DNA from: Nitrospirota bacterium | GTDB lineage: Bacteria; Nitrospirota; UBA9217 | Direction of reading: 5' to 3' | DNA: 64,000 nt | Assembly (NCBI GenBank): GCA_963790205.1 | Contig: CAWBNQ010000005.1 | Span: 288,001 to 352,000, forward strand | Shown here: positions 1 through 64,000 of the stretch, in pieces | Layout: each line of letters begins with the position of its first letter | How positions within the stretch are numbered: position 1 is the first letter of the stretch | Position numbers and translations under genes: made by a program | The notes under the pieces: generated by a model | Told to the model about the DNA's origin: nothing | The model's database searches: none | What the model saw: only the letters and a program-made list of their open reading frames with translations

Positions 1-117
1 CCCCGTGCCCTTTTCAAATGCGGCGAGCAAGCTTTCGATCCGTTTGAACAACTCCTTGTGCTGAGTATCGATTTCCGTTGAGCCGGATGCAAGGTTATCG
101 TTCCACAATACGGTCAT
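1..117 (-). CDS. Bacteriohemerythrin, N-terminal part (runs off window start)
   Basis: Manual translation MTVLWNDNLASGSTEIDTQHKELFKRIESLL matches the hemerythrin W..(S)G..EID.QHK.L motif; purine-rich RBS upstream. Confidence 0.8.
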   Translation of the reverse strand, partial: MTVLWNDNLASGSTEIDTQHKELFKRIESLLAAFEKGTG

Positions 118-350
118 ACGTTCCGTTCTCCTTTCCTTTTCCCCGGGATCATGACTGTCCGATACTATCACCGCGTATCCGCAGCATCAATTGTTTTTAT
201 TCCACAACGCAAAACGCCCGGCTCTGAGCCTCGCGGATGAGCGTCCTCGACATACTGCCTCAATTATCGGTTTGATCGGCTGCAACCGGGAAGTATTTGC
301 CTTCTTCGGGGCGTCTGTTCGGTCTTCAAGACATTGCTCCGGGACGCATA

Positions 351-575
351 TTACGCATTGAGCAATCCCTTCTCAAGAGCGATTGCGACCGCATGCGCTC
401 GGTTTGTCGCATCGAGCTTATCCATGATATTGCGAACGTGGAATTTCACCGTGCTTTGCCGAATGGAAAGCAGGGACGCAATCTCCGACGTACATTTCCC
501 CTGCTTGATGCATTCGAGGACTTCTTTTTCTTTCGGAGTGAGCGAGGTGCTTTTTTTAATGCGGCGATAGTGCAT
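351..575 (-). CDS. LuxR-type HTH transcriptional regulator (stand-alone or remnant)
   Basis: LTPKEKEVL...EIASLLSIRQSTVKFHVRNIMDKLDATNRAHAVAIA. Confidence 0.8.
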   Translation of the reverse strand: MHYRRIKKSTSLTPKEKEVLECIKQGKCTSEIASLLSIRQSTVKFHVRNIMDKLDATNRAHAVAIALEKGLLNA

Positions 576-977
576 TTGATATTTGTTCCGTATAGGGCTC
601 TCGGTGCTTGGATTTCATTCCAAATTACTTTAAGAATACTACAAACTGCTCTATTTTGCACCTATCCTTAAGGGGGGGCTCGACTCATGCAAGTGCCGAA
701 TCTGACAACACTGAAAACCGCTGTTCAAGAAGTTTTTCTCGCTATGAAGTGGACTGTATTGATATAGAAGAGTTCGAAGCGCCGTTTTACTCTTCACGAA
801 ATGTGGCGAAAAGGCGTTATAATTGTTTGCTCAATGATGTCGGAAAGTACCGACAAAGCGTCACAAAAGCAGAGCAAAATATTTTAAAAGATGTCAGGCA
901 CGTAATAACGCCGGGACCGGTAAGGGCGAAACCCGCCCTTACCGTCGGGAGAATTATATAGCTGTTTGCTTGAAGGA

Positions 978-2006
978 TCAATATGTCTGCTCGTTTTTCA
1001 TGACCGTATCTGCCGTTACCCGTGAACGGAACACGCGGTAGACCCAAATCTTGTATGCGATCACGATCGGAACAAACACAAAGGCCACCACGGTCATGAT
1101 CTTCAGCGTGTAGATGCTTGAAGACGAGTTGAAGATTGTCAGACTGTAAGCCGTATCCGTGCTGGAGGGGATCAGGTTCGGGAAGAGCCCGATCATACCG
1201 GTGAATACTATCATGACGATTGTTATGCACGATGAAGCAAAGGCCATGAGCATCCTGCCCTTCACGAGGAAGACCTTGATGCCGATCAGCGCGGCCACAG
1301 CCAGGAGCGGAACGACGAGAAGCGGCATCGTCGTCATATAATTGTTATAAAGCCTGGTCGCGAACGCGGTTGCAATAAGAAAAACCACGGCAACGAGCAG
1401 CAGGGCGGGCCAGAGCTTGTTCGCCGTTGCAGATGATTTGTCGCACAGATCACCTTCGGTCTTGACGCATGCATAGAGGCTGCCGTGAGTCAGGAACAGA
1501 AGGACGAACAGCGCGCCGGTCAGCAGCCCGTAAGGATTCAAGAGCGAAAGGAATGAGCCGTGATAACCCGCGGCGTCCATGGGGAGGCCGCTGAAGATGT
1601 TCCCGAAGGCCACTCCGAGCAGGAGCGCGGGAAGCGCGCTGCCGATGAAGATACCCAGGTCCCATGTTTTTTTCCACCCATCGTTGTTGATTTTTCCTCG
1701 AAATTCTATGGACACTCCGCGAATGATCAGCGAAAAAAGAAGGAGCAGCAGGGCCGAGTAAAGATAGCTGAACATCAGCGCATACGTCTTGGGGAATGCA
1801 GCAAAGGTTGCGCCGCCCGCGGTCACGAGCCATACCTCATTGCCGTCCCAGACCGGTCCGACCGTGTTGATCATGATTTTTTTATCCTGATCATTCCGTG
1901 CCAGATAATGGTGCAGCATGCCGGTGCCGAGCACGAATCCGTCCAGCATGAAATAGACCGCCCATAAAACGCCCCAGAGAATGAACCATATGATCTGAAA
2001 TTCCAT
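978..2006 (-). CDS. cydB: Cytochrome bd ubiquinol oxidase subunit II
   Basis: LDGFVLG, PVWDGNEVWL and GGATFAAFP motifs; multi-TM; downstream of cydA. Confidence 0.96.
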   Translation of the reverse strand: MEFQIIWFILWGVLWAVYFMLDGFVLGTGMLHHYLARNDQDKKIMINTVGPVWDGNEVWLVTAGGATFAAFPKTYALMFSYLYSALLLLLFSLIIRGVSIEFRGKINNDGWKKTWDLGIFIGSALPALLLGVAFGNIFSGLPMDAAGYHGSFLSLLNPYGLLTGALFVLLFLTHGSLYACVKTEGDLCDKSSATANKLWPALLLVAVVFLIATAFATRLYNNYMTTMPLLVVPLLAVAALIGIKVFLVKGRMLMAFASSCITIVMIVFTGMIGLFPNLIPSSTDTAYSLTIFNSSSSIYTLKIMTVVAFVFVPIVIAYKIWVYRVFRSRVTADTVMKNEQTY

Positions 2007-2016
2007 GATATGCCTC

Positions 2017-3357
2017 CTATTTCGTCGGTTTTAAGAGAGCCGAAAGGTCGTCATCGGGACCTTTTTTGGCGAACTTAGACAGCAGGTAAATATCGATCAC
2101 GCCGAGCGCTCCGTAGAGGACGGTAAAGCCCAGAAGCGAAGCGTATACCTGAATAGTGCTGATGGACAGAGATACGGCGGCAGACGTTTTGAGCACGCCG
2201 TAGACGATCCATGGCTGTCTCCCCACCTCGGCCACTACCCATCCGAGCTGACCGGCAAGATAGGGCAGGGGAATGGAAAAAAGCATGAGCGTGAGGAAAA
2301 GACGATGCGCTTCCAGCGTGCGACGTTTTGAATAGATGACCGCCAGGAACGAGAGGAGCATCATTGCAAAACCGAGAAGGACCATCAGGCGAAAGCTCCA
2401 GAACGTCGGGAGTACCGGCGGACGCTCTTCTTTAGGAAAGGCCTTCAAGCCTTTTATTTCCGCCTCGGGAGTATGGAAGGCCAGGTAGCTCAGTAAACCC
2501 GGTACGCAGGGCCCTTCCAGCGTGTTGCATTCCTTTTTTGTATCGGGAATAATAAAAAGATTATACCCGACATTTTTTTGCGTTTCCCAGAGCGATTCCA
2601 TGGCTGCAAACTTGGTGGGTTGCGTCCTGGCCACTTCCGCTGCGTGGAAATCTCCGATCGCCGCTACGAGGATCGTAGATGTTAGCCCGAAGACCGCGGC
2701 GATTTTAAATGAGCGGTTGAAAAATTCGAGCTGGTTCTTCTTCAACAAGTGGTAGGCCGACACGCCCATGACAAAGAAGGCCGCGACCACATATCCTGAT
2801 GAGAGGGTATGGCCGAACTTGAGCCAGCCGTAGGGGTTCGTTAGGAGCGCCCCGAAATCCGTCATCTCCGCGCGTCCGTTGCGGAGCACGTACCCCACCG
2901 GCTTCTGCATCCAGCCGTTCGCCAGGAGGATCCAGAGGGCGGACAGGTTGGTCGCCAGAGCAACGAGCCAGATAGACAGGGCGTGCGTCTTTTTCGATAT
3001 CTTGTTCCAGCCGAAGATCCAGACACCGATAAAGACGGACTCGAGAAAGAACGCCATGGTTGCTTCAATCGCAAGGGGCGCGCCGAAAATATCCCCCACA
3101 TATTTTGAATACTCGGCCCAGTTCATGCCGAACTGGAACTCCATGGTGATGCCGGTCACGACACCGAGAGCGAAATTGACGAGGAAGAGTTTGCCCCAGA
3201 ATTTCGTCATTCTGAGGTACAGCTCGTCTCCGCTTCTCACATACCGTGTCTCCATATATGCCGTCAAAATGGAGAGCCCCAGGGTGAGCGGCACAAAGAT
3301 CCAGTGAAACATGCTCGTGAGGGCAAATTGCAACCTGCTCAATGCGACAGTGTCCAT
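2017..3357 (-). CDS. cydA: Cytochrome bd ubiquinol oxidase subunit I
   Basis: LSRLQFALTSMFHWIF, EFQFGMNW, QPTKFAAME and EVGRQPW motifs. Confidence 0.97.
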   Translation of the reverse strand: MDTVALSRLQFALTSMFHWIFVPLTLGLSILTAYMETRYVRSGDELYLRMTKFWGKLFLVNFALGVVTGITMEFQFGMNWAEYSKYVGDIFGAPLAIEATMAFFLESVFIGVWIFGWNKISKKTHALSIWLVALATNLSALWILLANGWMQKPVGYVLRNGRAEMTDFGALLTNPYGWLKFGHTLSSGYVVAAFFVMGVSAYHLLKKNQLEFFNRSFKIAAVFGLTSTILVAAIGDFHAAEVARTQPTKFAAMESLWETQKNVGYNLFIIPDTKKECNTLEGPCVPGLLSYLAFHTPEAEIKGLKAFPKEERPPVLPTFWSFRLMVLLGFAMMLLSFLAVIYSKRRTLEAHRLFLTLMLFSIPLPYLAGQLGWVVAEVGRQPWIVYGVLKTSAAVSLSISTIQVYASLLGFTVLYGALGVIDIYLLSKFAKKGPDDDLSALLKPTK

Positions 3358-3404
3358 AATTCATCTCCTTTCATGGTGGTGCATTTTAGAACACCAAATT
3401 ATAT

Positions 3405-3425
3405 TTAGGATGAAAAACATCCTAA
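3405..3425. promoter_or_regulatory. Palindromic operator upstream of cydA (candidate Rrf2 site)
   Basis: TTAGGATG-AAAAA-CATCCTAA perfect inverted repeat; similar TTAGGATTTTTAAGACCTTA at 4018-4037 upstream of the ahpC'-rrf2 unit. Confidence 0.55.
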
Positions 3426-3441
3426 TTAACGTCAAAAAAAA

Positions 3442-3834
3442 TCAAACGAGTTTCGCAATGGTCTGCTTTTTTAGACGCCGTTCAACCTCTTTTCGAATTT
3501 CCACCCAGACCGGATGGACAGCGCAGGTGGAGCTCATCCGGCACCGCCTGCTGTCAATGGCGCAGACGTTGATCCCGGCGGGCCCCTGGATCGCCTCCAT
3601 GACCGCGAGGAGGGTGATCTCCGAGGGCTCTTTTGCGAGCATGAAGCCTCCTTTTACTCCCCGCATCGATTGGAGAATATGATGCCGTACCAGCCGCTGA
3701 AGGATCTTAGCAAGAAAGCTTTTCGGGATATGCATGGTCTGCGCTATTTCCGTAACGCTCACGTTGCGATCACGTTCACGCGCAAGGTACAGTACGGTGC
3801 GCACGGCATAGTCTGTTTCTCTGGTCACCAGCAT
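3442..3834 (-). CDS. Rrf2 family transcriptional regulator with three-Cys Fe-S motif
   Basis: TDYAVR, FLAKILQRL, RGVKGGFMLAK, C-x6-C-x5-C. Confidence 0.92.
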   Translation of the reverse strand: MLVTRETDYAVRTVLYLARERDRNVSVTEIAQTMHIPKSFLAKILQRLVRHHILQSMRGVKGGFMLAKEPSEITLLAVMEAIQGPAGINVCAIDSRRCRMSSTCAVHPVWVEIRKEVERRLKKQTIAKLV

Positions 3835-3837
3835 ACG

Positions 3838-3985
3838 TTATTTTAGGGCCTCGAACACTTTACCGACCAAGTCGCGGCGGACGACTCTCCTTCCTGTTTC
3901 CACTGGCCAGGTATGTTGCGAAGATTTCGAGTTTGGAATCGGGCACTGTTTGCCCTATTTGGATTCCGAAATAATCGCCTGACAT
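3838..3985 (-). pseudogene. Peroxiredoxin (AhpC-like) remnant with large internal deletion
   Basis: GGAGG RBS then MSGDYFGIQIGQTVPDSKLEIF (AhpC-like N-terminus) joined to PGQWKQEG...LVGKVFEALK* (AhpC-like C-terminus) within 148 nt. Confidence 0.6.
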
Positions 3986-4339
3986 TTAAGCCTCCCTCCG
4001 CATCGGATTATCGTTAATTAGGATTTTTAAGACCTTATTTAACCATATTCAATAGTATTTGTCAACTATATTTTATTGGCAATCGGCATTGTGAATAACT
4101 GAAGTAGAAAAAAACGCCCGTACCGTATACATACCATGGAAAGACTGCAAAAAATCCAGCTTAACAAAATTGTCATGGAAATCAGCATGGCACATCTTTA
4201 TGAATAGCCAGAAAAGAGCGCCCGACGCAGTGCTTCATAATCGAGACGAATTGTCGTGCATCGTCGCGGAGTTCCTTTACTGAAGGCGACAGGTCAGGAG
4301 AATGCGTCATGTTTTTCATATTGTAGCCTCCTGAAAAAT

Positions 4340-4575
4340 TATCGAAGAGACGCTTTTTGGCCCTTCATGAAAGTCCATTTTCGACAGAGGCAATACAGTT
4401 CCTTTGCTTGCGTGCGCGGGTTGCGGATAGTAAAATCATGCAAATGACTATCCTGCCAGCCTATGGCATCTTGCACGGCAGCATGCAAATCCCAAAATGT
4501 TTACGTTTCCGGGACTTGAATCCTGCGCCAAAGAGGAGGCTTAATTCCCTTCAGGGTGATTTTAAGTTGATATAC
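4340..4575 (-). pseudogene. Plasmid pRiA4b ORF-3 family protein remnant
   Basis: Manual translation YQLKITLKGIKPPLWRRIQVPET*TFWDLHAAVQDAIGWQDSHLHDF with an in-frame stop. Confidence 0.75.
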
Positions 4576-4577
4576 TT

Positions 4578-4680
4578 ACAGGGCGGCTTCGGAGGGCCTC
4601 CCTCCATCTCGTGTGCAGCATGGCAAATAAGAAAGTTTACGATAACATGTATGACCTCCTTATTCGCCTTCGTGGCGCAC
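4578..4680 (-). mobile_element. 5' end of a second group II intron inserted just after the YADD codons (truncated)
   Basis: RT similarity stops at ...TATGCCGACGACT followed by GTGCGCCACGAAGGCG, a canonical GUGYG intron start. Confidence 0.55.
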
Positions 4681-5183
4681 AGTCGTCGGCATATCGAATC
4701 ATTTGAGTGTAGCCTCGCGTCTCTTTCTTTACCTGCTTCTCATACCAGAGGTCGAGAACGTAATGGAGATAGATGTTAGCTAGCACCGGGCTCACAACGC
4801 CGCCCTGTGGCGTGCCCATGTCCGTCTCCATATAATTGCCCTCTTCCATGATACCAGCCTTGAGGAACCGGGCTATGAGGCAAAGAAAGTTAGGGTCGCT
4901 TATCCGCTGCTTCAAGCATTCCATCATCCACCGGTGATCAACCCTGTCGAAGAATTTCTCAACGTCCATATCGACAATGTAATTTATCGGTTCTCTCATG
5001 ATGGCCTTATCCATTATTTCCAGCGCATCATGACAGCTTCGTTTCGGTCGAAAGCCATGGGATATATCTCTGAAGTCTACCTCGTAGATAGATTCGAGGA
5101 TTTTCTTGATGCCCATCTGGACAATTTTGTCTTCAACTACGGGGATACCGAGAGGTCTTTTGCTCTTTTCGTCTTTCGGTATA
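4681..5183 (-). pseudogene. Group II intron reverse transcriptase/maturase internal fragment
   Basis: IPK..KRPLGIP..EDKIVQ, SHGFRPKRSCHDA, DVEKFFD, GTPQGGVVSPVLANIYL, RYADD. Confidence 0.92.
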
Positions 5184-5184
5184 T

Positions 5185-5503
5185 ATGAAATACCGCCTCC
5201 GAACGCTGGCTGGGAAAAAGCTCTACGCCAAGCGCAAGAATACGGTGGAACCGGTCTTCGGTATCATCAAGGCGGTTATGGGATTCCGCCAGTTCCTCCT
5301 GCGAGGTTTTGAATCGGTACAAGGCGAATGGGACCTGGTTTGCATCGCCTGGAACTTAAAAAGGCTGTATGCCTTGAGTTGATAGTGATAAGAAAGAACA
5401 AATCGTCAGCTTTTGGATCGGCGATAGGCCATCAAAGGCTGTTGATCAATGAAATGTGCATAAACAGTCTTCGGATCAGACCGTTAAGTCCGACAGACTC
5501 CTA
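5185..5503 (+). mobile_element. IS1182-like transposase C-terminal fragment with right end
   Basis: YAKRKNTVEPVFGIIKAVMGFRQFLLRG...NLKRL; putative end ...TAAGTCCGACAGACTCCTAG. Confidence 0.75.
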
Positions 5504-5545
5504 GGCAGGCACGTATGAAATATTTTATGATATTCCCATATCATA

Positions 5546-5923
5546 TTGACCGTGCAAACCACTGATGATCTCAATCTCATAGAACGCTTCAAGAACGGGG
5601 ATGCATCGGCATTCGAGGAAATCGTCCTCAAATACCAGGATAAGATATACAACCTCTGCAGGCACATGCTCGGGAACGCGCATGATGCGGAGGATGCCGC
5701 ACAGGATGTTTTCCTGAAAGCCTATCAGGCCCTACCGAAAATCCTGCCCGAAGCATCTTTATACACCTGGCTCCATCGCATCGCAACCAACAACCTCATC
5801 CCCTTCCTGAGCGCCCGGCAGAACGTGTTCTTCCCCTTGAGCCAGGTGGACATGAAAAAAGAATGTTTTACCGTCTCTCGCGGCACCATCCATGCTTATT
5901 GCAATCATGGGTTCACGAATTAG
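5546..5923 (+). pseudogene. ECF sigma factor N-terminal fragment (region 2) fused to unrelated sequence
   Basis: GDASAFEEIV, DAEDAAQDVFLKAY, YTWLHRIATN; then NLIPFLSARQNV resembles an ABC ATPase segment; no region 4. Confidence 0.7.
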
Positions 5924-6067
5924 GCAAAGGGAACTTGCAAGGGTCTATATCAAGAGTCAAACACGATAAACTCACCATGGCGACGGGGAAAGAGCTTGGA
6001 TGATGAGAATGCAAGAATAGAGCATGAAACGGAAGATGGCTAATGAATCTAAATTTAGAATTATAGC

Positions 6068-6097
6068 TTGACTTCGCTCTTCGTTTCTATGTATTCT
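6068..6097 (+). promoter_or_regulatory. Sigma70-like promoter of leader ORF copy 1
   Basis: TTGACT-N18-TATTCT; ATG at 6107 with no Shine-Dalgarno. Confidence 0.5.
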
Positions 6098-6106
6098 GTT
6101 GCAACC

Positions 6107-6391
6107 ATGAAATGGCAAGCATTAATCGTTCTTACGGCAATCGCCCTCAGTATCGCTGTTCCACCCTCGTTGCCTTTTCTGTCTGATCACGGCGCGATGG
6201 CGGCAATCGGTGCCCTCGACGTTTGCCACTCGACAACGCCGGCCCTTTCCTCGAACGGCGATATGCCCTGTATAAACGAATGTGCATGCCGTCCTCTTCC
6301 GTTAGCATTGAACAAAGTTGCTGAAATCGCGAATCCCCCTTTTAAACCTTCAGTCATCGTTTTTCAAGACGAACGTCCCCCTAAAGCCTGA
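6107..6391 (+). CDS. 94-aa Cys/His leader protein ending ERPPKA (candidate arrest-peptide uORF), copy 1
   Basis: N-terminal hydrophobic segment, LDVCH, PCINECAC; colinear paralog at 56175-56459. Confidence 0.75.
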   Translation: MKWQALIVLTAIALSIAVPPSLPFLSDHGAMAAIGALDVCHSTTPALSSNGDMPCINECACRPLPLALNKVAEIANPPFKPSVIVFQDERPPKA

Positions 6392-6415
6392 TCAGCAGCC
6401 CTCTCATCACAAAAA

Positions 6416-6586
6416 CCGAAGTCGAGAGCTTTTAATTTCATAACAGCGCAGGCATACGTGCGTGCGTACGTCTGCGCACGGATTGTCCGTTACGGACATT
6501 CCTCCCCTTTAAGCTCGGCTCCGCTTCGGCATATCCGCGATCTCATGCTCGCACATGATGATGTGATCGAAGCCGAGTCGTTTTTT
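6416..6586 (+). promoter_or_regulatory. Conserved structured RNA, candidate attenuator, copy 1
   Basis: 6516-6528 pairs with 6568-6580 followed by T6; CCGAAGT (6416-6422) can alternatively pair with GCTTCGG (6523-6529). Confidence 0.6.
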
Positions 6587-6687
6587 CGACTCCCGATGGT
6601 GAAATTCGTATTTTTCAATTGTGCACGGCAAATCAATCTTCAATGCTGCAACGCATTGAATAATCTCACGTGGCAGGAGGCTATATC

Positions 6688-7485
6688 ATGAATAGCACGG
6701 AAACGAAAAATGAACTTTCCAGAAGAGATATGCTGATCACCGGCGGAAAGATCGCGGCAGGCGCTGCGATAGCATCCATGGCAGTCCTCAGCGCGGTAAA
6801 AAAATCTGATGCTTACGAAAACACGGGAGCGGCGGTATTCAAGTATGCAAAGCTGGACCCGCGCGAAGTAGGCCAAATAACATATGATAACTACTTCAAG
6901 AGATGGTGCACGTCCTCGGTCATTGCCGGTTTTGCCGAGAACCTGAAGAAGAAGGGCGCGGCCGGATGGAATGATTTTCCGATTGATGCCTACCGATGGG
7001 CGCACGGCGGGTTCGCGGGCTGGGGCACGCTGTGCGGCACCATGCCCGGCGCGGGAGTAATCATCGGTCTCGTGACCAAGGACACCGACGTAGCCGAAGC
7101 AATGACCAATGACCTTGCTTTTTATTATTCGTATACGGACCTGCCGAGCTTCACGCCGGCAAAGGTGCAGAAGGCCCCGATCAAGCATATGACCATGTCC
7201 GGGACCCCCATCTGCCATATTTCCGTTGGGAAGTGGATGCGGGCGGAAGGAGTCGGCTTCCTGACGAATGAGCGGCAGGAGCGGTGCGCCCGCATGGCAG
7301 CAAACGTTGCTATGGAAGCGGCCGGGATGCTGAACGAGTACCATGATACCGGGTCGTATAAACCGAAACACAAGCCGCTCTACAATGTTATCGCGAACGG
7401 CATTACCTCTCAGAACAACTGCTCGGACTGCCACGGCCAGAACCCGCCGTCGCCGAGAGAGACCTACGAGTCTTTGGAAAAGTAA
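6688..7485 (+). CDS. Split-Soret cytochrome c-like protein (C-GCAxxG-C-C family), Tat-exported
   Basis: AGGAGG RBS; SRRDML twin-arginine signal; GTLCG, ICHIS, ERCAR and C-terminal CSDCH. Confidence 0.82.
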   Translation: MNSTETKNELSRRDMLITGGKIAAGAAIASMAVLSAVKKSDAYENTGAAVFKYAKLDPREVGQITYDNYFKRWCTSSVIAGFAENLKKKGAAGWNDFPIDAYRWAHGGFAGWGTLCGTMPGAGVIIGLVTKDTDVAEAMTNDLAFYYSYTDLPSFTPAKVQKAPIKHMTMSGTPICHISVGKWMRAEGVGFLTNERQERCARMAANVAMEAAGMLNEYHDTGSYKPKHKPLYNVIANGITSQNNCSDCHGQNPPSPRETYESLEK

Positions 7486-7548
7486 ACAGGAGCGAGCGGA
7501 AGGGGAAACCCTTCCGCTCCATAAAATCAGTATCATGTGGTGGAAATA

Positions 7549-7722
7549 ATGTTCGAAGGTTTGTTTCAGCCCCTGCACCTTATTGTCATTCTCGTGATCG
7601 TTTTAATTGTTTTCGGCCCGGGCAAGCTTCCCCAACTCGGGGAAGGGCTCGGAAAAGGCATCAGGTCCTTTAAAAAGGCGCTGAAAGAAGGACAGGACGC
7701 GGCGATAGATCAGAAAGAATAG
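7549..7722 (+). CDS. tatA: Twin-arginine translocase subunit TatA/E
   Basis: TM helix then [23 protein letters not shown]. Confidence 0.9.
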
Positions 7723-7913
7723 AAAGTTTGATTTAATACAGCCCTGAACGTCATTGTAGTTACGTTTAAAAATGTAAAAGGAAATTTAATGAGTTTCTGG
7801 AGAGTACCGTATATGCGGTTTAAGATCAGCACTAAAATGAGCAAGCTTGCAAAAGCTTGTTTATTATCCTGCGAGCAGCGGTGCCTCTTGAATACAAGAC
7901 AGGAGATCAGCCA

Positions 7914-8267
7914 GTGAAAATCGTCATACTATCACTATTGCTGGCGCTCGCCCTGCCCGTTTTTGCGAATGCCGGTCAGGTCGGAACCTCGGCGCCGGAC
8001 TTCGGTCTCGCAGAGGTGAACGGCAAAGCAGTCACCTTGAAGCAGTTCAGGGGCAAGGTCGTGTTCCTTGACTTCTGGGCGCCCTGGTGCGATCCCTGCC
8101 AAGAAGCATTCCCCTCACTCGACGCACTTTACAGGAAATATAGCAGTGACGGACTTGAAGTAATCGGAATATCTATCGATCCCTCCGAAAAACTTGTAGC
8201 TGAATTTCTGCAAAAGGTCCCGGTTGCGTTTACGGTCCTTATCGACAACATTTTTACAGATGCGTAG
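7914..8267 (+). pseudogene. TlpA-like thiol-disulfide oxidoreductase, C-terminally truncated
   Basis: GKVVFLDFWAPWCDPC; ends early relative to the paralog at 56968-57456. Confidence 0.8.
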
Positions 8268-8489
8268 GCTGAGTGTCCTGCTCTATATTAATTAGGGAAT
8301 TTGGCACCATATATGCTGAAGAAGTGGAATGAGCATAACTGTAATTGTAACTTCCGGCAACATTAAGAACAACCATGTTAAAGTTATGCGACTTATTTGA
8401 CACCGAATCATATCTGCTGTTAAATGTAGTTATCGCAGGTGCTGCTTGCCGTACAGAGAGCCAGCGATATCCCGTAGAAGGAATGAACA

Positions 8490-9418
8490 ATGCCTGAACG
8501 TTCGATTTTAGTTGCTGACGACATTGAAAATCAAACCGTATCCGGTAAAAGACGTTCGCTAGCAATAAGGAATGCAGCTACTTTTTGGCCCAACAACTCA
8601 AAACCGGCATCGATCTGCTTTATGTAGAAGATCTAAAAGCGTATCCCTTGAGTAAACTCGGTGTATTCCGTTTTCCAGCATGGCACTCTGCGCATGAGGA
8701 AAGACTTGAGGAGATAGGCAGGCAATTTACCGTGCCGGTTTCGTGTTCATTAAAAAGCGGTTCTGCGGCGGAACAGATCCTCAAGGTATCGCGTTCCAGG
8801 CCATCCCCGGAACTTGTTGTCGTGGGAACACAGGGCCGGAAAGGAATAAAGCGTTTGCTCATCGGCAGTGTTGCCGAAGAAGTCGTCCGTCACTCCAGGC
8901 GGCCGGTGATGGTGATCGGACCGATAGCTCAGGAAATGGACCGGGATATCTCCGGCCAGAAGCAGCATAAAATGCTCGTGCCGACCGACCTCGGGAAAAA
9001 CAGCCGGGCAGCCGAGCAATATGCGCTGTCTCTTGCGAAGCGCATGGGAGCGAAAGTGACCCTGTTTCATTGCCTGTGGGACAGCATCAATCAGATTATG
9101 ATCAACACCGCATACTCCGGCATAGCCGCATTTAATATCGATGGAATGATCGCCGAGTCACGGGATGATGCCGTTGACGCCATGAAACGGAAGGCCGGGT
9201 TCTTTCAGAAACACGATGTGCCCTGTGACTATAAAATAGAAGAGAAAGCGATAACTTCCACGTGCGCGGTATATCAGGAGGGTGAAAGCGGCTATTCGAT
9301 CGTGGTCATGGGAACTCATGGAAGAAATGCATTGCTTAATGCTTTTTTCGGAAGCACAGCCCGGGAAACGATCTTAAACGCGGTAATTCCGGTGATTATC
9401 GTGCACTCCGAAAGTTAA
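8490..9418 (+). CDS. Tandem-domain universal stress protein (frameshift in T-run near 8582)
   Basis: GTQGRKG..LLIGSVAEEVV and MGTHGR..FGSTARE; N-terminus MPERSILVADD lies in another frame. Confidence 0.85.
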
Positions 9419-9459
9419 GTTTTTCGGATCATGGAAAAGATTCATGGGGCATGGTAAAA

Positions 9460-9671
9460 GCAATTCGGATCATGTGCGAATGGTGGTCAGGCCGACCGCG
9501 AAGCCCGATAAGCGCAATTCACCTTGAGCCTCCCGAAGACACGAAGCGGTAAGATCATGCGTAGTATCCTGCGAAAGATCTCAAGCCGCGAAACAGAGCA
9601 GAGAACCTTGGCGATATTTCGACACTGGCAGATACTTCCGTTGTGAGATCACTCATGAGTGAACGAAAGTA
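9460..9671 (+). pseudogene. Acetyl-CoA synthetase C-terminal remnant
   Basis: Manual translation LPKTRSGKIMRSILRKI...NLGDISTLADTSVV. Confidence 0.75.
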
Positions 9672-9901
9672 AAATATTAATTCAATGGGCCAGCCCTCCA
9701 GTAAGCTGCTGCGGATTCATTCATCGAAAACGGCAAAGCACATTTTGTATTAAGGCTTAATGATATTCTTAAAACTGCTATAATATTACCGTGCGGCAAA
9801 GAGAGAAACCGCTCTGCGATAGGTTGCACAGTTGTATTGCAAGCCGCTGGTTTCTTAGCGCGCTGAAGCGCAGCATTGCGGGATGAACATCGGATGAAGT
9901 C

Positions 9902-10822
9902 ATGAAAATATTGCTTGCGACAGATGGGTCTCAATACTCCGAATGTGCGGCGCAATTCCTGACCCGTCTCGATTGGTCTCAAGATGACGCTATAACGGTA
10001 TTTCATGCCGTCTTCGCGATCCCGTTCCGAAATGACGAGAAGTTCTATTTCAGCACTCTCAAAGCGATTAAAAAGGAGATCGCACCCTGGATTCTTGATT
10101 CCGCGCTGGCCATTTTAAAACCGGTAAAGGCGATTGTAAGCGTTCAAATCGATGAATTTCCAGCCAACCAGTGCACCCCGGAGCGCTGCATCATTGATGC
10201 GGCCGAATCATCGGACATGGACATGATAGCGATGGGCGCGCGGGGAATAAGGGGAATTGCATCAGCCCTTCTCGGGAGCGTAACGAGGTTGGTCACGATT
10301 AAATCGACGAAACCGGTCCTTGTCGTAAAGCCTTCGGCAAGAACACATTACGATGGTTTGAAAATCCTTTTTGCCACTGACGGCTCCGACTGTTCCCGGG
10401 ACACGGGAGAGTTCTTGTCTTCCATCCCGTTTCCTGATTCCACGGAAGTGACCATCGTAAATATAATATCGTCGGGTTTTTCTGACATCCCCGAACGCTT
10501 TGTTTTGGAGATCAATGAACGGATCAAAGAGGCTGTGGCCAACAGGAGAGAGATTGAATTCTCGGAATCTGAACACGTCCTCGGACAGTCGAGAAAAGTC
10601 CTGAGTAAAAGGTACAAACACATCCATGTCCTGTCCAAAGTGGGAGACCCTTCAACGGAAATCTTGAAAGCAGGGGATGAAATGGGCGCCGACATAATTG
10701 TCGTGGGCAGCAGAGGGGTCAGGGGGGTCGAGGGATTACTGGGAAGCGTATCAAGGAATATCCTCACCCATTCGAAATGCTCCGTCTTTATCGGGAAAAC
10801 GCTCAAAAAACGTGATCCGTAA
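9902..10822 (+). CDS. Tandem-domain universal stress protein
   Basis: Two KIL.ATDGS...G.RG..LLGSV domains. Confidence 0.92.
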   Translation: MKILLATDGSQYSECAAQFLTRLDWSQDDAITVFHAVFAIPFRNDEKFYFSTLKAIKKEIAPWILDSALAILKPVKAIVSVQIDEFPANQCTPERCIIDAAESSDMDMIAMGARGIRGIASALLGSVTRLVTIKSTKPVLVVKPSARTHYDGLKILFATDGSDCSRDTGEFLSSIPFPDSTEVTIVNIISSGFSDIPERFVLEINERIKEAVANRREIEFSESEHVLGQSRKVLSKRYKHIHVLSKVGDPSTEILKAGDEMGADIIVVGSRGVRGVEGLLGSVSRNILTHSKCSVFIGKTLKKRDP

Positions 10823-11033
10823 TCTTCGCCGACTTCCAAAAGAAGAGGCATCGACGCCGAATATTGACGTTGGCGGTAATGAGCGCGGCCTGGGTTCGCT
10901 GCAGCGTTTATGTCCACGGTATGCTGAATTTTTTTTCACTACAAAACGACATGTTCGATAAACACCCTCGTACCAATAGGTCGGTTGAATAAAACGGAAT
11001 CCGACAATTTAATCGGCAAACAATGCGATTGAC

Positions 11034-12138
11034 TAATACAAACGCAGTAAATATTGTTACACTTTAACCATACTTTATGTTATTCTGGGGGCATGAAAAC
11101 ATCCCCTGCAAGCCCAATAAAGGTGTCCAAAGAGCAATTGCTGGCCCTCGCAGAGAAGGTGCCAGGAGCTTGGATCGGCATAAAGATAGCTACCCTCCTC
11201 TTGGTAATGGAGGGTCAACGACCGGGGTGGATCTCAGAAGTCCTAGGCCAGACCCGGATGAACGTAAACCGCTGGACGCGGGCGGTAAACAAGGACGGAG
11301 TAGAAGCCCTTGTCCCGAAAAAGCAGTCAGGCCGTCCAGTTCGGATGACTCCTAAGATCGTAGCTCAGCTAGAGCTTCAACTGGAGGAATCGCCCCAGAA
11401 GTTCGGCTTAAATCGTATTCGATGGGATGGCCCCACTTTGGCAACTCATTTACAGCGCCAGTTCGGGATAAAGCTGAAAGTCCGTCAGGCCCAATACTGG
11501 ATGCATCAACTTGGGTATCGGTTAAAGCGAGCCAATCACGTTTATCTCCAGGCAAAGGCAGAAGACGCGAAGAAGTTTGCCAGGAGCCTAAAAAAAACTC
11601 AAAACGCTGGGTCCTAAAGAAACTGTGGTTTTTCAGGACGAATGCGGTTTTACTCTGCACCCTCGGCTTGGCCGCGGCTGGGCGCTCATCGGGAAACGGT
11701 TGAAAGTGCCGACAACCAGCCAGCATCAGAAACGTTTGAATGTTTCCGGCTGGGTGGCTCCTCTTCTGGCTCGTGCCGGCGTCATCCAAACGGAACGTGG
11801 CAACCGAGAAGGTTTTCTCAAAGTGCTGCGGCACCTTTATAGCCAGCTTCGTGGCTACACTATCTGGCTGTATGTTGACCGAGCTCGTTGGCATAGGGGT
11901 GACCCAATCCGGGAGTTTCTCAGAAAGCATAAACGACTCCGGATTGTGTACTTACCACCATATCAGCCTGCCTTGAATATGCAGGAGCGCATATGGCGCC
12001 AGATTCGCTATGAATCAACTACCAACCGGTGGTTCGATAACCTTGACGCAATCTGGGCAACGGTCCAAAGGACGCTTGACTCGTGGTCAAAGCACAAAGT
12101 CAGGCGACTTTGTAACATTACTTAGTGCGTTTGTATTA
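11034..12138 (+). mobile_element. IS630 family insertion sequence
   Basis: Terminal IR TAATACAAACGCA(G/C)TAA including flanking TA; two-ORF transposase. Confidence 0.92.
11093..12125 (+). CDS. IS630 transposase (orfA HTH + orfB DDE, joined by a -1 frameshift at the A8 run 11590-11597)
   Basis: FQDECGF, YVDRARWH, YLPPYQPALNMQERIW. Confidence 0.9.
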
Positions 12139-13281
12139 GTGGGGCTTGAAGACCCGCCAAGGCCGGAAGTGCCGGAAGCCATTCACAAGTGCCGGGAAGC
12201 CGGGATCAGAGTGATCATGGTCACCGGCGACCACCCCCGTACCGCCGCGGCGCTCGCTCGTGAAATCGGGCTGACGCAGTCTGACAGCCCGAACGTCATT
12301 ACTGGAGAACAACTGCGGATTTTGTCGCCAATCGAACTTCAACTTGCCCTGGACGCCAGAGAAATCATCTTCGCGCGGGTTACCGCAGACCAGAAGATGC
12401 ACATCGTGGAGGCGCTGAAGAAAAAGAAACATATCGTGGCGGTCACCGGCGATGGTGTCAACGACTCTCCGGCACTAAAGGCGGCGCATATCGGCATCGC
12501 CATGGGTATTATGGGCACAGATGTGGCCAGACAGGCTGCCGACATGGTGCTGCTGGACGACAACTTCGCCAGCATCGTCAATGCCGTCGAAGAAGGGCGT
12601 GCCGTCTTCCAGAATATTCGCAAATTTCTTACGTACGTGTTGGTGCATAACGTTGCCGAATTGATTCCTTACCTCGCCTTTGTGCTGTTCAGGGTACCCT
12701 TGGCGCTGACACCAATCCAGGCACTTTCCATCGATATGGGAACCGACTCGCTCACAGCTCTTGGACTTGGTGTGGAAAAACCTGAACCCAGTGTCATGCG
12801 CCGGCCTCCACGCCCGCAAGGACAAAGGCTGATGAACTGGTTTTTGGTGCTTCGAGCCTATCTCTTCCTGGGGCTGATCGAGGCCTCCATCGCCATGGCC
12901 GCATTTTTTTTTGTGCTCAACAGCGCAAACTGGAAGTATGGACAGAACCTCTCGATCCATGATCCTCTGTACCTACTAGCCACCACGGCCTACCTGAGCG
13001 CTATCATCTTGATGCAAATCGTGAACGTATTTATGTGCAGAAGCTCTTTCCGCTCGGTGTTTACAACCGGGCTTCTAGGCAATCCACTGATTATTTGTGG
13101 CGTGATCACGGAAATCGCCCTGATGCTTTTGATCAACTATGGCCCATGGGCCAATGCTCTCCTGGGAACGTCCGGCATCGGAATGAATATTTGGCTGTTC
13201 ATTATCCCCTTCGGAGCCGTCATGCTGATTCTGGAAGAACTGCGCAAGTGGTCTGTGCGCAAAAGGCTGCTCAAAGATTAG
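12139..13281 (+). pseudogene. Cation-transporting P-type ATPase, C-terminal part only
   Basis: DPPRPEV, MVTGDH, VTGDGVND, DDNFASIV; N-terminal part with DKTGT is absent left of IS630. Confidence 0.88.
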
Positions 13282-13679
13282 TAGTAAATAATCATGCGTA
13301 TTATCACCCAAAGGAGCCACTCATAATCACGAAAGAAGTAAAAGGTTTTTTCCTTTCTCCTACAACAGCGGCAAAGAGCTGGCGAATAAAACGAGTATAT
13401 CCACTCTCTGAGGAGCAGTGTAATTATCTTGGGAATATTCTGACGCCAGACGAAATACAAATCATCAGAAAGTTTCGGCAGTTTTCCGAAGAGCGCAAAA
13501 CTGAGATTATCGGCCATGTTGATTACTTGTTTACTCAAAGAGAAACAGATACGCCAATTCATCATGGCATTTGATGAAAATTGGCTCTCGAATGATCAAA
13601 ATATTCAAACGCCTTATTTTGTCAGTTTTATTAGCAGGGTAGTCCGCGCCTTCTTTACCACTTGTATATATTGGAAAAA

Positions 13680-14298
13680 TCCGCGCCCGCTGGTCAGACG
13701 CAACGTCAACACCTACGCTCGCGATCGTGAACGCGACTGACCCGGACAGCCCGAACCTTACATATGATTTCGAGGTGTACGCGGGAGGCACACTCGTGGC
13801 CAAGGTGAACGGCGTTTCTGGCGACAGTTCGGGCATAACTTCAGCCACGCTTACCGCAGCTCTCACGGACAACACGGTCTACCAGTGGCGAACACGGGCA
13901 TATGATGGAAACCTCTACGGCCCTTGGACGGCTACGGCGAGCTTCACGGTCCATCTGCCGCAAACAGGCATTACCGCCACGATCGACTTCGACCCCGACA
14001 CGCTCAATAAATCGAGCAACGGGACCTGGGTCGTGGTCTACATCGAGCTGCCGGCAGGCTACAACATAAAGACATCGACATCACTTCGGTCCGCCTCGCA
14101 GGGACCATCCCTGCGGAGACGTGGCCTTACGCGATCGGCGACCAGGACAAGGACGGTATCCCCGACCTGATGGTAAAATTCAAGCGGGGCGACGTGATCA
14201 AACTTCTGCCGAACGGAGATCAGGTCACTGTGCATGTAATGGGGAAAGTGGGAACGACGACGTTCGAGGGAGTGGATGTGATCAGGGTGATTCCCTAG
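13680..14298 (+). pseudogene. C-terminal fragment of a surface/extracellular beta-sandwich protein (frameshift near 14070)
   Basis: YQWRTRAYDG..GPW (FnIII-like), DFDPDTLN and, in another frame, GDQDKDGIPDLMVKF...FEGVDVIRVI. Confidence 0.55.
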
Positions 14299-14874
14299 AT
14301 CCACTTTTAAGAAAATGTAGTGAAAAAGATTTTTTTTATAATCAGCGAGTCGTGAGGGAGTGTGGCATGATTGCCACGCTCCCTCACTGCTCGGTGTAAC
14401 TTTCAACCCGTAATGTGAAATAGTTTTACGTGCATGATTCTATCGGTATTTGATAGAGTTCCAATCTATTGAAACTCGTTTGATTGTAGGTGTTATGTGG
14501 AGCTCCACATAACACCTACAACTATGTACTTTCAGGAAATAGAAACTATTATCGATTACTGAGTGAAACATACAATGCATAAACCTGATAGTTGTTGAAA
14601 TGAAAGTTCGAGTCTTTTGCGGCTCCCCGGGTGAGACGCTCAGCAAAACTCCTTACCGTACCTATTTGGCTTCTTGATGATCCCTACAAAGAAGTTTAAC
14701 CCTAGAGCGAAGTATTTTTTAGCACGACTTTAGCAAGCATATCTACTAAATCAAGTCATCGGTACTCCCTTCTGGCGCGTGAACCTGAGGAGCTCTATCA
14801 ATCCAATTTTGCAGTCTATACCTACAACCGTGAGAGTTTAGCTGGATTGAAACCCTGACAAGTTCGGGTTGAAA

Positions 14875-15596
14875 CAATAGCGATGAGCTGACCCACGCGC
14901 CGTAGGCGTTGGGTCGAGCGACAGGTGTACGCCCGGCACGGGCGTGAGCTTATGGGGTGCAAGTCCCCTATACGAGAACCGATGCTATCACAAGTACGAG
15001 CCAATGACAAGGGCGGAAGGGCGACCGACTGTCTGGAGGAAGCCTAGCGGCGAACGTGCGAGCCGACGGACAGAAACCGCATACAAGGCTCAGCCCTCGG
15101 GCAAGTCAGCACCACATGACGAAGCCCACCGGTTCAGAGGGTAGGGTAAATGCGGTGGTTGTGCACGGAAAGTTCACGCTCTTATCCGGGGAGATCTGCA
15201 CGCCAGATACGAGTCCCAATACGGGAACCACGAACCAGACAGCAATCTCATGACGAACCCCTATAGCGCCGTTTCTGGAAACAGAGACGGTGAGCGTGCA
15301 GAAGTCAGCAGACGGCATAGTAGTCCCGCAATTGGGACGAAGGCCAGAACGCGGAAATGAGTGGAGCATCTGATAAGCTCGGTATCGGCGATGAATCCGA
15401 ACGGATGAGCCAGATGTCGGCGCGTTATGGATTGCTTCCACTCGATCACGTTGCAGTGGAAAGAGTTGAATCCATCGTGGATGTGGTTCAATGTCCGGCG
15501 ACGGCCCGATGATTTCCGCGAACCGCCTGGTGCGGACCCGCATGCCAGGTGGTGTGGAAGCTGGGGGGAGAAATCCCCCCGGCTACACGATTAGAT
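14875..15596 (-). other. Integron attC site interrupted by a group II intron
   Basis: Removing 14927-15591 restores ATCTAAC-N5-GCTCGACCC...GGGTCAGC-N5-GCTATTG (R'' intact, L boxes with an extra-helical base, R' degenerate). Confidence 0.65.
14927..15591 (+). ncRNA. ORF-less group IIC (attC-type) intron
   Basis: 5' GTACGCCCGGCACGGGCG; short IIC domain V GAACCGCCTGGTGCGGACCCGCATGCCAGGTGGTG at 15520; domain VI and 3' ...ACGAT; no RT ORF. Confidence 0.85.
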
Positions 15597-15705
15597 TCCT
15601 GAGAAGTGTCAAGCAGCTTTAATGATTCATTTCTTTTTTCAATTGCTGTTACCCCGCGTCCGAAAGAAAATAAGAGATAATACGGGTCGTTTGTGAGACG
15701 CTACA

Positions 15706-16593
15706 CTAGCGTGCTTGAACCGCTTGACTATTGGGTGCGAGCTGAATGGAGTATGTTTGGCACGGTAGCGTTTCGCCGGGCGGCGCGGGTGCGTTCAGAC
15801 CGCATGTTCCATAAGCTATGGTCGCAAAACCTCCGATGCCCCAGTCAGATCCGAAACTATTCTTGATAATCCAGCCAATGGTATCAAAACCGATAATGCA
15901 TACTGAATGGAGTTGTTGACTCCCGGAACCTAGGTCTGGCACATAGGTTGGTGTCTGACCGCGATAATCAAAGAAGTTTTCCCATATCCACATGTCCGTG
16001 ACGACGGGTCCCGATTGAACTACGGCTGCTTTGGTTGAATTCGGACCGGTAAGACGCGTATAGCCAGCCATGGTGCGAATCGCCGTTGTCGAGCAATTCT
16101 CCACAGGAAATGGATATGCATTTCCATTCTGCGTAGAGGCGTAGCCGCGTGCCAGCACCGCCGCTAAGACCACTCCCAGGTCGGCTCCAGTACGGCAGTC
16201 CTCGTTGGCGTCAACGATTGCTCCACCATGACCCAGGCATGTATGAATATAGCCCGGATCAACTACTAGCGGTTGCTGATGGCCGATCGCCAAAGCGGCC
16301 TCTATCGCTGCGCTAATTGCAAAAGATGTGCAGGCATTGCAGGGGAGTTGCGAAGTCGGCGTACTTATAACGCTGTGAGTTCGCCAGTCCCAGGAAAGCA
16401 CTGAAGGCGGTGCTTGCATATCCGGAGCTAGCGCAAGGAACTCTCCCGATTTTAGTTTCGGTCTGAGAGGCGGAACAAACTTGGCGTAAGCCTCGCGCAA
16501 TCGCTGCGAAAGGGGGGCAAGCCCATCATCTTTGGATACATTGGACACTGTGACATCCTCAATTGCCTGCTGCGCTTTGCGCCTTTTGAGCAC
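15706..16593 (-). CDS. Papain-like (C1) cysteine peptidase
   Basis: DWR, QLPCNACTSFA, HSVCIIGF, WIIKNSFGSDWG; start position uncertain. Confidence 0.85.
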   Translation of the reverse strand: MLKRRKAQQAIEDVTVSNVSKDDGLAPLSQRLREAYAKFVPPLRPKLKSGEFLALAPDMQAPPSVLSWDWRTHSVISTPTSQLPCNACTSFAISAAIEAALAIGHQQPLVVDPGYIHTCLGHGGAIVDANEDCRTGADLGVVLAAVLARGYASTQNGNAYPFPVENCSTTAIRTMAGYTRLTGPNSTKAAVVQSGPVVTDMWIWENFFDYRGQTPTYVPDLGSGSQQLHSVCIIGFDTIGWIIKNSFGSDWGIGGFATIAYGTCGLNAPAPPGETLPCQTYSIQLAPNSQAVQAR

Positions 16594-17977
16594 TGTTCAG
16601 AGCGGCTTCGGCGTTGATCTGTGCAAGCTTGGCCTGAGCAAGAGCTGTTTCCGCTTGTATGGGCGCGAGGATATCCGCATCGGCGTTGTTGGCTTTCGCA
16701 GTCTCTAGGGCGTTTTCGGCGGTTAACTGGTCCGTTTGGGCCTTTATCTTCGCGAGCTTTGCGGCGTTGATGGCATTGGGTATGCCGCCAACCTGGGTGG
16801 CCGTCTCCTTGAGCGCACCTGTGGCGGTTGTGGCAGCGGCGACTTTCTCAGCGACCTCAATCGACGAAGGCGCTCCATTAGCATCGGTTGCGAGCGCCAT
16901 GGTTTCTGATTTGAACGTACCGCCTTTGGTGGGTACTGCATAAACAAGGCCTAGTTGCAGAATTGGGCCTTCAAACTTGCCAATCACTTTGGCGTCAGGC
17001 ACGTTACAGGCGGCTACAGCGCAAACCTTCAGCCTTCCCGGAACTGCAAATCGGACCGGCACACCCTTCGAAATATTGATTTGCGGAGCCGTTTTAAGCT
17101 TGGCGCCATCGATCCCAAGCGACCCGGTGCGTTCGAGTTGCAGATAAACGTCGAACTGCTTCGCCTGGATGTCAGGTTGTGAAATTTTTGCCCACTTATT
17201 TAAAACGTTTTTAACATCAATCGAATAGGGACCTCCACTCAGCACCGTGCCATCGTCCGGCCAACTGAGGGGTTGGGTATCCGAAGTCAGTTTCATGTCA
17301 TCCGCAAGTTTCTTTTGATCGTCAGCAAGTTTCTTCTTCGCATTGGCTTGAGCGCCGAGCGCATCGACCAGCGCTTTTTTGATCGACTTGTCCGCGGCAT
17401 TCCCCAACGTCGCGACCTGACTCGACAGCAACGTCACCTGGTCGGTCGCTGCCACAAGGTCATTGGTCTCCCTGTCAACGGTGTCCTTCAATGTCTTAAT
17501 CTCGGTCACTGCCGCGTTCACCTCAGCGGTGCAGGCCTCGAGAGGCGCTCCTGGTGCCGCCCCCGCAACCGCCACGAGCGGCGCGATGGCCGCAACAGCG
17601 CTTACGACGTTTGAAATAACAGCAGCCGTCGCGTTTTCCGCCGACGTGTTGAGCGCAGTGCTTGTACCCTCCGGCGCAAACGTGGATTTGATATCGCTCG
17701 TGCTGAACCAGCCATCAGAGTGCAAAGTAAACATTCCTTTGGGATCAAGCGCCTTGCTCGATACAATCTGTACTTCCACAGCGCCTTTTAGATGATCACC
17801 ACACCCAATTACGCGCCTCGTGATGGTGAGCGTGAAAGTCGTCATTGGCATGTTGTAGGGAACACCATTCATTGTGGCGGCTGTGCCGTCGAATCGGTTG
17901 ACCACGATGCCACTCCCGCAGCCAACGCAGCCTAAGGCAATCAATGTGCAGGTGATCATTGCTCTAATCATATTCAA
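16559..17977 (-). CDS. Hypothetical lipoprotein with coiled-coil segments
   Basis: 472-aa ORF, GGGAGG RBS, lipobox-like CVGC, Ala/Lys-rich helices. Confidence 0.7.
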   Translation of the reverse strand: MNMIRAMITCTLIALGCVGCGSGIVVNRFDGTAATMNGVPYNMPMTTFTLTITRRVIGCGDHLKGAVEVQIVSSKALDPKGMFTLHSDGWFSTSDIKSTFAPEGTSTALNTSAENATAAVISNVVSAVAAIAPLVAVAGAAPGAPLEACTAEVNAAVTEIKTLKDTVDRETNDLVAATDQVTLLSSQVATLGNAADKSIKKALVDALGAQANAKKKLADDQKKLADDMKLTSDTQPLSWPDDGTVLSGGPYSIDVKNVLNKWAKISQPDIQAKQFDVYLQLERTGSLGIDGAKLKTAPQINISKGVPVRFAVPGRLKVCAVAACNVPDAKVIGKFEGPILQLGLVYAVPTKGGTFKSETMALATDANGAPSSIEVAEKVAAATTATGALKETATQVGGIPNAINAAKLAKIKAQTDQLTAENALETAKANNADADILAPIQAETALAQAKLAQINAEAALNSAQKAQSAAGN

Positions 17978-18224
17978 CCCTCCCAGAGTGCAATATAATA
18001 ATAGTTGCAGAATAATGTAGGTGACGGATGCCCAAGTCTAGGCGAACACAAACAGCCCTTTAAAAAAACAGAGAAGAAAACCTTTTGGGGATAGCATATT
18101 TCGCGCAACATACTGTGATTATTGGAGAATGCTATGCGCTGTTCCGCTGAGTCTTTTGGCCCAATGTTTTTATATCACAACGGAGTAGTTCGCTTCAAAG
18201 AAACACCCACTCCGTCTAAACTTT

Positions 18225-21200
18225 TTATCGAGGTAACGCGAGCGGCCCCGGATCACCAATGCACACGAAAGGGCCCCATGTGGCCGGATTTGGCAAAATC
18301 TCCTTCAGAGCGCGCCGCGATCTCGTCAGTGCCTCGACGCGCGGAGTTCCCTCACGCAGCGCTTCATAGAACGTGACCATGAGTTGGCCGGTAGCGAGGT
18401 CTTTGACTTGCCAGAGGCTAGCTACGACCGTCTGTGCGCCAGCCGCGAGGAAGGCTGAACTCAGGCCGATGATGCCCTCACCTATTTGCACCACGCCGAG
18501 TCCGGTTTGGCATGCAGAGAGGACGACGAGTTCTGTTCCGGAGAGGCTAAGGCCAGCGACATCCGCACCTGTCATGATCCCATCTTCTGCCTCGGGTGGC
18601 ATCGCTTCGCCGAGGATCCAACGGTTGGCACCAGCCAGTGCGATGCCGCTGCGAAGCACTGGGTTTTCATAGTACACGAGACGGGCTGGGACTGTCGGGT
18701 CCGGGTCTATGTTTAGAGCGCTTGTAAGTTTCGTTTCAGGCGGATCCTGGAGGAAGAAGCCGTGCGTCGCGAGGTGCAGGATTTGCGGTCCGCGGATGAT
18801 GTGCTTCAGGCGCCCCTCGAGGGCATCACTGTCGATAATGGGATCGACTCCAAGTACTTTGGCCACGTTAACAGCCTCCTCATGCGCACCAAGAAGGCGC
18901 TCGAACCTGTCCGGGCCGCAACGAAGGCGCTTTAGGTGCGGCTCGCCACCGCTCGCGAGATCGAAGTCAGGGTCTCCGATGACAACCGGCGGCGACGACG
19001 GCGACATGGGCGACGCGCCGAAGCGAATCGCGTCACGGCCGCAGGTGAGGTAGCTAACAATGAATGAATCTATGAGGTGTCCCGTCACCCCATCAGGAAG
19101 CACCTCCAAAGGCAGGCGGGCAATGGCTCCATCCGGCGCAACGAAGAGCCTGCGACAGCCTTTGAGCGCATCCTCGAGCGGATCAAAGATCGCTTTTCGG
19201 ACGGTGAAGGCTACCTCTCGTCCGGGATGGGTATCGGCGAGCCCTAGCTCAAGCACGTGGTGATGGGCTGCGATCGCCGACTCAATGGTCGCAGCCGGTC
19301 CGAGATCGATGAGTTGCGGAATGGCGTCCGTACCGGCCACGAGCACAAATGCGACATATCGTCGCTCTCTGCCATATACATGCAGGTACTCGATGAGTGC
19401 CGAGCTGCCCGGGAGCGCTTGTGCACACCGGTGATGGTCGACAGAGGAGAGTCGAGCAAAGAGCGACATTGTCGGGAGTTCATGGACGAGTTGCGCCTGG
19501 AGCCGCTCCTGCTCTCTCTTCCACACGAGCACCTGCGCGCTCTGTTGGATCCGGCGCCACGGACGCGAAAGCTCTCGTGCCGCAATCCACATGCCCAGCT
19601 CAAGCACACGCGCGCGAATAGACTCAAGATCAGGACGTGCCTTCAAGACGTCCTCACGCTCAAACGCAATTGCCTCGCCGCCAAGCGCCTTGTTCCGTAA
19701 AACGCCATCAAATACAGCTCTGACGCGGTCCTCGAGCCTCGGTGCTTTGGCGGCTGCGGCGACGAGCGTCTGGAGGACGGCATGGGCATCGCCAAGATAG
19801 GCGGCGCGATGGGCCTCCGACGCGAACGAAAAAACCGCCGCACAGTTACGTTCAAGCACTCCGAAGCACTCGACGATGGCAGAGTGGGCCTCGTCATGTT
19901 TGGCCATCTCGGCTTGAAGCAGGGCGAGCTCAGAGAGCGCGGCAAGACGCACGGATGGGACGATATTCATGTCAACCGAGCAGATGTCCACAGCCTCCCT
20001 TAGGCGGTCGTCGGCAACAGAGAGGTGCTTGCGATCAACTTCCACCCGTGCCTCGATGACGGCGAGTGCGGCTTCCAGCTGAGAGGGTTTGCCCCTCAGT
20101 ATCTCGCGAGCATACGAAAGCGAGATGCCGGCCGCCTCAAGGGAAACATTAGAAGGCTCGATGTTGGCCGAGTCGAGGTTACCCATCCGACGCTCCACTT
20201 CCGCCTGTGTGATGAAGATGACGGCGAGTGCCCTGTCTGAATAACCGTAAGTGTCCCCCGCGATCAGACTAGCCGCTTTGATAAATTGGAGCGCTCGATC
20301 CAGGTCATCTGCACGGAAAGAACACACTCCTAATCCGAGGAGACATGCTGAGATGAGACTCTCGGCGTAGTAGAGCATCGCGGTTCCGCAGAAGAGGTGA
20401 AACCGGAGCTTGTCGAGCACCTTGAACGTGCGGTGATACATCTCTCTCGCGGCCTCAGGATCCCCGATTATCTCCAGCCCTTTTCCGAGATACAGTAGCG
20501 TCAAAGAGTACTCGTACAAGACGGATGGTGCCATGGCGATCCAGATGAGATTGCTTTCTGCGGCAACCGCTTCGTAGCGAGCGCGAGCCAGCGCGACGGA
20601 CTGTTCGAGTTGAGGCATCGCCTCCCGATAGGAGCCATGCAGCAGCTCGGCCCAACCTCGCGACAGGAACGCTCGTGGTCCACCCCGCCTCAGCGCTGTA
20701 AGGATCGCCCAAGAACTCCGGCGTCCTGGACTCTCTGCTGGTATGCCGGTCGAGGGCGGCCGCGACGGCGAGCTGGCTTCCGTGACGTGCCGCTCCCCTT
20801 CAAGGTCGAAGTCTAGTTCGGGTGGAATGGGAAGCGGCTTGCCGCTGCGGAAGTACTCGAGAAGGGCAGACACCTTTCCTCTTGAAGGAATATCAATGCA
20901 TCGAAGCACAAATTCGAGAGCGACAGGGTCAGCGATTGCAGCCGCAGCTACTTGACGACCGCGTACCCAAATGCCGCCGCCCGCGCGGACGAGTTCCTCG
21001 TGGAGTCGCTCTAGGTCCTTTGTCCACGCCTTGCACCGATCGAGGACGACGAGAATACTCGGGTCCACCAGGCATCTGTCAAGCAGTATATCGAGGTAGG
21101 TGTAAGGGATCACCAATCCCAGCTCCACACTCATCTGCTGCTCCTTACTCAGTGTCTTAGGCGACCTGGCTACTTTGGGAACGACGGCCGCAGCGAGTCT

Positions 21201-21593
21201 CCATGCGAGGGCCGAAGACACCGCGAGCTTGCGGGCCACCGCGAGGCCGAAATATGTGAGAAGGGCCCAGACGTAGCCCCTTTGCCAGCCACCCAGATAA
21301 GCCGCCGTCGGAATGAGGACAAGCCCAACAGCGGCAATGACCCGCTGTCGGACTCCTGCTTCACTGTGCCGTGACCAGAGCGGCTGGGCGAAGGAGATCG
21401 CCGATGACATCAGCGCCACAGTCACGCCGGTCAATGCTCCGGTGAACCTGCCGCCATGCCAACCTAACCCAATACCGGCAAGTAGTGCGGCCAGGAGGAG
21501 CCACGGACCGGGCGATGCAACCGCCGCTCTCAATGACGCCTGAAAGCTAAAGGCTATTTCAGCCATTCCCTTGGCCCGTTTTGACTCCGACAT
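18225..21593 (-). CDS. Membrane-anchored TPR-CHAT (caspase-like) protease
   Basis: N-terminal TM segments, helical repeats, APDG..LPLE, HLATHG and LSACQTG catalytic dyad. Confidence 0.9.
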   Translation of the reverse strand: MSESKRAKGMAEIAFSFQASLRAAVASPGPWLLLAALLAGIGLGWHGGRFTGALTGVTVALMSSAISFAQPLWSRHSEAGVRQRVIAAVGLVLIPTAAYLGGWQRGYVWALLTYFGLAVARKLAVSSALAWRLAAAVVPKVARSPKTLSKEQQMSVELGLVIPYTYLDILLDRCLVDPSILVVLDRCKAWTKDLERLHEELVRAGGGIWVRGRQVAAAAIADPVALEFVLRCIDIPSRGKVSALLEYFRSGKPLPIPPELDFDLEGERHVTEASSPSRPPSTGIPAESPGRRSSWAILTALRRGGPRAFLSRGWAELLHGSYREAMPQLEQSVALARARYEAVAAESNLIWIAMAPSVLYEYSLTLLYLGKGLEIIGDPEAAREMYHRTFKVLDKLRFHLFCGTAMLYYAESLISACLLGLGVCSFRADDLDRALQFIKAASLIAGDTYGYSDRALAVIFITQAEVERRMGNLDSANIEPSNVSLEAAGISLSYAREILRGKPSQLEAALAVIEARVEVDRKHLSVADDRLREAVDICSVDMNIVPSVRLAALSELALLQAEMAKHDEAHSAIVECFGVLERNCAAVFSFASEAHRAAYLGDAHAVLQTLVAAAAKAPRLEDRVRAVFDGVLRNKALGGEAIAFEREDVLKARPDLESIRARVLELGMWIAARELSRPWRRIQQSAQVLVWKREQERLQAQLVHELPTMSLFARLSSVDHHRCAQALPGSSALIEYLHVYGRERRYVAFVLVAGTDAIPQLIDLGPAATIESAIAAHHHVLELGLADTHPGREVAFTVRKAIFDPLEDALKGCRRLFVAPDGAIARLPLEVLPDGVTGHLIDSFIVSYLTCGRDAIRFGASPMSPSSPPVVIGDPDFDLASGGEPHLKRLRCGPDRFERLLGAHEEAVNVAKVLGVDPIIDSDALEGRLKHIIRGPQILHLATHGFFLQDPPETKLTSALNIDPDPTVPARLVYYENPVLRSGIALAGANRWILGEAMPPEAEDGIMTGADVAGLSLSGTELVVLSACQTGLGVVQIGEGIIGLSSAFLAAGAQTVVASLWQVKDLATGQLMVTFYEALREGTPRVEALTRSRRALKEILPNPATWGPFVCIGDPGPLALPR

Positions 21594-21807
21594 CGCTCAC
21601 CTCCTTTTAAGGCAGTATTGGGCTTGGCGGCGTTGACTTCATGGCGCACCTCGATGAGCTGGCGAGTAATCCGCAGCCTCCTCCAAGCGTCCCGCAGAAT
21701 TCTGGCTGTTGCTTTGTAAAGAGAATCACAGAGGAACGAGACTGAAGCTTTATGAACGCATTCCGAATCTCAAGCGTGGTGAGAACTCCGTCGTGCATGT
21801 CTTTGCC

Positions 21808-23232
21808 CTACTGCTCAGGAATCCTTAGGCGCGCCGCTGGGTCACCGAAAACCATATAGTTCTGAGCATCGTTACGAATGATCCACGTGTCCACAAAACG
21901 CCTTTCCCCCTCAAGAGTCCACTTGAACGTGCCACTCTTCAAATTATTATAGTAACTATTGAGCACGATGTTAGAGATGCTATACTTCTTGTTCATATCT
22001 TCCATTGCCAAGCCCGAAGGTTGCACTGCAAGGAGCTCGTCCACTGCGTGCATGAAAGGCTGCATTCGCCAATGCCAGCGATCCGCAATGTATGGGTCGT
22101 TTTGGTTTGTAAAGCCCTGGAGAAAGGCGGTGTCCAAATGGCCCACGTAAGCGATGGGACCCCTCGGATGGGCGAGCAGACGTTTGGGCAGCGCGGCAAT
22201 GAAATCGGCTTCGGCGTATTTTTTGGGCATCATGCCCTCCTCGGGCAGCCAGTGAGCGTAATCGCTCTGAGCTGGGGTGCCATATCCGAAGCAGGCGAAC
22301 TGGAAGAGGACGGAACCCTCCAGAAAAGGTTCATTCATAGGCACATCGTCGGCGCAGAAAAGATCATTCATAGTGAGAGGACCGCTTGCCTGACAGCAGA
22401 TGGCACCGTTGTATTTTTTTTGCTGATCAATTGGCTCTCCGGTGAGGCCCAAACCGTGACTCGCGGTGTAAACCAATGCAGGCTTAGAACCCAGCAGCGC
22501 CTTGACTAACTCATGTTTCGTGGCGTCCGCACCCATAAGCGCCGTGGTCCCAAACTTCAATTCCTCTTTGATGTGCTCATAAAGAGGTTTCACCATGTAT
22601 TCCCTGCTGAAGTAGGTAGGATCATCCGTTCCCCCGTCAGGAGCGAACAGTATGGCCTCCCTCTTGACTACAGGATCTGCCGCGGTTTCGAGGCGGATAA
22701 CCTTTTGCACGTACTGATTAAGCTCATCCAAGCTCTCGAAATCCAGTCTGCCGACGCTAGCCACCGCATCCATTAGTGACTGTAACCGGAAGGGCAGGAC
22801 GTCAGGACCACCCACCATGAGCACATAGTGGGGAACCTTCTTGCCCGCTAACTCACGTGCAAGGTAATTCTCCTGGAGCCAGTCGCCCCACATATCCTCA
22901 GACTCACCACCAAAAACCAATGGAGCAGATGGGTCCTCCATCCCGCGATGCTGTGCCAACTGCTTAAGGACCTCGGTAATTGCACTACGGCGAGCATCTT
23001 TCTTTGCCACAAGAAAGGTCCACCCAGCCTGGATAGGGTCCCCCAAATCCTTAACGCGTCGCCCTATCTCTCCTTTGAAGGTCATGCCCCTCGATGTGGT
23101 GTCGGCCAAGGCCAGCAATGCCGGAGCATTGTGCGGCAAGGCCTCCCACAGTATGCGCACAAACTGACTCTCGTCCACTGTCTTGAATAGTAGGTCGCCA
23201 GACATTTTTTTACCGTAGGCCATGATTTTCAT
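21808..23232 (-). CDS. Gingipain/C25-like (caspase-fold) peptidase domain protein
   Basis: YVLMVGGP, VGRLDF, TASHG, FACFG, C-terminal FGDPA. Confidence 0.6.
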   Translation of the reverse strand: MKIMAYGKKMSGDLLFKTVDESQFVRILWEALPHNAPALLALADTTSRGMTFKGEIGRRVKDLGDPIQAGWTFLVAKKDARRSAITEVLKQLAQHRGMEDPSAPLVFGGESEDMWGDWLQENYLARELAGKKVPHYVLMVGGPDVLPFRLQSLMDAVASVGRLDFESLDELNQYVQKVIRLETAADPVVKREAILFAPDGGTDDPTYFSREYMVKPLYEHIKEELKFGTTALMGADATKHELVKALLGSKPALVYTASHGLGLTGEPIDQQKKYNGAICCQASGPLTMNDLFCADDVPMNEPFLEGSVLFQFACFGYGTPAQSDYAHWLPEEGMMPKKYAEADFIAALPKRLLAHPRGPIAYVGHLDTAFLQGFTNQNDPYIADRWHWRMQPFMHAVDELLAVQPSGLAMEDMNKKYSISNIVLNSYYNNLKSGTFKWTLEGERRFVDTWIIRNDAQNYMVFGDPAARLRIPEQ

Positions 23233-23434
23233 GGTACTCTCCATAATTTTATTATTATATTTTAATATCTGCAATTGATTCCAGCAAAGACAAAAATACC
23301 GATATCGTCGTAGCAAGCCCGTCTTAAACTCGACGCCACCAATCACTCCGGGTCGCCTTTCATGCCCGGAGATTGTCTAGACACAACCGTGCGCAGGCAG
23401 CCAGTATGTCTCACATGCCACGCTGTAACAATCT

Positions 23435-23971
23435 TCACGGGTTAAGCGGCCGGGCGAACAACGGTGCAAGCAGTCCGAGAACGGTCGAAGCGATGAGGAC
23501 AATGACGCCGGCCAATCCCGTGGAGTACCACGGAAGTGACGCGAACGGTGTATTGGGGAGCGCGAATGCCCATGCCACGTATGCGATGGCACCAGCAGCC
23601 ATTTCCCACAGGGGCCATTTCAAGGGGGCCCAAGGAACAGGCTTTCCCTCGGACTTCGCTTTAGTGATGTATACGAGCCAAATGACGAGAGGGGTCGCGA
23701 TAAGAAACCACCAGAAGATTGCCCAGCTCGGACTTGCTACTGCCAATGTTGTGGACGGCTGGAGAGCTGCAAGGACTGCCACATAGAGCGTGAGTATTTC
23801 GGTGGGTATGTAGGTGGTGAGGATTCGAATCGCTGCATTTACTTGGCTCTCCGGGGTGGCTTTACCACCGGCAGCACCTGCGATTTCGGCGTAGGTCTTC
23901 GGAAAGTACGTTGCCGACCCTATATCGGTGCGGCTCTGGAACGCTACCTCGGTCATAGACGCGATGCTCAT
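23435..23971 (-). CDS. Hypothetical membrane protein (3-4 TM)
   Basis: AGGAG RBS; YIPTEILTLYV and Trp-rich hydrophobic helices. Confidence 0.75.
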   Translation of the reverse strand: MSIASMTEVAFQSRTDIGSATYFPKTYAEIAGAAGGKATPESQVNAAIRILTTYIPTEILTLYVAVLAALQPSTTLAVASPSWAIFWWFLIATPLVIWLVYITKAKSEGKPVPWAPLKWPLWEMAAGAIAYVAWAFALPNTPFASLPWYSTGLAGVIVLIASTVLGLLAPLFARPLNP

Positions 23972-24290
23972 GGCGCAATCTCCTTTTCCGCATAGATATT
24001 CCCCTTCCCCAGGTCAGATCCAGATCAGCTGGAATTCAAACGTGGATTTATAGGGGATAAATTATTTAAAAAACTTTTTATAAAAGCTCTAAAGCAATTT
24101 ATTTCGTCTTTAAGACATCTTCAGATGCCAAGCGAATTTTTTTTGTTCATCTTAACTGTATGTACGTACTGCTGGCATCCTCAAAATCCCCAGTTTTGCC
24201 TACGGGCTTTATAATATTAAATTGCATCCTCGCAGGTTGTATATAAAACTATATACATATTCTGTTTAGTTGTCTGATCATGCGATAAAT

Positions 24291-24336
24291 AAAAAGGCCG
24301 AGCATACCAAAGGCATCATCCTTCGGCAGCTCGGCC
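24291..24336 (-). terminator. Intrinsic terminator overlapping the riboswitch 3' end
   Basis: GGCCGAGC...GCTCGGCC followed by TTTTTATTT. Confidence 0.75.
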
Positions 24337-24400
24337 GTCTTGGTCTTTTAAGACCCGTCGCTTTCCGTCCCCCTCTTGCGAAGGGTTTGGCTTTATCGTG
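24323..24400 (-). ncRNA. c-di-GMP-I (GEMM-I) riboswitch aptamer
   Basis: CGATAAAGCCAAACCC-TTCGCAAGA-GGGGGACGGAAAGCGACGGGTCT...GACGGCCGAGCTGCCGA. Confidence 0.9.
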
Positions 24401-24601
24401 GAATCATTAATGGTTCATGTGGGTATCAATGAAACATTCAAATCCATTCTGAATACTTTTCAGATTGTCTTGGCATATGGAATGGAAATCTATCTCGAAT
24501 ATAGCAGAGCCTGTTGATGCTGTAAAGGTTAAGGTCGGGGTATTTTTGGAGTATATACATAAAATATCAAAAAAGAGCAGACAGAATGAAGAGATTCAAA
24601 A

Positions 24602-25120
24602 TCAACTTGCTCGCTTTAACAGAGAGGTCAGTGCAGAGATACTCTTAGAGGGGTATCGTGGATAAAATCTGCCCAGGGCGATAACGAGAACCGAAAACAC
24701 GGCCATGTGTTCTGATGGAAAACCATTGTAGTGCCTGACTCCATAGAACCAGTGGAACTCCTTGACATTTGGGTGATGTAACCAGAATCTTGCGTCGATT
24801 CTGCCAACTACAAGCTTCAGGATCGATTTCAGGAAAAAAGAGAACGGGACAGCACTTGCGATTAGTAGAAAGAATTGCGCATGCTTGTTATAAATACCTT
24901 TGTGAACGTGGTAAAAATATGCTGCCCATGCAATTCCGGTAATGGCACAGACTGCGGGGAATAAAAGGTCGGGAATATCCGTAGAGAAGAAGAGAAATCG
25001 CGTATTGGACATCAATACTCTTTTGACATAAACAGCGATTCCCTTATCCAGAAAATAGTAACTGCAGACGACAAGTAGTACGGCTAGGATACTATGTCTT
25101 ATATATTTTCCCCAATTCAT
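24602..25120 (-). CDS. PAP2 family membrane phosphatase, probably degenerate or truncated
   Basis: LKLVVGR and GFPSEH (canonical PSGH); third motif missing. Confidence 0.65.
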   Translation of the reverse strand: MNWGKYIRHSILAVLLVVCSYYFLDKGIAVYVKRVLMSNTRFLFFSTDIPDLLFPAVCAITGIAWAAYFYHVHKGIYNKHAQFFLLIASAVPFSFFLKSILKLVVGRIDARFWLHHPNVKEFHWFYGVRHYNGFPSEHMAVFSVLVIALGRFYPRYPSKSISALTSLLKRAS

Positions 25121-25307
25121 AAAGATGCAAGGTCTGGCAAAGTGATTTTGTAATAGAGTGCTTTGGAAAATGAGTAAGCTTCCGCGCTAGAACAAATCAG
25201 CGGAACAGTGCTCAATAAAGAAAATTATAATCGAATTTCTCTGTAAGATAAAGCAGAAAAGAGGAATATTCTCAGCGTATGCAGATTCCAGAGAGAAGTA
25301 AGCACTT

Positions 25308-26683
25308 CACATCTGTCCAAAATAGATTTTGAATAATTGAAGGGGAAGCCTCACTTCAGGTATAGTAGGTTTGTCGAGGACCTAACTTTACTGAAGGAGG
25401 ACATCCCCGTGAACAAGTTTAGCAGTATCTTCGGACAGATTCTACAGATATTTTCGCACCAGGAGTTTTATCGTGCGGTGCGGGAGACACAGGCAGAGAA
25501 AGGCGTAAAAGGATTTGGTTGCTGGGGCCAGTTCGTGGCCATGCTATTCTGTCAGCTGGGACAAGCGCATTCGCTTCGAGAGATCTGCGGCGGATTGGCT
25601 ACCTGCTTCGGCAAGCTCAAACATCTCGGGATAGATGCTGCTCCCAAGCGTTCCACCTTGGCGTATGCCAACGCGCATCGGCCATGGCAATTGTATCAGA
25701 AGGTTTTTTATCAGTTGTTGGCAAAGTGCCGAGTCCTGGCGCACGGAAAGAAGCCGTTCCGGTTTAAGAACAAGCTGTTCAGCCTCGATGCGACACTGAT
25801 CGAACTCTGTGTGACCCTGTTTGACTGGGCAAAATACCGGCAGACAAAAGGAGCGGTCAAGCTTCACCTGTTATTGGATCATGAGGGATATCTTCCGGTT
25901 TTCGCTACGATGACTGAAGGGAATGTGCACGAAGTAAACATCGCGCACACGCTGAAGTTCCCCAAGGGTTCCATTTTGGCGATTGACCGCGGATATGTCG
26001 ATTATGAACAATTCGCACGCTGGACGGAGACCGGGATATTCTTCGTAACGAAAGAGAAGGATAATGCCGCCTTCCGGATCATCGAAAGACGAGAGGTGCC
26101 CGAGAATCGGAACATCATCAAAGACCAGCTCATTGAGCTGACGGGCTACGAATCGATCAAGAAGTGCCCGCATACGTTGCGACGGGTAGAGGTCTGGGAC
26201 GCAGAAAATGAACGTATTATCGTTCTGTGGACGAACCATCTCACCTTTGGCGCGACGACCATAGCGAGCATTTACAAGGACCGCTGGCAGATTGAGGTAT
26301 TTTTCAAGACGATCAAGCAGAATCTGAAGATCAAAACATTCGTTGGGACGAGTCGGAACGCTTTATTGGTACAGATTTGGACAGCATTAATCGCTATCCT
26401 GGTGTTGAAGTACTTGAAGTTCCGATCCACACTCGGATGGTCGTTGTCGAATCTGGTTGCCATGCTTCGTTATAATCTCTTCACCTATAGGGATTTATGG
26501 ACATGGTTGGATAATCCATTTGAAACGCCGCCTATTGTGCCATTTGCGGAGCAACTGGTAATGAGTTATCGGTAATTGGACAGCAGAATAAGGAACCTGA
26601 ATCCGAGATGATGGATTTGTCTGTCTAAAAGCATTGATTGGCGGGGTGTGGATCAGGAAATTAGATTATCTTGGACAGCAATG
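25308..26683 (+). mobile_element. IS4 family insertion sequence
   Basis: Imperfect IR (CA...CTGTCCAA); 9-bp direct repeat TAAGCACTT at 25299-25307 and 26684-26692. Confidence 0.92.
25409..26575 (+). CDS. IS4 transposase (DUF4372-like N-terminus + DDE)
   Basis: SLDAT, IDRGY, YKDRWQIEVFFKTIKQ. Confidence 0.93.
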   Translation: MNKFSSIFGQILQIFSHQEFYRAVRETQAEKGVKGFGCWGQFVAMLFCQLGQAHSLREICGGLATCFGKLKHLGIDAAPKRSTLAYANAHRPWQLYQKVFYQLLAKCRVLAHGKKPFRFKNKLFSLDATLIELCVTLFDWAKYRQTKGAVKLHLLLDHEGYLPVFATMTEGNVHEVNIAHTLKFPKGSILAIDRGYVDYEQFARWTETGIFFVTKEKDNAAFRIIERREVPENRNIIKDQLIELTGYESIKKCPHTLRRVEVWDAENERIIVLWTNHLTFGATTIASIYKDRWQIEVFFKTIKQNLKIKTFVGTSRNALLVQIWTALIAILVLKYLKFRSTLGWSLSNLVAMLRYNLFTYRDLWTWLDNPFETPPIVPFAEQLVMSYR

Positions 26684-26758
26684 TAAGCACTTAATGTTTC
26701 AACCGATAATAGAAACAAAAACGCCACATCATCCTTCAAAATAATAATGCATTCCGAG

Positions 26759-27601
26759 TCATGCTTTCCTCCGAGGCGGATGCCTGCGGCGAAGCTTGTC
26801 ACGTGCTGCGACGGCTCGTCCGCGTTGCTGCGCGAAAAAATCATAGAAGCCCGGAAGCAGGTCCCGCATATCGAAGATGCGCAACCTGAGCGAGCCGTCC
26901 TTTTTCAGCTCGTATTCATCTTCGGGAAGGTCTTCATCAAATGGTAAGACAACGGTCCAGTGCGCACCAGCGTATAAGGCGCTGTGTGCGACGAGCCGCC
27001 CTCCGTCAACAATCGCGGCAGGTGGACTCATCGCGGCAGCGGCTATTTCACGAGTTTCGGGTCGAAGGACGACGTTCCCGTACAGCCGGAACTTCTCCAG
27101 TGCTTCCACCGTCCCCTCCAGGAGTGCCCGTCTGCTGGGCTCCTCGTACTCGCTTAGCCGAGCCTCGCGGAATGCTGGGTGGGACGCGACTGATGCACGC
27201 CACGCAATCGATAGGTGAAACGCCATGAATGCCGTGTAGTCAAGGCCGGCGATTCGGATCTCATTGAACTCCGCAGGCACTGACGGTGGCAGAGGTTTAA
27301 GCCAGGACTTCGCGAAGTAATCCTCGTGTCGCTGAAGAAGTTGTTCGCATGCATCGCATAGGAGGCGCTCGCGAAATCCCTTGGCGACCTCGGGGATGTA
27401 ATGGAGATCGCGATCGATCGAAAGGGTGTGTCCTGTTGGGCCATACACCAGCCGCCAAAGGAGTTCCGGGATGATGTGGGACTGCCTGAGCTGGGCTACG
27501 CGTAAGCAGAGCCTACATCGTCCGTTCTTGTCCGCGTTGGGGTCTTTCACGGAAGCTTTCCTAGATGCTACTTCGCTATATTGCCCTCTCTCAACTGGCA
27601 A
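26759..27601 (-). CDS. Hypothetical protein with HNH-like Zn motif
   Basis: CRLC...SHIIPE...LLCDACEQ; start uncertain. Confidence 0.6.
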   Translation of the reverse strand: MPVERGQYSEVASRKASVKDPNADKNGRCRLCLRVAQLRQSHIIPELLWRLVYGPTGHTLSIDRDLHYIPEVAKGFRERLLCDACEQLLQRHEDYFAKSWLKPLPPSVPAEFNEIRIAGLDYTAFMAFHLSIAWRASVASHPAFREARLSEYEEPSRRALLEGTVEALEKFRLYGNVVLRPETREIAAAAMSPPAAIVDGGRLVAHSALYAGAHWTVVLPFDEDLPEDEYELKKDGSLRLRIFDMRDLLPGFYDFFAQQRGRAVAARDKLRRRHPPRRKA

Positions 27602-27721
27602 CCAATTATTAGGCGGGTTCGTTCATCTACGAAAATTCGTAACTAAACGACAGATTATGTAAAATTCAATATGACTATATGCTAGAAACTAGGCAATTGT
27701 CAATAACCGTAAAGGGGTATG

Positions 27722-28110
27722 GGACTCCATGCCGACAATGACAGTAGAAACATCCGGCTGCTGTGCCATTATTGTCTTCAGAAACTTCGAAAACCCTTCA
27801 CTGTCCATGGCACAGTCTTCTGTGAAACAGCGTGTCCCTTTGCCATCGAGGCCAGCGGCAGAAAAGGACTCTTTGGAAACATCGACGCCAACAATCAGAC
27901 TTTCCATCGATCCCTCCTCCGTGCAAGATTTAGACAGGCAGGAAACGCCTCCCGACCAATCCTCCATCGTTACCAGGGCTCGTTGTCCCAATCAACCTAT
28001 CATGGCTAAGGGAGGCAGGGAACAGACTGAAGTCAGGGCTCAAAGGCCTAGGAAGTAGTAAGCTCTCCTGCCTTTCTATAACATCTATATAGCACAACTA
28101 ATCGTAGGAG
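27722..28110 (-). mobile_element. IS110 family remnant: about 200-nt non-coding left end plus truncated DEDD recombinase N-terminus (27722-27907)
   Basis: GGAGG RBS; MESLIVGVDVSK...VIVGMES then loss of similarity. Confidence 0.78.
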
Positions 28111-28312
28111 GAAGAAAGTGGCCATACCCATCCAAATACGCATTCAGGAAATAATTGATAGGCGTGGTGGGGACGAATTTGCGGAACACCGCTTGGATCA
28201 AGCACGCTGAAGATTCAAGGAAGGTGGTATGGCTGACACCAAGGGCGAGAAAGGAAATGATGTTGAACTTTGCTTAATAAGGGACAGGTTGAAGAGACTG
28301 CCCTGAAAATTA

Positions 28313-28885
28313 TCACAAACTGCCGCATTTTTCCTTGTAAATCAACTTCAGGCGTCCTTCGGGTTTATCGTTCATAACCTCAAGCATTATGCATCCGCTG
28401 GGCGTGCTCCAGATATCAAGTCTCTGGTAAAACGATATTTCCTCAGGTTTTGCTGATTTCGACGGCGTCCCGAACTCCGAGACCAAGACATTGAGAAACT
28501 CTTTGTAAGTGTCCAAAAGGTTATCGCGCGTTTTTAATTGGTTTTGTTCAATCTTGCCTTCAAATGTAATTTCGACCTCGTAAAGTTGTGAACTGATAAA
28601 TCTTAAAATCGTTTCTTTTATCGGAGGCGTGAAAAGGTCATCCTTCCTGGCGATCCCGAACCCCCTGGAGAAATCAACGCCCTGGAATTCTTTTATCCTG
28701 TTGCAGAAGTAATAGTCTCCTTCTTTGCCAACCGTGAAATAAGGCCCGCACTTATCCTTAGCATTTTCAGGTGTCATTCTCCAATATAGGCCGGCATATC
28801 CGGTAATGTCCTTCTTTTCTCTCGCACCCGCAGATTGGCCGAAAAAAAAGGCACAAGACAAGATAATGGCAATTAAATATTTCAT
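28313..28885 (-). CDS. Hypothetical exported protein
   Basis: GAGGAG RBS, signal peptide MKYLIAIILSCAFFFGQSAGA. Confidence 0.7.
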   Translation of the reverse strand: MKYLIAIILSCAFFFGQSAGAREKKDITGYAGLYWRMTPENAKDKCGPYFTVGKEGDYYFCNRIKEFQGVDFSRGFGIARKDDLFTPPIKETILRFISSQLYEVEITFEGKIEQNQLKTRDNLLDTYKEFLNVLVSEFGTPSKSAKPEEISFYQRLDIWSTPSGCIMLEVMNDKPEGRLKLIYKEKCGSL

Positions 28886-29098
28886 GCTCTCCTCGTTTGA
28901 TGTTCCCATAATACTCATTCTCTGAACTCTTGTCTATATAATCATTGCTGCTTTTGAGTTGAAGTATGAATGTTCCTGAATGACGCAACTACCGCAAAGT
29001 ACAGGAAGGAGAGCTCACCATAAACTACAATCTGTACACATCACTGCTTGCAACCTAATCATTGTCAGCGCTAAATGATACCATCGCCACATACAGGA

Positions 29099-29416
29099 CT
29101 AAGGGTCAATCGACCAAAGCCCGGAGTAGTTCCGAATAGACTGAAATTTCACGCCTAGCGCCACAAAAATGTCTCGCTGCGTGAGCATCTCCTTCAGGGT
29201 ATTCATTTGCTGAGCAGCTGGGAGCGACTCCCAAATGCTCACATTGACCAGGCTATTGGAAGTAGAATCGATCGACACGTAATAGTGAATTAGTCCGGGG
29301 AGCGCGCGCAAGGCGGGTTCCAAAATAGACCTGCCTTCTTTAAGTCTAGCAGCGACGATATCGTATTGCTGTGGCTCGAAGAAATCTTGTGAAACGCGAA
29401 CAACAGGTTCAGACAT
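29099..29416 (-). CDS. ABM-like dimeric alpha/beta barrel protein, cassette-like gene
   Basis: LPGLIHYY...VSIWES; GGAGG RBS preceded by GTTAGGC (29444-29450). Confidence 0.6.
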   Translation of the reverse strand: MSEPVVRVSQDFFEPQQYDIVAARLKEGRSILEPALRALPGLIHYYVSIDSTSNSLVNVSIWESLPAAQQMNTLKEMLTQRDIFVALGVKFQSIRNYSGLWSIDP

Positions 29417-29597
29417 AGGACCTCCGAGTAAAAAACGGATGATGCCTAACAAGTGGCCTTCTCACGAATATAAATCCAATCATGATTTAATTCTTATATA
29501 GCGTGTAAGGGTTGTCGTCTCAATCCTTATTGATTGTGGGTAGCTGCATGCGGTCAAAAAAACATAAACCACGTATAGAAATGACAATGGCAATGCA

Positions 29598-31754
29598 TCA
29601 TCTATCAAGTACCTCACGGACCTTTTTGAGAAATTCCTGAGGAGAAACCGGTTTGTACAAAAAGTGTACTGCCCCGTCGAGCAGTTCCTTCTGCTGCATG
29701 CTGTCTAGGGGATATCCGCTCTGGAAAAGAATCTTTGCGTGAGGGCGCATTTTCATGATCGCATCCCCAGCTTCTTTGCCGCTCATCTTGGGCATGACAA
29801 TATCAAGTACCACCAAGTGAATAGCATCCTGGTTTTCCTGAAACTTGCGCACGGCTTCTTGGCCATCCTTTGCCTCTATGACACGATATCCAAAATCCTT
29901 CAAAAAAGTGGAGATGATATTCCGAAGCGAGTTATCATCTTCGGCTACCAGGATCGTTTCCGAACCGCCTTTAACACTTTCGAGTTGTGTCGACGCCGTC
30001 GTGTCTACCTCGGCCTTGGTTAACGGCAGATAGATTTTAAAAGTCGTGCCTTTACCGAGTTCGCTATAAACATTAATATATCCGTTGTGCTGTTTGATGA
30101 TTCCATATACGATGGCAAGACCCAGCCCGGTGCCTTTCCCCACATCCTTCGTAGTATAGAAGGGTTCAAATATTTTCTTTAATGATCTTTCATCAATACC
30201 GCTGCCAGTGTCCGTAACAGAGATCAGGGCATAGGCTCCTTTCGTGCCGTATCCATGAACTCTACAAAATCCTTCGTCGAGTTTAACCATATCTGTTGAG
30301 ATGTACAGGGATCCCCCAGAGGGCATAGCATCCCGGGCATTCACCGCCAGGTTCATGAGAACCTGTTCTATCTGTCCACTATCGGCTAAAATGCCCAATT
30401 CTCTGTCGTAGAGCTTGACATCAAGGCTGACGTCTTCCCCGATAATTCTTACGAGCAGCTTCTGCATCCGCTTCACGATCTCGTTCAGTTTAACGGGCGT
30501 CATCCTTATGATCTGCTTCCTACTGAAGGCGAGGAGGCCCTGAGTCAACTGGGCAGCCCTGTTTGACGACTCCATGATATGGTCAACATTCAGCCGCAGC
30601 GGGTCATCGTTATTCATTTTCATCTGAAGCAAGCTGCCATATCCGATGATCGCGGAAAGGATGTTGTTGAAGTCATGAGCAATACCGCCTGCGAGTGTGC
30701 CAATGGCCTCCATCTTCTGTGCATGATATAATTGCACCTCGAGCCCCTTTTTTTCCGTAATATCGCTGATGGTCTCGATGGCCGATACGATGTTTCCCGA
30801 GCCGTCGTAAAGAGGATATGCCTTGGTTTCTACATAGACATTTCCGCCAACAGCATCATGGTGGGTGTGAATGGCGGTATGGGGTTTTCCAGTTTTAAAG
30901 GCGCGCCTGACAGAGCAGTTTTCTCCGATTGTATAACAAGGTTTGTTGACGCGATAGGTCAACTCGTAGCAATGCTTGCCAACAACGTTTTCGAGTGTCA
31001 TCCCCACGGTGTTTAAGTATGCCCTGTTTGCAGAAAGTATTTTCATATCCCGGTCAACAACAATAAACCCTTCATCTACGGTTTCAAGAATATTGTGAAT
31101 AAATTTCTCGCTCTCCTTCAGTTTGTATTCATTTTTTAGAAGTTCGGTTTTCATCTTTTCGAAATAGATCAGCAGCATAGCGATTGCCGCAGTGATCCCA
31201 AGTGACTCGCCGAGCGAATACCCCCAAGGCGCAAACCAGGTAATGTCCCTCAAAAAGGGATAATCTCCCTTATGTATACCCCACATAATAAAGGTCCAGC
31301 CAATAAGGTACTTTCCGATGCCCTTAAGGTCATGAGAGCGAAGAAAGACAATACCAGTCCATATATAGATGGCCGCCAAAAAGGTAAAGGTTGGAACGGT
31401 CAGCGAGAAAAAACTGAAATCTGACATGATCGCCACGACAATCCACAATGCAAGAAGGACTGTGCTGAAAAGCCAAACCTTCGACTTGCCGCGACCAAGG
31501 AACATTGAAACGCCCCAAACGAGAAGCAACCCGCTGACAAGGGCGAGTTCGTGATACCCGATATCAAACGCCTTATTTTTGCCAAAAAGGAGCGCCAGTA
31601 TAAGGAAGCAAAATCTGAGGAAGTATAAAGCCCAGCTTATGCACCAGATAGCAAGATAGCGGTGGCGATCCTGTGTGTATAGGTAGAAGTAAACCAAGGA
31701 CAGCAAAAAGCTACCTGTCATAGAAGCAAGTGTTGCCGGCAACAACCAGCTCAT
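29598..31754 (-). CDS. Hybrid sensor histidine kinase (7TM-PAS-HisKA-HATPase-REC)
   Basis: AGGIAHDFNN, NLAVNARDAM, DTGSG, GTGLGL; C-terminal receiver. Confidence 0.95.
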   Translation of the reverse strand: MSWLLPATLASMTGSFLLSLVYFYLYTQDRHRYLAIWCISWALYFLRFCFLILALLFGKNKAFDIGYHELALVSGLLLVWGVSMFLGRGKSKVWLFSTVLLALWIVVAIMSDFSFFSLTVPTFTFLAAIYIWTGIVFLRSHDLKGIGKYLIGWTFIMWGIHKGDYPFLRDITWFAPWGYSLGESLGITAAIAMLLIYFEKMKTELLKNEYKLKESEKFIHNILETVDEGFIVVDRDMKILSANRAYLNTVGMTLENVVGKHCYELTYRVNKPCYTIGENCSVRRAFKTGKPHTAIHTHHDAVGGNVYVETKAYPLYDGSGNIVSAIETISDITEKKGLEVQLYHAQKMEAIGTLAGGIAHDFNNILSAIIGYGSLLQMKMNNDDPLRLNVDHIMESSNRAAQLTQGLLAFSRKQIIRMTPVKLNEIVKRMQKLLVRIIGEDVSLDVKLYDRELGILADSGQIEQVLMNLAVNARDAMPSGGSLYISTDMVKLDEGFCRVHGYGTKGAYALISVTDTGSGIDERSLKKIFEPFYTTKDVGKGTGLGLAIVYGIIKQHNGYINVYSELGKGTTFKIYLPLTKAEVDTTASTQLESVKGGSETILVAEDDNSLRNIISTFLKDFGYRVIEAKDGQEAVRKFQENQDAIHLVVLDIVMPKMSGKEAGDAIMKMRPHAKILFQSGYPLDSMQQKELLDGAVHFLYKPVSPQEFLKKVREVLDR

Positions 31755-31922
31755 AGATTTATCCTTTTGTCATCCCTTCGTCATGTTACAAGTGATAATC
31801 GCTTCTAAACGATGCTATCCCCTCAGGCCGCTTTCTCTGCGCGGTCATCTCTTTGAAGACCCGCTCCATTTTCACAGTAGTGACATGCTCTCCCATGTTG
31901 ATATCGCCTTTTCCGTGATGTT

Positions 31923-32327
31923 CTATCTTTTTTCGACAAGGCTTTTTATTTTGTCGAGCAAATCGTAAACCTCAAAGGGTTTTTCTAAATATTCGCATAC
32001 CCCCAGGGCGGTCGACTCGGCCACGGTGTTGCCGTGTTTGCTCGCCGTAACCATCATCACCGGGATAGAAGGAAAAGACCTCTTCATTTCCTTCAACACA
32101 TCCATACCGGAAATCCCGGGCAGTTTGAAATCAAGCAACATAAGATCAATGTTGCCTAAAATCTTTAACGCATTGAAGGCCTCTTCGCCGGACGAAGCAA
32201 TAAAAATGTCATAATTATCTTCCAGGGCATATTGGTAAAACTGGATCAGGGCCGGCTCGTCTTCCACCACAAGGATGACCTTCTTCCCGGATTTTTCCCG
32301 GAACTTGCGTAAAGCGGACTTCCCCAT
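31923..32327 (-). CDS. Single-domain response regulator
   Basis: VVEDE, LLDFKLPGISG, EKPF. Confidence 0.9.
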   Translation of the reverse strand: MGKSALRKFREKSGKKVILVVEDEPALIQFYQYALEDNYDIFIASSGEEAFNALKILGNIDLMLLDFKLPGISGMDVLKEMKRSFPSIPVMMVTASKHGNTVAESTALGVCEYLEKPFEVYDLLDKIKSLVEKR

Positions 32328-32364
32328 AATAAAGGCTCCATTGTTGAGCGCTGAAAAATCAATT

Positions 32365-32742
32365 CTATCTTTTCAGCTCATCGCGGACCGCCTGCTTTAA
32401 GGCGTCCGGGGTAAAAGGCTTTTTAAGGTAGCGCAACCTGCTTGCGGGAATCCCGTGACGGTCAAGGACCTCGTCCGGATGTCCTGACATGAAAATTATT
32501 TTGATCGTCGGATGACAGGATAAAATAACGCGGGCAAGCTCCGCCCCGTTCAATATCGGCATGACCACGTCAACCAGAAGAACGTCGATCGGCGCACCAG
32601 AGGCGTCAATCCGCTTCAATGCTTCTACTCCGTCTCTCGCTTCGAGAACCTGAAATTCCGAAGTTCTGAAAATATCGGCGACAAGCTGACAAATGGCAGG
32701 GTCATCATCTACAACGAGTATGCATTTTGTTTTTTCAATCAT
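32365..32742 (-). CDS. Single-domain response regulator
   Basis: VVDDD, LVDVVMP, MSG, KKPF. Confidence 0.9.
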   Translation of the reverse strand: MIEKTKCILVVDDDPAICQLVADIFRTSEFQVLEARDGVEALKRIDASGAPIDVLLVDVVMPILNGAELARVILSCHPTIKIIFMSGHPDEVLDRHGIPASRLRYLKKPFTPDALKQAVRDELKR

Positions 32743-32972
32743 AAGAGGCCCACATGCGATGCCACAAACAAAGGCGATAATTAGAGTTATTGATCAGCGG
32801 CCGTTCTTATCCCGGCATGTCCGTGGACATTGAGCATCCGCGCCTTGATATGGGACGCAAGTTTTTTTTGGAATTCGCTCGATGTCGAGGTTATATGATG
32901 AGAAACCGGAGGGGACAAAGATTTCCGTAATATCCTCTGGCCGGGCATCCTCGTCTTTGCCAATAAAATAAT

Positions 32973-34274
32973 GGCTCTCCCGGGTTTAGCATGGATACAT
33001 GTCTAGCCCGCCGCAGTGAAAGTAAATTGCTGTCTTGAAGTGTTCCTTGTTCCGAAATCCGTAGGCCATCTTTTTGATTGTCTGTATCTTGCTGTTGAGC
33101 CCTTCGCTGACCGCATTCGTTATGCGGTGCTGAAGATAAGTCAGAACGTTAGCAATATGTCTTTTGATCGTTCCTGCTGCGTCAATGATTGGCTTCAGCC
33201 TGCTGTGTGTTGCCCAGAAATACCACCGCTTCCAGAATTTCCTCGCTGACTCGGCATAGTTGTAATGCCACAACTTCCGAAACGTCTCCTTGATGGCCCA
33301 CGCGCGTCCTACCTTCAACTCAAGCTTTTGTAATGCGGCAAATTCCCTGCGGCGTTTCTCCGGAACGTTCTCCTTGCTGTACAGCCACAAGTACTTACTC
33401 CCCTTGAGCGTTTCGTCACCTTCTTTCATCCGCTGCCGATGTTCCTGCTTTCGTACCGTGTCTACCGCTTTCCCGAGGTAGCCCATAATGTGGAACCGGT
33501 CGAAAACGATCTTGCTCTCGGCACCAGGCACATGGGCACGCGTCGCCTCAAGGTAGGGCTCCCACATGTCCATTGCAACCGCCTCGAGGCCTTCTAATTG
33601 CTCCGGCGTCAGACTCTTGTAATAGCTCTCCAGACTGCTCTGTTTGCGGTCATCCTCGATGTGCTCTACCGTGCCTCCGTCTATATCGCTTACCAGCGTC
33701 AGGTATGTATGACCCTTGGCAATGGCTTTCTCATCGACGCCGATCCGGGGAACGACGCGGTCTTGTTTCCGAAGCTTTCCGCGCTCTACGGCGCGTTCCA
33801 TGAGGTTCCATGCTTCGTCCCAGCTTATCCGCAAGATCTTCGTGGCCCCGGTTATATCGCACTCCCGAAGAACATCTATGGCCAACCGCTCAAATAAAAC
33901 CGTGAATCGTGACTTCGGTTCCGCCCAAGGGACCCGAACCTGCAAAATCCCATGCTCTGCACACGTTATGCGGGGAATACGCGCATGCAAGTACGTCTTG
34001 AACTGGCAACTGTCAAGGTGACGCCATAACCGCTCTTCGGCATGATCATAGACCGTCGACTCCTTCGAGCATTCCGGACAAGACCATACTGCGTCCTTCT
34101 CATGTTCCACCCATACATCTACCCGCTGCTGCTTTACATCCAGTTCAACTTGACTGACACTCCAGGGTGACTTCAATCCCAGCAATTGCTGATAAAGTCC
34201 GGTATCCTGCATGATCGCCTCCTCAGGCGACCATCCTATCACATATTTCTACCCACGGGAAAGCCGGAAGAATC
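32973..34274 (-). mobile_element. ISL3 family insertion sequence
   Basis: Imperfect IR GGCTCTCCCGG/GATTCTTCCGG; 8-bp direct repeat AAAATAAT at 32965-32972 and 34275-34282. Confidence 0.93.
32986..34212 (-). CDS. ISL3 transposase
   Basis: CPEC zinc finger, IGVDE, AMDMW, DRFH, TNAVSEGLNSKIQ. Confidence 0.95.
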   Translation of the reverse strand: MQDTGLYQQLLGLKSPWSVSQVELDVKQQRVDVWVEHEKDAVWSCPECSKESTVYDHAEERLWRHLDSCQFKTYLHARIPRITCAEHGILQVRVPWAEPKSRFTVLFERLAIDVLRECDITGATKILRISWDEAWNLMERAVERGKLRKQDRVVPRIGVDEKAIAKGHTYLTLVSDIDGGTVEHIEDDRKQSSLESYYKSLTPEQLEGLEAVAMDMWEPYLEATRAHVPGAESKIVFDRFHIMGYLGKAVDTVRKQEHRQRMKEGDETLKGSKYLWLYSKENVPEKRRREFAALQKLELKVGRAWAIKETFRKLWHYNYAESARKFWKRWYFWATHSRLKPIIDAAGTIKRHIANVLTYLQHRITNAVSEGLNSKIQTIKKMAYGFRNKEHFKTAIYFHCGGLDMYPC

Positions 34275-34380
34275 AAAATAATAAGCGTCTGACGGCAAAT
34301 GCTTTCGGTACCGGAGGAGAAGTTCCCTGACAGAAAGTTTTGAGAGATTACATGCATCAGAGTCCATGGTACATCCCCTT

Positions 34381-34968
34381 TCAGGCGGGAGAGGTCGGGT
34401 CTTTTTTCTTTATAATATAGTTGTCAGGATTTTCATCACCCTGGAGGAACCTGCGGGAATCGTATTCCCAAGGGAAGCATTCTCCCTTTACGGTGTCGCA
34501 GGCTATGCAGGCAGGGACCCAATTCTCCCTGCAGCGCTCCCCGTTATTTAAATCACTGGACCTATGATATGGCTCTAGATGTTGTTTCCGAGGATCAGTC
34601 CTAATGCCCAAAGTATGATCGGCAACTCCAAGAATCATTTCATACAAATCTTGCTGAGATGTTTCGAACAGTGCAAGTCTGTTTTTATCAAGATGAACCA
34701 GCATAGCAACAAGAGCCGTTCTTTTATTCCCGTTATAAAAAGGACGATCATTGCATAAGCCATAGGCAAGTGTTGCAGCATTGCCTATGGGGTCTGGATA
34801 TTTTAGAGTATTACCGATACTTGTATCTTGTCTGAAAACAGCAGAAGCGAGCAAATCAAGGCTTCGAGTACCAGGAGGAGAAATAGGATCACCTGACTCT
34901 GCAAAATCTTCTACCAAAAATTCATGTATTTGAAGAACATCTTCAATGGACAATGTCTCTATCGACAT
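34381..34968 (-). CDS. Fic/Doc family protein with degenerate motif, fused to an HNH-like tail (possibly chimeric pseudogene)
   Basis: RPFYNGNKRTA (canonical HPF..GNKR); tail NWVPACIACDTVKG. Confidence 0.75.
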   Translation of the reverse strand: MSIETLSIEDVLQIHEFLVEDFAESGDPISPPGTRSLDLLASAVFRQDTSIGNTLKYPDPIGNAATLAYGLCNDRPFYNGNKRTALVAMLVHLDKNRLALFETSQQDLYEMILGVADHTLGIRTDPRKQHLEPYHRSSDLNNGERCRENWVPACIACDTVKGECFPWEYDSRRFLQGDENPDNYIIKKKDPTSPA

Positions 34969-35296
34969 TATTATCTCCCAGCGTATAGCGTTGAGATCAC
35001 TGTATTATTCATTTTATTTTGAATATACGCTTTGAATCGAGGGCTGTCAACGATATTGATTGGCAGATAGAATACTCAATGGGTAGTAAGCAAATAATTT
35101 TCAAGTGAAGTGTTAAACAGTTTCAAAGAATGTCAACAGCATCTTTCAGGAAGTGTCCGTCAATGCATGACTGTATCATAAAATTAAAACTTCATACGTA
35201 CTTTTCAGTGATGGTAAGCAAATAACGTGCTGTGAAAGAGGTGCCTGTTTAATCGGGGACCACTGTCCGGTTTCCGCGACAATCGGTGACCGACGT

Positions 35297-37135
35297 CTAA
35301 CTGTTATTAATATCTTCTTCGATCTCCATAGAGGTACCTGCATCATGGTCGGCCGCCCTCTTATCCCCAAACGGCTCCCGTTTCTTTCTTTCGACCGCTT
35401 CATTTGACTGAGCGGCCTGCTCCGTCTTTTGTGCAAACGATTCTTGTTCGTCAACGATGTTTTTAAGCAGGAGATCATTGCGTACGTCAAAGGGCTCCTG
35501 GCGTTCCGCATAGTGTTTGTATTGAAAGCGGATTTTGGTGATAGAGTAATTTGCGATCTTTAAATATGCCTCCAGGTCCTCAAGGTTCATGATTTCGCTG
35601 GGCATCACCAGGTCCTTTTCGCGCGTGCGCTGCATGAGGGAAACGCCGTCCCTGTTATCTGCCACCCCCATTGAAAGCGTCTGGTCGGTTTCGAGCACTT
35701 CGGTCCTTCCGATACGGTCGGACAGGTATTTTGCCGTAGTCGGATCGGACACCCTGAAGATAAGGCTGTTGCCGCAGGCGTTCAATATTGATTGCGAAAA
35801 TTCCGGGGAGTAAATCTTGTCGATCTGCCCTTTGTCCTGGATTCCGATAAAAACAGCGCCGCCCTTGCTCCGTGACAGGGTCAGGAGATCCTTGATCGTT
35901 GACAACCTCTGGAGCGTCCCGAATTCATCAAGGATAAAGAATATTCTGCGCTCGCGGTCGTCCTTCATGGAAAGAAGCTTCCGGCCGAGGAGGTCGACGA
36001 AGAGCGAAAGAATCGGCCGCAAGGTGTCCTTTACGTCTGCGGAGTTCGTAATAAAAATAGTCCCCGGGCTGGGATCATTCAGCCAGTTCGTGATGCTGAA
36101 TTTCCCGTCCACCTTGGCCATGTATTCAAAGCTCTTCACATACTGCATCATGACCGCGGCCACGCTCATGGCCTGCTTGGAGCTCGCGTCCTGGATGTAG
36201 ACGTATCCTCGCTCACCCCCTTTCGTATTCTTAAGCCAACCCGCGATATTTGTGATCGGCGCGGTGACAGCCGTCCAGATGGATCCGTTCGACAGCGCAT
36301 CGTTCTGATAAAGGTGGTGAAGAATTCCGCTGAACACGTCACGGGCCGCGTCATTCCAGAACGGGTCCTGCATATAGGACTGAGAGATCAGGCTGTACGC
36401 CGTAGCGTCGATGTCCATGTACGCCGTAAGCTCGTTAAAGAGGTTCCAGCCCAGGCAGCGCTTATCAAGGGGGTTAAAGATGATGTCCCGCTTAGGGTCG
36501 TAGAACTTGGCGAGATAGTCTCCCTTGAAGTCGTAGACGATCATTTTTTCTTCGCGCTTGATAAGCGTCTCGATCATTTGACTTGCCTGGTTCGTTTTGC
36601 CGGTTCCCGGAGCACCGATAAAAAGAAGATGCTTGACCTCGGCGTCCTTGGGCAAGTTCACCGGCCCGACCGGAAGATCGGGTTTGTCTCCATCGGGTCC
36701 CATCTTCCTGGATTTCATCTTCCTGGTAAGCTCTTCGGGGGTGATCAAGAGCGCCCCCCTGACATATTTATCGCGGCCCTGCTCTTTTGCGCGCTTTTTA
36801 AAATAAGCCAGCAGGAGCGGGTAAACCGCAAGGTAGCTGGGAATTCCGGAAACAACAAAGAGTGCGAACAATTTCCAAAGCATTCCATAAAACGCGTCCC
36901 GCAGATAGCCGTCCTGAACTCTTGAAAGCGGGTTAAGGAGACGGTCGGACATGCAGCGTCCGTAATGGAGCGCAAGCCTCATCGATCCCTCGGGCATGAA
37001 AATCATACTCACAATCACAAAGATGACGATATTGACCACAAAGCAGTACATGAAAATTGCCGAGTACATCTTTACGGCCATGCGAAAGGCATTCCACCAT
37101 GTCTCGTGGCCTTGATAGGCACTGTTCTTGTACAT
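35297..37135 (-). CDS. Type IV secretion coupling protein (TraD/TrwB-like)
   Basis: Two N-terminal TMs, GAPGTGKT, IFNPLDKR..WN, DPFWNDAA, ILDEF. Confidence 0.92.
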   Translation of the reverse strand: MYKNSAYQGHETWWNAFRMAVKMYSAIFMYCFVVNIVIFVIVSMIFMPEGSMRLALHYGRCMSDRLLNPLSRVQDGYLRDAFYGMLWKLFALFVVSGIPSYLAVYPLLLAYFKKRAKEQGRDKYVRGALLITPEELTRKMKSRKMGPDGDKPDLPVGPVNLPKDAEVKHLLFIGAPGTGKTNQASQMIETLIKREEKMIVYDFKGDYLAKFYDPKRDIIFNPLDKRCLGWNLFNELTAYMDIDATAYSLISQSYMQDPFWNDAARDVFSGILHHLYQNDALSNGSIWTAVTAPITNIAGWLKNTKGGERGYVYIQDASSKQAMSVAAVMMQYVKSFEYMAKVDGKFSITNWLNDPSPGTIFITNSADVKDTLRPILSLFVDLLGRKLLSMKDDRERRIFFILDEFGTLQRLSTIKDLLTLSRSKGGAVFIGIQDKGQIDKIYSPEFSQSILNACGNSLIFRVSDPTTAKYLSDRIGRTEVLETDQTLSMGVADNRDGVSLMQRTREKDLVMPSEIMNLEDLEAYLKIANYSITKIRFQYKHYAERQEPFDVRNDLLLKNIVDEQESFAQKTEQAAQSNEAVERKKREPFGDKRAADHDAGTSMEIEEDINNS

Positions 37136-37150
37136 CCCATAACCTCCTCG

Positions 37151-37537
37151 TCAGCTCACCAACGATGCTACAAGAGCCGCGGTCTCGGAATCAGATTCCC
37201 CATGGTTGTCACCATTTTCCCGTGAGGCCCCCGACGGTACCGGAGAACCGGCCGGATTTGATCGATCCTTCCGGGAAACGGCCGGGTTGCTCCCCGGCTT
37301 TGGAACATTCGAACCAGACCGATCAGCAGGCCGGCAGGGCTGCCGTTCTTCCGATGACAGCGCTGCCGGCTTTTTTGCCAGGGAACATCCCGAGAGGCAG
37401 CCAAGCAACAGGCGTTTCAGAAACTCGTTTCGGGATTGGTCCACTTGGCTGACCCGTTTCTGAAGCAAGTCAAACAGCCTGCGGTCATCGTCCTTCTTGA
37501 GATTGAGACGCACTGATATGATCTCTATGTCCGCCAT
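37151..37537 (-). CDS. Putative ParR-like adaptor (RHH-like N-terminus, disordered tail)
   Basis: Overlaps the parM 3' end; ISVRLNL...SRNEFLKRLL. Confidence 0.55.
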   Translation of the reverse strand: MADIEIISVRLNLKKDDDRRLFDLLQKRVSQVDQSRNEFLKRLLLGCLSGCSLAKKPAALSSEERQPCRPADRSGSNVPKPGSNPAVSRKDRSNPAGSPVPSGASRENGDNHGESDSETAALVASLVS

Positions 37538-38540
37538 GTGAGCCCTCTGCGCCGTTTTGGTCGGGCATCGCCTTAGCCGCCCTGTAGAAGCCGATGACGT
37601 TGGCGAACCGCGGGTTCTGGTGCACCAGGAAATGCCGATTGAGGGCCAGGATTTCATCTCGAAGGAGCAGCGCGCCCCCTCCGGTCAGCACAACCTTGTC
37701 CGGCCGTATCTCGCTCAGAACTACCTTGATTTCGTCGGTGACATCCCTGGCCATTTGTGACTTGTACTGGGTGGTGCGCTTCCAGAAATCCTGCCGCACG
37801 ACCTCTCCGTTGACTTTCAAAGTCGAGCTGCCGAAATGGTGAATGATGTTCCTGTGGATTTTGACCTCTTCGTTCGGCCTCATCTTGCCGTACTCGGATT
37901 CAAGGTCGGCCTTTATCTTTCCGAACAACTGGATCATGCCGGACAGACTTGAGGCCCTCCTGGCCGCGAGTTTGCCGCGCTCCAGAATGACGAAATTGAT
38001 CGTCCCGTACCCGATATCCACGATTGCCATCTGATCATGGAAGTACGGGCTCGTCTTCTGGTACCGGAAATTCTCGTCGAGCACGAGAGAAAGATAGGTT
38101 CCCAGGGGCTCGGCCATGACGTTCGCCCTGAGCGTGAAAGTGATGGACTTCTCGTTGATAATGGCGTGCTTCGTGCCGGAATATATCTCTTTGACCCTAT
38201 CGACCTTTTGCCTGCTGGTTGCCGTGCTGACCGGGAGGCCGAGGACGATATCGGCTTCGGTAATGCCCATCCTGGCAAGGGCAAGCAGGATGAAGGGGAT
38301 GTTGATTTCGTCGCTCTTTTCCTCGTCGGTCTTCCACACGAAGCTGGTTCCCAGCACAGCGTCCTCGCCGAGGATGAGGTCCTCGCCGTTGTACCGGATC
38401 GCCGATAATTGAGCCCCCGGGTCCGCCACGATCTGCGCAAGCCGCCCCCCTGCCCGCCACTTGGGGATTTCCCCAGATCCCTTGTCCGAGACGTACTTGA
38501 CGCTTGAATTGCCGATATCGACGCCTACTTTGTCCGCCAT
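37485..38540 (-). CDS. ParM/StbA actin-like ATPase
   Basis: GVDIGNSSVK, VLGLP, AEP, IVDIGYGT, LTGGGA, FANVIG. Confidence 0.9.
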   Translation of the reverse strand: MADKVGVDIGNSSVKYVSDKGSGEIPKWRAGGRLAQIVADPGAQLSAIRYNGEDLILGEDAVLGTSFVWKTDEEKSDEINIPFILLALARMGITEADIVLGLPVSTATSRQKVDRVKEIYSGTKHAIINEKSITFTLRANVMAEPLGTYLSLVLDENFRYQKTSPYFHDQMAIVDIGYGTINFVILERGKLAARRASSLSGMIQLFGKIKADLESEYGKMRPNEEVKIHRNIIHHFGSSTLKVNGEVVRQDFWKRTTQYKSQMARDVTDEIKVVLSEIRPDKVVLTGGGALLLRDEILALNRHFLVHQNPRFANVIGFYRAAKAMPDQNGAEGSHGGHRDHISASQSQEGR

Positions 38541-38650
38541 ATTCCTCTCCTTTCAGATTTGATGTGATGTCACATCATTTTTTACGATGCTTTAGCAATG
38601 AATTACCGGAAGTTTGAATTTCCGATGACTAAGATATCTTCGCCGCATTT

Positions 38651-39025
38651 TCATTGTCTGCCAAGTTGTCTCGACACAAATGGTGAAGCCTGGCCGAGTA
38701 ACATGATAATTCGATGTTGCTCGGCTGACCTCTTGTCCAACAAGGCAACGATACGTTTAATCTCTTTGAGTTCCGGACTATGTCCGTTGCCGTCACCGGA
38801 AGCGTTGAGGCCAGCCGATATGATTTTGAATTCCTCCCGGAGGGCCTCGATTTCCCGTAAATGGTTGTCCTTGATCTCCTGAAGGATTTCGACAAATGAT
38901 CGTTTGTCGTGGTCGTTTCTGATCAGGTCCCTGATGTAGTCGGAAAGGGTCTTTCCGTTTCTCATCGCTCCTGCTTCGAGGATCTTTTGATCGTTGTCTG
39001 TCAGCTTTACTCCCAGAAATGGCAT
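38651..39025 (-). CDS. Ribbon-helix-helix protein with coiled coil (relaxosome accessory or regulator)
   Basis: LGVKLTD...GKTLSDYIRDLI; GGAGG RBS. Confidence 0.7.
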   Translation of the reverse strand: MPFLGVKLTDNDQKILEAGAMRNGKTLSDYIRDLIRNDHDKRSFVEILQEIKDNHLREIEALREEFKIISAGLNASGDGNGHSPELKEIKRIVALLDKRSAEQHRIIMLLGQASPFVSRQLGRQ

Positions 39026-39058
39026 CTCGTTTTCCCTCCCGATACTGACGCAATTCTG

Positions 39059-39270
39059 AAAGTGATGTGATGTTACATCACATCACTTTTGAAACCGATG
39101 AACGGTTAAACGGCGTTTAACCGTGAAATTGCTGAAATAAATCCCTCAAGACACGTACCTGGTTAAACGCACCGTTTAACCGTAAAAACGTCGATAAAAC
39201 AATCAAATGCCGCATGTTCCGCATCCTCATGTTTAACACGCCGCTCAACGTTAGTTGAGTGGTGTGTGAT
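39059..39270. repeat. Inverted-repeat cluster (candidate oriT and/or RHH operator)
   Basis: AAAGTGATGTGATGT-T-ACATCACATCACTTT; two GGTTAAAC...GTTTAACC palindromes; hairpin ACACGCCGCTCAAC-GTTA-GTTGAGTGGTGTGT. Confidence 0.6.
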
Positions 39271-39362
39271 GGACGACGTTCCGAACGCCGAAAGGAGCTG
39301 CCCGAACGGCAGCCACTCAAAGCTACTACATACAAGCAGTGATGCCCGTGCGAGAAATACAA

Positions 39363-42279
39363 TCACATCTCATGTTCCAGAACCTTCTGCTGCTGACGCG
39401 ACTCGTGTTCCTGCGATTTTCCCGGGTGAGGCATCTCCCTGAGACCGGCTCTTTCCTGGACCCGTTCCCCTCGCTGAATTTTCTCAGCTTCTGATTGCTT
39501 TATTTCCCAACTTGACGACTTCGTCAGATAGGTATTTAATGCTTCCCGTAAAGCTTCCGGGTCCCTGAAGTGGAGAGAAAGCTCCTGGTTCTCCCTTGTC
39601 CCCGCAACGTACGTCCTTTGGAAATCTTGAAAGTCCCTTCCGACCGCCCTTGGCGCCGTAGCTCCCTGGCTCTTATCCACAGTGCCCACATACCCGTACC
39701 GAAAGTAGTTATATTTATCGAGCGGGACATGGGTCTCCTCTGTCTCCCCTTTTTTGAGGTCAATGATTCGCTCCACTACCATGTGTCTGCCGCCTTCACT
39801 GATCTGCTTTACAAAAGCCATGTCGCCGTTCCTGACCCCGATTTTGCCGCTGCCGTGCAGTGAGTTTTTAAGGAACATGATCTTCTCGCCCCGGCTCAGG
39901 GGAATCTGGCGTTCGCTGTACGCAGTTATGTCCATGCCGTGATCCTTTACATCGATAGTATGCTTATTTCTAAACGTGACGCGAATGTGCCGTTCTCCGT
40001 CAACTTCGGACAAACCAAGATCCCGTGAGCTTATCGCGTAGGTTTCCGGGCGCGGCCGGCTCACGAAAAAGCAACCCCCGCACTTCATCTCTGCCGGTGA
40101 TCTGCAGGATGGTACCCCGGTTGGGCACCCCTTTCCATTTCCTGTTGATTTGGATGTAATCCCCGTCCTGGTAATTCTGGACGAAGTGGCGTTCCGCGTC
40201 GGACCGGAAGGAAACCGGTTCTTTTATCATGACCATGACCTCCTTCCGGCCGATCTCCCCGCGATCCCTGAGGGCAGCATGAAACCGGTCCCCTCCCTCG
40301 CGGACCTGCACGTTGGTCGTGGCCATGGAAATGGTGTTTTTCCAGTCCTTCATGACCTCATCGAATGCGTTTTCAGCCCGTTTCAAGTCGTCCTGCTCGT
40401 AGTGAATTGCTCCGGCTTTTTCGAGGGCGTCGATGATCTTTTCGGCCTTTCGTTCGACAAAGGCCTGCGAGATATCATGCTCCGGCGATCCCTCCCGCTG
40501 CCTCACGATATCCGTCAGATAGGCGCTGGCGATCTTCCGGTCGTCCTGGATGTCGTCAAACGGCTTGCCGGCGGCAACCGATGGAATCTGCCATCGGTCC
40601 CCGGAAAGAATGACCCGGCTGCCGGCGTCCGCTGCCATACGAAGCAGCTGGTTAAGCTGCCGGCTGCCGACCATCGAAGCTTCATCGATCACGTAAACCG
40701 TACCCGCATTCATGACTTCATGCTGTAAAAATGAATGAATGGTAGAGCTTTCGATCCCGCTCGCGTTCTTGAGTTCCCCTGCTGCCTTCCCCGTAAAAGC
40801 CAGTCCACGGACCGAGAAACCCCGCCCGGTAAACTCCCGGCTCAGCTCCTTAAAAAGGGTCGTTTTGCCGGTGCCGGCGTAGCCCTGCATGATCACAATG
40901 CGGTCGTTTGCGCTCATCACGGTCGTATAGGCCTCCCGCTGACTCTTTGTGAGGCCGCGCTCTCCGTTGATCCTGACAGCGTCGGCTTTCTCCCTGGCGA
41001 GATCCTTTTCCATCAGAGGCCGGACCTGACCCACTCCCTCCCTCGTCATGGCAATGTTTTCTGCCTCGATACGCTCCATGCCCGGCGTGGTGATGTGCCT
41101 GCCGTCTCCCGAAAGGTCCCGGAGATTGCGACCGTCTTTTAAAAGAGCGCCGGCGGCTCGCTCAAGGTCCTCGATCCTGTAGGCGGTCGGGAAAAGCTGC
41201 GCTGTCTGAAGCACCAGGTCCCGGCTGCTGAATACGCTTTCCCCGTGGCTCAGAACGTCCGCGGCCTTGATAACCGCATCCCGGGCAGTAGGCTGCTGCG
41301 CGTACTTTATAAGCGCCGCTTCCTTCGCGCGGTCGATCCTGTCGGCGATGTCGTTATCGGTGTAACCCAGTTGATTGAACCCGGCGCGGAGACTGGATCG
41401 CCATTCTTTTACGTCCGTAACCAGTTCTTTTTTCTTGCGTGTGGCGAGGCAGGCTATTTCTTTCAGTTTCGACTCGGACGCGTTGGGATACAACTGCCGG
41501 AGTTCCGGCAGCCTCTCTTTTATCTGTTGCGACCTGGCCGACGCCTGCTCTATGACCTCTTTCGGCATTCCCGCGAGCTCCACGTTGCCGTGGCTTCTGT
41601 CCAGGAGGGGAACGCCCTGTTCCTTGAGCAGGGTGGCAAACTCGGACATGTGCAGCTGGCCCAAGTACTTCTGATTCTCGAAGACGGGCCTGTTGTCGAT
41701 CGCGCGCCACTTCCCGTCGGCGGTCCGGGTCATATTCAAGAGAAAAGAGTGGGTATGCGTCTGGGGGTCCTGCTCGCGGGAAATATGGTGATCGTAATTG
41801 CCAAAGGCGGCCTTCCCCGTGAATTCAAGCTCGATTCGGCCCTTCTTCCAGATACGCGCGGCAACGAGGTTTCTCTCGATGTAACGATTCGTCTTCGCGA
41901 CAGCATTGTGGTGGGCCGCCATGATCTTTTCCGCAAGCTCCCGGAGCCTCGGGTCCTCGCTATCTTTGTAGGCCTCGACGATCAGAGAAAAGCCCTTGGG
42001 AAGGGAGTACGTGATATCGGTGCCGCCCTCCTTGTCCTGGACCCTGACGGTGCCGTCCGGCTGGGTGTACTCGCGCGCCTCGTACTTGACCAGCTCGGTG
42101 CCTTCCTGGTCCTTGCCCCATACCGCGTTTTTCCAGTCCTCGGGGTCTATTTCGCCCTCGCGGCCCTGCGCCTTCGCAAGATCACCGGACCAAAGTCCTT
42201 TACCCTCCTGGGTGTAGTAGCTGTCTTTTTCGTAATAACCCTGGGCGTCTTTCGCAGCCATGCCGGAAACACTGAACAT
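39363..42279 (-). CDS. MOBF (TrwC/TraI-like) relaxase-helicase, frameshifted near 40060
   Basis: YYEKDSYY, DITYSLPK, HHISREQDPQTHTH, GYAGTGKT, IDEASMV; C-terminal YVGTVDKSQGAT in a second frame. Confidence 0.92.
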
Positions 42280-42290
42280 AAGGGACTCCT

Positions 42291-42518
42291 TTATGATCGC
42301 GGCCTGGGCGTGCACCGCCGCGACACGTTGTAATCGCTCATTTCGAACAATCCCTCGTCTTTCGGGCCATCAAGGCCGCGAAAAGCATCGCATCGAAATA
42401 TGTTTTTCGGCCGTCCCGAAGTCGATCTCCCGGAAGGGACCCGTTTGACGAAAACGTAGACGTGCCTGCTGCCAACACGGCAAACCTCGTCACCTGGCTT
42501 CAATAATGTCGGCTTCAT
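42291..42518 (-). CDS. Small hypothetical protein
   Basis: Tightly packed co-directional ORF with an upstream GGGAGG. Confidence 0.5.
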   Translation of the reverse strand: MKPTLLKPGDEVCRVGSRHVYVFVKRVPSGRSTSGRPKNIFRCDAFRGLDGPKDEGLFEMSDYNVSRRCTPRPRS

Positions 42519-42729
42519 GTTCTCTGCTCACCTCCCTGTCGATTTCTCCGCCTTTTTTTTCCGTGTTTCCATTGCCTGCGACACGGCAGACCGTGTGAAA
42601 CTTTTTCTTTGGATGATAGACAATGACTTCGGACCTGCCGCCTGACGCGCAGGTAATGCGCTGGCCTTCCTGACCGCATGCCGGGCAGGTTATCCTGGCG
42701 CCTCGTCCGGATTCGGATTGATTCATCAT
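42490..42729 (-). CDS. Small Zn-finger protein
   Basis: AGGAGG RBS; CPACG...H....C. Confidence 0.55.
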   Translation of the reverse strand: MMNQSESGRGARITCPACGQEGQRITCASGGRSEVIVYHPKKKFHTVCRVAGNGNTEKKGGEIDREVSREHEADIIEAR

Positions 42730-42811
42730 GGCCTCCTGGTTGGCCTTACTCTTCCTTCCGGGAGGGAGTCCGGAAGGAAGAGAAGGTTGATATGCTCGAA
42801 GCCCGGCTTCG

Positions 42812-43012
42812 TTACGCGGCCGCGGCGGCTTTCTCTTTCCTTTCCTTCGCGATCAGCCAGCCATCCCAATTGCCGGCCGGGACGACGTTCAGCTTGATTG
42901 ACCGCTTGCCGTCGTTCTCGATCAGGACACCGACGTTTTCCCACTGCGCCTTGCTGTCCTTCTTGTCCTCCGACTTCTCTTCCCTCTTCCAAAGCAGATC
43001 GTAAATCTTCAT
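42812..43012 (-). CDS. Small protein, possibly ssDNA-binding
   Basis: AGGAGG RBS; W..VG....DG..SIKL..VP pattern typical of small mobile-element beta proteins. Confidence 0.55.
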   Translation of the reverse strand: MKIYDLLWKREEKSEDKKDSKAQWENVGVLIENDGKRSIKLNVVPAGNWDGWLIAKERKEKAAAAA

Positions 43013-43246
43013 GGTGTTCCTCCTTTGCGGTTTGAAATCCAAAGCAGAGCACCCCCTCCCTCCGGGGGCCTTCACATGCAGACAGGCCCCCGAGGGTAGG
43101 GATGAACACCCCGCGATAATACACATGGCTTTTGCGGGCCGATAAGAATCCTTTAAGCATGCGGCATGACAGAGCGAAGCGATGGCGTGACGGATGCGGG
43201 GATTCAGGCCGCAAAAGTTATCTGGTGCCGCTTTATGAACGGGGTC

Positions 43247-44320
43247 CTATCCTCCGCGAAATAATTCGATTGCCTTGCTCCTGATCGCGTATTTAAAATC
43301 CCTGATTGCCGGGGACATCGTGGCCTTTGCCTGATCGACCCACGTCTCCTTTTCCTGTTCGGGAAGAGCATCGAACTCTGCTGCCATGCGGTCATAGGCC
43401 TCTTCTTCGGCTTTTTTCTTTTGCGCCGCGCCGATTCGTTTCCGCTCTGCCGCTTCCTCTGCCTTTCGCCCGTTTTCGAGCCGGAGATGATACGGGACAT
43501 AATCAAGAGGCGGGGTAACGCCCTCGAAGAGCCCCTTGACCAGGACGGCCACGGGGTCTTTGACCGTCTTCCCGCTTCGCCTGAATGTCGCGATGAGCAT
43601 GTCGAGCGAATCGAAGAGGCGCCTGGCACCGTATTTTTTGGCGAACATCCGTAATTGCTGTTCGTTCAGCTTCTGGAAGGGTGTGCCGTTAATGAGTTTC
43701 GTGATCTCATCGACAACGACGACGGGACCAGCGGTTTCGGAGCTGTCGGCCGTCTCTGACTGCGCTAGCGTCCGCGGCGTGCTTCCCTCGGGTCCTGACC
43801 CGGGCTTTTGGGGGGTGAAGTGGGTTGTTGTATTATTTTTTATTAGTTTTATATTTTCTTTGGGGTGACACTGTGACACCCCGGGGGGTGACATATTGTC
43901 ACCAGGGGGGGTGTCGCCATGACACCGGGGGGCGGGTGTCACCGTGGCACCCGCCCCCTCTATCCCGGTCCCGGAAGAATGGCGAAGTAAAATATACCGG
44001 TTCGTGGCGTCCCCGCCGTCGGGCCGGGACCTGCGCTCGACGCGCAGCAGGCCTTTTTTTGACAGGACCTCGATAGACCGCTGCGCCGTTCGTATGGATA
44101 CGCCGGCGCGCCTTGACAGGCTGTGGACGCTGGGCCGTATCTCCCGGCAGCCCGCGTACGATTTGAGGGCGATCCAGACGAGCTTTTCCGTTCCGGACAG
44201 GTCCGAGCGGTCAAGCATCCAGTTCCAGACGGCGGTAAACGGGTCCCCGCTCTGGTCTCGAATCTCGATTTCGTGATTGAAGCTATTTTGAGGTGGGTTC
44301 ATCGGTTTTCCGTGCACCAC
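43247..44320 (-). CDS. Phage-type replication initiator (winged HTH)
   Basis: LSGTEKLVWIALKSYA...PSVHSLSRRAGVSIRTAQRSIEVL..KGLL...TNRY; internal iterons. Confidence 0.85.
   Translation of the reverse strand: MVHGKPMNPPQNSFNHEIEIRDQSGDPFTAVWNWMLDRSDLSGTEKLVWIALKSYAGCREIRPSVHSLSRRAGVSIRTAQRSIEVLSKKGLLRVERRSRPDGGDATNRYILLRHSSGTGIEGAGATVTPAPRCHGDTPPGDNMSPPGVSQCHPKENIKLIKNNTTTHFTPQKPGSGPEGSTPRTLAQSETADSSETAGPVVVVDEITKLINGTPFQKLNEQQLRMFAKKYGARRLFDSLDMLIATFRRSGKTVKDPVAVLVKGLFEGVTPPLDYVPYHLRLENGRKAEEAAERKRIGAAQKKKAEEEAYDRMAAEFDALPEQEKETWVDQAKATMSPAIRDFKYAIRSKAIELFRGG
43826..43951. repeat. Intragenic origin: four 17-bp palindromic iterons plus AT-rich tract
   Basis: GGTGWCRNNNTGDCACC at 43864, 43887, 43910 and 43935; AT-rich 43826-43861. 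Confidence 0.8.
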
Positions 44321-44424
44321 TGGCTCTTTCCGTCCGGGGGCCGAAAGGCACCCGTGGACTCACTGATCCGCAAACGTTCCCGCAGGCGCACCCCATCGGC
44401 CATTCTCTCATGTATTCTTTATAT

Positions 44425-44508
44425 AGTATACTGTATACTATATTTTAAAGTCAAGCCTGAAATTGATTTAATGCTTTACATTGCCTTTCAAGTAGTATAT
44501 AGTACACT
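44425..44508. promoter_or_regulatory. Divergent rep/XRE promoters with two operators
   Basis: AGTATAC-T-GTATACT at 44425-44439 and AGTATAT-A-GTACACT at 44494-44508; TTGACT-N18-TATACT (minus) and TTTACA-N17-TATAGT (plus). Confidence 0.75.
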
Positions 44509-44510
44509 GT

Positions 44511-44939
44511 ATGAATAGAACGGAATTCGGCGGGTATCTTACGGCAAGAAGAAATAAAATGGGCTTTAGCCTCGTCAAAATGGCTGAAAAGACGGGTCTT
44601 TCTCCGTCGATGCTGAACCAGATGGAGCATGGGGCAATTATAAAACCCAGCTATGATACGCTTCTGAAGGTCTGCAAGGCGTATGATGTGGACGAGAATG
44701 AAACGCGGCGTGTTTTTTTCGAAGAAATCCCGGTATCGGCCTCCAAAGCGAGAAAAGTGGATATTTTGGGCGAGCCCGAAGAACTGATCAGTTTGCTCAA
44801 CAGTTTTTTGATGGAAATTGACAGCAATTTATCCCCCAAAAAGAAGAAAGACTTAATAAATAAGTTCATGAAGGAAAGGGTCGAGAGTAAAAAAACCGTG
44901 GCTGCGGACGCGGGCAAGCATTCGAAAAGGTCCGCGTAG
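44511..44939 (+). CDS. XRE family repressor
   Basis: FGGYLTARR..GFSLVKMAEKTGLSPSMLNQMEHG...PSYDTL. Confidence 0.9.
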   Translation: MNRTEFGGYLTARRNKMGFSLVKMAEKTGLSPSMLNQMEHGAIIKPSYDTLLKVCKAYDVDENETRRVFFEEIPVSASKARKVDILGEPEELISLLNSFLMEIDSNLSPKKKKDLINKFMKERVESKKTVAADAGKHSKRSA

Positions 44940-44951
44940 TGAAGAACGTCC

Positions 44952-45416
44952 ATGAACGATACTGAAAATAGGTCGAACAAGATAATTTACTTATCTGAAG
45001 AAGCAATAAAGAGAGGCCGACGGTTGCCTTCGGAGGAAGAGAACGCAAGCGAACTTAAAGATGATTTGAAACAATATCTCCTTAACTATGTCGAGAGCAG
45101 TTCTGCCTCAGAGCCGCTGAACCCCGACAAAGCAAAATGTCCGGTATGCAATAACAATCCGGCTCGCGCCGCGATTACCTGCCCTGACTGCGGCTATCCC
45201 CTCCGCGAACATTTAAAAAAAGAACAGATCGAAGCCAACTGGAGAAAAAGTAAAAAGTGGCTGATCATTCTGGGGTGTTCTTCTTTTGTCGGCTATGTTT
45301 TGTCTGTGAAATTTAATTCATCGTTCATGGCGGTCTTTACGATAATTTTATTGGCTCTTCTATTGCCAATTGTAATAACAAATTTTGGAAGCATCGGTGG
45401 GAAGAAAAGCGCTTAA
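44952..45416 (+). CDS. Zinc-ribbon membrane protein
   Basis: CPVC...CPDCGYP followed by two TM helices. Confidence 0.7.
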   Translation: MNDTENRSNKIIYLSEEAIKRGRRLPSEEENASELKDDLKQYLLNYVESSSASEPLNPDKAKCPVCNNNPARAAITCPDCGYPLREHLKKEQIEANWRKSKKWLIILGCSSFVGYVLSVKFNSSFMAVFTIILLALLLPIVITNFGSIGGKKSA

Positions 45417-45569
45417 AGTAAGATGGCGTTAAAGGATATATAGTTACAGTCTTAATAGAGGGTGTTCACGCCAGCAGTTTATGATACCAGAGTTAGAAAA
45501 AATGGGGTAACGCTCTCCCGTTGACGGCATCTGGAATAAATGCCTTCATGCTCAGCCAGGCCGACTGCG

Positions 45570-45810
45570 GCTGAACAGCGGGTTGGCTTCTTTTACTTCG
45601 ACGATCTTCTGTTTGACCGGGGCGGGAAGGCTTCTGCCCTTTCCCCGGTAGTTTGTGGTAAGCCCTGCTTCACCGTCACGACGATAAGCTAGCTCTCACC
45701 GCCTTATGGTCTCACCGCTCAGCCCGCGTTCCTGCCGAGTCACCGAAACAGAAACGCTCTCCTCAAGGTGCTTCTTAACTACTTTAAACTTGAAATCGGA
45801 TCCCTACCGC
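45570..45810 (-). pseudogene. Decayed transposase N-terminal HTH remnant (IS481/IS3-like)
   Basis: Manual translation DFKFKVVKKHLEE...ETIRR*...YRRDGEAGL...LPAPVKQKIVEVKEANPLF across frames. Confidence 0.55.
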
Positions 45811-45847
45811 TTGAATGGCCGTGTAAAGCAGTAAATCAATATTTAGC

Positions 45848-45877
45848 TTGACTTCAATATTCAGTATACAGTATACT
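45848..45877 (+). promoter_or_regulatory. xis-int promoter with overlapping operator
   Basis: TTGACT-N18-TATACT containing AGTATAC-A-GTATACT (45863-45877). Confidence 0.75.
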
Positions 45878-46152
45878 GTATATAAATACTTCACGCAGCA
45901 TAATAGCATGAAACATATGGTGTGGTGTGCACCACACCATATCAAACAGGCGGGACTATGACTGCAATCGAAATTGACATGGACAAATCTACGGTGAAGT
46001 TCGCGAGTGGAGTTGGGGTCAGCGAGATCCCCTTTTAGCAGGATGGGAAATAAAGCCGCCCGGCTGGGTTGCGCTGATCGGCATTGTTATCTATTTTACG
46101 TTTTATCAGGAAATACCAACAAAAAACAGAACGAATAAAGGAAAAAGAAACC

Positions 46153-46467
46153 ATGACGTTTGTAACAGTAAAAGAGCTTTCTAGATTCCTTACAGTCAAA
46201 GAATCGACACTTTACTCATGGGTGCATACCGGCTTAATCCCTTTTCATAAGCTAAATGGGCTGATACGTTTCGACATGGTAGAAATCGAAAACTGGGTCA
46301 AGGCTTCACGCAAAGAACCGCAGAAACAGGAACTTTACATCGTGAAAAAACATCCTCAAGACATAGACTCCATCGTCAAAAGAGCTATTGAAGGCGCAAA
46401 GGGTAAAGAGTATAATCCATCCAACGGGAAACCAGGCCAAATGCAAGGTCTCAGGAAGGAGGTTTAA
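46153..46467 (+). CDS. Excisionase-like HTH protein
   Basis: VTVKELSRFLTVKESTLYSWV..GLIP..K...LIRFD; stop overlaps the integrase start. Confidence 0.85.
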   Translation: MTFVTVKELSRFLTVKESTLYSWVHTGLIPFHKLNGLIRFDMVEIENWVKASRKEPQKQELYIVKKHPQDIDSIVKRAIEGAKGKEYNPSNGKPGQMQGLRKEV

Positions 46468-47531
46468 TGGGACTGTTTAAGCGAGGCCAGGTCTGGTGGA
46501 TGAGATTTTCTTTCAATGGTAAGCAGGTAAGAAAGCCGACAGAGACGACCGACAAAAAGCTGGCTGAAAAGATTCACCACAAAGTAATGACTCAGATTGC
46601 AGAGGGCAAGTGGTTTGAAAATCCCATCGGCTCAGACAAGACCGTTCGGGAGCTGTTCGAAAAATATCTGGATGAGCACTCCGCAAAAAATAAAACGGTT
46701 GAAACGTATGAGCGGGACAAGGGCATTGTCAAGATCATCAATCGCCACTTCGGCGATATGCAACTCTCTGCGGTCGGGCCGAAAACCATTTCAGAGTACA
46801 AGGTTATGCGAAGGGACAAGGGCCGGGCTCCAAGTACGGTAAACCGTGAGTTATGCCTTCTCAGTCACGCTTTCAACCTTGCAATCAAAGAATGGGAATG
46901 GATGGATTTTAACCCTGTCTCACACGTCTCACGGGAACGGGTTAATAATCAAGTGGAACGCTGGCTCACTTTTGAAGAGCAAGAGAAAGTTTTAGCCGTC
47001 TCCCCTCTTTGGTTACGGGAAATTATCATCTTTGCCGTGAACACGGGCTGGCGACGATCTGAAATTCTGGCTCTCAAATGGGACAAGGTTGATCTGTTCA
47101 AAAAAACGCTTACCATCTTGGAACAGAAAAACAAGGGTAAGGACACACAGCCATTTAATGAACGCGTCTTGGACGTATTAAAGGCAAGGTACAAGGTTAG
47201 GTCGATTGCATCGAATCTTGTATTTTATGACAGCGAAGGAAAAGAGTTTGACGGCAGGCACGTCTTGAAGGTTTTCACTCGTACAGTCAAGCTGGCAGAG
47301 ATCGCGCATTGCAGGTTTCACGATCTGCGCCATACCTTCGCAACAAGGCTTGTTCAGGCCGGTGTCGATCTTTATAAGGTACAGAAGTTGATGCGTCACA
47401 AATCGCCTATCATGACGCAACGCTATGCGCACCATTATTCGGAGAGTTTACGGGATGGGGTTGATACCTTGGACAGGATTAGCACAAATTTAGCACAGTC
47501 CAATGTAAGTGAAGTGAAAAAAGCCTTGTAA
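46467..47531 (+). CDS. Tyrosine integrase
   Basis: TGWRRSE, FHDLRHTFA, MRH..IMTQRY; ends next to the tRNA 3' end. Confidence 0.95.
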   Translation: MGLFKRGQVWWMRFSFNGKQVRKPTETTDKKLAEKIHHKVMTQIAEGKWFENPIGSDKTVRELFEKYLDEHSAKNKTVETYERDKGIVKIINRHFGDMQLSAVGPKTISEYKVMRRDKGRAPSTVNRELCLLSHAFNLAIKEWEWMDFNPVSHVSRERVNNQVERWLTFEEQEKVLAVSPLWLREIIIFAVNTGWRRSEILALKWDKVDLFKKTLTILEQKNKGKDTQPFNERVLDVLKARYKVRSIASNLVFYDSEGKEFDGRHVLKVFTRTVKLAEIAHCRFHDLRHTFATRLVQAGVDLYKVQKLMRHKSPIMTQRYAHHYSESLRDGVDTLDRISTNLAQSNVSEVKKAL

Positions 47532-47544
47532 CCTCTTGTAAAAT

Positions 47545-47620
47545 TGGTGGACGAGAAGGGGCTCGAACCCTCGACCCCCGCATTGCGAACGCGGTGCTCT
47601 CCCAGCTGAGCTACTCGCCC
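47545..47620 (-). tRNA. tRNA-Ala (CGC)
   Basis: 76-nt cloverleaf GGGCGAG...CTCGTCCACCA, G3:U70 pair, anticodon loop TTCGCAA. Confidence 0.96.
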
Positions 47621-47885
47621 ATTGACGTTAGGCGGCTATAATCTAATCTATCGGGTGAAATAAATCAAGCGAAAAATAGGATGCGCGCGTCAAGGGACGG
47701 ACGATCAACAAGAGCAATGTCATTCCCGCCTTACCCATAACCTCAGCCTCAACCTGATTTCTTCCCTCGGTCCCCGTTTCTCCGAAAGAAACATCCTGTT
47801 TGACCATCCGGGAATAGTATAGTAAGCTTAGCGGAGAAGTAAAACTCTTAAGGCGGATCGTACGATAATAAAAAACAAAAAGTTT

Positions 47886-48467
47886 TTGCGGATACTCGGA
47901 TACGCCGCGGCGGCCGCGCTGACCCTTCTCGTTTCATGCGCGGGAACTCAGCCGGACAGGGCGGCCGCGACCCGCCCGCAAAAAACCAAACCTACCCTCC
48001 GTATAGCGCAACTGGAAAAAGAGATCCACGTTCTTATCAACAAAGAGCGCAAGAAGCACAATCTGTCCGCGATGGCGTGGAACGATGCATTGTCGGCTAT
48101 CGCCAGAAAACACAGCAGCGACATGGCAAAGAGAAACTATTTCAGTCACTTTTCCCCGGAAGGACACGATTTTTCATACCGCTATAAACAAGAGGGATAC
48201 TCCTGCGCCGTTCCAGTCGGCGAGCGTATCTATCTGGGGGCGGAAAACATCTTCCAGAACAACCTCTATGACCGGATCGTCTTCATCGATGGCATGGCGC
48301 ATTATGAGTGGAACAGCATGGCGAAGATCGCGGACACGACGGTCCGGGGATGGATGAACAGCCCGGGGCATAGAAAGAACATCCTGACCCCCTATTGGAG
48401 GAGCGAAGGCATCGGCGTGGCAATTTCGCCGGATGACAAGGTTTACATAACACAGAATTTTTGTTAG
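47886..48467 (+). CDS. CAP/SCP domain lipoprotein
   Basis: LVSC lipobox, INKER, ARKHSSDMA, AENI, WMNSPGHRKNIL. Confidence 0.9.
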   Translation: MRILGYAAAAALTLLVSCAGTQPDRAAATRPQKTKPTLRIAQLEKEIHVLINKERKKHNLSAMAWNDALSAIARKHSSDMAKRNYFSHFSPEGHDFSYRYKQEGYSCAVPVGERIYLGAENIFQNNLYDRIVFIDGMAHYEWNSMAKIADTTVRGWMNSPGHRKNILTPYWRSEGIGVAISPDDKVYITQNFC

Positions 48468-48477
48468 AGAAAAACCT

Positions 48478-48769
48478 TATTGCGAGGAGCGCTTTCCGCG
48501 GCGCGGCAATCTCGAACTTATCAATGGTCTCATAATAGTCTGTACCCTCTAGTTCGTCATTCCTGCGAAAGCAGGAATCCAGGGGATAACCAAAAAACCA
48601 CTGGATTCCGGGTCAAGCCCGGAATGACCGCTTTGGAGGATAGCTTAAAAACGATAGGGCGATGTTCGTTCTATTATGAGACCGTTAATATTTGTTCTGA
48701 TTAGCTACGGGATTGTGGAGTTTATTCCAAACTGCAAAAGCGAGATTGCTTCGCTGCGATCGCAAGGAC
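48478..48769. repeat. Nested palindromic REP/MITE-like elements
   Basis: GCAATCTC/GAGATTGC encloses GGTCTCATAATAG/CTATTATGAGACC, which encloses GTCATTCCTGCGAAAGCAGGAATCCAG...GGAATGAC. Confidence 0.75.
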
Positions 48770-48802
48770 GGCTAAAAGACTTTTTCAATACCTGTTAACG
48801 CT

Positions 48803-49186
48803 TCACCCCTTCCACGCAATAAAATCCATTTCAAGCGCAACGTCCTTCGGAAGCCGGGAAACCTCGACCGTGGCGCGGGCCGGCGGGTCTGACGGGAAAT
48901 AACCTCCGTACACATCGTTCACTGCGGCAAAATCAGACATGCTCTTGAGATAGATCGTGGTCCTGACAACCGCTGACAAGGGACAACCCGCGGCCGCCAG
49001 GATGGCTTTTGCATTTTCGAGCACGAGCGCGGCCTGGGCCTTGATGTCCGCTGCGGCCACGGCCCCCGTCTTCGGGTCAAGAGGTATCTGACCGGACACG
49101 AAAACGAAGCCTCCAGCCTCGACAGCCTGTGAATAAGGCCCGATAACCTGGGGAGCATCTGAAGTTTTTATGATTTTTTTGCTCAT
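48803..49186 (-). CDS. ridA: RidA family enamine deaminase
   Basis: IGPYSQA, SGQIP, PPARA, LPK...E. Confidence 0.93.
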   Translation of the reverse strand: MSKKIIKTSDAPQVIGPYSQAVEAGGFVFVSGQIPLDPKTGAVAAADIKAQAALVLENAKAILAAAGCPLSAVVRTTIYLKSMSDFAAVNDVYGGYFPSDPPARATVEVSRLPKDVALEMDFIAWKG

Positions 49187-49279
49187 ACAAGCCTCTCGTT
49201 ATGGTTTAATTAAATGCCGTATAATGCTGTTATTGTTATGTTAAATAAACTTGAAGTAAACCTTGAGATTCATATCAAC

Positions 49280-49498
49280 GGTCTCGTGATAGAATCGGCA
49301 TGCGCTCCGCTTCACGTAAAACCGTCATTCCTGCGAGGGCAGGAATCCAGTTCTTTCAGTAAACTCTGGATGCCGGATCAACGGCATGACGAAAAAGGAT
49401 AATAAACTACCCCGCCGCAAGCAGCGGGGTATTGAGAACCTTATAAAAACGTATTACGCCGCAAGCGGCGGGGAATTCAACCCGGAGTTACGATTAAA
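49280..49498. repeat. REP-like element and MITE-like twin-hairpin element
   Basis: GTCATTCCTGCGAGGGCAGGAATCCAG...GGCATGAC at 49324-49390; CCCCGCCGCAAGCAGCGGGG and CGCCGCAAGCGGCG hairpins. Confidence 0.65.
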
Positions 49499-51099
49499 CG
49501 GGCTGTTGCCCAAATGATATTGAGAAAGCCACTCAGTAATGCTATATTGCTGCGACGTCAATCACGACATCAGGAGCCAATAGCCATGATGGGATTGCAG
49601 CAACCGCCTCAAAGCAGCTTGTTCTATATCGGCATCAATATAGAAAAACGGGTTCGTGAGAACCATCCTTTGAGAAAAGTCAATACGCTGATCGATTTCA
49701 ACTTCGCCTATGACGAAGTCAAGGACTTGTACGGCAACAACGGCAACGTTTCAGTGCCACCACCAATTATCCTGAAACTGATGCTACTCCTGATCTTTTA
49801 TAATGTCCGCTCGGAGCGGGAGCTGATGGACACCCTGCCAGAGCGTATGGATTGGCTCTGGTTTCTCGGGTATGACCTTGATTCTGAAATTCCCAACCAT
49901 AGCGTGCTATCCAAGGCCCGCAAAAAATGGGGCCTCGATGTTTTTCAAAGGTTCTTCGAACGTATTGTTCTGCAGTGCGCGGAAGCCGGTCTTATTGACG
50001 GCCGCAAGATCTTCGTCGACTCCAGTCTGGTGGATGCAAATGCCTCCAACAGTTCGGTTCTCGATACCCGGAACCTGAAACATCAGTTGCACAAAAATTA
50101 TAAAAAGCTGGAAGCCCGCTTGGAAGAACGCACCGAAAGCACTGATCCTTCCAGGACCTACGAAAAAAAGAACAACCGCTATATCTCCACCACCGACCCG
50201 GACGCGGCCCTGGTGAACCGGGGGAAATCCAAACTTTCCTACCAAGTGCATCGGGCCGTTGACGGTAAAAAAGAAATCATCACTGCAACCGACGTAGCGC
50301 CCGGCGATGTGAACGAAGCCCATCTGATGCTTTCGCTGCTTGAGCAACACCACGCAACAACGGAAGTCGAGGCCGAAACGGTTGTTGCGGACAGTAAGTA
50401 CGGAACGATCGACAACTTCCTTGCCTGCCATGACAAGGGCATAAAGGCGCATATCCCGGATTTACGAGACGTGGCGATCAATCGCATAGCGAAAACCGAC
50501 ATCTTTATGGAAGATAGATTTTCCTATGATCCTGCCACCGACTCCTATATGTGCCCGGCAGGAACTCAGCTCAAGCCGAAGTCGCTGCATATAGCCAGAC
50601 AAAGCCGGGATTACGCAGCGCCCAGGAAAGTCTGCGCAGCGTGCCAGCTTAGAGAGCAATGCACGAAAAACAAGTCCGGCCGAACGATCAAGCGTCATCT
50701 CCGGCAGAATGTTCTGGAGCGCATGCGTGCAATCAGTCGATCAGCCAATGCACGGTACGACATCAAAACCAGACAACACCTGATGGAGCGATCCTTTGCC
50801 AGGGGCACCCGATACGGCTTCGATCAAGCACGCTGGCGAGGCCTTTGGCGAATGCGGGTCCAGGAATATATGACCTGTGCCATCCAGAACATGCAAGTGC
50901 TAATAGCGCATGCTTCCAAGCCGAAGAAAGCAGCTGCGGTACGGCTGCTCGTTGTTCAAAGAACAGTGGCAAAGGCTTTCGGATCGCTCATTTTGCATAT
51001 TCCCTCGAGACAGAACCGATATTGCCCGTCATTAGCTTAGACCTCTTTACGCATCAAGGCGCTTGATCGTTCGCGGGAAGTCCTTTGGGCAACAGCCCG
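49499..51099 (+). mobile_element. IS1182 family insertion sequence
   Basis: Perfect IR CGGGCTGTTGCCCAAA; TAAA direct repeat. Confidence 0.92.
49586..51040 (+). CDS. IS1182 transposase
   Basis: NHPLR, RSERELM, VDSS, TDPDA, ADSKYG, CPAG. Confidence 0.92.
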   Translation: MMGLQQPPQSSLFYIGINIEKRVRENHPLRKVNTLIDFNFAYDEVKDLYGNNGNVSVPPPIILKLMLLLIFYNVRSERELMDTLPERMDWLWFLGYDLDSEIPNHSVLSKARKKWGLDVFQRFFERIVLQCAEAGLIDGRKIFVDSSLVDANASNSSVLDTRNLKHQLHKNYKKLEARLEERTESTDPSRTYEKKNNRYISTTDPDAALVNRGKSKLSYQVHRAVDGKKEIITATDVAPGDVNEAHLMLSLLEQHHATTEVEAETVVADSKYGTIDNFLACHDKGIKAHIPDLRDVAINRIAKTDIFMEDRFSYDPATDSYMCPAGTQLKPKSLHIARQSRDYAAPRKVCAACQLREQCTKNKSGRTIKRHLRQNVLERMRAISRSANARYDIKTRQHLMERSFARGTRYGFDQARWRGLWRMRVQEYMTCAIQNMQVLIAHASKPKKAAAVRLLVVQRTVAKAFGSLILHIPSRQNRYCPSLA

Positions 51100-51189
51100 T
51101 AAAATACAGACTCTAATTAATTCCGGGTCCCCGACAGGAGCATTCCGGGATGACGGTCGTGAAGCGACCGATATTCTGGCCGGGATTTG

Positions 51190-53337
51190 CTATCCGGTCT
51201 TCACTCTCCTGACATCAAGGACCCCGTTGATCGAGGATATGTTCTTGATGACCTTGTTGAGGTGGTCGATGTCCTTGATGTCGATGGTGAAGTTGAGGGT
51301 CGCCTGCTTGTCCTCGCTGGTGATGGCCTCGGCGTGGGTAATGTTTGCCTCTGTTGCGCTGATCGACGAAGACACGCTGGCAAGGAGGCCGGGCTTGTCC
51401 TGCGTTCTGACCGATATTTTAACGGCATGGGCCCCAAGCTGAAAATCGCCCCAGGACACTTCAATAAGCCGCTCCTTGTCAAAGGTGAGTTCGCCGGCAT
51501 TGGGACAATCCACGGTATGGACGGAAACTCCCCTGCCCCGGGTAATGAATCCCAGCACCTTGTCTCCAGGCACGGGGTTGCAGCACTTGGACAGGTGAAT
51601 GAGCATATTGTCCATGCCGCTGATCTTCATGGCGCTGTTGGACGGCTTTGCGGGCTTTTGGGGTGGTTTTTTTGGGACGGGCTCGATATGCGGCCTGTCG
51701 GGCGCCAGCTTGTTCGCCACCATGTGCGCCGACACCTTGCCGTAACCGATGGCCGCGAGCAGGTCGTCGAGGGTATTATGCGACATGTCATTGGCCACCT
51801 TGAGAATCTCGTCCGACTTGAATATCCTGGAGGGGTTGAGCTCGTGCTTGCGGAGGTCTTTTTCGAGGAGTTCCCTGCCCAGGAGAATGCTTCTTCTGCG
51901 CTCTTCCGCCTTGAGCCATGCCTTGATCCTGGTCCTGGCCTTTGAAGTTTTGACGAACTTGAGCCAGTCGCGGCTCGGGGTGTGGCCGGCCTGGGTTATG
52001 ACCTCGATCTTGTCGCCGTTATGGAGAACGTGCTTGAGCGGCACGATCTTTCCGTTTACCTTGGCCCCGACGCAGTGGTGGCCTATGTCGGTGTGCACGC
52101 TGAAAGCGAAGTCCACCGGCGTTGACCCCTGCGGCAGTTCCTTCACGTCGCCGCGCGGCGTAAAGACGTACACCACGTCCGGGAAGAGATCGCCCTTGAC
52201 CGTGTCCATGAACTCCTTGGCGTCCGGAAGGTCCCGCTGCCACTCGAGGAGCTGCCGGAGCCACGCGAACTGCTGTTCCTCGCGCTGGCTGACAGCCGAC
52301 TTCTCTTTGTACCGCCAGTGGGCCGCGATGCCCTCCTCGGCGAGACGGTTCATCTCTTCGGTGCGGATCTGAAACTCCACACGCTCTCCCTTGGGGCCGA
52401 TGACCGTGGTGTGGAGCGACTGATAGAGGTTGGACTTCGGCACGCCGATGAAATCCTTGAACCGCCCGGGCACGGGCGTCCAGAGGGAGTGAATGAGCCC
52501 GAGGATGGCGTAGCAATTGACCTTGGTGTCGGTGATGATCCTGATCGCGATCAGGTCGTAGATGTCGTCGAAGGATATCCCCTGCTTCAGCATTTTCTGG
52601 TGGATGCTGTAGAAGTGCTTGGGCCGGCCTTTTACCTCGCCCTTGTACCCGTGCTCCGCGAGCTGGCCCCGCATGATCTCCATGAGTTCGTTGATGTAGG
52701 ACTCGCGTTCGACGCGGCGCTGGTTGACCTTCTGAACGAGGTCCCGGTATTCCTCGGGGTTGAGGTACATGAAGGAGAGGTCTTCAAGCTCGATCTTGAT
52801 CTTCGAAATGCCGAGACGGTTGGCGAGGGGCGCGTAGATATCGAGCGTTTCCTGGGCGATCCGCTTCTGTTTTTCCGGCGGAAGGGACTTGAGGGTGCGC
52901 ATGTTATGGAGCCGGTCGGCGAGCTTGATGAGAATGACCCTGATGTCCTTGGCCATGGCCACGATCATCTTGCGGAAATTATCGGCCTCGCGCTGCTCCC
53001 GGCTCTGGAGTTCCATGCGGCTGAGCTTGGTCATGCCGTCGACGAGCATGGCGACCTCGTCGCCGAACAGGGATTTTATTTCTTCCGGGGTAACGCTCGT
53101 ATCTTCGATGGTGTCATGCAGCAGGCCCGTGGCCACCGTGGCCGCATCGAGCTTGAGGTCGGCCAGAATGGCGGCCACTTCGATCGGATGGTTCAGATAC
53201 GCCTCGCCCGAGAGCCGGGTCTGTCCCTGGTGCGCCTTGGCTGAAAAAATGTAGGCCCGCCTCAGGAGATCGACATCGGCCTCCGGGTGATACTGCTGTA
53301 TCCGCTCGACTATGTCTTCAAGACGGACTGCCGGCAT
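51190..53337 (-). CDS. rel: Bifunctional (p)ppGpp synthetase/hydrolase (RelA/SpoT)
   Basis: LLHDTIED, KLADRLHN, YQSLHT, AAHWRYK; TGS and ACT domains. Confidence 0.97.
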   Translation of the reverse strand: MPAVRLEDIVERIQQYHPEADVDLLRRAYIFSAKAHQGQTRLSGEAYLNHPIEVAAILADLKLDAATVATGLLHDTIEDTSVTPEEIKSLFGDEVAMLVDGMTKLSRMELQSREQREADNFRKMIVAMAKDIRVILIKLADRLHNMRTLKSLPPEKQKRIAQETLDIYAPLANRLGISKIKIELEDLSFMYLNPEEYRDLVQKVNQRRVERESYINELMEIMRGQLAEHGYKGEVKGRPKHFYSIHQKMLKQGISFDDIYDLIAIRIITDTKVNCYAILGLIHSLWTPVPGRFKDFIGVPKSNLYQSLHTTVIGPKGERVEFQIRTEEMNRLAEEGIAAHWRYKEKSAVSQREEQQFAWLRQLLEWQRDLPDAKEFMDTVKGDLFPDVVYVFTPRGDVKELPQGSTPVDFAFSVHTDIGHHCVGAKVNGKIVPLKHVLHNGDKIEVITQAGHTPSRDWLKFVKTSKARTRIKAWLKAEERRRSILLGRELLEKDLRKHELNPSRIFKSDEILKVANDMSHNTLDDLLAAIGYGKVSAHMVANKLAPDRPHIEPVPKKPPQKPAKPSNSAMKISGMDNMLIHLSKCCNPVPGDKVLGFITRGRGVSVHTVDCPNAGELTFDKERLIEVSWGDFQLGAHAVKISVRTQDKPGLLASVSSSISATEANITHAEAITSEDKQATLNFTIDIKDIDHLNKVIKNISSINGVLDVRRVKTG

Positions 53338-53344
53338 AATTTAA

Positions 53345-53474
53345 TCAAGCTCCAAATTACAAGCGCCAAATTACAAGCAAATCCCAAGTTCCAAAACTCA
53401 AATATCAAACGTTTGAAGATTCGGTCGATGAGATTTGGAAATTATTCGGGATTTGACATTTGTTATTTGGAATT
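53345..53474. repeat. Degenerate heptamer-based palindromic intergenic repeat
   Basis: CCAAATTACAAG-type units facing TTTG..ATTTG-type units. Confidence 0.5.
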
Positions 53475-55226
53475 TTATTTTTCGATCTTGATGTCCCTTA
53501 TCTCCAGTTCCACCGCTGTTTTTCCGTTCCAGGCATTGATGCGGGGCGTGAATACCGCCGCCACCCGCAGCGCCGTCCCGCACCTGCCTGCCGAGCAGGT
53601 TTCCCCGCTTGAACGCGATGGCCTCGAGGGCCGTCCCGCCCCGGTCTCTGAGCCGGAGCTTCAGGTGGTTCTTGCCCACGATCCGCGAGGAAACCACTTC
53701 CAGGCCCCGCGCGCCGAGCCTCGGCTCCGGATTGCCCTGGCCGAAGGGCGCCAGCTTCTCCAGCTCCTGCATCAGCTCGCTTGTCAGCTCGCCAAGTTCC
53801 ACGGCGCCGTCAACGGACCAGCGTGCGCACAAAGCCTTGAGCGCCCACTGTCTCCATCACGAGCTCGCTCAGCCGCTCGCGGAACTGAAGGATCATCTCT
53901 TCTGCGATCGTAAACCCCGCGGCGTATTTATGCCCGCCGAACCCCAAAAGCAGGTCGGAACACCGGACCAGTCCATGGTAAAGATCAAAACCGGGAATGC
54001 TCCTTGCAGACCCCTTCCCAATGCCGTCCTTCACGCAGATGAGGGCCGTCGGACGGTAAAATTCCTCAACGATCCTCGAAGCAACGATCCCGATAACGCC
54101 GGGGTGCCATTCCGGTGAGGACAGGACGAACGCTCCGGTAACTGACAGGTCTTCGCGCCGGCAGGTCTGTTTTGCCTGTTCAGCGATATTCTCTTCAACG
54201 GACTGGCGCTCCCTGTTCACCTCATCGAGCGTGGAAGCAAGGTCCCGCGCCTCTTCCCGCGATTCGGTGACGAGCAGCCGGAAGGCGATATCGGCCCGTT
54301 CCAGCCTGCCGCTCGCGTTGATCCTGGGCGCAAGCGTGAATCCCACGTTGCCCACGCCTATTTTTTTCCCCGTCAGGCCGGAGATCTGCTTCAGCGCCGC
54401 GATGCCCGGGCGCTGCGATGTCTCATCCGTGGACAAGCCGGTCGAGTCCATGCTTTACGATCACGCGGTTCTCGCCGCTGATCTTGCCCACATCCGCAAC
54501 CGTGCCGAGGGTCACGAGATCGAGATACTGCGTCAAACGGACATCATCAGCGCTTACGCCCAAAAGGGCCTGCGCCAGCTTGTAGGCAATGCCGACGCCG
54601 GTAAGACCGCTCACCTGGTCGCGTAGTGCCGCCGGAGCGTCCGGCGCCAGGAGCGCAGGGTGAAGGACCGCGTACGCGTCGGGAAGGATGAAACGGCTTG
54701 AACCGTTTGAACTGGTCAAACCGTCCATCTCATGGTGGTCGGTTATGATCAGGTCCAGCCCGAGCGAACGGGCGACCTGTACCTCGCGCGCGGCGCTGAT
54801 GCCGCAGTCGACGGTAATGACGAGCCCTGCTCCGGACGCCTTGATCCTCTCCATGGCCCCGGGATTCAAACCGTAGCCTTCCGACATCCGGTCCGGGAGA
54901 TAACACTCCGCGTCCGCGCCCAGGCTTTTGAGCGCGAGATACAAAAGCGAGGCCCCGGTCACGCCATCGACGTCGTAGTCCCCGTAGACCGTGATCTTTT
55001 CACGGCCCGAAACCGCCTTTTGGACGCGGCTGACGGCCTGGTCCATCCCGCTGAAGACGGCCGGCCCGGAAAGCGAAGACAGCTCGCAGTCGAGAAACGC
55101 GCGCGCGGCAACGGGTTCGGTAATGCCCCGAATGACCATCAGCCGGGCGACCAGCGGGTGCAGGTCCGCGCTCTCCGCAAGCGCGGATATCACTGCCTCG
55201 TCAGACTCTGCGAGGACCCACTTCAT
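53475..55226 (-). CDS. recJ: ssDNA exonuclease RecJ, split by three frameshifts
   Basis: YGDYDVDG, EGYGL, TVDCG, TDHH, PRINASGR, GSARS, FGGH..AAG and APFGQGNPEP spread over consecutive frames. Confidence 0.93.
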
Positions 55227-55242
55227 GCGCTCGGCACCTCGA

Positions 55243-55425
55243 TCAGCCCTTGTTCTCCTTGTTCTCTTTTTTCGCTGGTTCTTCGTGAGAATCGGAAATG
55301 CCCTTCTTGAATCCTTTGATGGCCTTTCCCAGGCCTTCGCCCAGCTGCGGCAGCCTGTTCGCGCCGAAAATCACCAAAACGATTATCAGGATGACGATCA
55401 ACTCAGGCATTCCTAGTCCAAACAT
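55243..55425 (-). CDS. tatA: Twin-arginine translocase subunit TatA/E
   Basis: MFGLGMPEL...[22 protein letters not shown]. Confidence 0.92.
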
Positions 55426-55988
55426 GTTGCCTCCTTGTATTCTTCCGGCGTATTGAGATTGATAAACGACCGCCTTAGGGGATCAAGCCGGTCTATTTCT
55501 TCTTCCGTGATGTAGCGCACGCGGAGCCCTGTAAAAATATTCCGGATCCTCTGCTGTTCCCTTTTGATATGGTCCTCGATGACCGGCAGCAGACCTCGCC
55601 GATAAACGGCATGAAGAGGCTCGGCAAAGTCTCCGATCTTCGGAAGGACCGCGTCGTATTCCCCGGCCAAAGCAATCATGTACGAAAGCAGCCGTGGATT
55701 CAAAAACGGCATGTCGCAGGCGACAACCAGATTATATTCATCCGCGGAGCGGAGCAGGCCGGAATAGATCCCCGTGAGCGGACCCCGTTTATCGCAGGCG
55801 TCGGTGATAACCAGGGCGTCATATGACGCATAGGCCCCCGGAGAGTTGGTCACGATGATAATGCGCTCTACGCTCGTTCGGAGCGCCCTCAGGACATGCT
55901 CGATCATGGGTCTGCCGGCGACCGGGAGAAACGCCTTGTCAACGCCCATACGCCGATTTTCGCCGCCCGCAAGCACGATACCCGTCAT
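55413..55988 (-). CDS. mobA: Molybdenum cofactor guanylyltransferase
   Basis: LAGG..RRMG.DKA, GPLTGI, ACDMPF, EPLHAVY, NLNTPEE. Confidence 0.93.
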
Positions 55989-56138
55989 GTTTAAAATTAC
56001 AGCATTTACCGGAGGGTGTCAACAAGGAACTTGAATTTTTTCATCGGGATAATGATAAAAAGGGCAACAATGAGGCCGTTAAAACAGGGCTGCCGGCATG
56101 AAAGGGGCGGTTAAAAACATTAAAACTAGAATTTTATG

Positions 56139-56167
56139 TTGACAGCTTTTTTTTTAAGCTTTATAGT
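56139..56167 (+). promoter_or_regulatory. Sigma70 promoter of leader ORF copy 2
   Basis: TTGACA-N17-TATAGT; ATG at 56175. Confidence 0.75.
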
Positions 56168-56174
56168 ACGATGC

Positions 56175-56459
56175 ATGAGATGGAAAGCCATCATTGTGTT
56201 GCTGGCGATCGTGCTCAGCATCGTCGTCCCTCCTTCATTGTCGCTGACGATTGCCGATGGCGGACATTCAATGATCGGAACTCTCGACGTCTGCCACTCG
56301 GCGACCCCTGCCCTGTCATCGAACGGCGACATGCCCTGTATGAACGAATGTCCATGCCATCCTCTTCCTTTAGCGCAGAACAAAGTAGCTGCAATCGCGA
56401 ATCCCCCTTTTAAACCTCTCTTAATCTCTTTTCAAGACGAACATCCTCCGAAACACTAA
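56175..56459 (+). CDS. 94-aa Cys/His leader protein ending EHPPKH (candidate arrest-peptide uORF), copy 2
   Basis: Colinear paralog of 6107-6391. Confidence 0.75.
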   Translation: MRWKAIIVLLAIVLSIVVPPSLSLTIADGGHSMIGTLDVCHSATPALSSNGDMPCMNECPCHPLPLAQNKVAAIANPPFKPLLISFQDEHPPKH

Positions 56460-56473
56460 TCCGTAGTTCAAAA

Positions 56474-56606
56474 CCGAAGTTGTGAGACTTCCTCCCCGGA
56501 AAAGGCATGCGCGTGCGTGTGCTTATTAAGCTCGACTCCGCTTCGGCAATATCCGTCATCGCTATCCGTTCTTACATGATATTTCTGAAGCGGAGTCGTC
56601 TTTTCT
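56474..56606 (+). promoter_or_regulatory. Conserved structured RNA, candidate attenuator, copy 2
   Basis: 56533-56546 pairs with 56585-56598 (14 bp, one G:U) followed by TCTTTTCT; CCGAAGT at 56474-56480 is an alternative partner. Confidence 0.62.
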
Positions 56607-56677
56607 GTCTCCGGGTGTCAATATATTTCAATGTTGTCAGTTAAAAACTATCCTAAATCGGAAGTTTATGATTATAG

Positions 56678-56917
56678 ATGAAGGCGGACAATGTCACGTT
56701 TCTCACGCCTGAAAGGGCCGAGCGGTGCGCACGGGTTGCCGCAACCATCGCGTACAAGACCGCAGAGATGCTCAATGCGTGGCACGCCGCGGGCGGCAAA
56801 TATACGCCGGTCAATAAGCGTTTGGCGAATGTGCTGAACAACGGCATTACGTCGCAGAATGATTGCACCGCGTGTCACGGGACCAACGTCCCGACGCCGC
56901 CGTCGGCCAAAAAGTAG
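56678..56917 (+). pseudogene. C-terminal remnant of split-Soret cytochrome c-like gene
   Basis: ERCAR...NGITSQNDCTACHG aligns with the C-terminus of 6688-7485. Confidence 0.8.
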
Positions 56918-56967
56918 ACCCCGGGTCCAAGACGGGCGGATTCACTTCCGCCCGTCTCTTAAAAATT

Positions 56968-57456
56968 ATGAAGATCATCGGCACACTGTTCCTGTTTCTT
57001 TTGTTGTTCCCCTTTGACGCTGACGCAGTCCAGGTCGGACAACCGGCGCCTGCATTCAGTTTAAAAGATATGAAGGGGAACGTTGTCACCCTTGAAAGCT
57101 TTAAAGGAAAGGTGGTCTTCCTCGATTTCTGGGCGCCCTGGTGTCAGTCCTGCAGAGAGGAGCTTCCGGACATCGATGCCCTGCATAAAAAGTATTCATC
57201 GCGCGGGTTCACGGTCCTCAGCATCTGCATAGAACGGTCCGCGTCCATGGTGAACAAGTATCTGCAGAAAAAGCCGGTCTCTTTTCCGGTCCTCGTCGAT
57301 ACAAAGGGCGAGGTTGCGGATACGTACCGTTTTCCCGGGCTGCCCGCCTCGTTTCTCGTCGGGAAGGACGGCGTAATCCGGCACAAACATATTGGCTATG
57401 GGAAAGAGTTTCTAAATATCTATGAGCAGGAAATAACCGACTTGCTGAATAAATGA
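56968..57456 (+). CDS. TlpA-like thiol-disulfide oxidoreductase
   Basis: Signal peptide, LDFWAPWCQSC, GLPASFLV. Confidence 0.9.
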   Translation: MKIIGTLFLFLLLFPFDADAVQVGQPAPAFSLKDMKGNVVTLESFKGKVVFLDFWAPWCQSCREELPDIDALHKKYSSRGFTVLSICIERSASMVNKYLQKKPVSFPVLVDTKGEVADTYRFPGLPASFLVGKDGVIRHKHIGYGKEFLNIYEQEITDLLNK

Positions 57457-57485
57457 TATCAATCGAACAGAGAGGAATACAAAAA

Positions 57486-59090
57486 ATGAAATCGATAAAA
57501 CCATATGTTCTTGGCCTGGTCCTGGCCTCCATGACGCTGCTGATAACGTCGTGCGGCGGCTCCGGCAGTGCCTCTCCGGCGGCGTACGCCGCATCCACAA
57601 CGATCACCGGTTCCGTGTTTGCAGCCCCTGTCGCCGGCGCAACGATTGTCGTATTGAACTCAAGCGGCACGGCCACCATTGCCGGCCCCGTTATGACGCA
57701 CAGCGATGGAACCTATAGCGTGAGCATTCCGACCGCGGCACTCGCCTCCGATCTTATATTCTCATCAAGCTCCGGGACCTTTACCGATGAGGCCACTGGC
57801 GATCAAACGCCCGCAGGGACCATGTCTGCATACGTGGAAGGCGGCACGCTGACCGCGGGCTTAAAGGTCCATCTTGATCCCTCATCGACTATTATCAATG
57901 GACTCGTGACAACTGGAACGGGCACCTCTTCCACGAATGCGAAGGCGACATTCAACACGGCTTTCGGCTACACGCCGGATACCTCTGTGGAGCCGATGAA
58001 CACAGCCCCGACCGGGACTACGAATGCCCCGAACCGTCTCGCCGCCTTGCGCGCTGCCGCATTCAGCAAACTGGTCCACGATCTCATACTCGGCCCGGAC
58101 AAACAGTTCGAGCTCATCGCAGCTATTACACAGGACCTTTCTGATGATGGTAAACTGAATGGATCAGCCGGATCACTGAACGGTACGCCCATCCCCGAGG
58201 ACATCGAGAACAAGTTCGAAAATGCCCTGGTAAGCTGGCTGACGAACACGACCGTCAATCTCACCGGACTGACCCCGGCTGATATCGCCCCGCTGCCGTT
58301 CGGCAAGGTCGCGTTGACCGATAACTACCGTGTCGAGTATATGCCTGGAATGATGGCGGCAACTGCGAGCAAAACTACTTTCAAACTCAAGATCACGAAC
58401 CGGAGCGACGGCTCTGCGGCAACGGGCCTGGCGGTGTCTCTGATGCCCATGATGCATATGGCCTCAATGGGCCATTCAACGCCCGTGGATTCTGTCGCCG
58501 AAGAAGGTGCCACCGGCATATACGATTGCACGGCCTATTACCTCATGGCTTCCGGAGCAGGCATGGGATATTGGGAACTGAAAGTTATCATCGGCGGCAT
58601 GATGGGCGAAACGGCGACCTTCTATCCTGCTGTCGGCATGGCCATGGGAAGCGACACGGTGCGCACGACGCTCTATGGCCCGGATGACATCGTGAGCAGC
58701 ATGAGCGGCACTCAGTACAACAAATACTATCTCTTCAGGGACGGCGCCGTAACCGCCGCAGCATCTAAGCTCGACCTGTTTATCTCCCACGCTGAAAGCA
58801 TGAATATGAACTTCGTACCCGTATCGGACGGATCGGTCTTGAGCAGTCCCACGGGAACGGTCACGTCGATGACCGTGCAGGCGTCCATGGACAGCGCGTT
58901 CAGCTCGCCGTTGACCGCTGTTGACAATGGGAACGGCCACTGGTCTGTCTCCCCTCTCTCCGGCCTGGTATCGGCGCAAACCACGACGATCTATGTCAAG
59001 CTTAACGTTAACAGCCAGGACAAGACCACGAACGGCGCTGCGGCCTCGGGATCGAATGCTTACGCAACGTTCATCGTAACGCCGCAGTAA
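57486..59090 (+). CDS. Lipoprotein with Met/His-rich YtkA-like segment (possible copper chaperone)
   Basis: LITSC lipobox; PMMHMASMGHSTP, YYLMASG..MGYWELKV. Confidence 0.6.
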   Translation: MKSIKPYVLGLVLASMTLLITSCGGSGSASPAAYAASTTITGSVFAAPVAGATIVVLNSSGTATIAGPVMTHSDGTYSVSIPTAALASDLIFSSSSGTFTDEATGDQTPAGTMSAYVEGGTLTAGLKVHLDPSSTIINGLVTTGTGTSSTNAKATFNTAFGYTPDTSVEPMNTAPTGTTNAPNRLAALRAAAFSKLVHDLILGPDKQFELIAAITQDLSDDGKLNGSAGSLNGTPIPEDIENKFENALVSWLTNTTVNLTGLTPADIAPLPFGKVALTDNYRVEYMPGMMAATASKTTFKLKITNRSDGSAATGLAVSLMPMMHMASMGHSTPVDSVAEEGATGIYDCTAYYLMASGAGMGYWELKVIIGGMMGETATFYPAVGMAMGSDTVRTTLYGPDDIVSSMSGTQYNKYYLFRDGAVTAAASKLDLFISHAESMNMNFVPVSDGSVLSSPTGTVTSMTVQASMDSAFSSPLTAVDNGNGHWSVSPLSGLVSAQTTTIYVKLNVNSQDKTTNGAAASGSNAYATFIVTPQ

Positions 59091-59107
59091 TCGTGAGACG
59101 GACACTT

Positions 59108-60088
59108 ATGAATAAACATATCATTAAACTTATCTGCGCGGCCCTCTTCGCGGGGGCCGCATGCCTCTTCTCTTCGAGCGTCTGGGCTGGTTCCTGCTGC
59201 GGAGGCGGGGGCGGAGCTGCCCTGGTCCTGCCGAAGTTCTATGAGAGCATGCTCGACGTCTCCTTTGATATGGAAAAATACGACGGTTTCTGGGACCAGC
59301 ACGGCAAATATACTCCGGACCCGCCAGGGTCCGACCTGCGGCAATACCGGATGAACGTCGGATATGCCTGGCGCCTTGCGCCACGCTGGCAGACCAGCAT
59401 CGCGGTCCCCTACATCTGGAACAATAATAAATATTCAGGCCTTACGTCCCGGACCGACGGCATCGGCGATACCACGCTGAACCTCTGGTATGAAGCTCTG
59501 GATGACATCTCGGCCTGGAAGATCCGGGAGGTGAAGGACCTGGCGCCTTCGATCACGATCGGCCCTTCCCTGCTCGTTCCTACCGGCATATCGCCTTATG
59601 ATAACGTGAAGAGCAGCTTCGATGTGACCGGCCGGGGATTTTACCGGCTCGACGGGAATGTCCTTATCTCGAAGACCCTCCATCCCTGGAGCGCATCCGC
59701 TGCCCTGAGCTATGGCACGTATTTCGAGCGCGCTGTCGACCGTGAGTACGGGAACTATGTCGAACCGTACCACAAAAAGCTGGGGGACCGCTCATCCGCC
59801 GCTGTTTCCGTGAACTATATCTATTACCTCGGGTCCGGCGGCGACACCCTGACCGGTACCGCGTCGCTGTCCCAGTTGCGGGAGGCGAACACGAGCTTCA
59901 ACGGCACACGGAGCCCGTCGAGCGGCATGCGCAAGGACGCTGTCACCGGGACCATCGCTTATTCAAGCACCGATCGCGATTGGGGCGTCAGGGCGTCATG
60001 GTGTCACGCGATCAAGCAGGACGGCTGGGGGGAGAACTTCCCGACCACGGACATCTACACGATAGGAGTCAATTATGGGTTTCGGTAA
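59108..60088 (+). CDS. Putative outer-membrane beta-barrel transporter with N-terminal CC motif
   Basis: Signal peptide then GSCCGGGG; DGIGD, PTG; C-terminal YGF. Confidence 0.65.
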   Translation: MNKHIIKLICAALFAGAACLFSSSVWAGSCCGGGGGAALVLPKFYESMLDVSFDMEKYDGFWDQHGKYTPDPPGSDLRQYRMNVGYAWRLAPRWQTSIAVPYIWNNNKYSGLTSRTDGIGDTTLNLWYEALDDISAWKIREVKDLAPSITIGPSLLVPTGISPYDNVKSSFDVTGRGFYRLDGNVLISKTLHPWSASAALSYGTYFERAVDREYGNYVEPYHKKLGDRSSAAVSVNYIYYLGSGGDTLTGTASLSQLREANTSFNGTRSPSSGMRKDAVTGTIAYSSTDRDWGVRASWCHAIKQDGWGENFPTTDIYTIGVNYGFR

Positions 60089-60632
60089 TATGCGCTGGCT
60101 GGTGTTTCTTCTGGTTCTGCTCGCCGGATGCGGCGGGATGATGGATGATCTCAATCCCTCAGGCAGCGACAAGCGCCCCCCGGCGCTGCCGGGGACCATC
60201 GGCCCTGCCGTAGGCCAGAATGCGCCCGACTTTACGCTGTCCGATACGCTCGGGAACAGCGTTACGCTGTCGTCTGAACTCACGACCACGAACACGAAGG
60301 GCGTGGTCCTCTTCTTCACCATGTGGTGCCCTCTTTGCGACTCCGACATGAGCAATATGCAAAGTTCCATCATTCCCCCCTTCCCAAACGTGCGTTTTTT
60401 CGCAGTTGACTATGTCTCCGGCAGCGTCGCCGGCGCCGCGAGCGCGGAACTCGACAACGGCTTCGTTGGATCGGGTTTCACGGTCCTGGCAGACACGCAG
60501 CAGACCGTCCTGAACCTGTACCAGGCAACGATGGAGACGACGGTCGTCATCGACAAAACCGGCGTGGTCCGGATGAACGAAAGTTACAAAAACGGAGCGC
60601 GGCTCCAGGCCGTACTCTCCGGATTGCCATGA
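60075..60632 (+). CDS. Redoxin-family lipoprotein
   Basis: LAGC lipobox, APDFTL, FTMWCPLC. Confidence 0.85.
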   Translation: MGFGNMRWLVFLLVLLAGCGGMMDDLNPSGSDKRPPALPGTIGPAVGQNAPDFTLSDTLGNSVTLSSELTTTNTKGVVLFFTMWCPLCDSDMSNMQSSIIPPFPNVRFFAVDYVSGSVAGAASAELDNGFVGSGFTVLADTQQTVLNLYQATMETTVVIDKTGVVRMNESYKNGARLQAVLSGLP

Positions 60633-60664
60633 CCAGGCAAGTTAAATAACCGAAGGAGCATATC

Positions 60665-61132
60665 GTGATGAAAGAAAGGTATATCGTCGTCATACTCGCT
60701 GCTGTCCTGCTCTGCTCAGCCCGAACCATCGTATTTGCCCAGGATGATATCAACGAGCACCGCTCGTGCGTCAACTGCGGTATGGACCGAAAAGCCTACG
60801 GATTCAGCAGAATGCTGATCCAGTACGAAGACGGATCCGCTGTGGGAGTTTGCAGCCTTCACTGCGCCGTCGTCGAGCTCGATGCAAACCCAGGGCGCAA
60901 GGTAAAGGCACTTCTCGTCGCCGACCGGGACTCGCGGACGCTGATCAACGCGGAACAAGCGAATTGGGTCATGGGGGGCGGAAAACGCGGCGTAATGACG
61001 CAACAGCCGAAGTGGGCCTTCCGGTCAAGGGACCACGCCGAAGCGTTCATTAAGGCGAACGGCGGGAAGCTCGTTACCTGGGAAGAAGCGCTCGCTGCCG
61101 CGCGTGAGGAGGCGGCCCGGGGGTCTCGATAG
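60665..61132 (+). CDS. NosL-family copper-binding protein
   Basis: CVNCGM, CSLHC, GVM...AF.....AEAF....GG. Confidence 0.8.
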   Translation: MMKERYIVVILAAVLLCSARTIVFAQDDINEHRSCVNCGMDRKAYGFSRMLIQYEDGSAVGVCSLHCAVVELDANPGRKVKALLVADRDSRTLINAEQANWVMGGGKRGVMTQQPKWAFRSRDHAEAFIKANGGKLVTWEEALAAAREEAARGSR

Positions 61133-61353
61133 CTCTTTTCCCGCCTCACCCGTAAGGGAAAATGACGAGGGCACCCGCGTCTCCTTCGGGCCGATCGTGG
61201 TGGTGCGTAGACCGCAAAGCAGGCCTCCCGTGAACGGACTTTACTTTTTACCCGCTTCACGTTATTATGCACCAAAGGTCAAGCGGCCTGCTTCAGCCTG
61301 AAATGTAAGAGTTCATTCACAGGTGGAAAGTTGCCCTAACACTCCCTTTTTGT

Positions 61354-61812
61354 ATGATGATCACCGGCGTTCATGACCATAAACTCTGCGCAACTGTCGC
61401 ATTGTTCCTTTTCTTTTCCCTGCTTGGCGCGGCGTGCACCAGTCAACAAAAATACGCTTCGCCGACCGTCGTTGGTTCCGCCGTCGTCATAGAGGTATCG
61501 TCTCTTCAGCCTGAAACCCCGCGTTTTTTCACTTACCAATACAACGACAAGAATATCAATTTTTTTGTGCTGCGAATGGACACCGGAGTTCAGTCCTATC
61601 TCGACGCCTGCGCAAGCTGTTATCCTCATAAACGCGGATATCGCTGCGAGGACGGCTCCGTGGTCTGCAGGGCCTGCGGACTGAAATTTTCAGTCTATCA
61701 ACTTGAGAAAGGGCTCGGCGGATGTTATCCGATCAAGCTCGAAGGCAAGCTGGAAAACGGCAGATATCTCATCCCCCTTGCATCGCTGGAGGCGGAGGCG
61801 GGTAAATTTTAA
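61354..61812 (+). CDS. DUF2318-like Fe-S/Cys-rich protein
   Basis: DACASC....GY....VVCRAC...GGCYPI. Confidence 0.75.
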   Translation: MMITGVHDHKLCATVALFLFFSLLGAACTSQQKYASPTVVGSAVVIEVSSLQPETPRFFTYQYNDKNINFFVLRMDTGVQSYLDACASCYPHKRGYRCEDGSVVCRACGLKFSVYQLEKGLGGCYPIKLEGKLENGRYLIPLASLEAEAGKF

Positions 61813-62043
61813 CCACCTTGTACGGCATGACGGCAAACACTGTTATTCGTTTGCAGTCTCTAGAGCCAGGCTCAAACCCACACTGCTCGCGGCTGTGATA
61901 CAGCAGGCTTCGACCACGCCCATGCCGCAGAAGAACGGCCACGTGGTCAAAAAAAATTCCTCAGATCTTGACACAAATCTGAGGAATTCGACCAGGTAAA
62001 ATCAATGACACCGGGGAAACGACACGTCACGTTCGGATCAGCA

Positions 62044-64000
62044 TCACGGCGTCACCAATATGCTGTCAGTATAGCGGGGTGAAATCTTGCCTGCCTGGTT
62101 TTTGTACCATACATACACATACTTGGTCCCTGTGGTAGTGGTATTCAGCGGGTAAGCGTTCACTTCGCTCGCGTATGGGACATAATCGCCGGGCGCGGGA
62201 ACGAGGCCTGTCTGGTTATACGCCATCGACTCGACCGGGTCGTTCGGATCAGCGGCAACGAGAGTAAGGGTGACGGGAGTAGCAGCGCCTGCGTTCTTTA
62301 CGGAAGCATCTCCGTTATTGATTTGAACGGACCCGAGGGGGGCCGAAGTGTCCTGGATCACCCAGACGGATACGGGATCGGTTACCGCTTTGGTGGTCGT
62401 GTCCATTAATTGAACATAGACGCCGCGCGCTCCGCTGCCCGCTGCGAACGTCAGTTTTTTCGAAACGCTCGCGCTGCTAAGCGGTCCCCAGGCAGTCCAG
62501 GTCGAGGCGGTAAGATACCGCGCCTGAATATTGGTACTGGAGCTCACCTCATAGGTAAGCGTTATCGTGGGACTGGTGATCAGGCTTGCCCCTCCGTTGA
62601 TATACATATTGCCGATCGTGTCCGCGAGCGGCCCCTGCCAGATCGCCCCGGTAGCCGAAACCGTGATGCCGGCAGTATAAACCGCGGACTTATTTCCATA
62701 ATCGTCCTTGAATTGCACGTAAACTGTTTTCGTACCCCCGCCGGAAAGGATCACGCTGTCGTCACCCGTGGCAAAAGGCTTCCATGCAGCGGCCGGGTCC
62801 GGATCGCCTGCGAAGGTTGCGCCGGTTTTTATCCGCATCTGGGCGTTGCTCATGTTGTTGTCGAACATGGCGAGATCGAGGTGAACGGCGGTGCCTCCCG
62901 CTCCGGTCTTGACCGTCGCTGTCCCGCCGTTGATTTTCACGTTGCCCGTGGGCTTGATGTTATCGAGGACGATGCCGGAATGGGCCGCGGGCGAGACCCT
63001 GCCCGCGTAATCCTTGACCTGCACAAAAACGTCTCGCTGGCCGTTGACGGTCCCCAGGGCTACGTTCATGGAATCGTTTTGCGGCAGGGTCTGCCAGGCC
63101 GACCAGGCGGAACCAAGGGAAGTGCGTATCTGAAGAGGGACGCCGGCATCGCTGACCGCTGCGGTCACGGCGGTATTGACGGTGTAAGAGGAGTTGCCGT
63201 TCAAAGCGAGACTGTTCACCGCGGGGGCCGCTGGGACAGGAAGCGTTCCAAAGGCCATGGTCCAGTTGCCGAATTCCGCCGCATTGTTATCATAGCTGGT
63301 ATATGCGCTTACCTGGCTGTAGCTGATGCGGAAATAACCTACCTCTCCCCAGCCCGACCCCCAGCTGTTCTTGACGATAAAACAGCTATGCGCATCGTCC
63401 CAGCCCACGATCAGGACGAAATGGTTGCCGTCATAATAGTTAACATTTTGTCCATAAATATTATACCTTGGCCCAGTATAGGAATAAACTCCGGAGGTAT
63501 ACCAATAAAAATCTTCATATACTTTAAACCAGGTTACCACAGGGCCCGAGGTGTAAATAGCATTTTTAATGGTGTTCACATCCGGTGAGGTGACGGTGGC
63601 ATAGCTCCAGCCGCTGATCTTGTAATCATCGGCCGGGTATTCACTGCACGTATACGGATAGTAGCAGTATCCATCGGTCTTCGTATAAGGATAGCAACCC
63701 TCACGTCCCGTGCCGGTGGACGTTAAGAAATTGGCAGCAGTACTTGCAGAGCCTCCGCTGGCGCAATCCCCGGCGCCGCTGCAGGAAAGCACGATCTGTT
63801 CCGAAAAATTGATATCCGTGCCCGGTTTATTAAAGTAGATCAGGGCCTTTGCTTCCATGGCGGCCACCGTGGCAAAGGTAAAGCAACTGCCGCAACTGCC
63901 CTGGTTTCGAACAGGTGTCACAAATTTCCCGCCGTTGTTACGCCAGTCGAAAGAAGCGGGAAGAGCAGTGCCGGTCCCGGGAGCAGCAGCGGCCTTGAAG
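62044..64000 (-). CDS. Papain-like (C1) peptidase with Ig-like repeats (N-terminus outside window)
   Basis: FDWR, RNQGSCGSCFTF, FSEQ, NHFVLIVGW, VKNSWG..WG; repeated D...P.G.V.IN.G units. Confidence 0.92.
   Translation of the reverse strand, partial: FKAAAAPGTGTALPASFDWRNNGGKFVTPVRNQGSCGSCFTFATVAAMEAKALIYFNKPGTDINFSEQIVLSCSGAGDCASGGSASTAANFLTSTGTGREGCYPYTKTDGYCYYPYTCSEYPADDYKISGWSYATVTSPDVNTIKNAIYTSGPVVTWFKVYEDFYWYTSGVYSYTGPRYNIYGQNVNYYDGNHFVLIVGWDDAHSCFIVKNSWGSGWGEVGYFRISYSQVSAYTSYDNNAAEFGNWTMAFGTLPVPAAPAVNSLALNGNSSYTVNTAVTAAVSDAGVPLQIRTSLGSAWSAWQTLPQNDSMNVALGTVNGQRDVFVQVKDYAGRVSPAAHSGIVLDNIKPTGNVKINGGTATVKTGAGGTAVHLDLAMFDNNMSNAQMRIKTGATFAGDPDPAAAWKPFATGDDSVILSGGGTKTVYVQFKDDYGNKSAVYTAGITVSATGAIWQGPLADTIGNMYINGGASLITSPTITLTYEVSSSTNIQARYLTASTWTAWGPLSSASVSKKLTFAAGSGARGVYVQLMDTTTKAVTDPVSVWVIQDTSAPLGSVQINNGDASVKNAGAATPVTLTLVAADPNDPVESMAYNQTGLVPAPGDYVPYASEVNAYPLNTTTTGTKYVYVWYKNQAGKISPRYTDSILVTP

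Follow-up and report, generated by a model that had tools for sequence, protein, structure and literature searches.

A conserved leader cassette ahead of envelope metal and haem genes in anaerobic Nitrospirota, a candidate ribosome-stalling attenuator

In the classical attenuators trpL and hisL, a leader ORF is followed by mutually exclusive antiterminator and intrinsic terminator structures. In CruR of Bordetella pertussis (DUF2946, PF11162) and CutF of Rhodobacter capsulatus, a nascent exported peptide reports copper to its own ribosome (PMC9426467; 10.1101/2025.02.05.636593), and the outputs known for leaders of this type, in the parts of these papers available to us, are Rho-dependent termination and the unmasking of a Shine-Dalgarno (SD) sequence (PMC9426467; PMC9973294). 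CruR carries CxxC at residues 90-93 and RAPP at residues 139-142, the spacing of which is conserved and functionally needed (PMC9426467), and the stall of CutF occurs at a run of prolines other than RAPP, one that is normally overcome with the help of EF-P (10.1101/2025.02.05.636593). The arginine at the first position of RAPP peptides is irreplaceable, and RAPP leaders ahead of thioredoxin genes are reported (PMC12992588).

The window considered here, a stretch of 64,000 nucleotides from a Nitrospirota genome (GCA_963790205.1), contains two ORFs that an earlier note, made from the sequence alone, had proposed as candidate divergent metal-sensing analogues of DUF2946 leaders. Both are ORFs of 94 codons running from ATG to stop (Table 1), share 71% identity across 93 residues (tblastn E 4e-39), a likeness which is therefore not due to chance, and carry the LDVCH, PC(I/M)NEC(A/P)C and FQDE(R/H)PPK motifs already pointed out in that note. 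Comparison with relatives revealed a cassette composed of a palindromic box, a promoter, an exported-type leader ORF and a terminator/antiterminator RNA, conserved in order and parts; the note had missed the box, the promoter and the RNA. With a probability of roughly 0.4, we read it as a ribosome-stalling attenuator that would keep the downstream genes on until copper, at Cys40 of the leader, releases the stall. Control by a stalling leader of some kind, be it this one or one of the two variants discussed below that differ in signal or in polarity, is on the whole likely.

Table 1. Coordinates of the features belonging to the two leader cassettes and their operons in the window.
Feature	Positions	Strand	Remarks
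Copy 1 palindromic box	6050..6065	.	TAAARTT-NN-AAYTTTA type; putative operator; adjoins the -35 hexamer
Copy 1 promoter, sigma-70 type	6068..6097	+	TTGACT-18-TATTCT; ends 9 nt before the ATG; without Shine-Dalgarno
Copy 1 leader ORF	6107..6391	+	94 aa; hydrophobic residues about 5-19; Cys40 codon 6224-6226; Pro91-Pro92 codons 6377-6382
Copy 1 arm A	6416..6428	+	CCGAAG..GAG; 5' strand of predicted antiterminator
Copy 1 arm B	6511..6529	+	Common to antiterminator (A:B) and terminator (B:C)
Copy 1 arm C and six-T run	6569..6586	+	Stem with C-C mismatch; rival hairpin
Split-Soret-like cytochrome c	6688..7485	+	Twin-Arg-like signal; C_GCAxxG domain; C-terminal CxxCH; SD 6676-6680
TlpA-like redoxin, truncated	7857..8267	+	136 aa, against 182 aa in the C10 copy
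Copy 2 palindromic box	56121..56136	.	
Copy 2 promoter, sigma-70 type	56139..56167	+	TTGACA-17-TATAGT; ends 7 nt before the ATG
Copy 2 leader ORF	56175..56459	+	94 aa; Cys40 codon 56292-56294; PP codons 56445-56450
Copy 2 arm A	56474..56486	+	
Copy 2 arm B	56528..56546	+	
Copy 2 arm C and T-rich run	56587..56605	+	Terminator hairpin z -4.7
Split-Soret-like gene, C-terminal remnant	56678..56917	+	79 aa; 57% identical; behind copy 2
Copy 2 operon	56968..61812	+	TlpA-like redoxin, 535-aa lipoprotein, Cys-tipped outer-membrane protein, thioredoxin lipoprotein, NosL, FtrD/DUF2318

The leader family is carried by anaerobic Nitrospirota, magnetotactic ones included. A single-sequence search recovered 128 relatives, nearly all of them 94 residues long, and a profile search 468; all 40 genome loci from a GTDB scan were titled Nitrospirota or a rank below it. 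A 35-row profile matched 80 of 301 Nitrospirota genomes and 48 of the 63 in this organism's own family, with no match in the 50, 28 and 25 genomes of three other Nitrospirota families. Distant members include those of the cultured Dissulfurispira thermophila (P0166), of Ca. Magnetominusculus and of Ca. Magnetomonas. The 120 distinct leaders compared here are non-independent relatives, near-duplicates and this genome's own copies included. The genome holds four leader copies in total, the two outside the window being a 98% identical one (C10:122468-122187(-)), of which copy 1 is a near-duplicate, and a divergent one (C1:818404). The surroundings of copy 1 are decayed, with a reverse-transcriptase fragment, a truncated ECF sigma factor, a split transposase and group II intron domains (window 4637-5116, 5546-5923, 11054-12125, 15015-15345).

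The leader is under coding constraint, strongest around the cysteine and the tail: pN/pS is 0.43 overall, 0.18 over codons 34-55 and 0.19 over codons 85-93 (92 sequences). In the 103 aligned sequences used for residue counts (101 of the 120 listed matches plus the two window copies), Cys40 and both prolines of the C-terminal PP are invariant (103/103), followed by Glu89 (101), His41 (100), Gln87 and Asp88 (99 each), Cys55 (94), Arg90 (92), Cys61 (64) and Cys59 (58). Only the cysteine of LDVC (23/23) and the PP are invariant in 23 distant members, where His41 and Cys55 are variable or lost. The PP stands two residues before the stop in 112 of 120 sequences, and the distance from the cysteine to the first proline is 51 residues in 103 of 111 close members with the motif and in 16 of 21 distant ones. 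Among the 112 full-length leaders derived from DNA, on which motif counts are based and which are all 91-98 residues long, CxxxCxC occurs in 33 and any CxxC in 6, DERPPK in 75 and DEHPPK in 13, and RxPP in none (0/112). The conservation that the earlier note had looked to in homologues thus holds for the PP and for a single cysteine and fails for the cysteine cluster, so that CxxxCxC has to be abandoned as the metal sensor, and the RAPP-type arrest motif with it, as the family arginine sits at the variable x position of RxPP (R, H, Q, L or Y; R, H, Q or Y in distant members). The hydrophobic N-terminal segment, also recognized at first sight, is a general property of the relatives (15-residue hydropathy median 2.8, minimum 1.9 in 112 leaders); it is a putative export signal with no clear cleavage site and could instead be a membrane anchor. 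A lipobox at Cys40 was rejected, the hydrophobic segment appearing too distant for it.

The codons for F86, Q87, D88, E89 and K93 (window 6362-6385) are each fixed to a single synonymous choice in 92-98% of the 92 close relatives, and this choice mostly runs counter to the codon preference of the genome; uniformity in the same sequences is lower at D38, C40, H41 and C55 (51-70%), and the lock fades in distant families. A UUCA hairpin in codons 84-89 was rejected as its cause, since one of its six pairs is mismatched in 99 of 117 sequences and compensatory changes are nearly absent; for an internal ECF or antisense promoter in these 3' codons, spacing and -10 are poor by eye.

The distance from Cys90 to Pro141 in CruR is also 51 residues, the same as in the leader family, and about fifty residues span the exit tunnel and the translocon. 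The analogy with CruR and CutF put forward in the earlier note therefore holds by geometry and not through the CxxxCxC motif; it stands for position, PP, N-terminus, operons and the 51-residue distance, and falls for CxxxCxC and the RAPP-type motif. As described in PMC9426467, CruR resembles the family in being the first gene of a metal-uptake operon with a predicted export signal, a cysteine 51 residues before the first proline, a PP 2-3 residues from the stop, a long intergenic region and control by premature termination, where the stalled state is on (as is proposed here). It differs in having CxxC and RAPP instead of one cysteine and E-x-PP, Rho-dependent termination instead of an intrinsic terminator with antiterminator, and a 45-nt 5' leader, whereas the leaders studied here are apparently leaderless. 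With CutF and the CutF-like class (PMC9973294; 10.1101/2025.02.05.636593), the family has in common a length below 150 residues, a signal-like N-terminus, a cysteine in the mature part, a proline motif other than RAPP among the last 15 residues and a co-directional metal gene within 1 kb. The operational filters of PMC9973294 likewise concern features found in the family (fewer than 150 residues, PP in the last 15 residues, a co-directional next gene), and its protein list (File S1) may include some of its members. The CutF hairpin at the SD recalls the terminator-less copies of the family, which are predicted to hide the next SD; CutF differs by its CxxxC, PPP and SD hairpin and by copper inducing the stall, most family copies being predicted to use a transcription switch. 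The portion of 10.1101/2022.11.11.516240 available to us names no Nitrospirota among the CutF-like class, and the searchable text of three supplements of PMC9426467 contains neither Nitrospir nor Thermodesulfovibrio.

Membership in DUF2946 was rejected. Pfam PF11162 has no match in either window copy at E up to 1, and matches 1 of 103 relatives at E 0.1 and 1 of 23 distant members at E 0.055. Two RAPP/HAPP leaders of the same genome match it at E 0.0024 and 0.0061, below the cut-off, and provide the positive control for this test; profile comparison of the leader family with one of them gave a probability of 5.5%. In the leader family, CxxC is scarce (6/112) and RAPP absent (0/112). The two DUF2946-like leaders of 89 residues (HHH, CxxC, RAPP or HAPP; L041:3947-4216(-) and 5562-5831(-)) lie beside leader copy 4 and are both divergent from it; behind one of them come the genes for a beta-barrel and ZnuA, behind the other that for an M23-like peptidase. 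In the ESM Atlas, the nearest named clusters are DUF6660, CzcI, DUF6769 and DUF2946 (0.91-0.93, with only 90-114 shared features), no more than a lead to a possible distant kinship. ApdA, ApdP and SecM (RAPP/RGPP; PMC12992588, PMC10987492) are likewise small leaders of exported type with two prolines at the C-terminus, and TonB receptors, PCuAC and thioredoxins are among the envelope proteins encoded behind such leaders; they differ by the irreplaceable arginine two residues before the P-site proline, where the leader family has Glu or Asp. In the literature searched, which covered few subscription journals and in part only excerpts, we found no description of the leader family, of an E-x-PP arrest motif or of intrinsic termination as the output of a leader like CruR or CutF; the listed matches to DERPP, KERPP and LDVCH were all unrelated words.

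Upstream of the leader, TTGAC(A/T/C) begins 33-41 nt before the ATG in 112 of 114 cases, the distance from the end of the -10 element to the ATG is 6-7 nt in 88 of 112, and no SD-like word precedes the ORF (0/115), a configuration that predicts an apparently leaderless mRNA. Upstream TTG or ATG starts (forms of 100-134 residues) were rejected, as they overlap the promoter and show no conservation. Of the 7 pairs in the 16-bp palindrome abutting the -35 element, 5.0 are complementary (1.5-3.4 in shifted positions), and the palindrome is kept in distant families. Strict matches to box plus promoter number 21 in 64 genomes; 11 lie at leaders, as assigned by comparison with leader profile matches, and the remaining 10 stand before operons of other kinds, in five cases a beta-propeller operon. 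That such similar operons bear the box and promoter without a leader speaks for a reading in which nothing is sensed, a constitutive proline pause and a leaky terminator would fix an expression ratio, and regulation would lie entirely at the box; we regard it as very doubtful, because it leaves unaccounted for the invariant cysteine at fixed distance, the hydrophobic N-terminus and the purifying selection on codons 34-55.

The box was also seen ahead of a beta-propeller/FtsX-ABC/NosL operon in several genomes and of a multihaem cytochrome, and in this genome ahead of ccsA-hemA-hemC-like and ArsR-led DsrE/oxidoreductase operons, labelled, apart from ArsR, by inspection of their translations. 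These sites beyond the window leaders are G000 C11:148453(-), C14:189544(-) and C5:446901(-), together with loci L159-L175; the ccsA-like gene at the last of the three G000 positions appears frameshifted in the assembly. ArsR is one candidate regulator for the box.

Beyond the leader stop, alignment of the two window copies gave three conserved blocks, here arms A, B and C. Among the 113 close loci with enough sequence, arm B was recognized in 77, and at least four of the 36 others do carry it, with a one-base length change or more divergence; it is present in 10 of 21 distant loci. Pairing was assessed in an alignment of 58 loci, chosen for a near arm A and ordinary B-C spacing, with one poor match excluded and five added. 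B:C is 94.3% paired, 10 of its 19 pairs have changed on both sides, and its covariation exceeds all 500 shuffles (0/500) and all slid controls; along a tree built from 55 leaders, one Watson-Crick pair was swapped for another about 20 separate times. A:B is 97.6% paired and almost invariant, with a single compensatory change. On the tree, the six bases of B for which both A and C are partners underwent 6 changes versus 37 in their C partners, and the remaining B bases 26 versus 34, as expected since B has two pairing partners. B and C lie 50-66 nt apart and are followed by at least five T in the next 10 nt in 63 of 76 loci. The strict terminator pattern matched 23 times in 301 genomes, each time just behind a leader and on the same strand as judged by coordinates (control, 0), and all three strong matches in this genome follow a leader. 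The copy 1 terminator is weak (z -1.7). A simple terminator scanner did not list the B:C terminator, because its loop region is long. The comparison makes the terminator/antiterminator switch real; its trigger, we infer, would be the stalled ribosome. The arrangement recalls trpL and hisL, in which a leader ORF is also closely followed by mutually exclusive antiterminator and terminator, but the present leader is 94 residues long with an export segment and no amino-acid run, and no 1:2 protector was found.

The RNA could also be the whole switch, as a riboswitch or a protein-bound antiterminator, the ORF encoding a small exported protein or serving as a passive coupling device. That A:B is nearly invariant and closes a multi-stem domain, that the terminator prevails unless something holds A:B, and the codon lock at 86-89 and 93 all point that way. 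We nevertheless consider it improbable: the inner stems vary in sequence and length among subgroups, Rfam covariance models give no match at either copy at gathering scores and none for 6340-6700 at E up to 5, the terminator is never found without a leader, and leaders without the RNA still keep the cysteine, the spacing and the PP. Six loci (L037, L039, L050, L069, L111 and L113) have an insert of 100-180 nt between stop and arm A, which by eye is a closed hairpin from about +12 to +16 after the stop, and in L002, L044 and L045 the terminator loop is longer by about 150 nt, which puts B and C about 209 nt apart, with both stem arms kept.

A terminating ribosome has its edge at about +10 after the stop, and in 76 loci arm A starts 12-17 nt after the stop in 43, at 11 nt or less in 9, at 18-26 nt in 12, further away in 7 and was not found in 5; it starts at +25 in copy 1 and at 9-17 nt in 9 of 10 distant copies. 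In most loci it would thus meet the edge of a ribosome that terminates but stay out of reach of one that stalls three codons before. When the coding region is masked, folding models predict that A:B forms in the growing transcript with a probability above 0.8 in 50 of 54 loci, and A:B stays intact in 50 and 42 of 54 when the mask extends past the stop to +10 or +14, respectively; once C is made, equilibrium folding favours the terminator state by a median of 7.3 kcal/mol, with or without a ribosome. Simple occlusion is therefore not reproduced by these models. A coding-region protector of arm A was rejected, as the drop of the A:B probability in naked RNA (median 0.52 versus 1.0) is equalled by shuffled and recoded tails, and the coding tail holds no anti-antiterminator (0.66 real versus 0.68 shuffled).

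The mechanism that we propose would begin with leaderless initiation and engagement of the nascent leader by Sec or SRP, followed by a pause of the ribosome at the C-terminal E-x-P-P. With the ribosome stalled, arm A would stay accessible, A:B would block the terminator, and the metal-uptake and haem/redox genes would be on. A periplasmic signal, most likely Cu(I) at the single conserved cysteine, would release the stall, and movement of the ribosome over the three codons to the stop, or its departure, would let the B:C terminator form. A plain PP stall may be relieved by EF-P, and one cysteine by itself is a poor metal site. Where the terminator is absent and the gap is short, the next SD is predicted to be masked by the PP codons themselves, which would give the same stalled-means-on polarity. 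The SD is predicted to pair with the PP-codon region in 12 of 31 terminator-less copies with a nearby SD-led gene (mean pairing 0.35 versus 0.14 when recoded; p 0.017, kinship ignored) and in 6 of the 7 terminator-less loci whose gap does not exceed 112 nt; it is also predicted in 18 of 61 terminator-bearing loci, and such CCTCC/GGAGG pairing is therefore partly generic. More tentatively, all these parts may belong to one design, in which a leaderless exported nascent chain with a one-cysteine periplasmic sensor and a new acidic E-x-PP arrest motif throws the switch between intrinsic terminator and antiterminator, an output exchanged in other copies for one at the Shine-Dalgarno sequence, and governs the envelope metal and haem regulon of anaerobic Nitrospirota.

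What the cassette would control can be read from the genes behind it. The next long ORF within 1.2 kb is co-directional in 87 of 95 cases, and there is no good promoter between leader and operon: the best sigma-70 match between the stop and the next gene reaches at most 9 of 12 positions in 61 of 62 loci, whereas the one ahead of the leader reaches at least 10 of 12 in 49 of 54. Each window copy does head a haem, thiol and metal operon, as had been surmised (cytochrome c and TlpA for copy 1; TlpA, NosL, FtrD/DUF2318 and others for copy 2), and the homologues, whose neighbourhoods were proposed as a check, agree, with redoxins, C_GCAxxG proteins, TonB receptors, CopC, CopD, SCO1, PCuAC and NosL downstream. 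The 114 ORFs behind close leaders include 20 redoxins, 12 C_GCAxxG proteins, 3 TonB receptors, 2 each of CopC, NosL and FtrD, and one each of PCuAC, NikR, Fe/Mn-SOD and TatA, with CopD and SCO1 further downstream. Another 53 ORFs, 50 of them behind distant leaders, include 9 C_GCAxxG proteins, 8 TonB receptors, 2 NosL and one each of a heavy-metal P-type ATPase, TatA and TatC. The C_GCAxxG gene is related to split-Soret cytochrome c (E 9e-34, below the equivalog cut-off; E 5e-26 against PDB 1h21). A YtkA label for the 535-aa lipoprotein was dropped, no Pfam match being found at E 0.05.

The genes behind the leaders concern metals and haem in the cell envelope, with a bias towards uptake and loading; copper is the best single guess for the signal, a guess and not a finding. 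Most frequent as first genes are those for a haem protein (12 of the 114 ORFs) and for thiol redoxins (20 of 114), not those for copper proteins, and the same attenuator might instead read periplasmic thiol chemistry, haem or cytochrome maturation, another metal or the force of export, its single cysteine forming a mixed disulfide with, or being bound by, a pulling envelope partner. Cys40 being the only invariant cysteine of the distant members, the presence downstream of TatA/TatC, Fe-SOD, NikR and haem-type TonB receptors, the box ahead of ccsA-hemA-hemC-like and ArsR-DsrE-like operons and the RAPP leaders ahead of thioredoxin genes (PMC12992588) agree with this reading, which we hold to be possible if somewhat unlikely, given that the cysteine-to-proline distance is that of a proven copper sensor and that dedicated copper chaperones recur downstream. 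The polarity could also be that of CutF, the signal inducing the stall and copper excess turning the operon on. The plain PP resembles the non-RAPP, EF-P-relieved proline run of CutF (10.1101/2025.02.05.636593), and the heavy-metal P-type ATPase lies downstream at one locus, but the TonB receptors (3 of 114 and 8 of 53 ORFs), together with porins and loading chaperones, point to uptake, and such genes should be on when metal is scarce, which makes this polarity unlikely.

Should the copper-released attenuator prove true, it would add to the known outputs a third, intrinsic attenuation, together with arrest at a motif other than RAPP and a sensor reduced to one cysteine, placed at the 51-residue distance, in effect a Yanofsky-type attenuator wired across the membrane. 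Relative to CruR and CutF, the leaderless start and the intrinsic attenuator would be new, in an anatomy that, judged from sequence, appears CruR-like and not DUF2946. As start, stall and terminator sites lie within about 550 nt and the intrinsic terminator is Rho-free, purified coupled transcription-translation could test the whole circuit. In anaerobic and magnetotactic members of the Nitrospirota, the cassette would also single out envelope genes, as yet uncharacterised, as one regulon. Among the proteins encoded behind leaders are outer-membrane beta-barrel-like proteins whose mature part opens with cysteine pairs (CDFC, CC, CxCxC-like), possibly metal-capture tips, seen at L009:2226, L027:1828, L041:6426, L137, L154 and window 59093-60088. 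Elsewhere in the window, a c-di-GMP-I riboswitch and a tRNA lie at 24321-24400(-) and 47548-47620(-), respectively.
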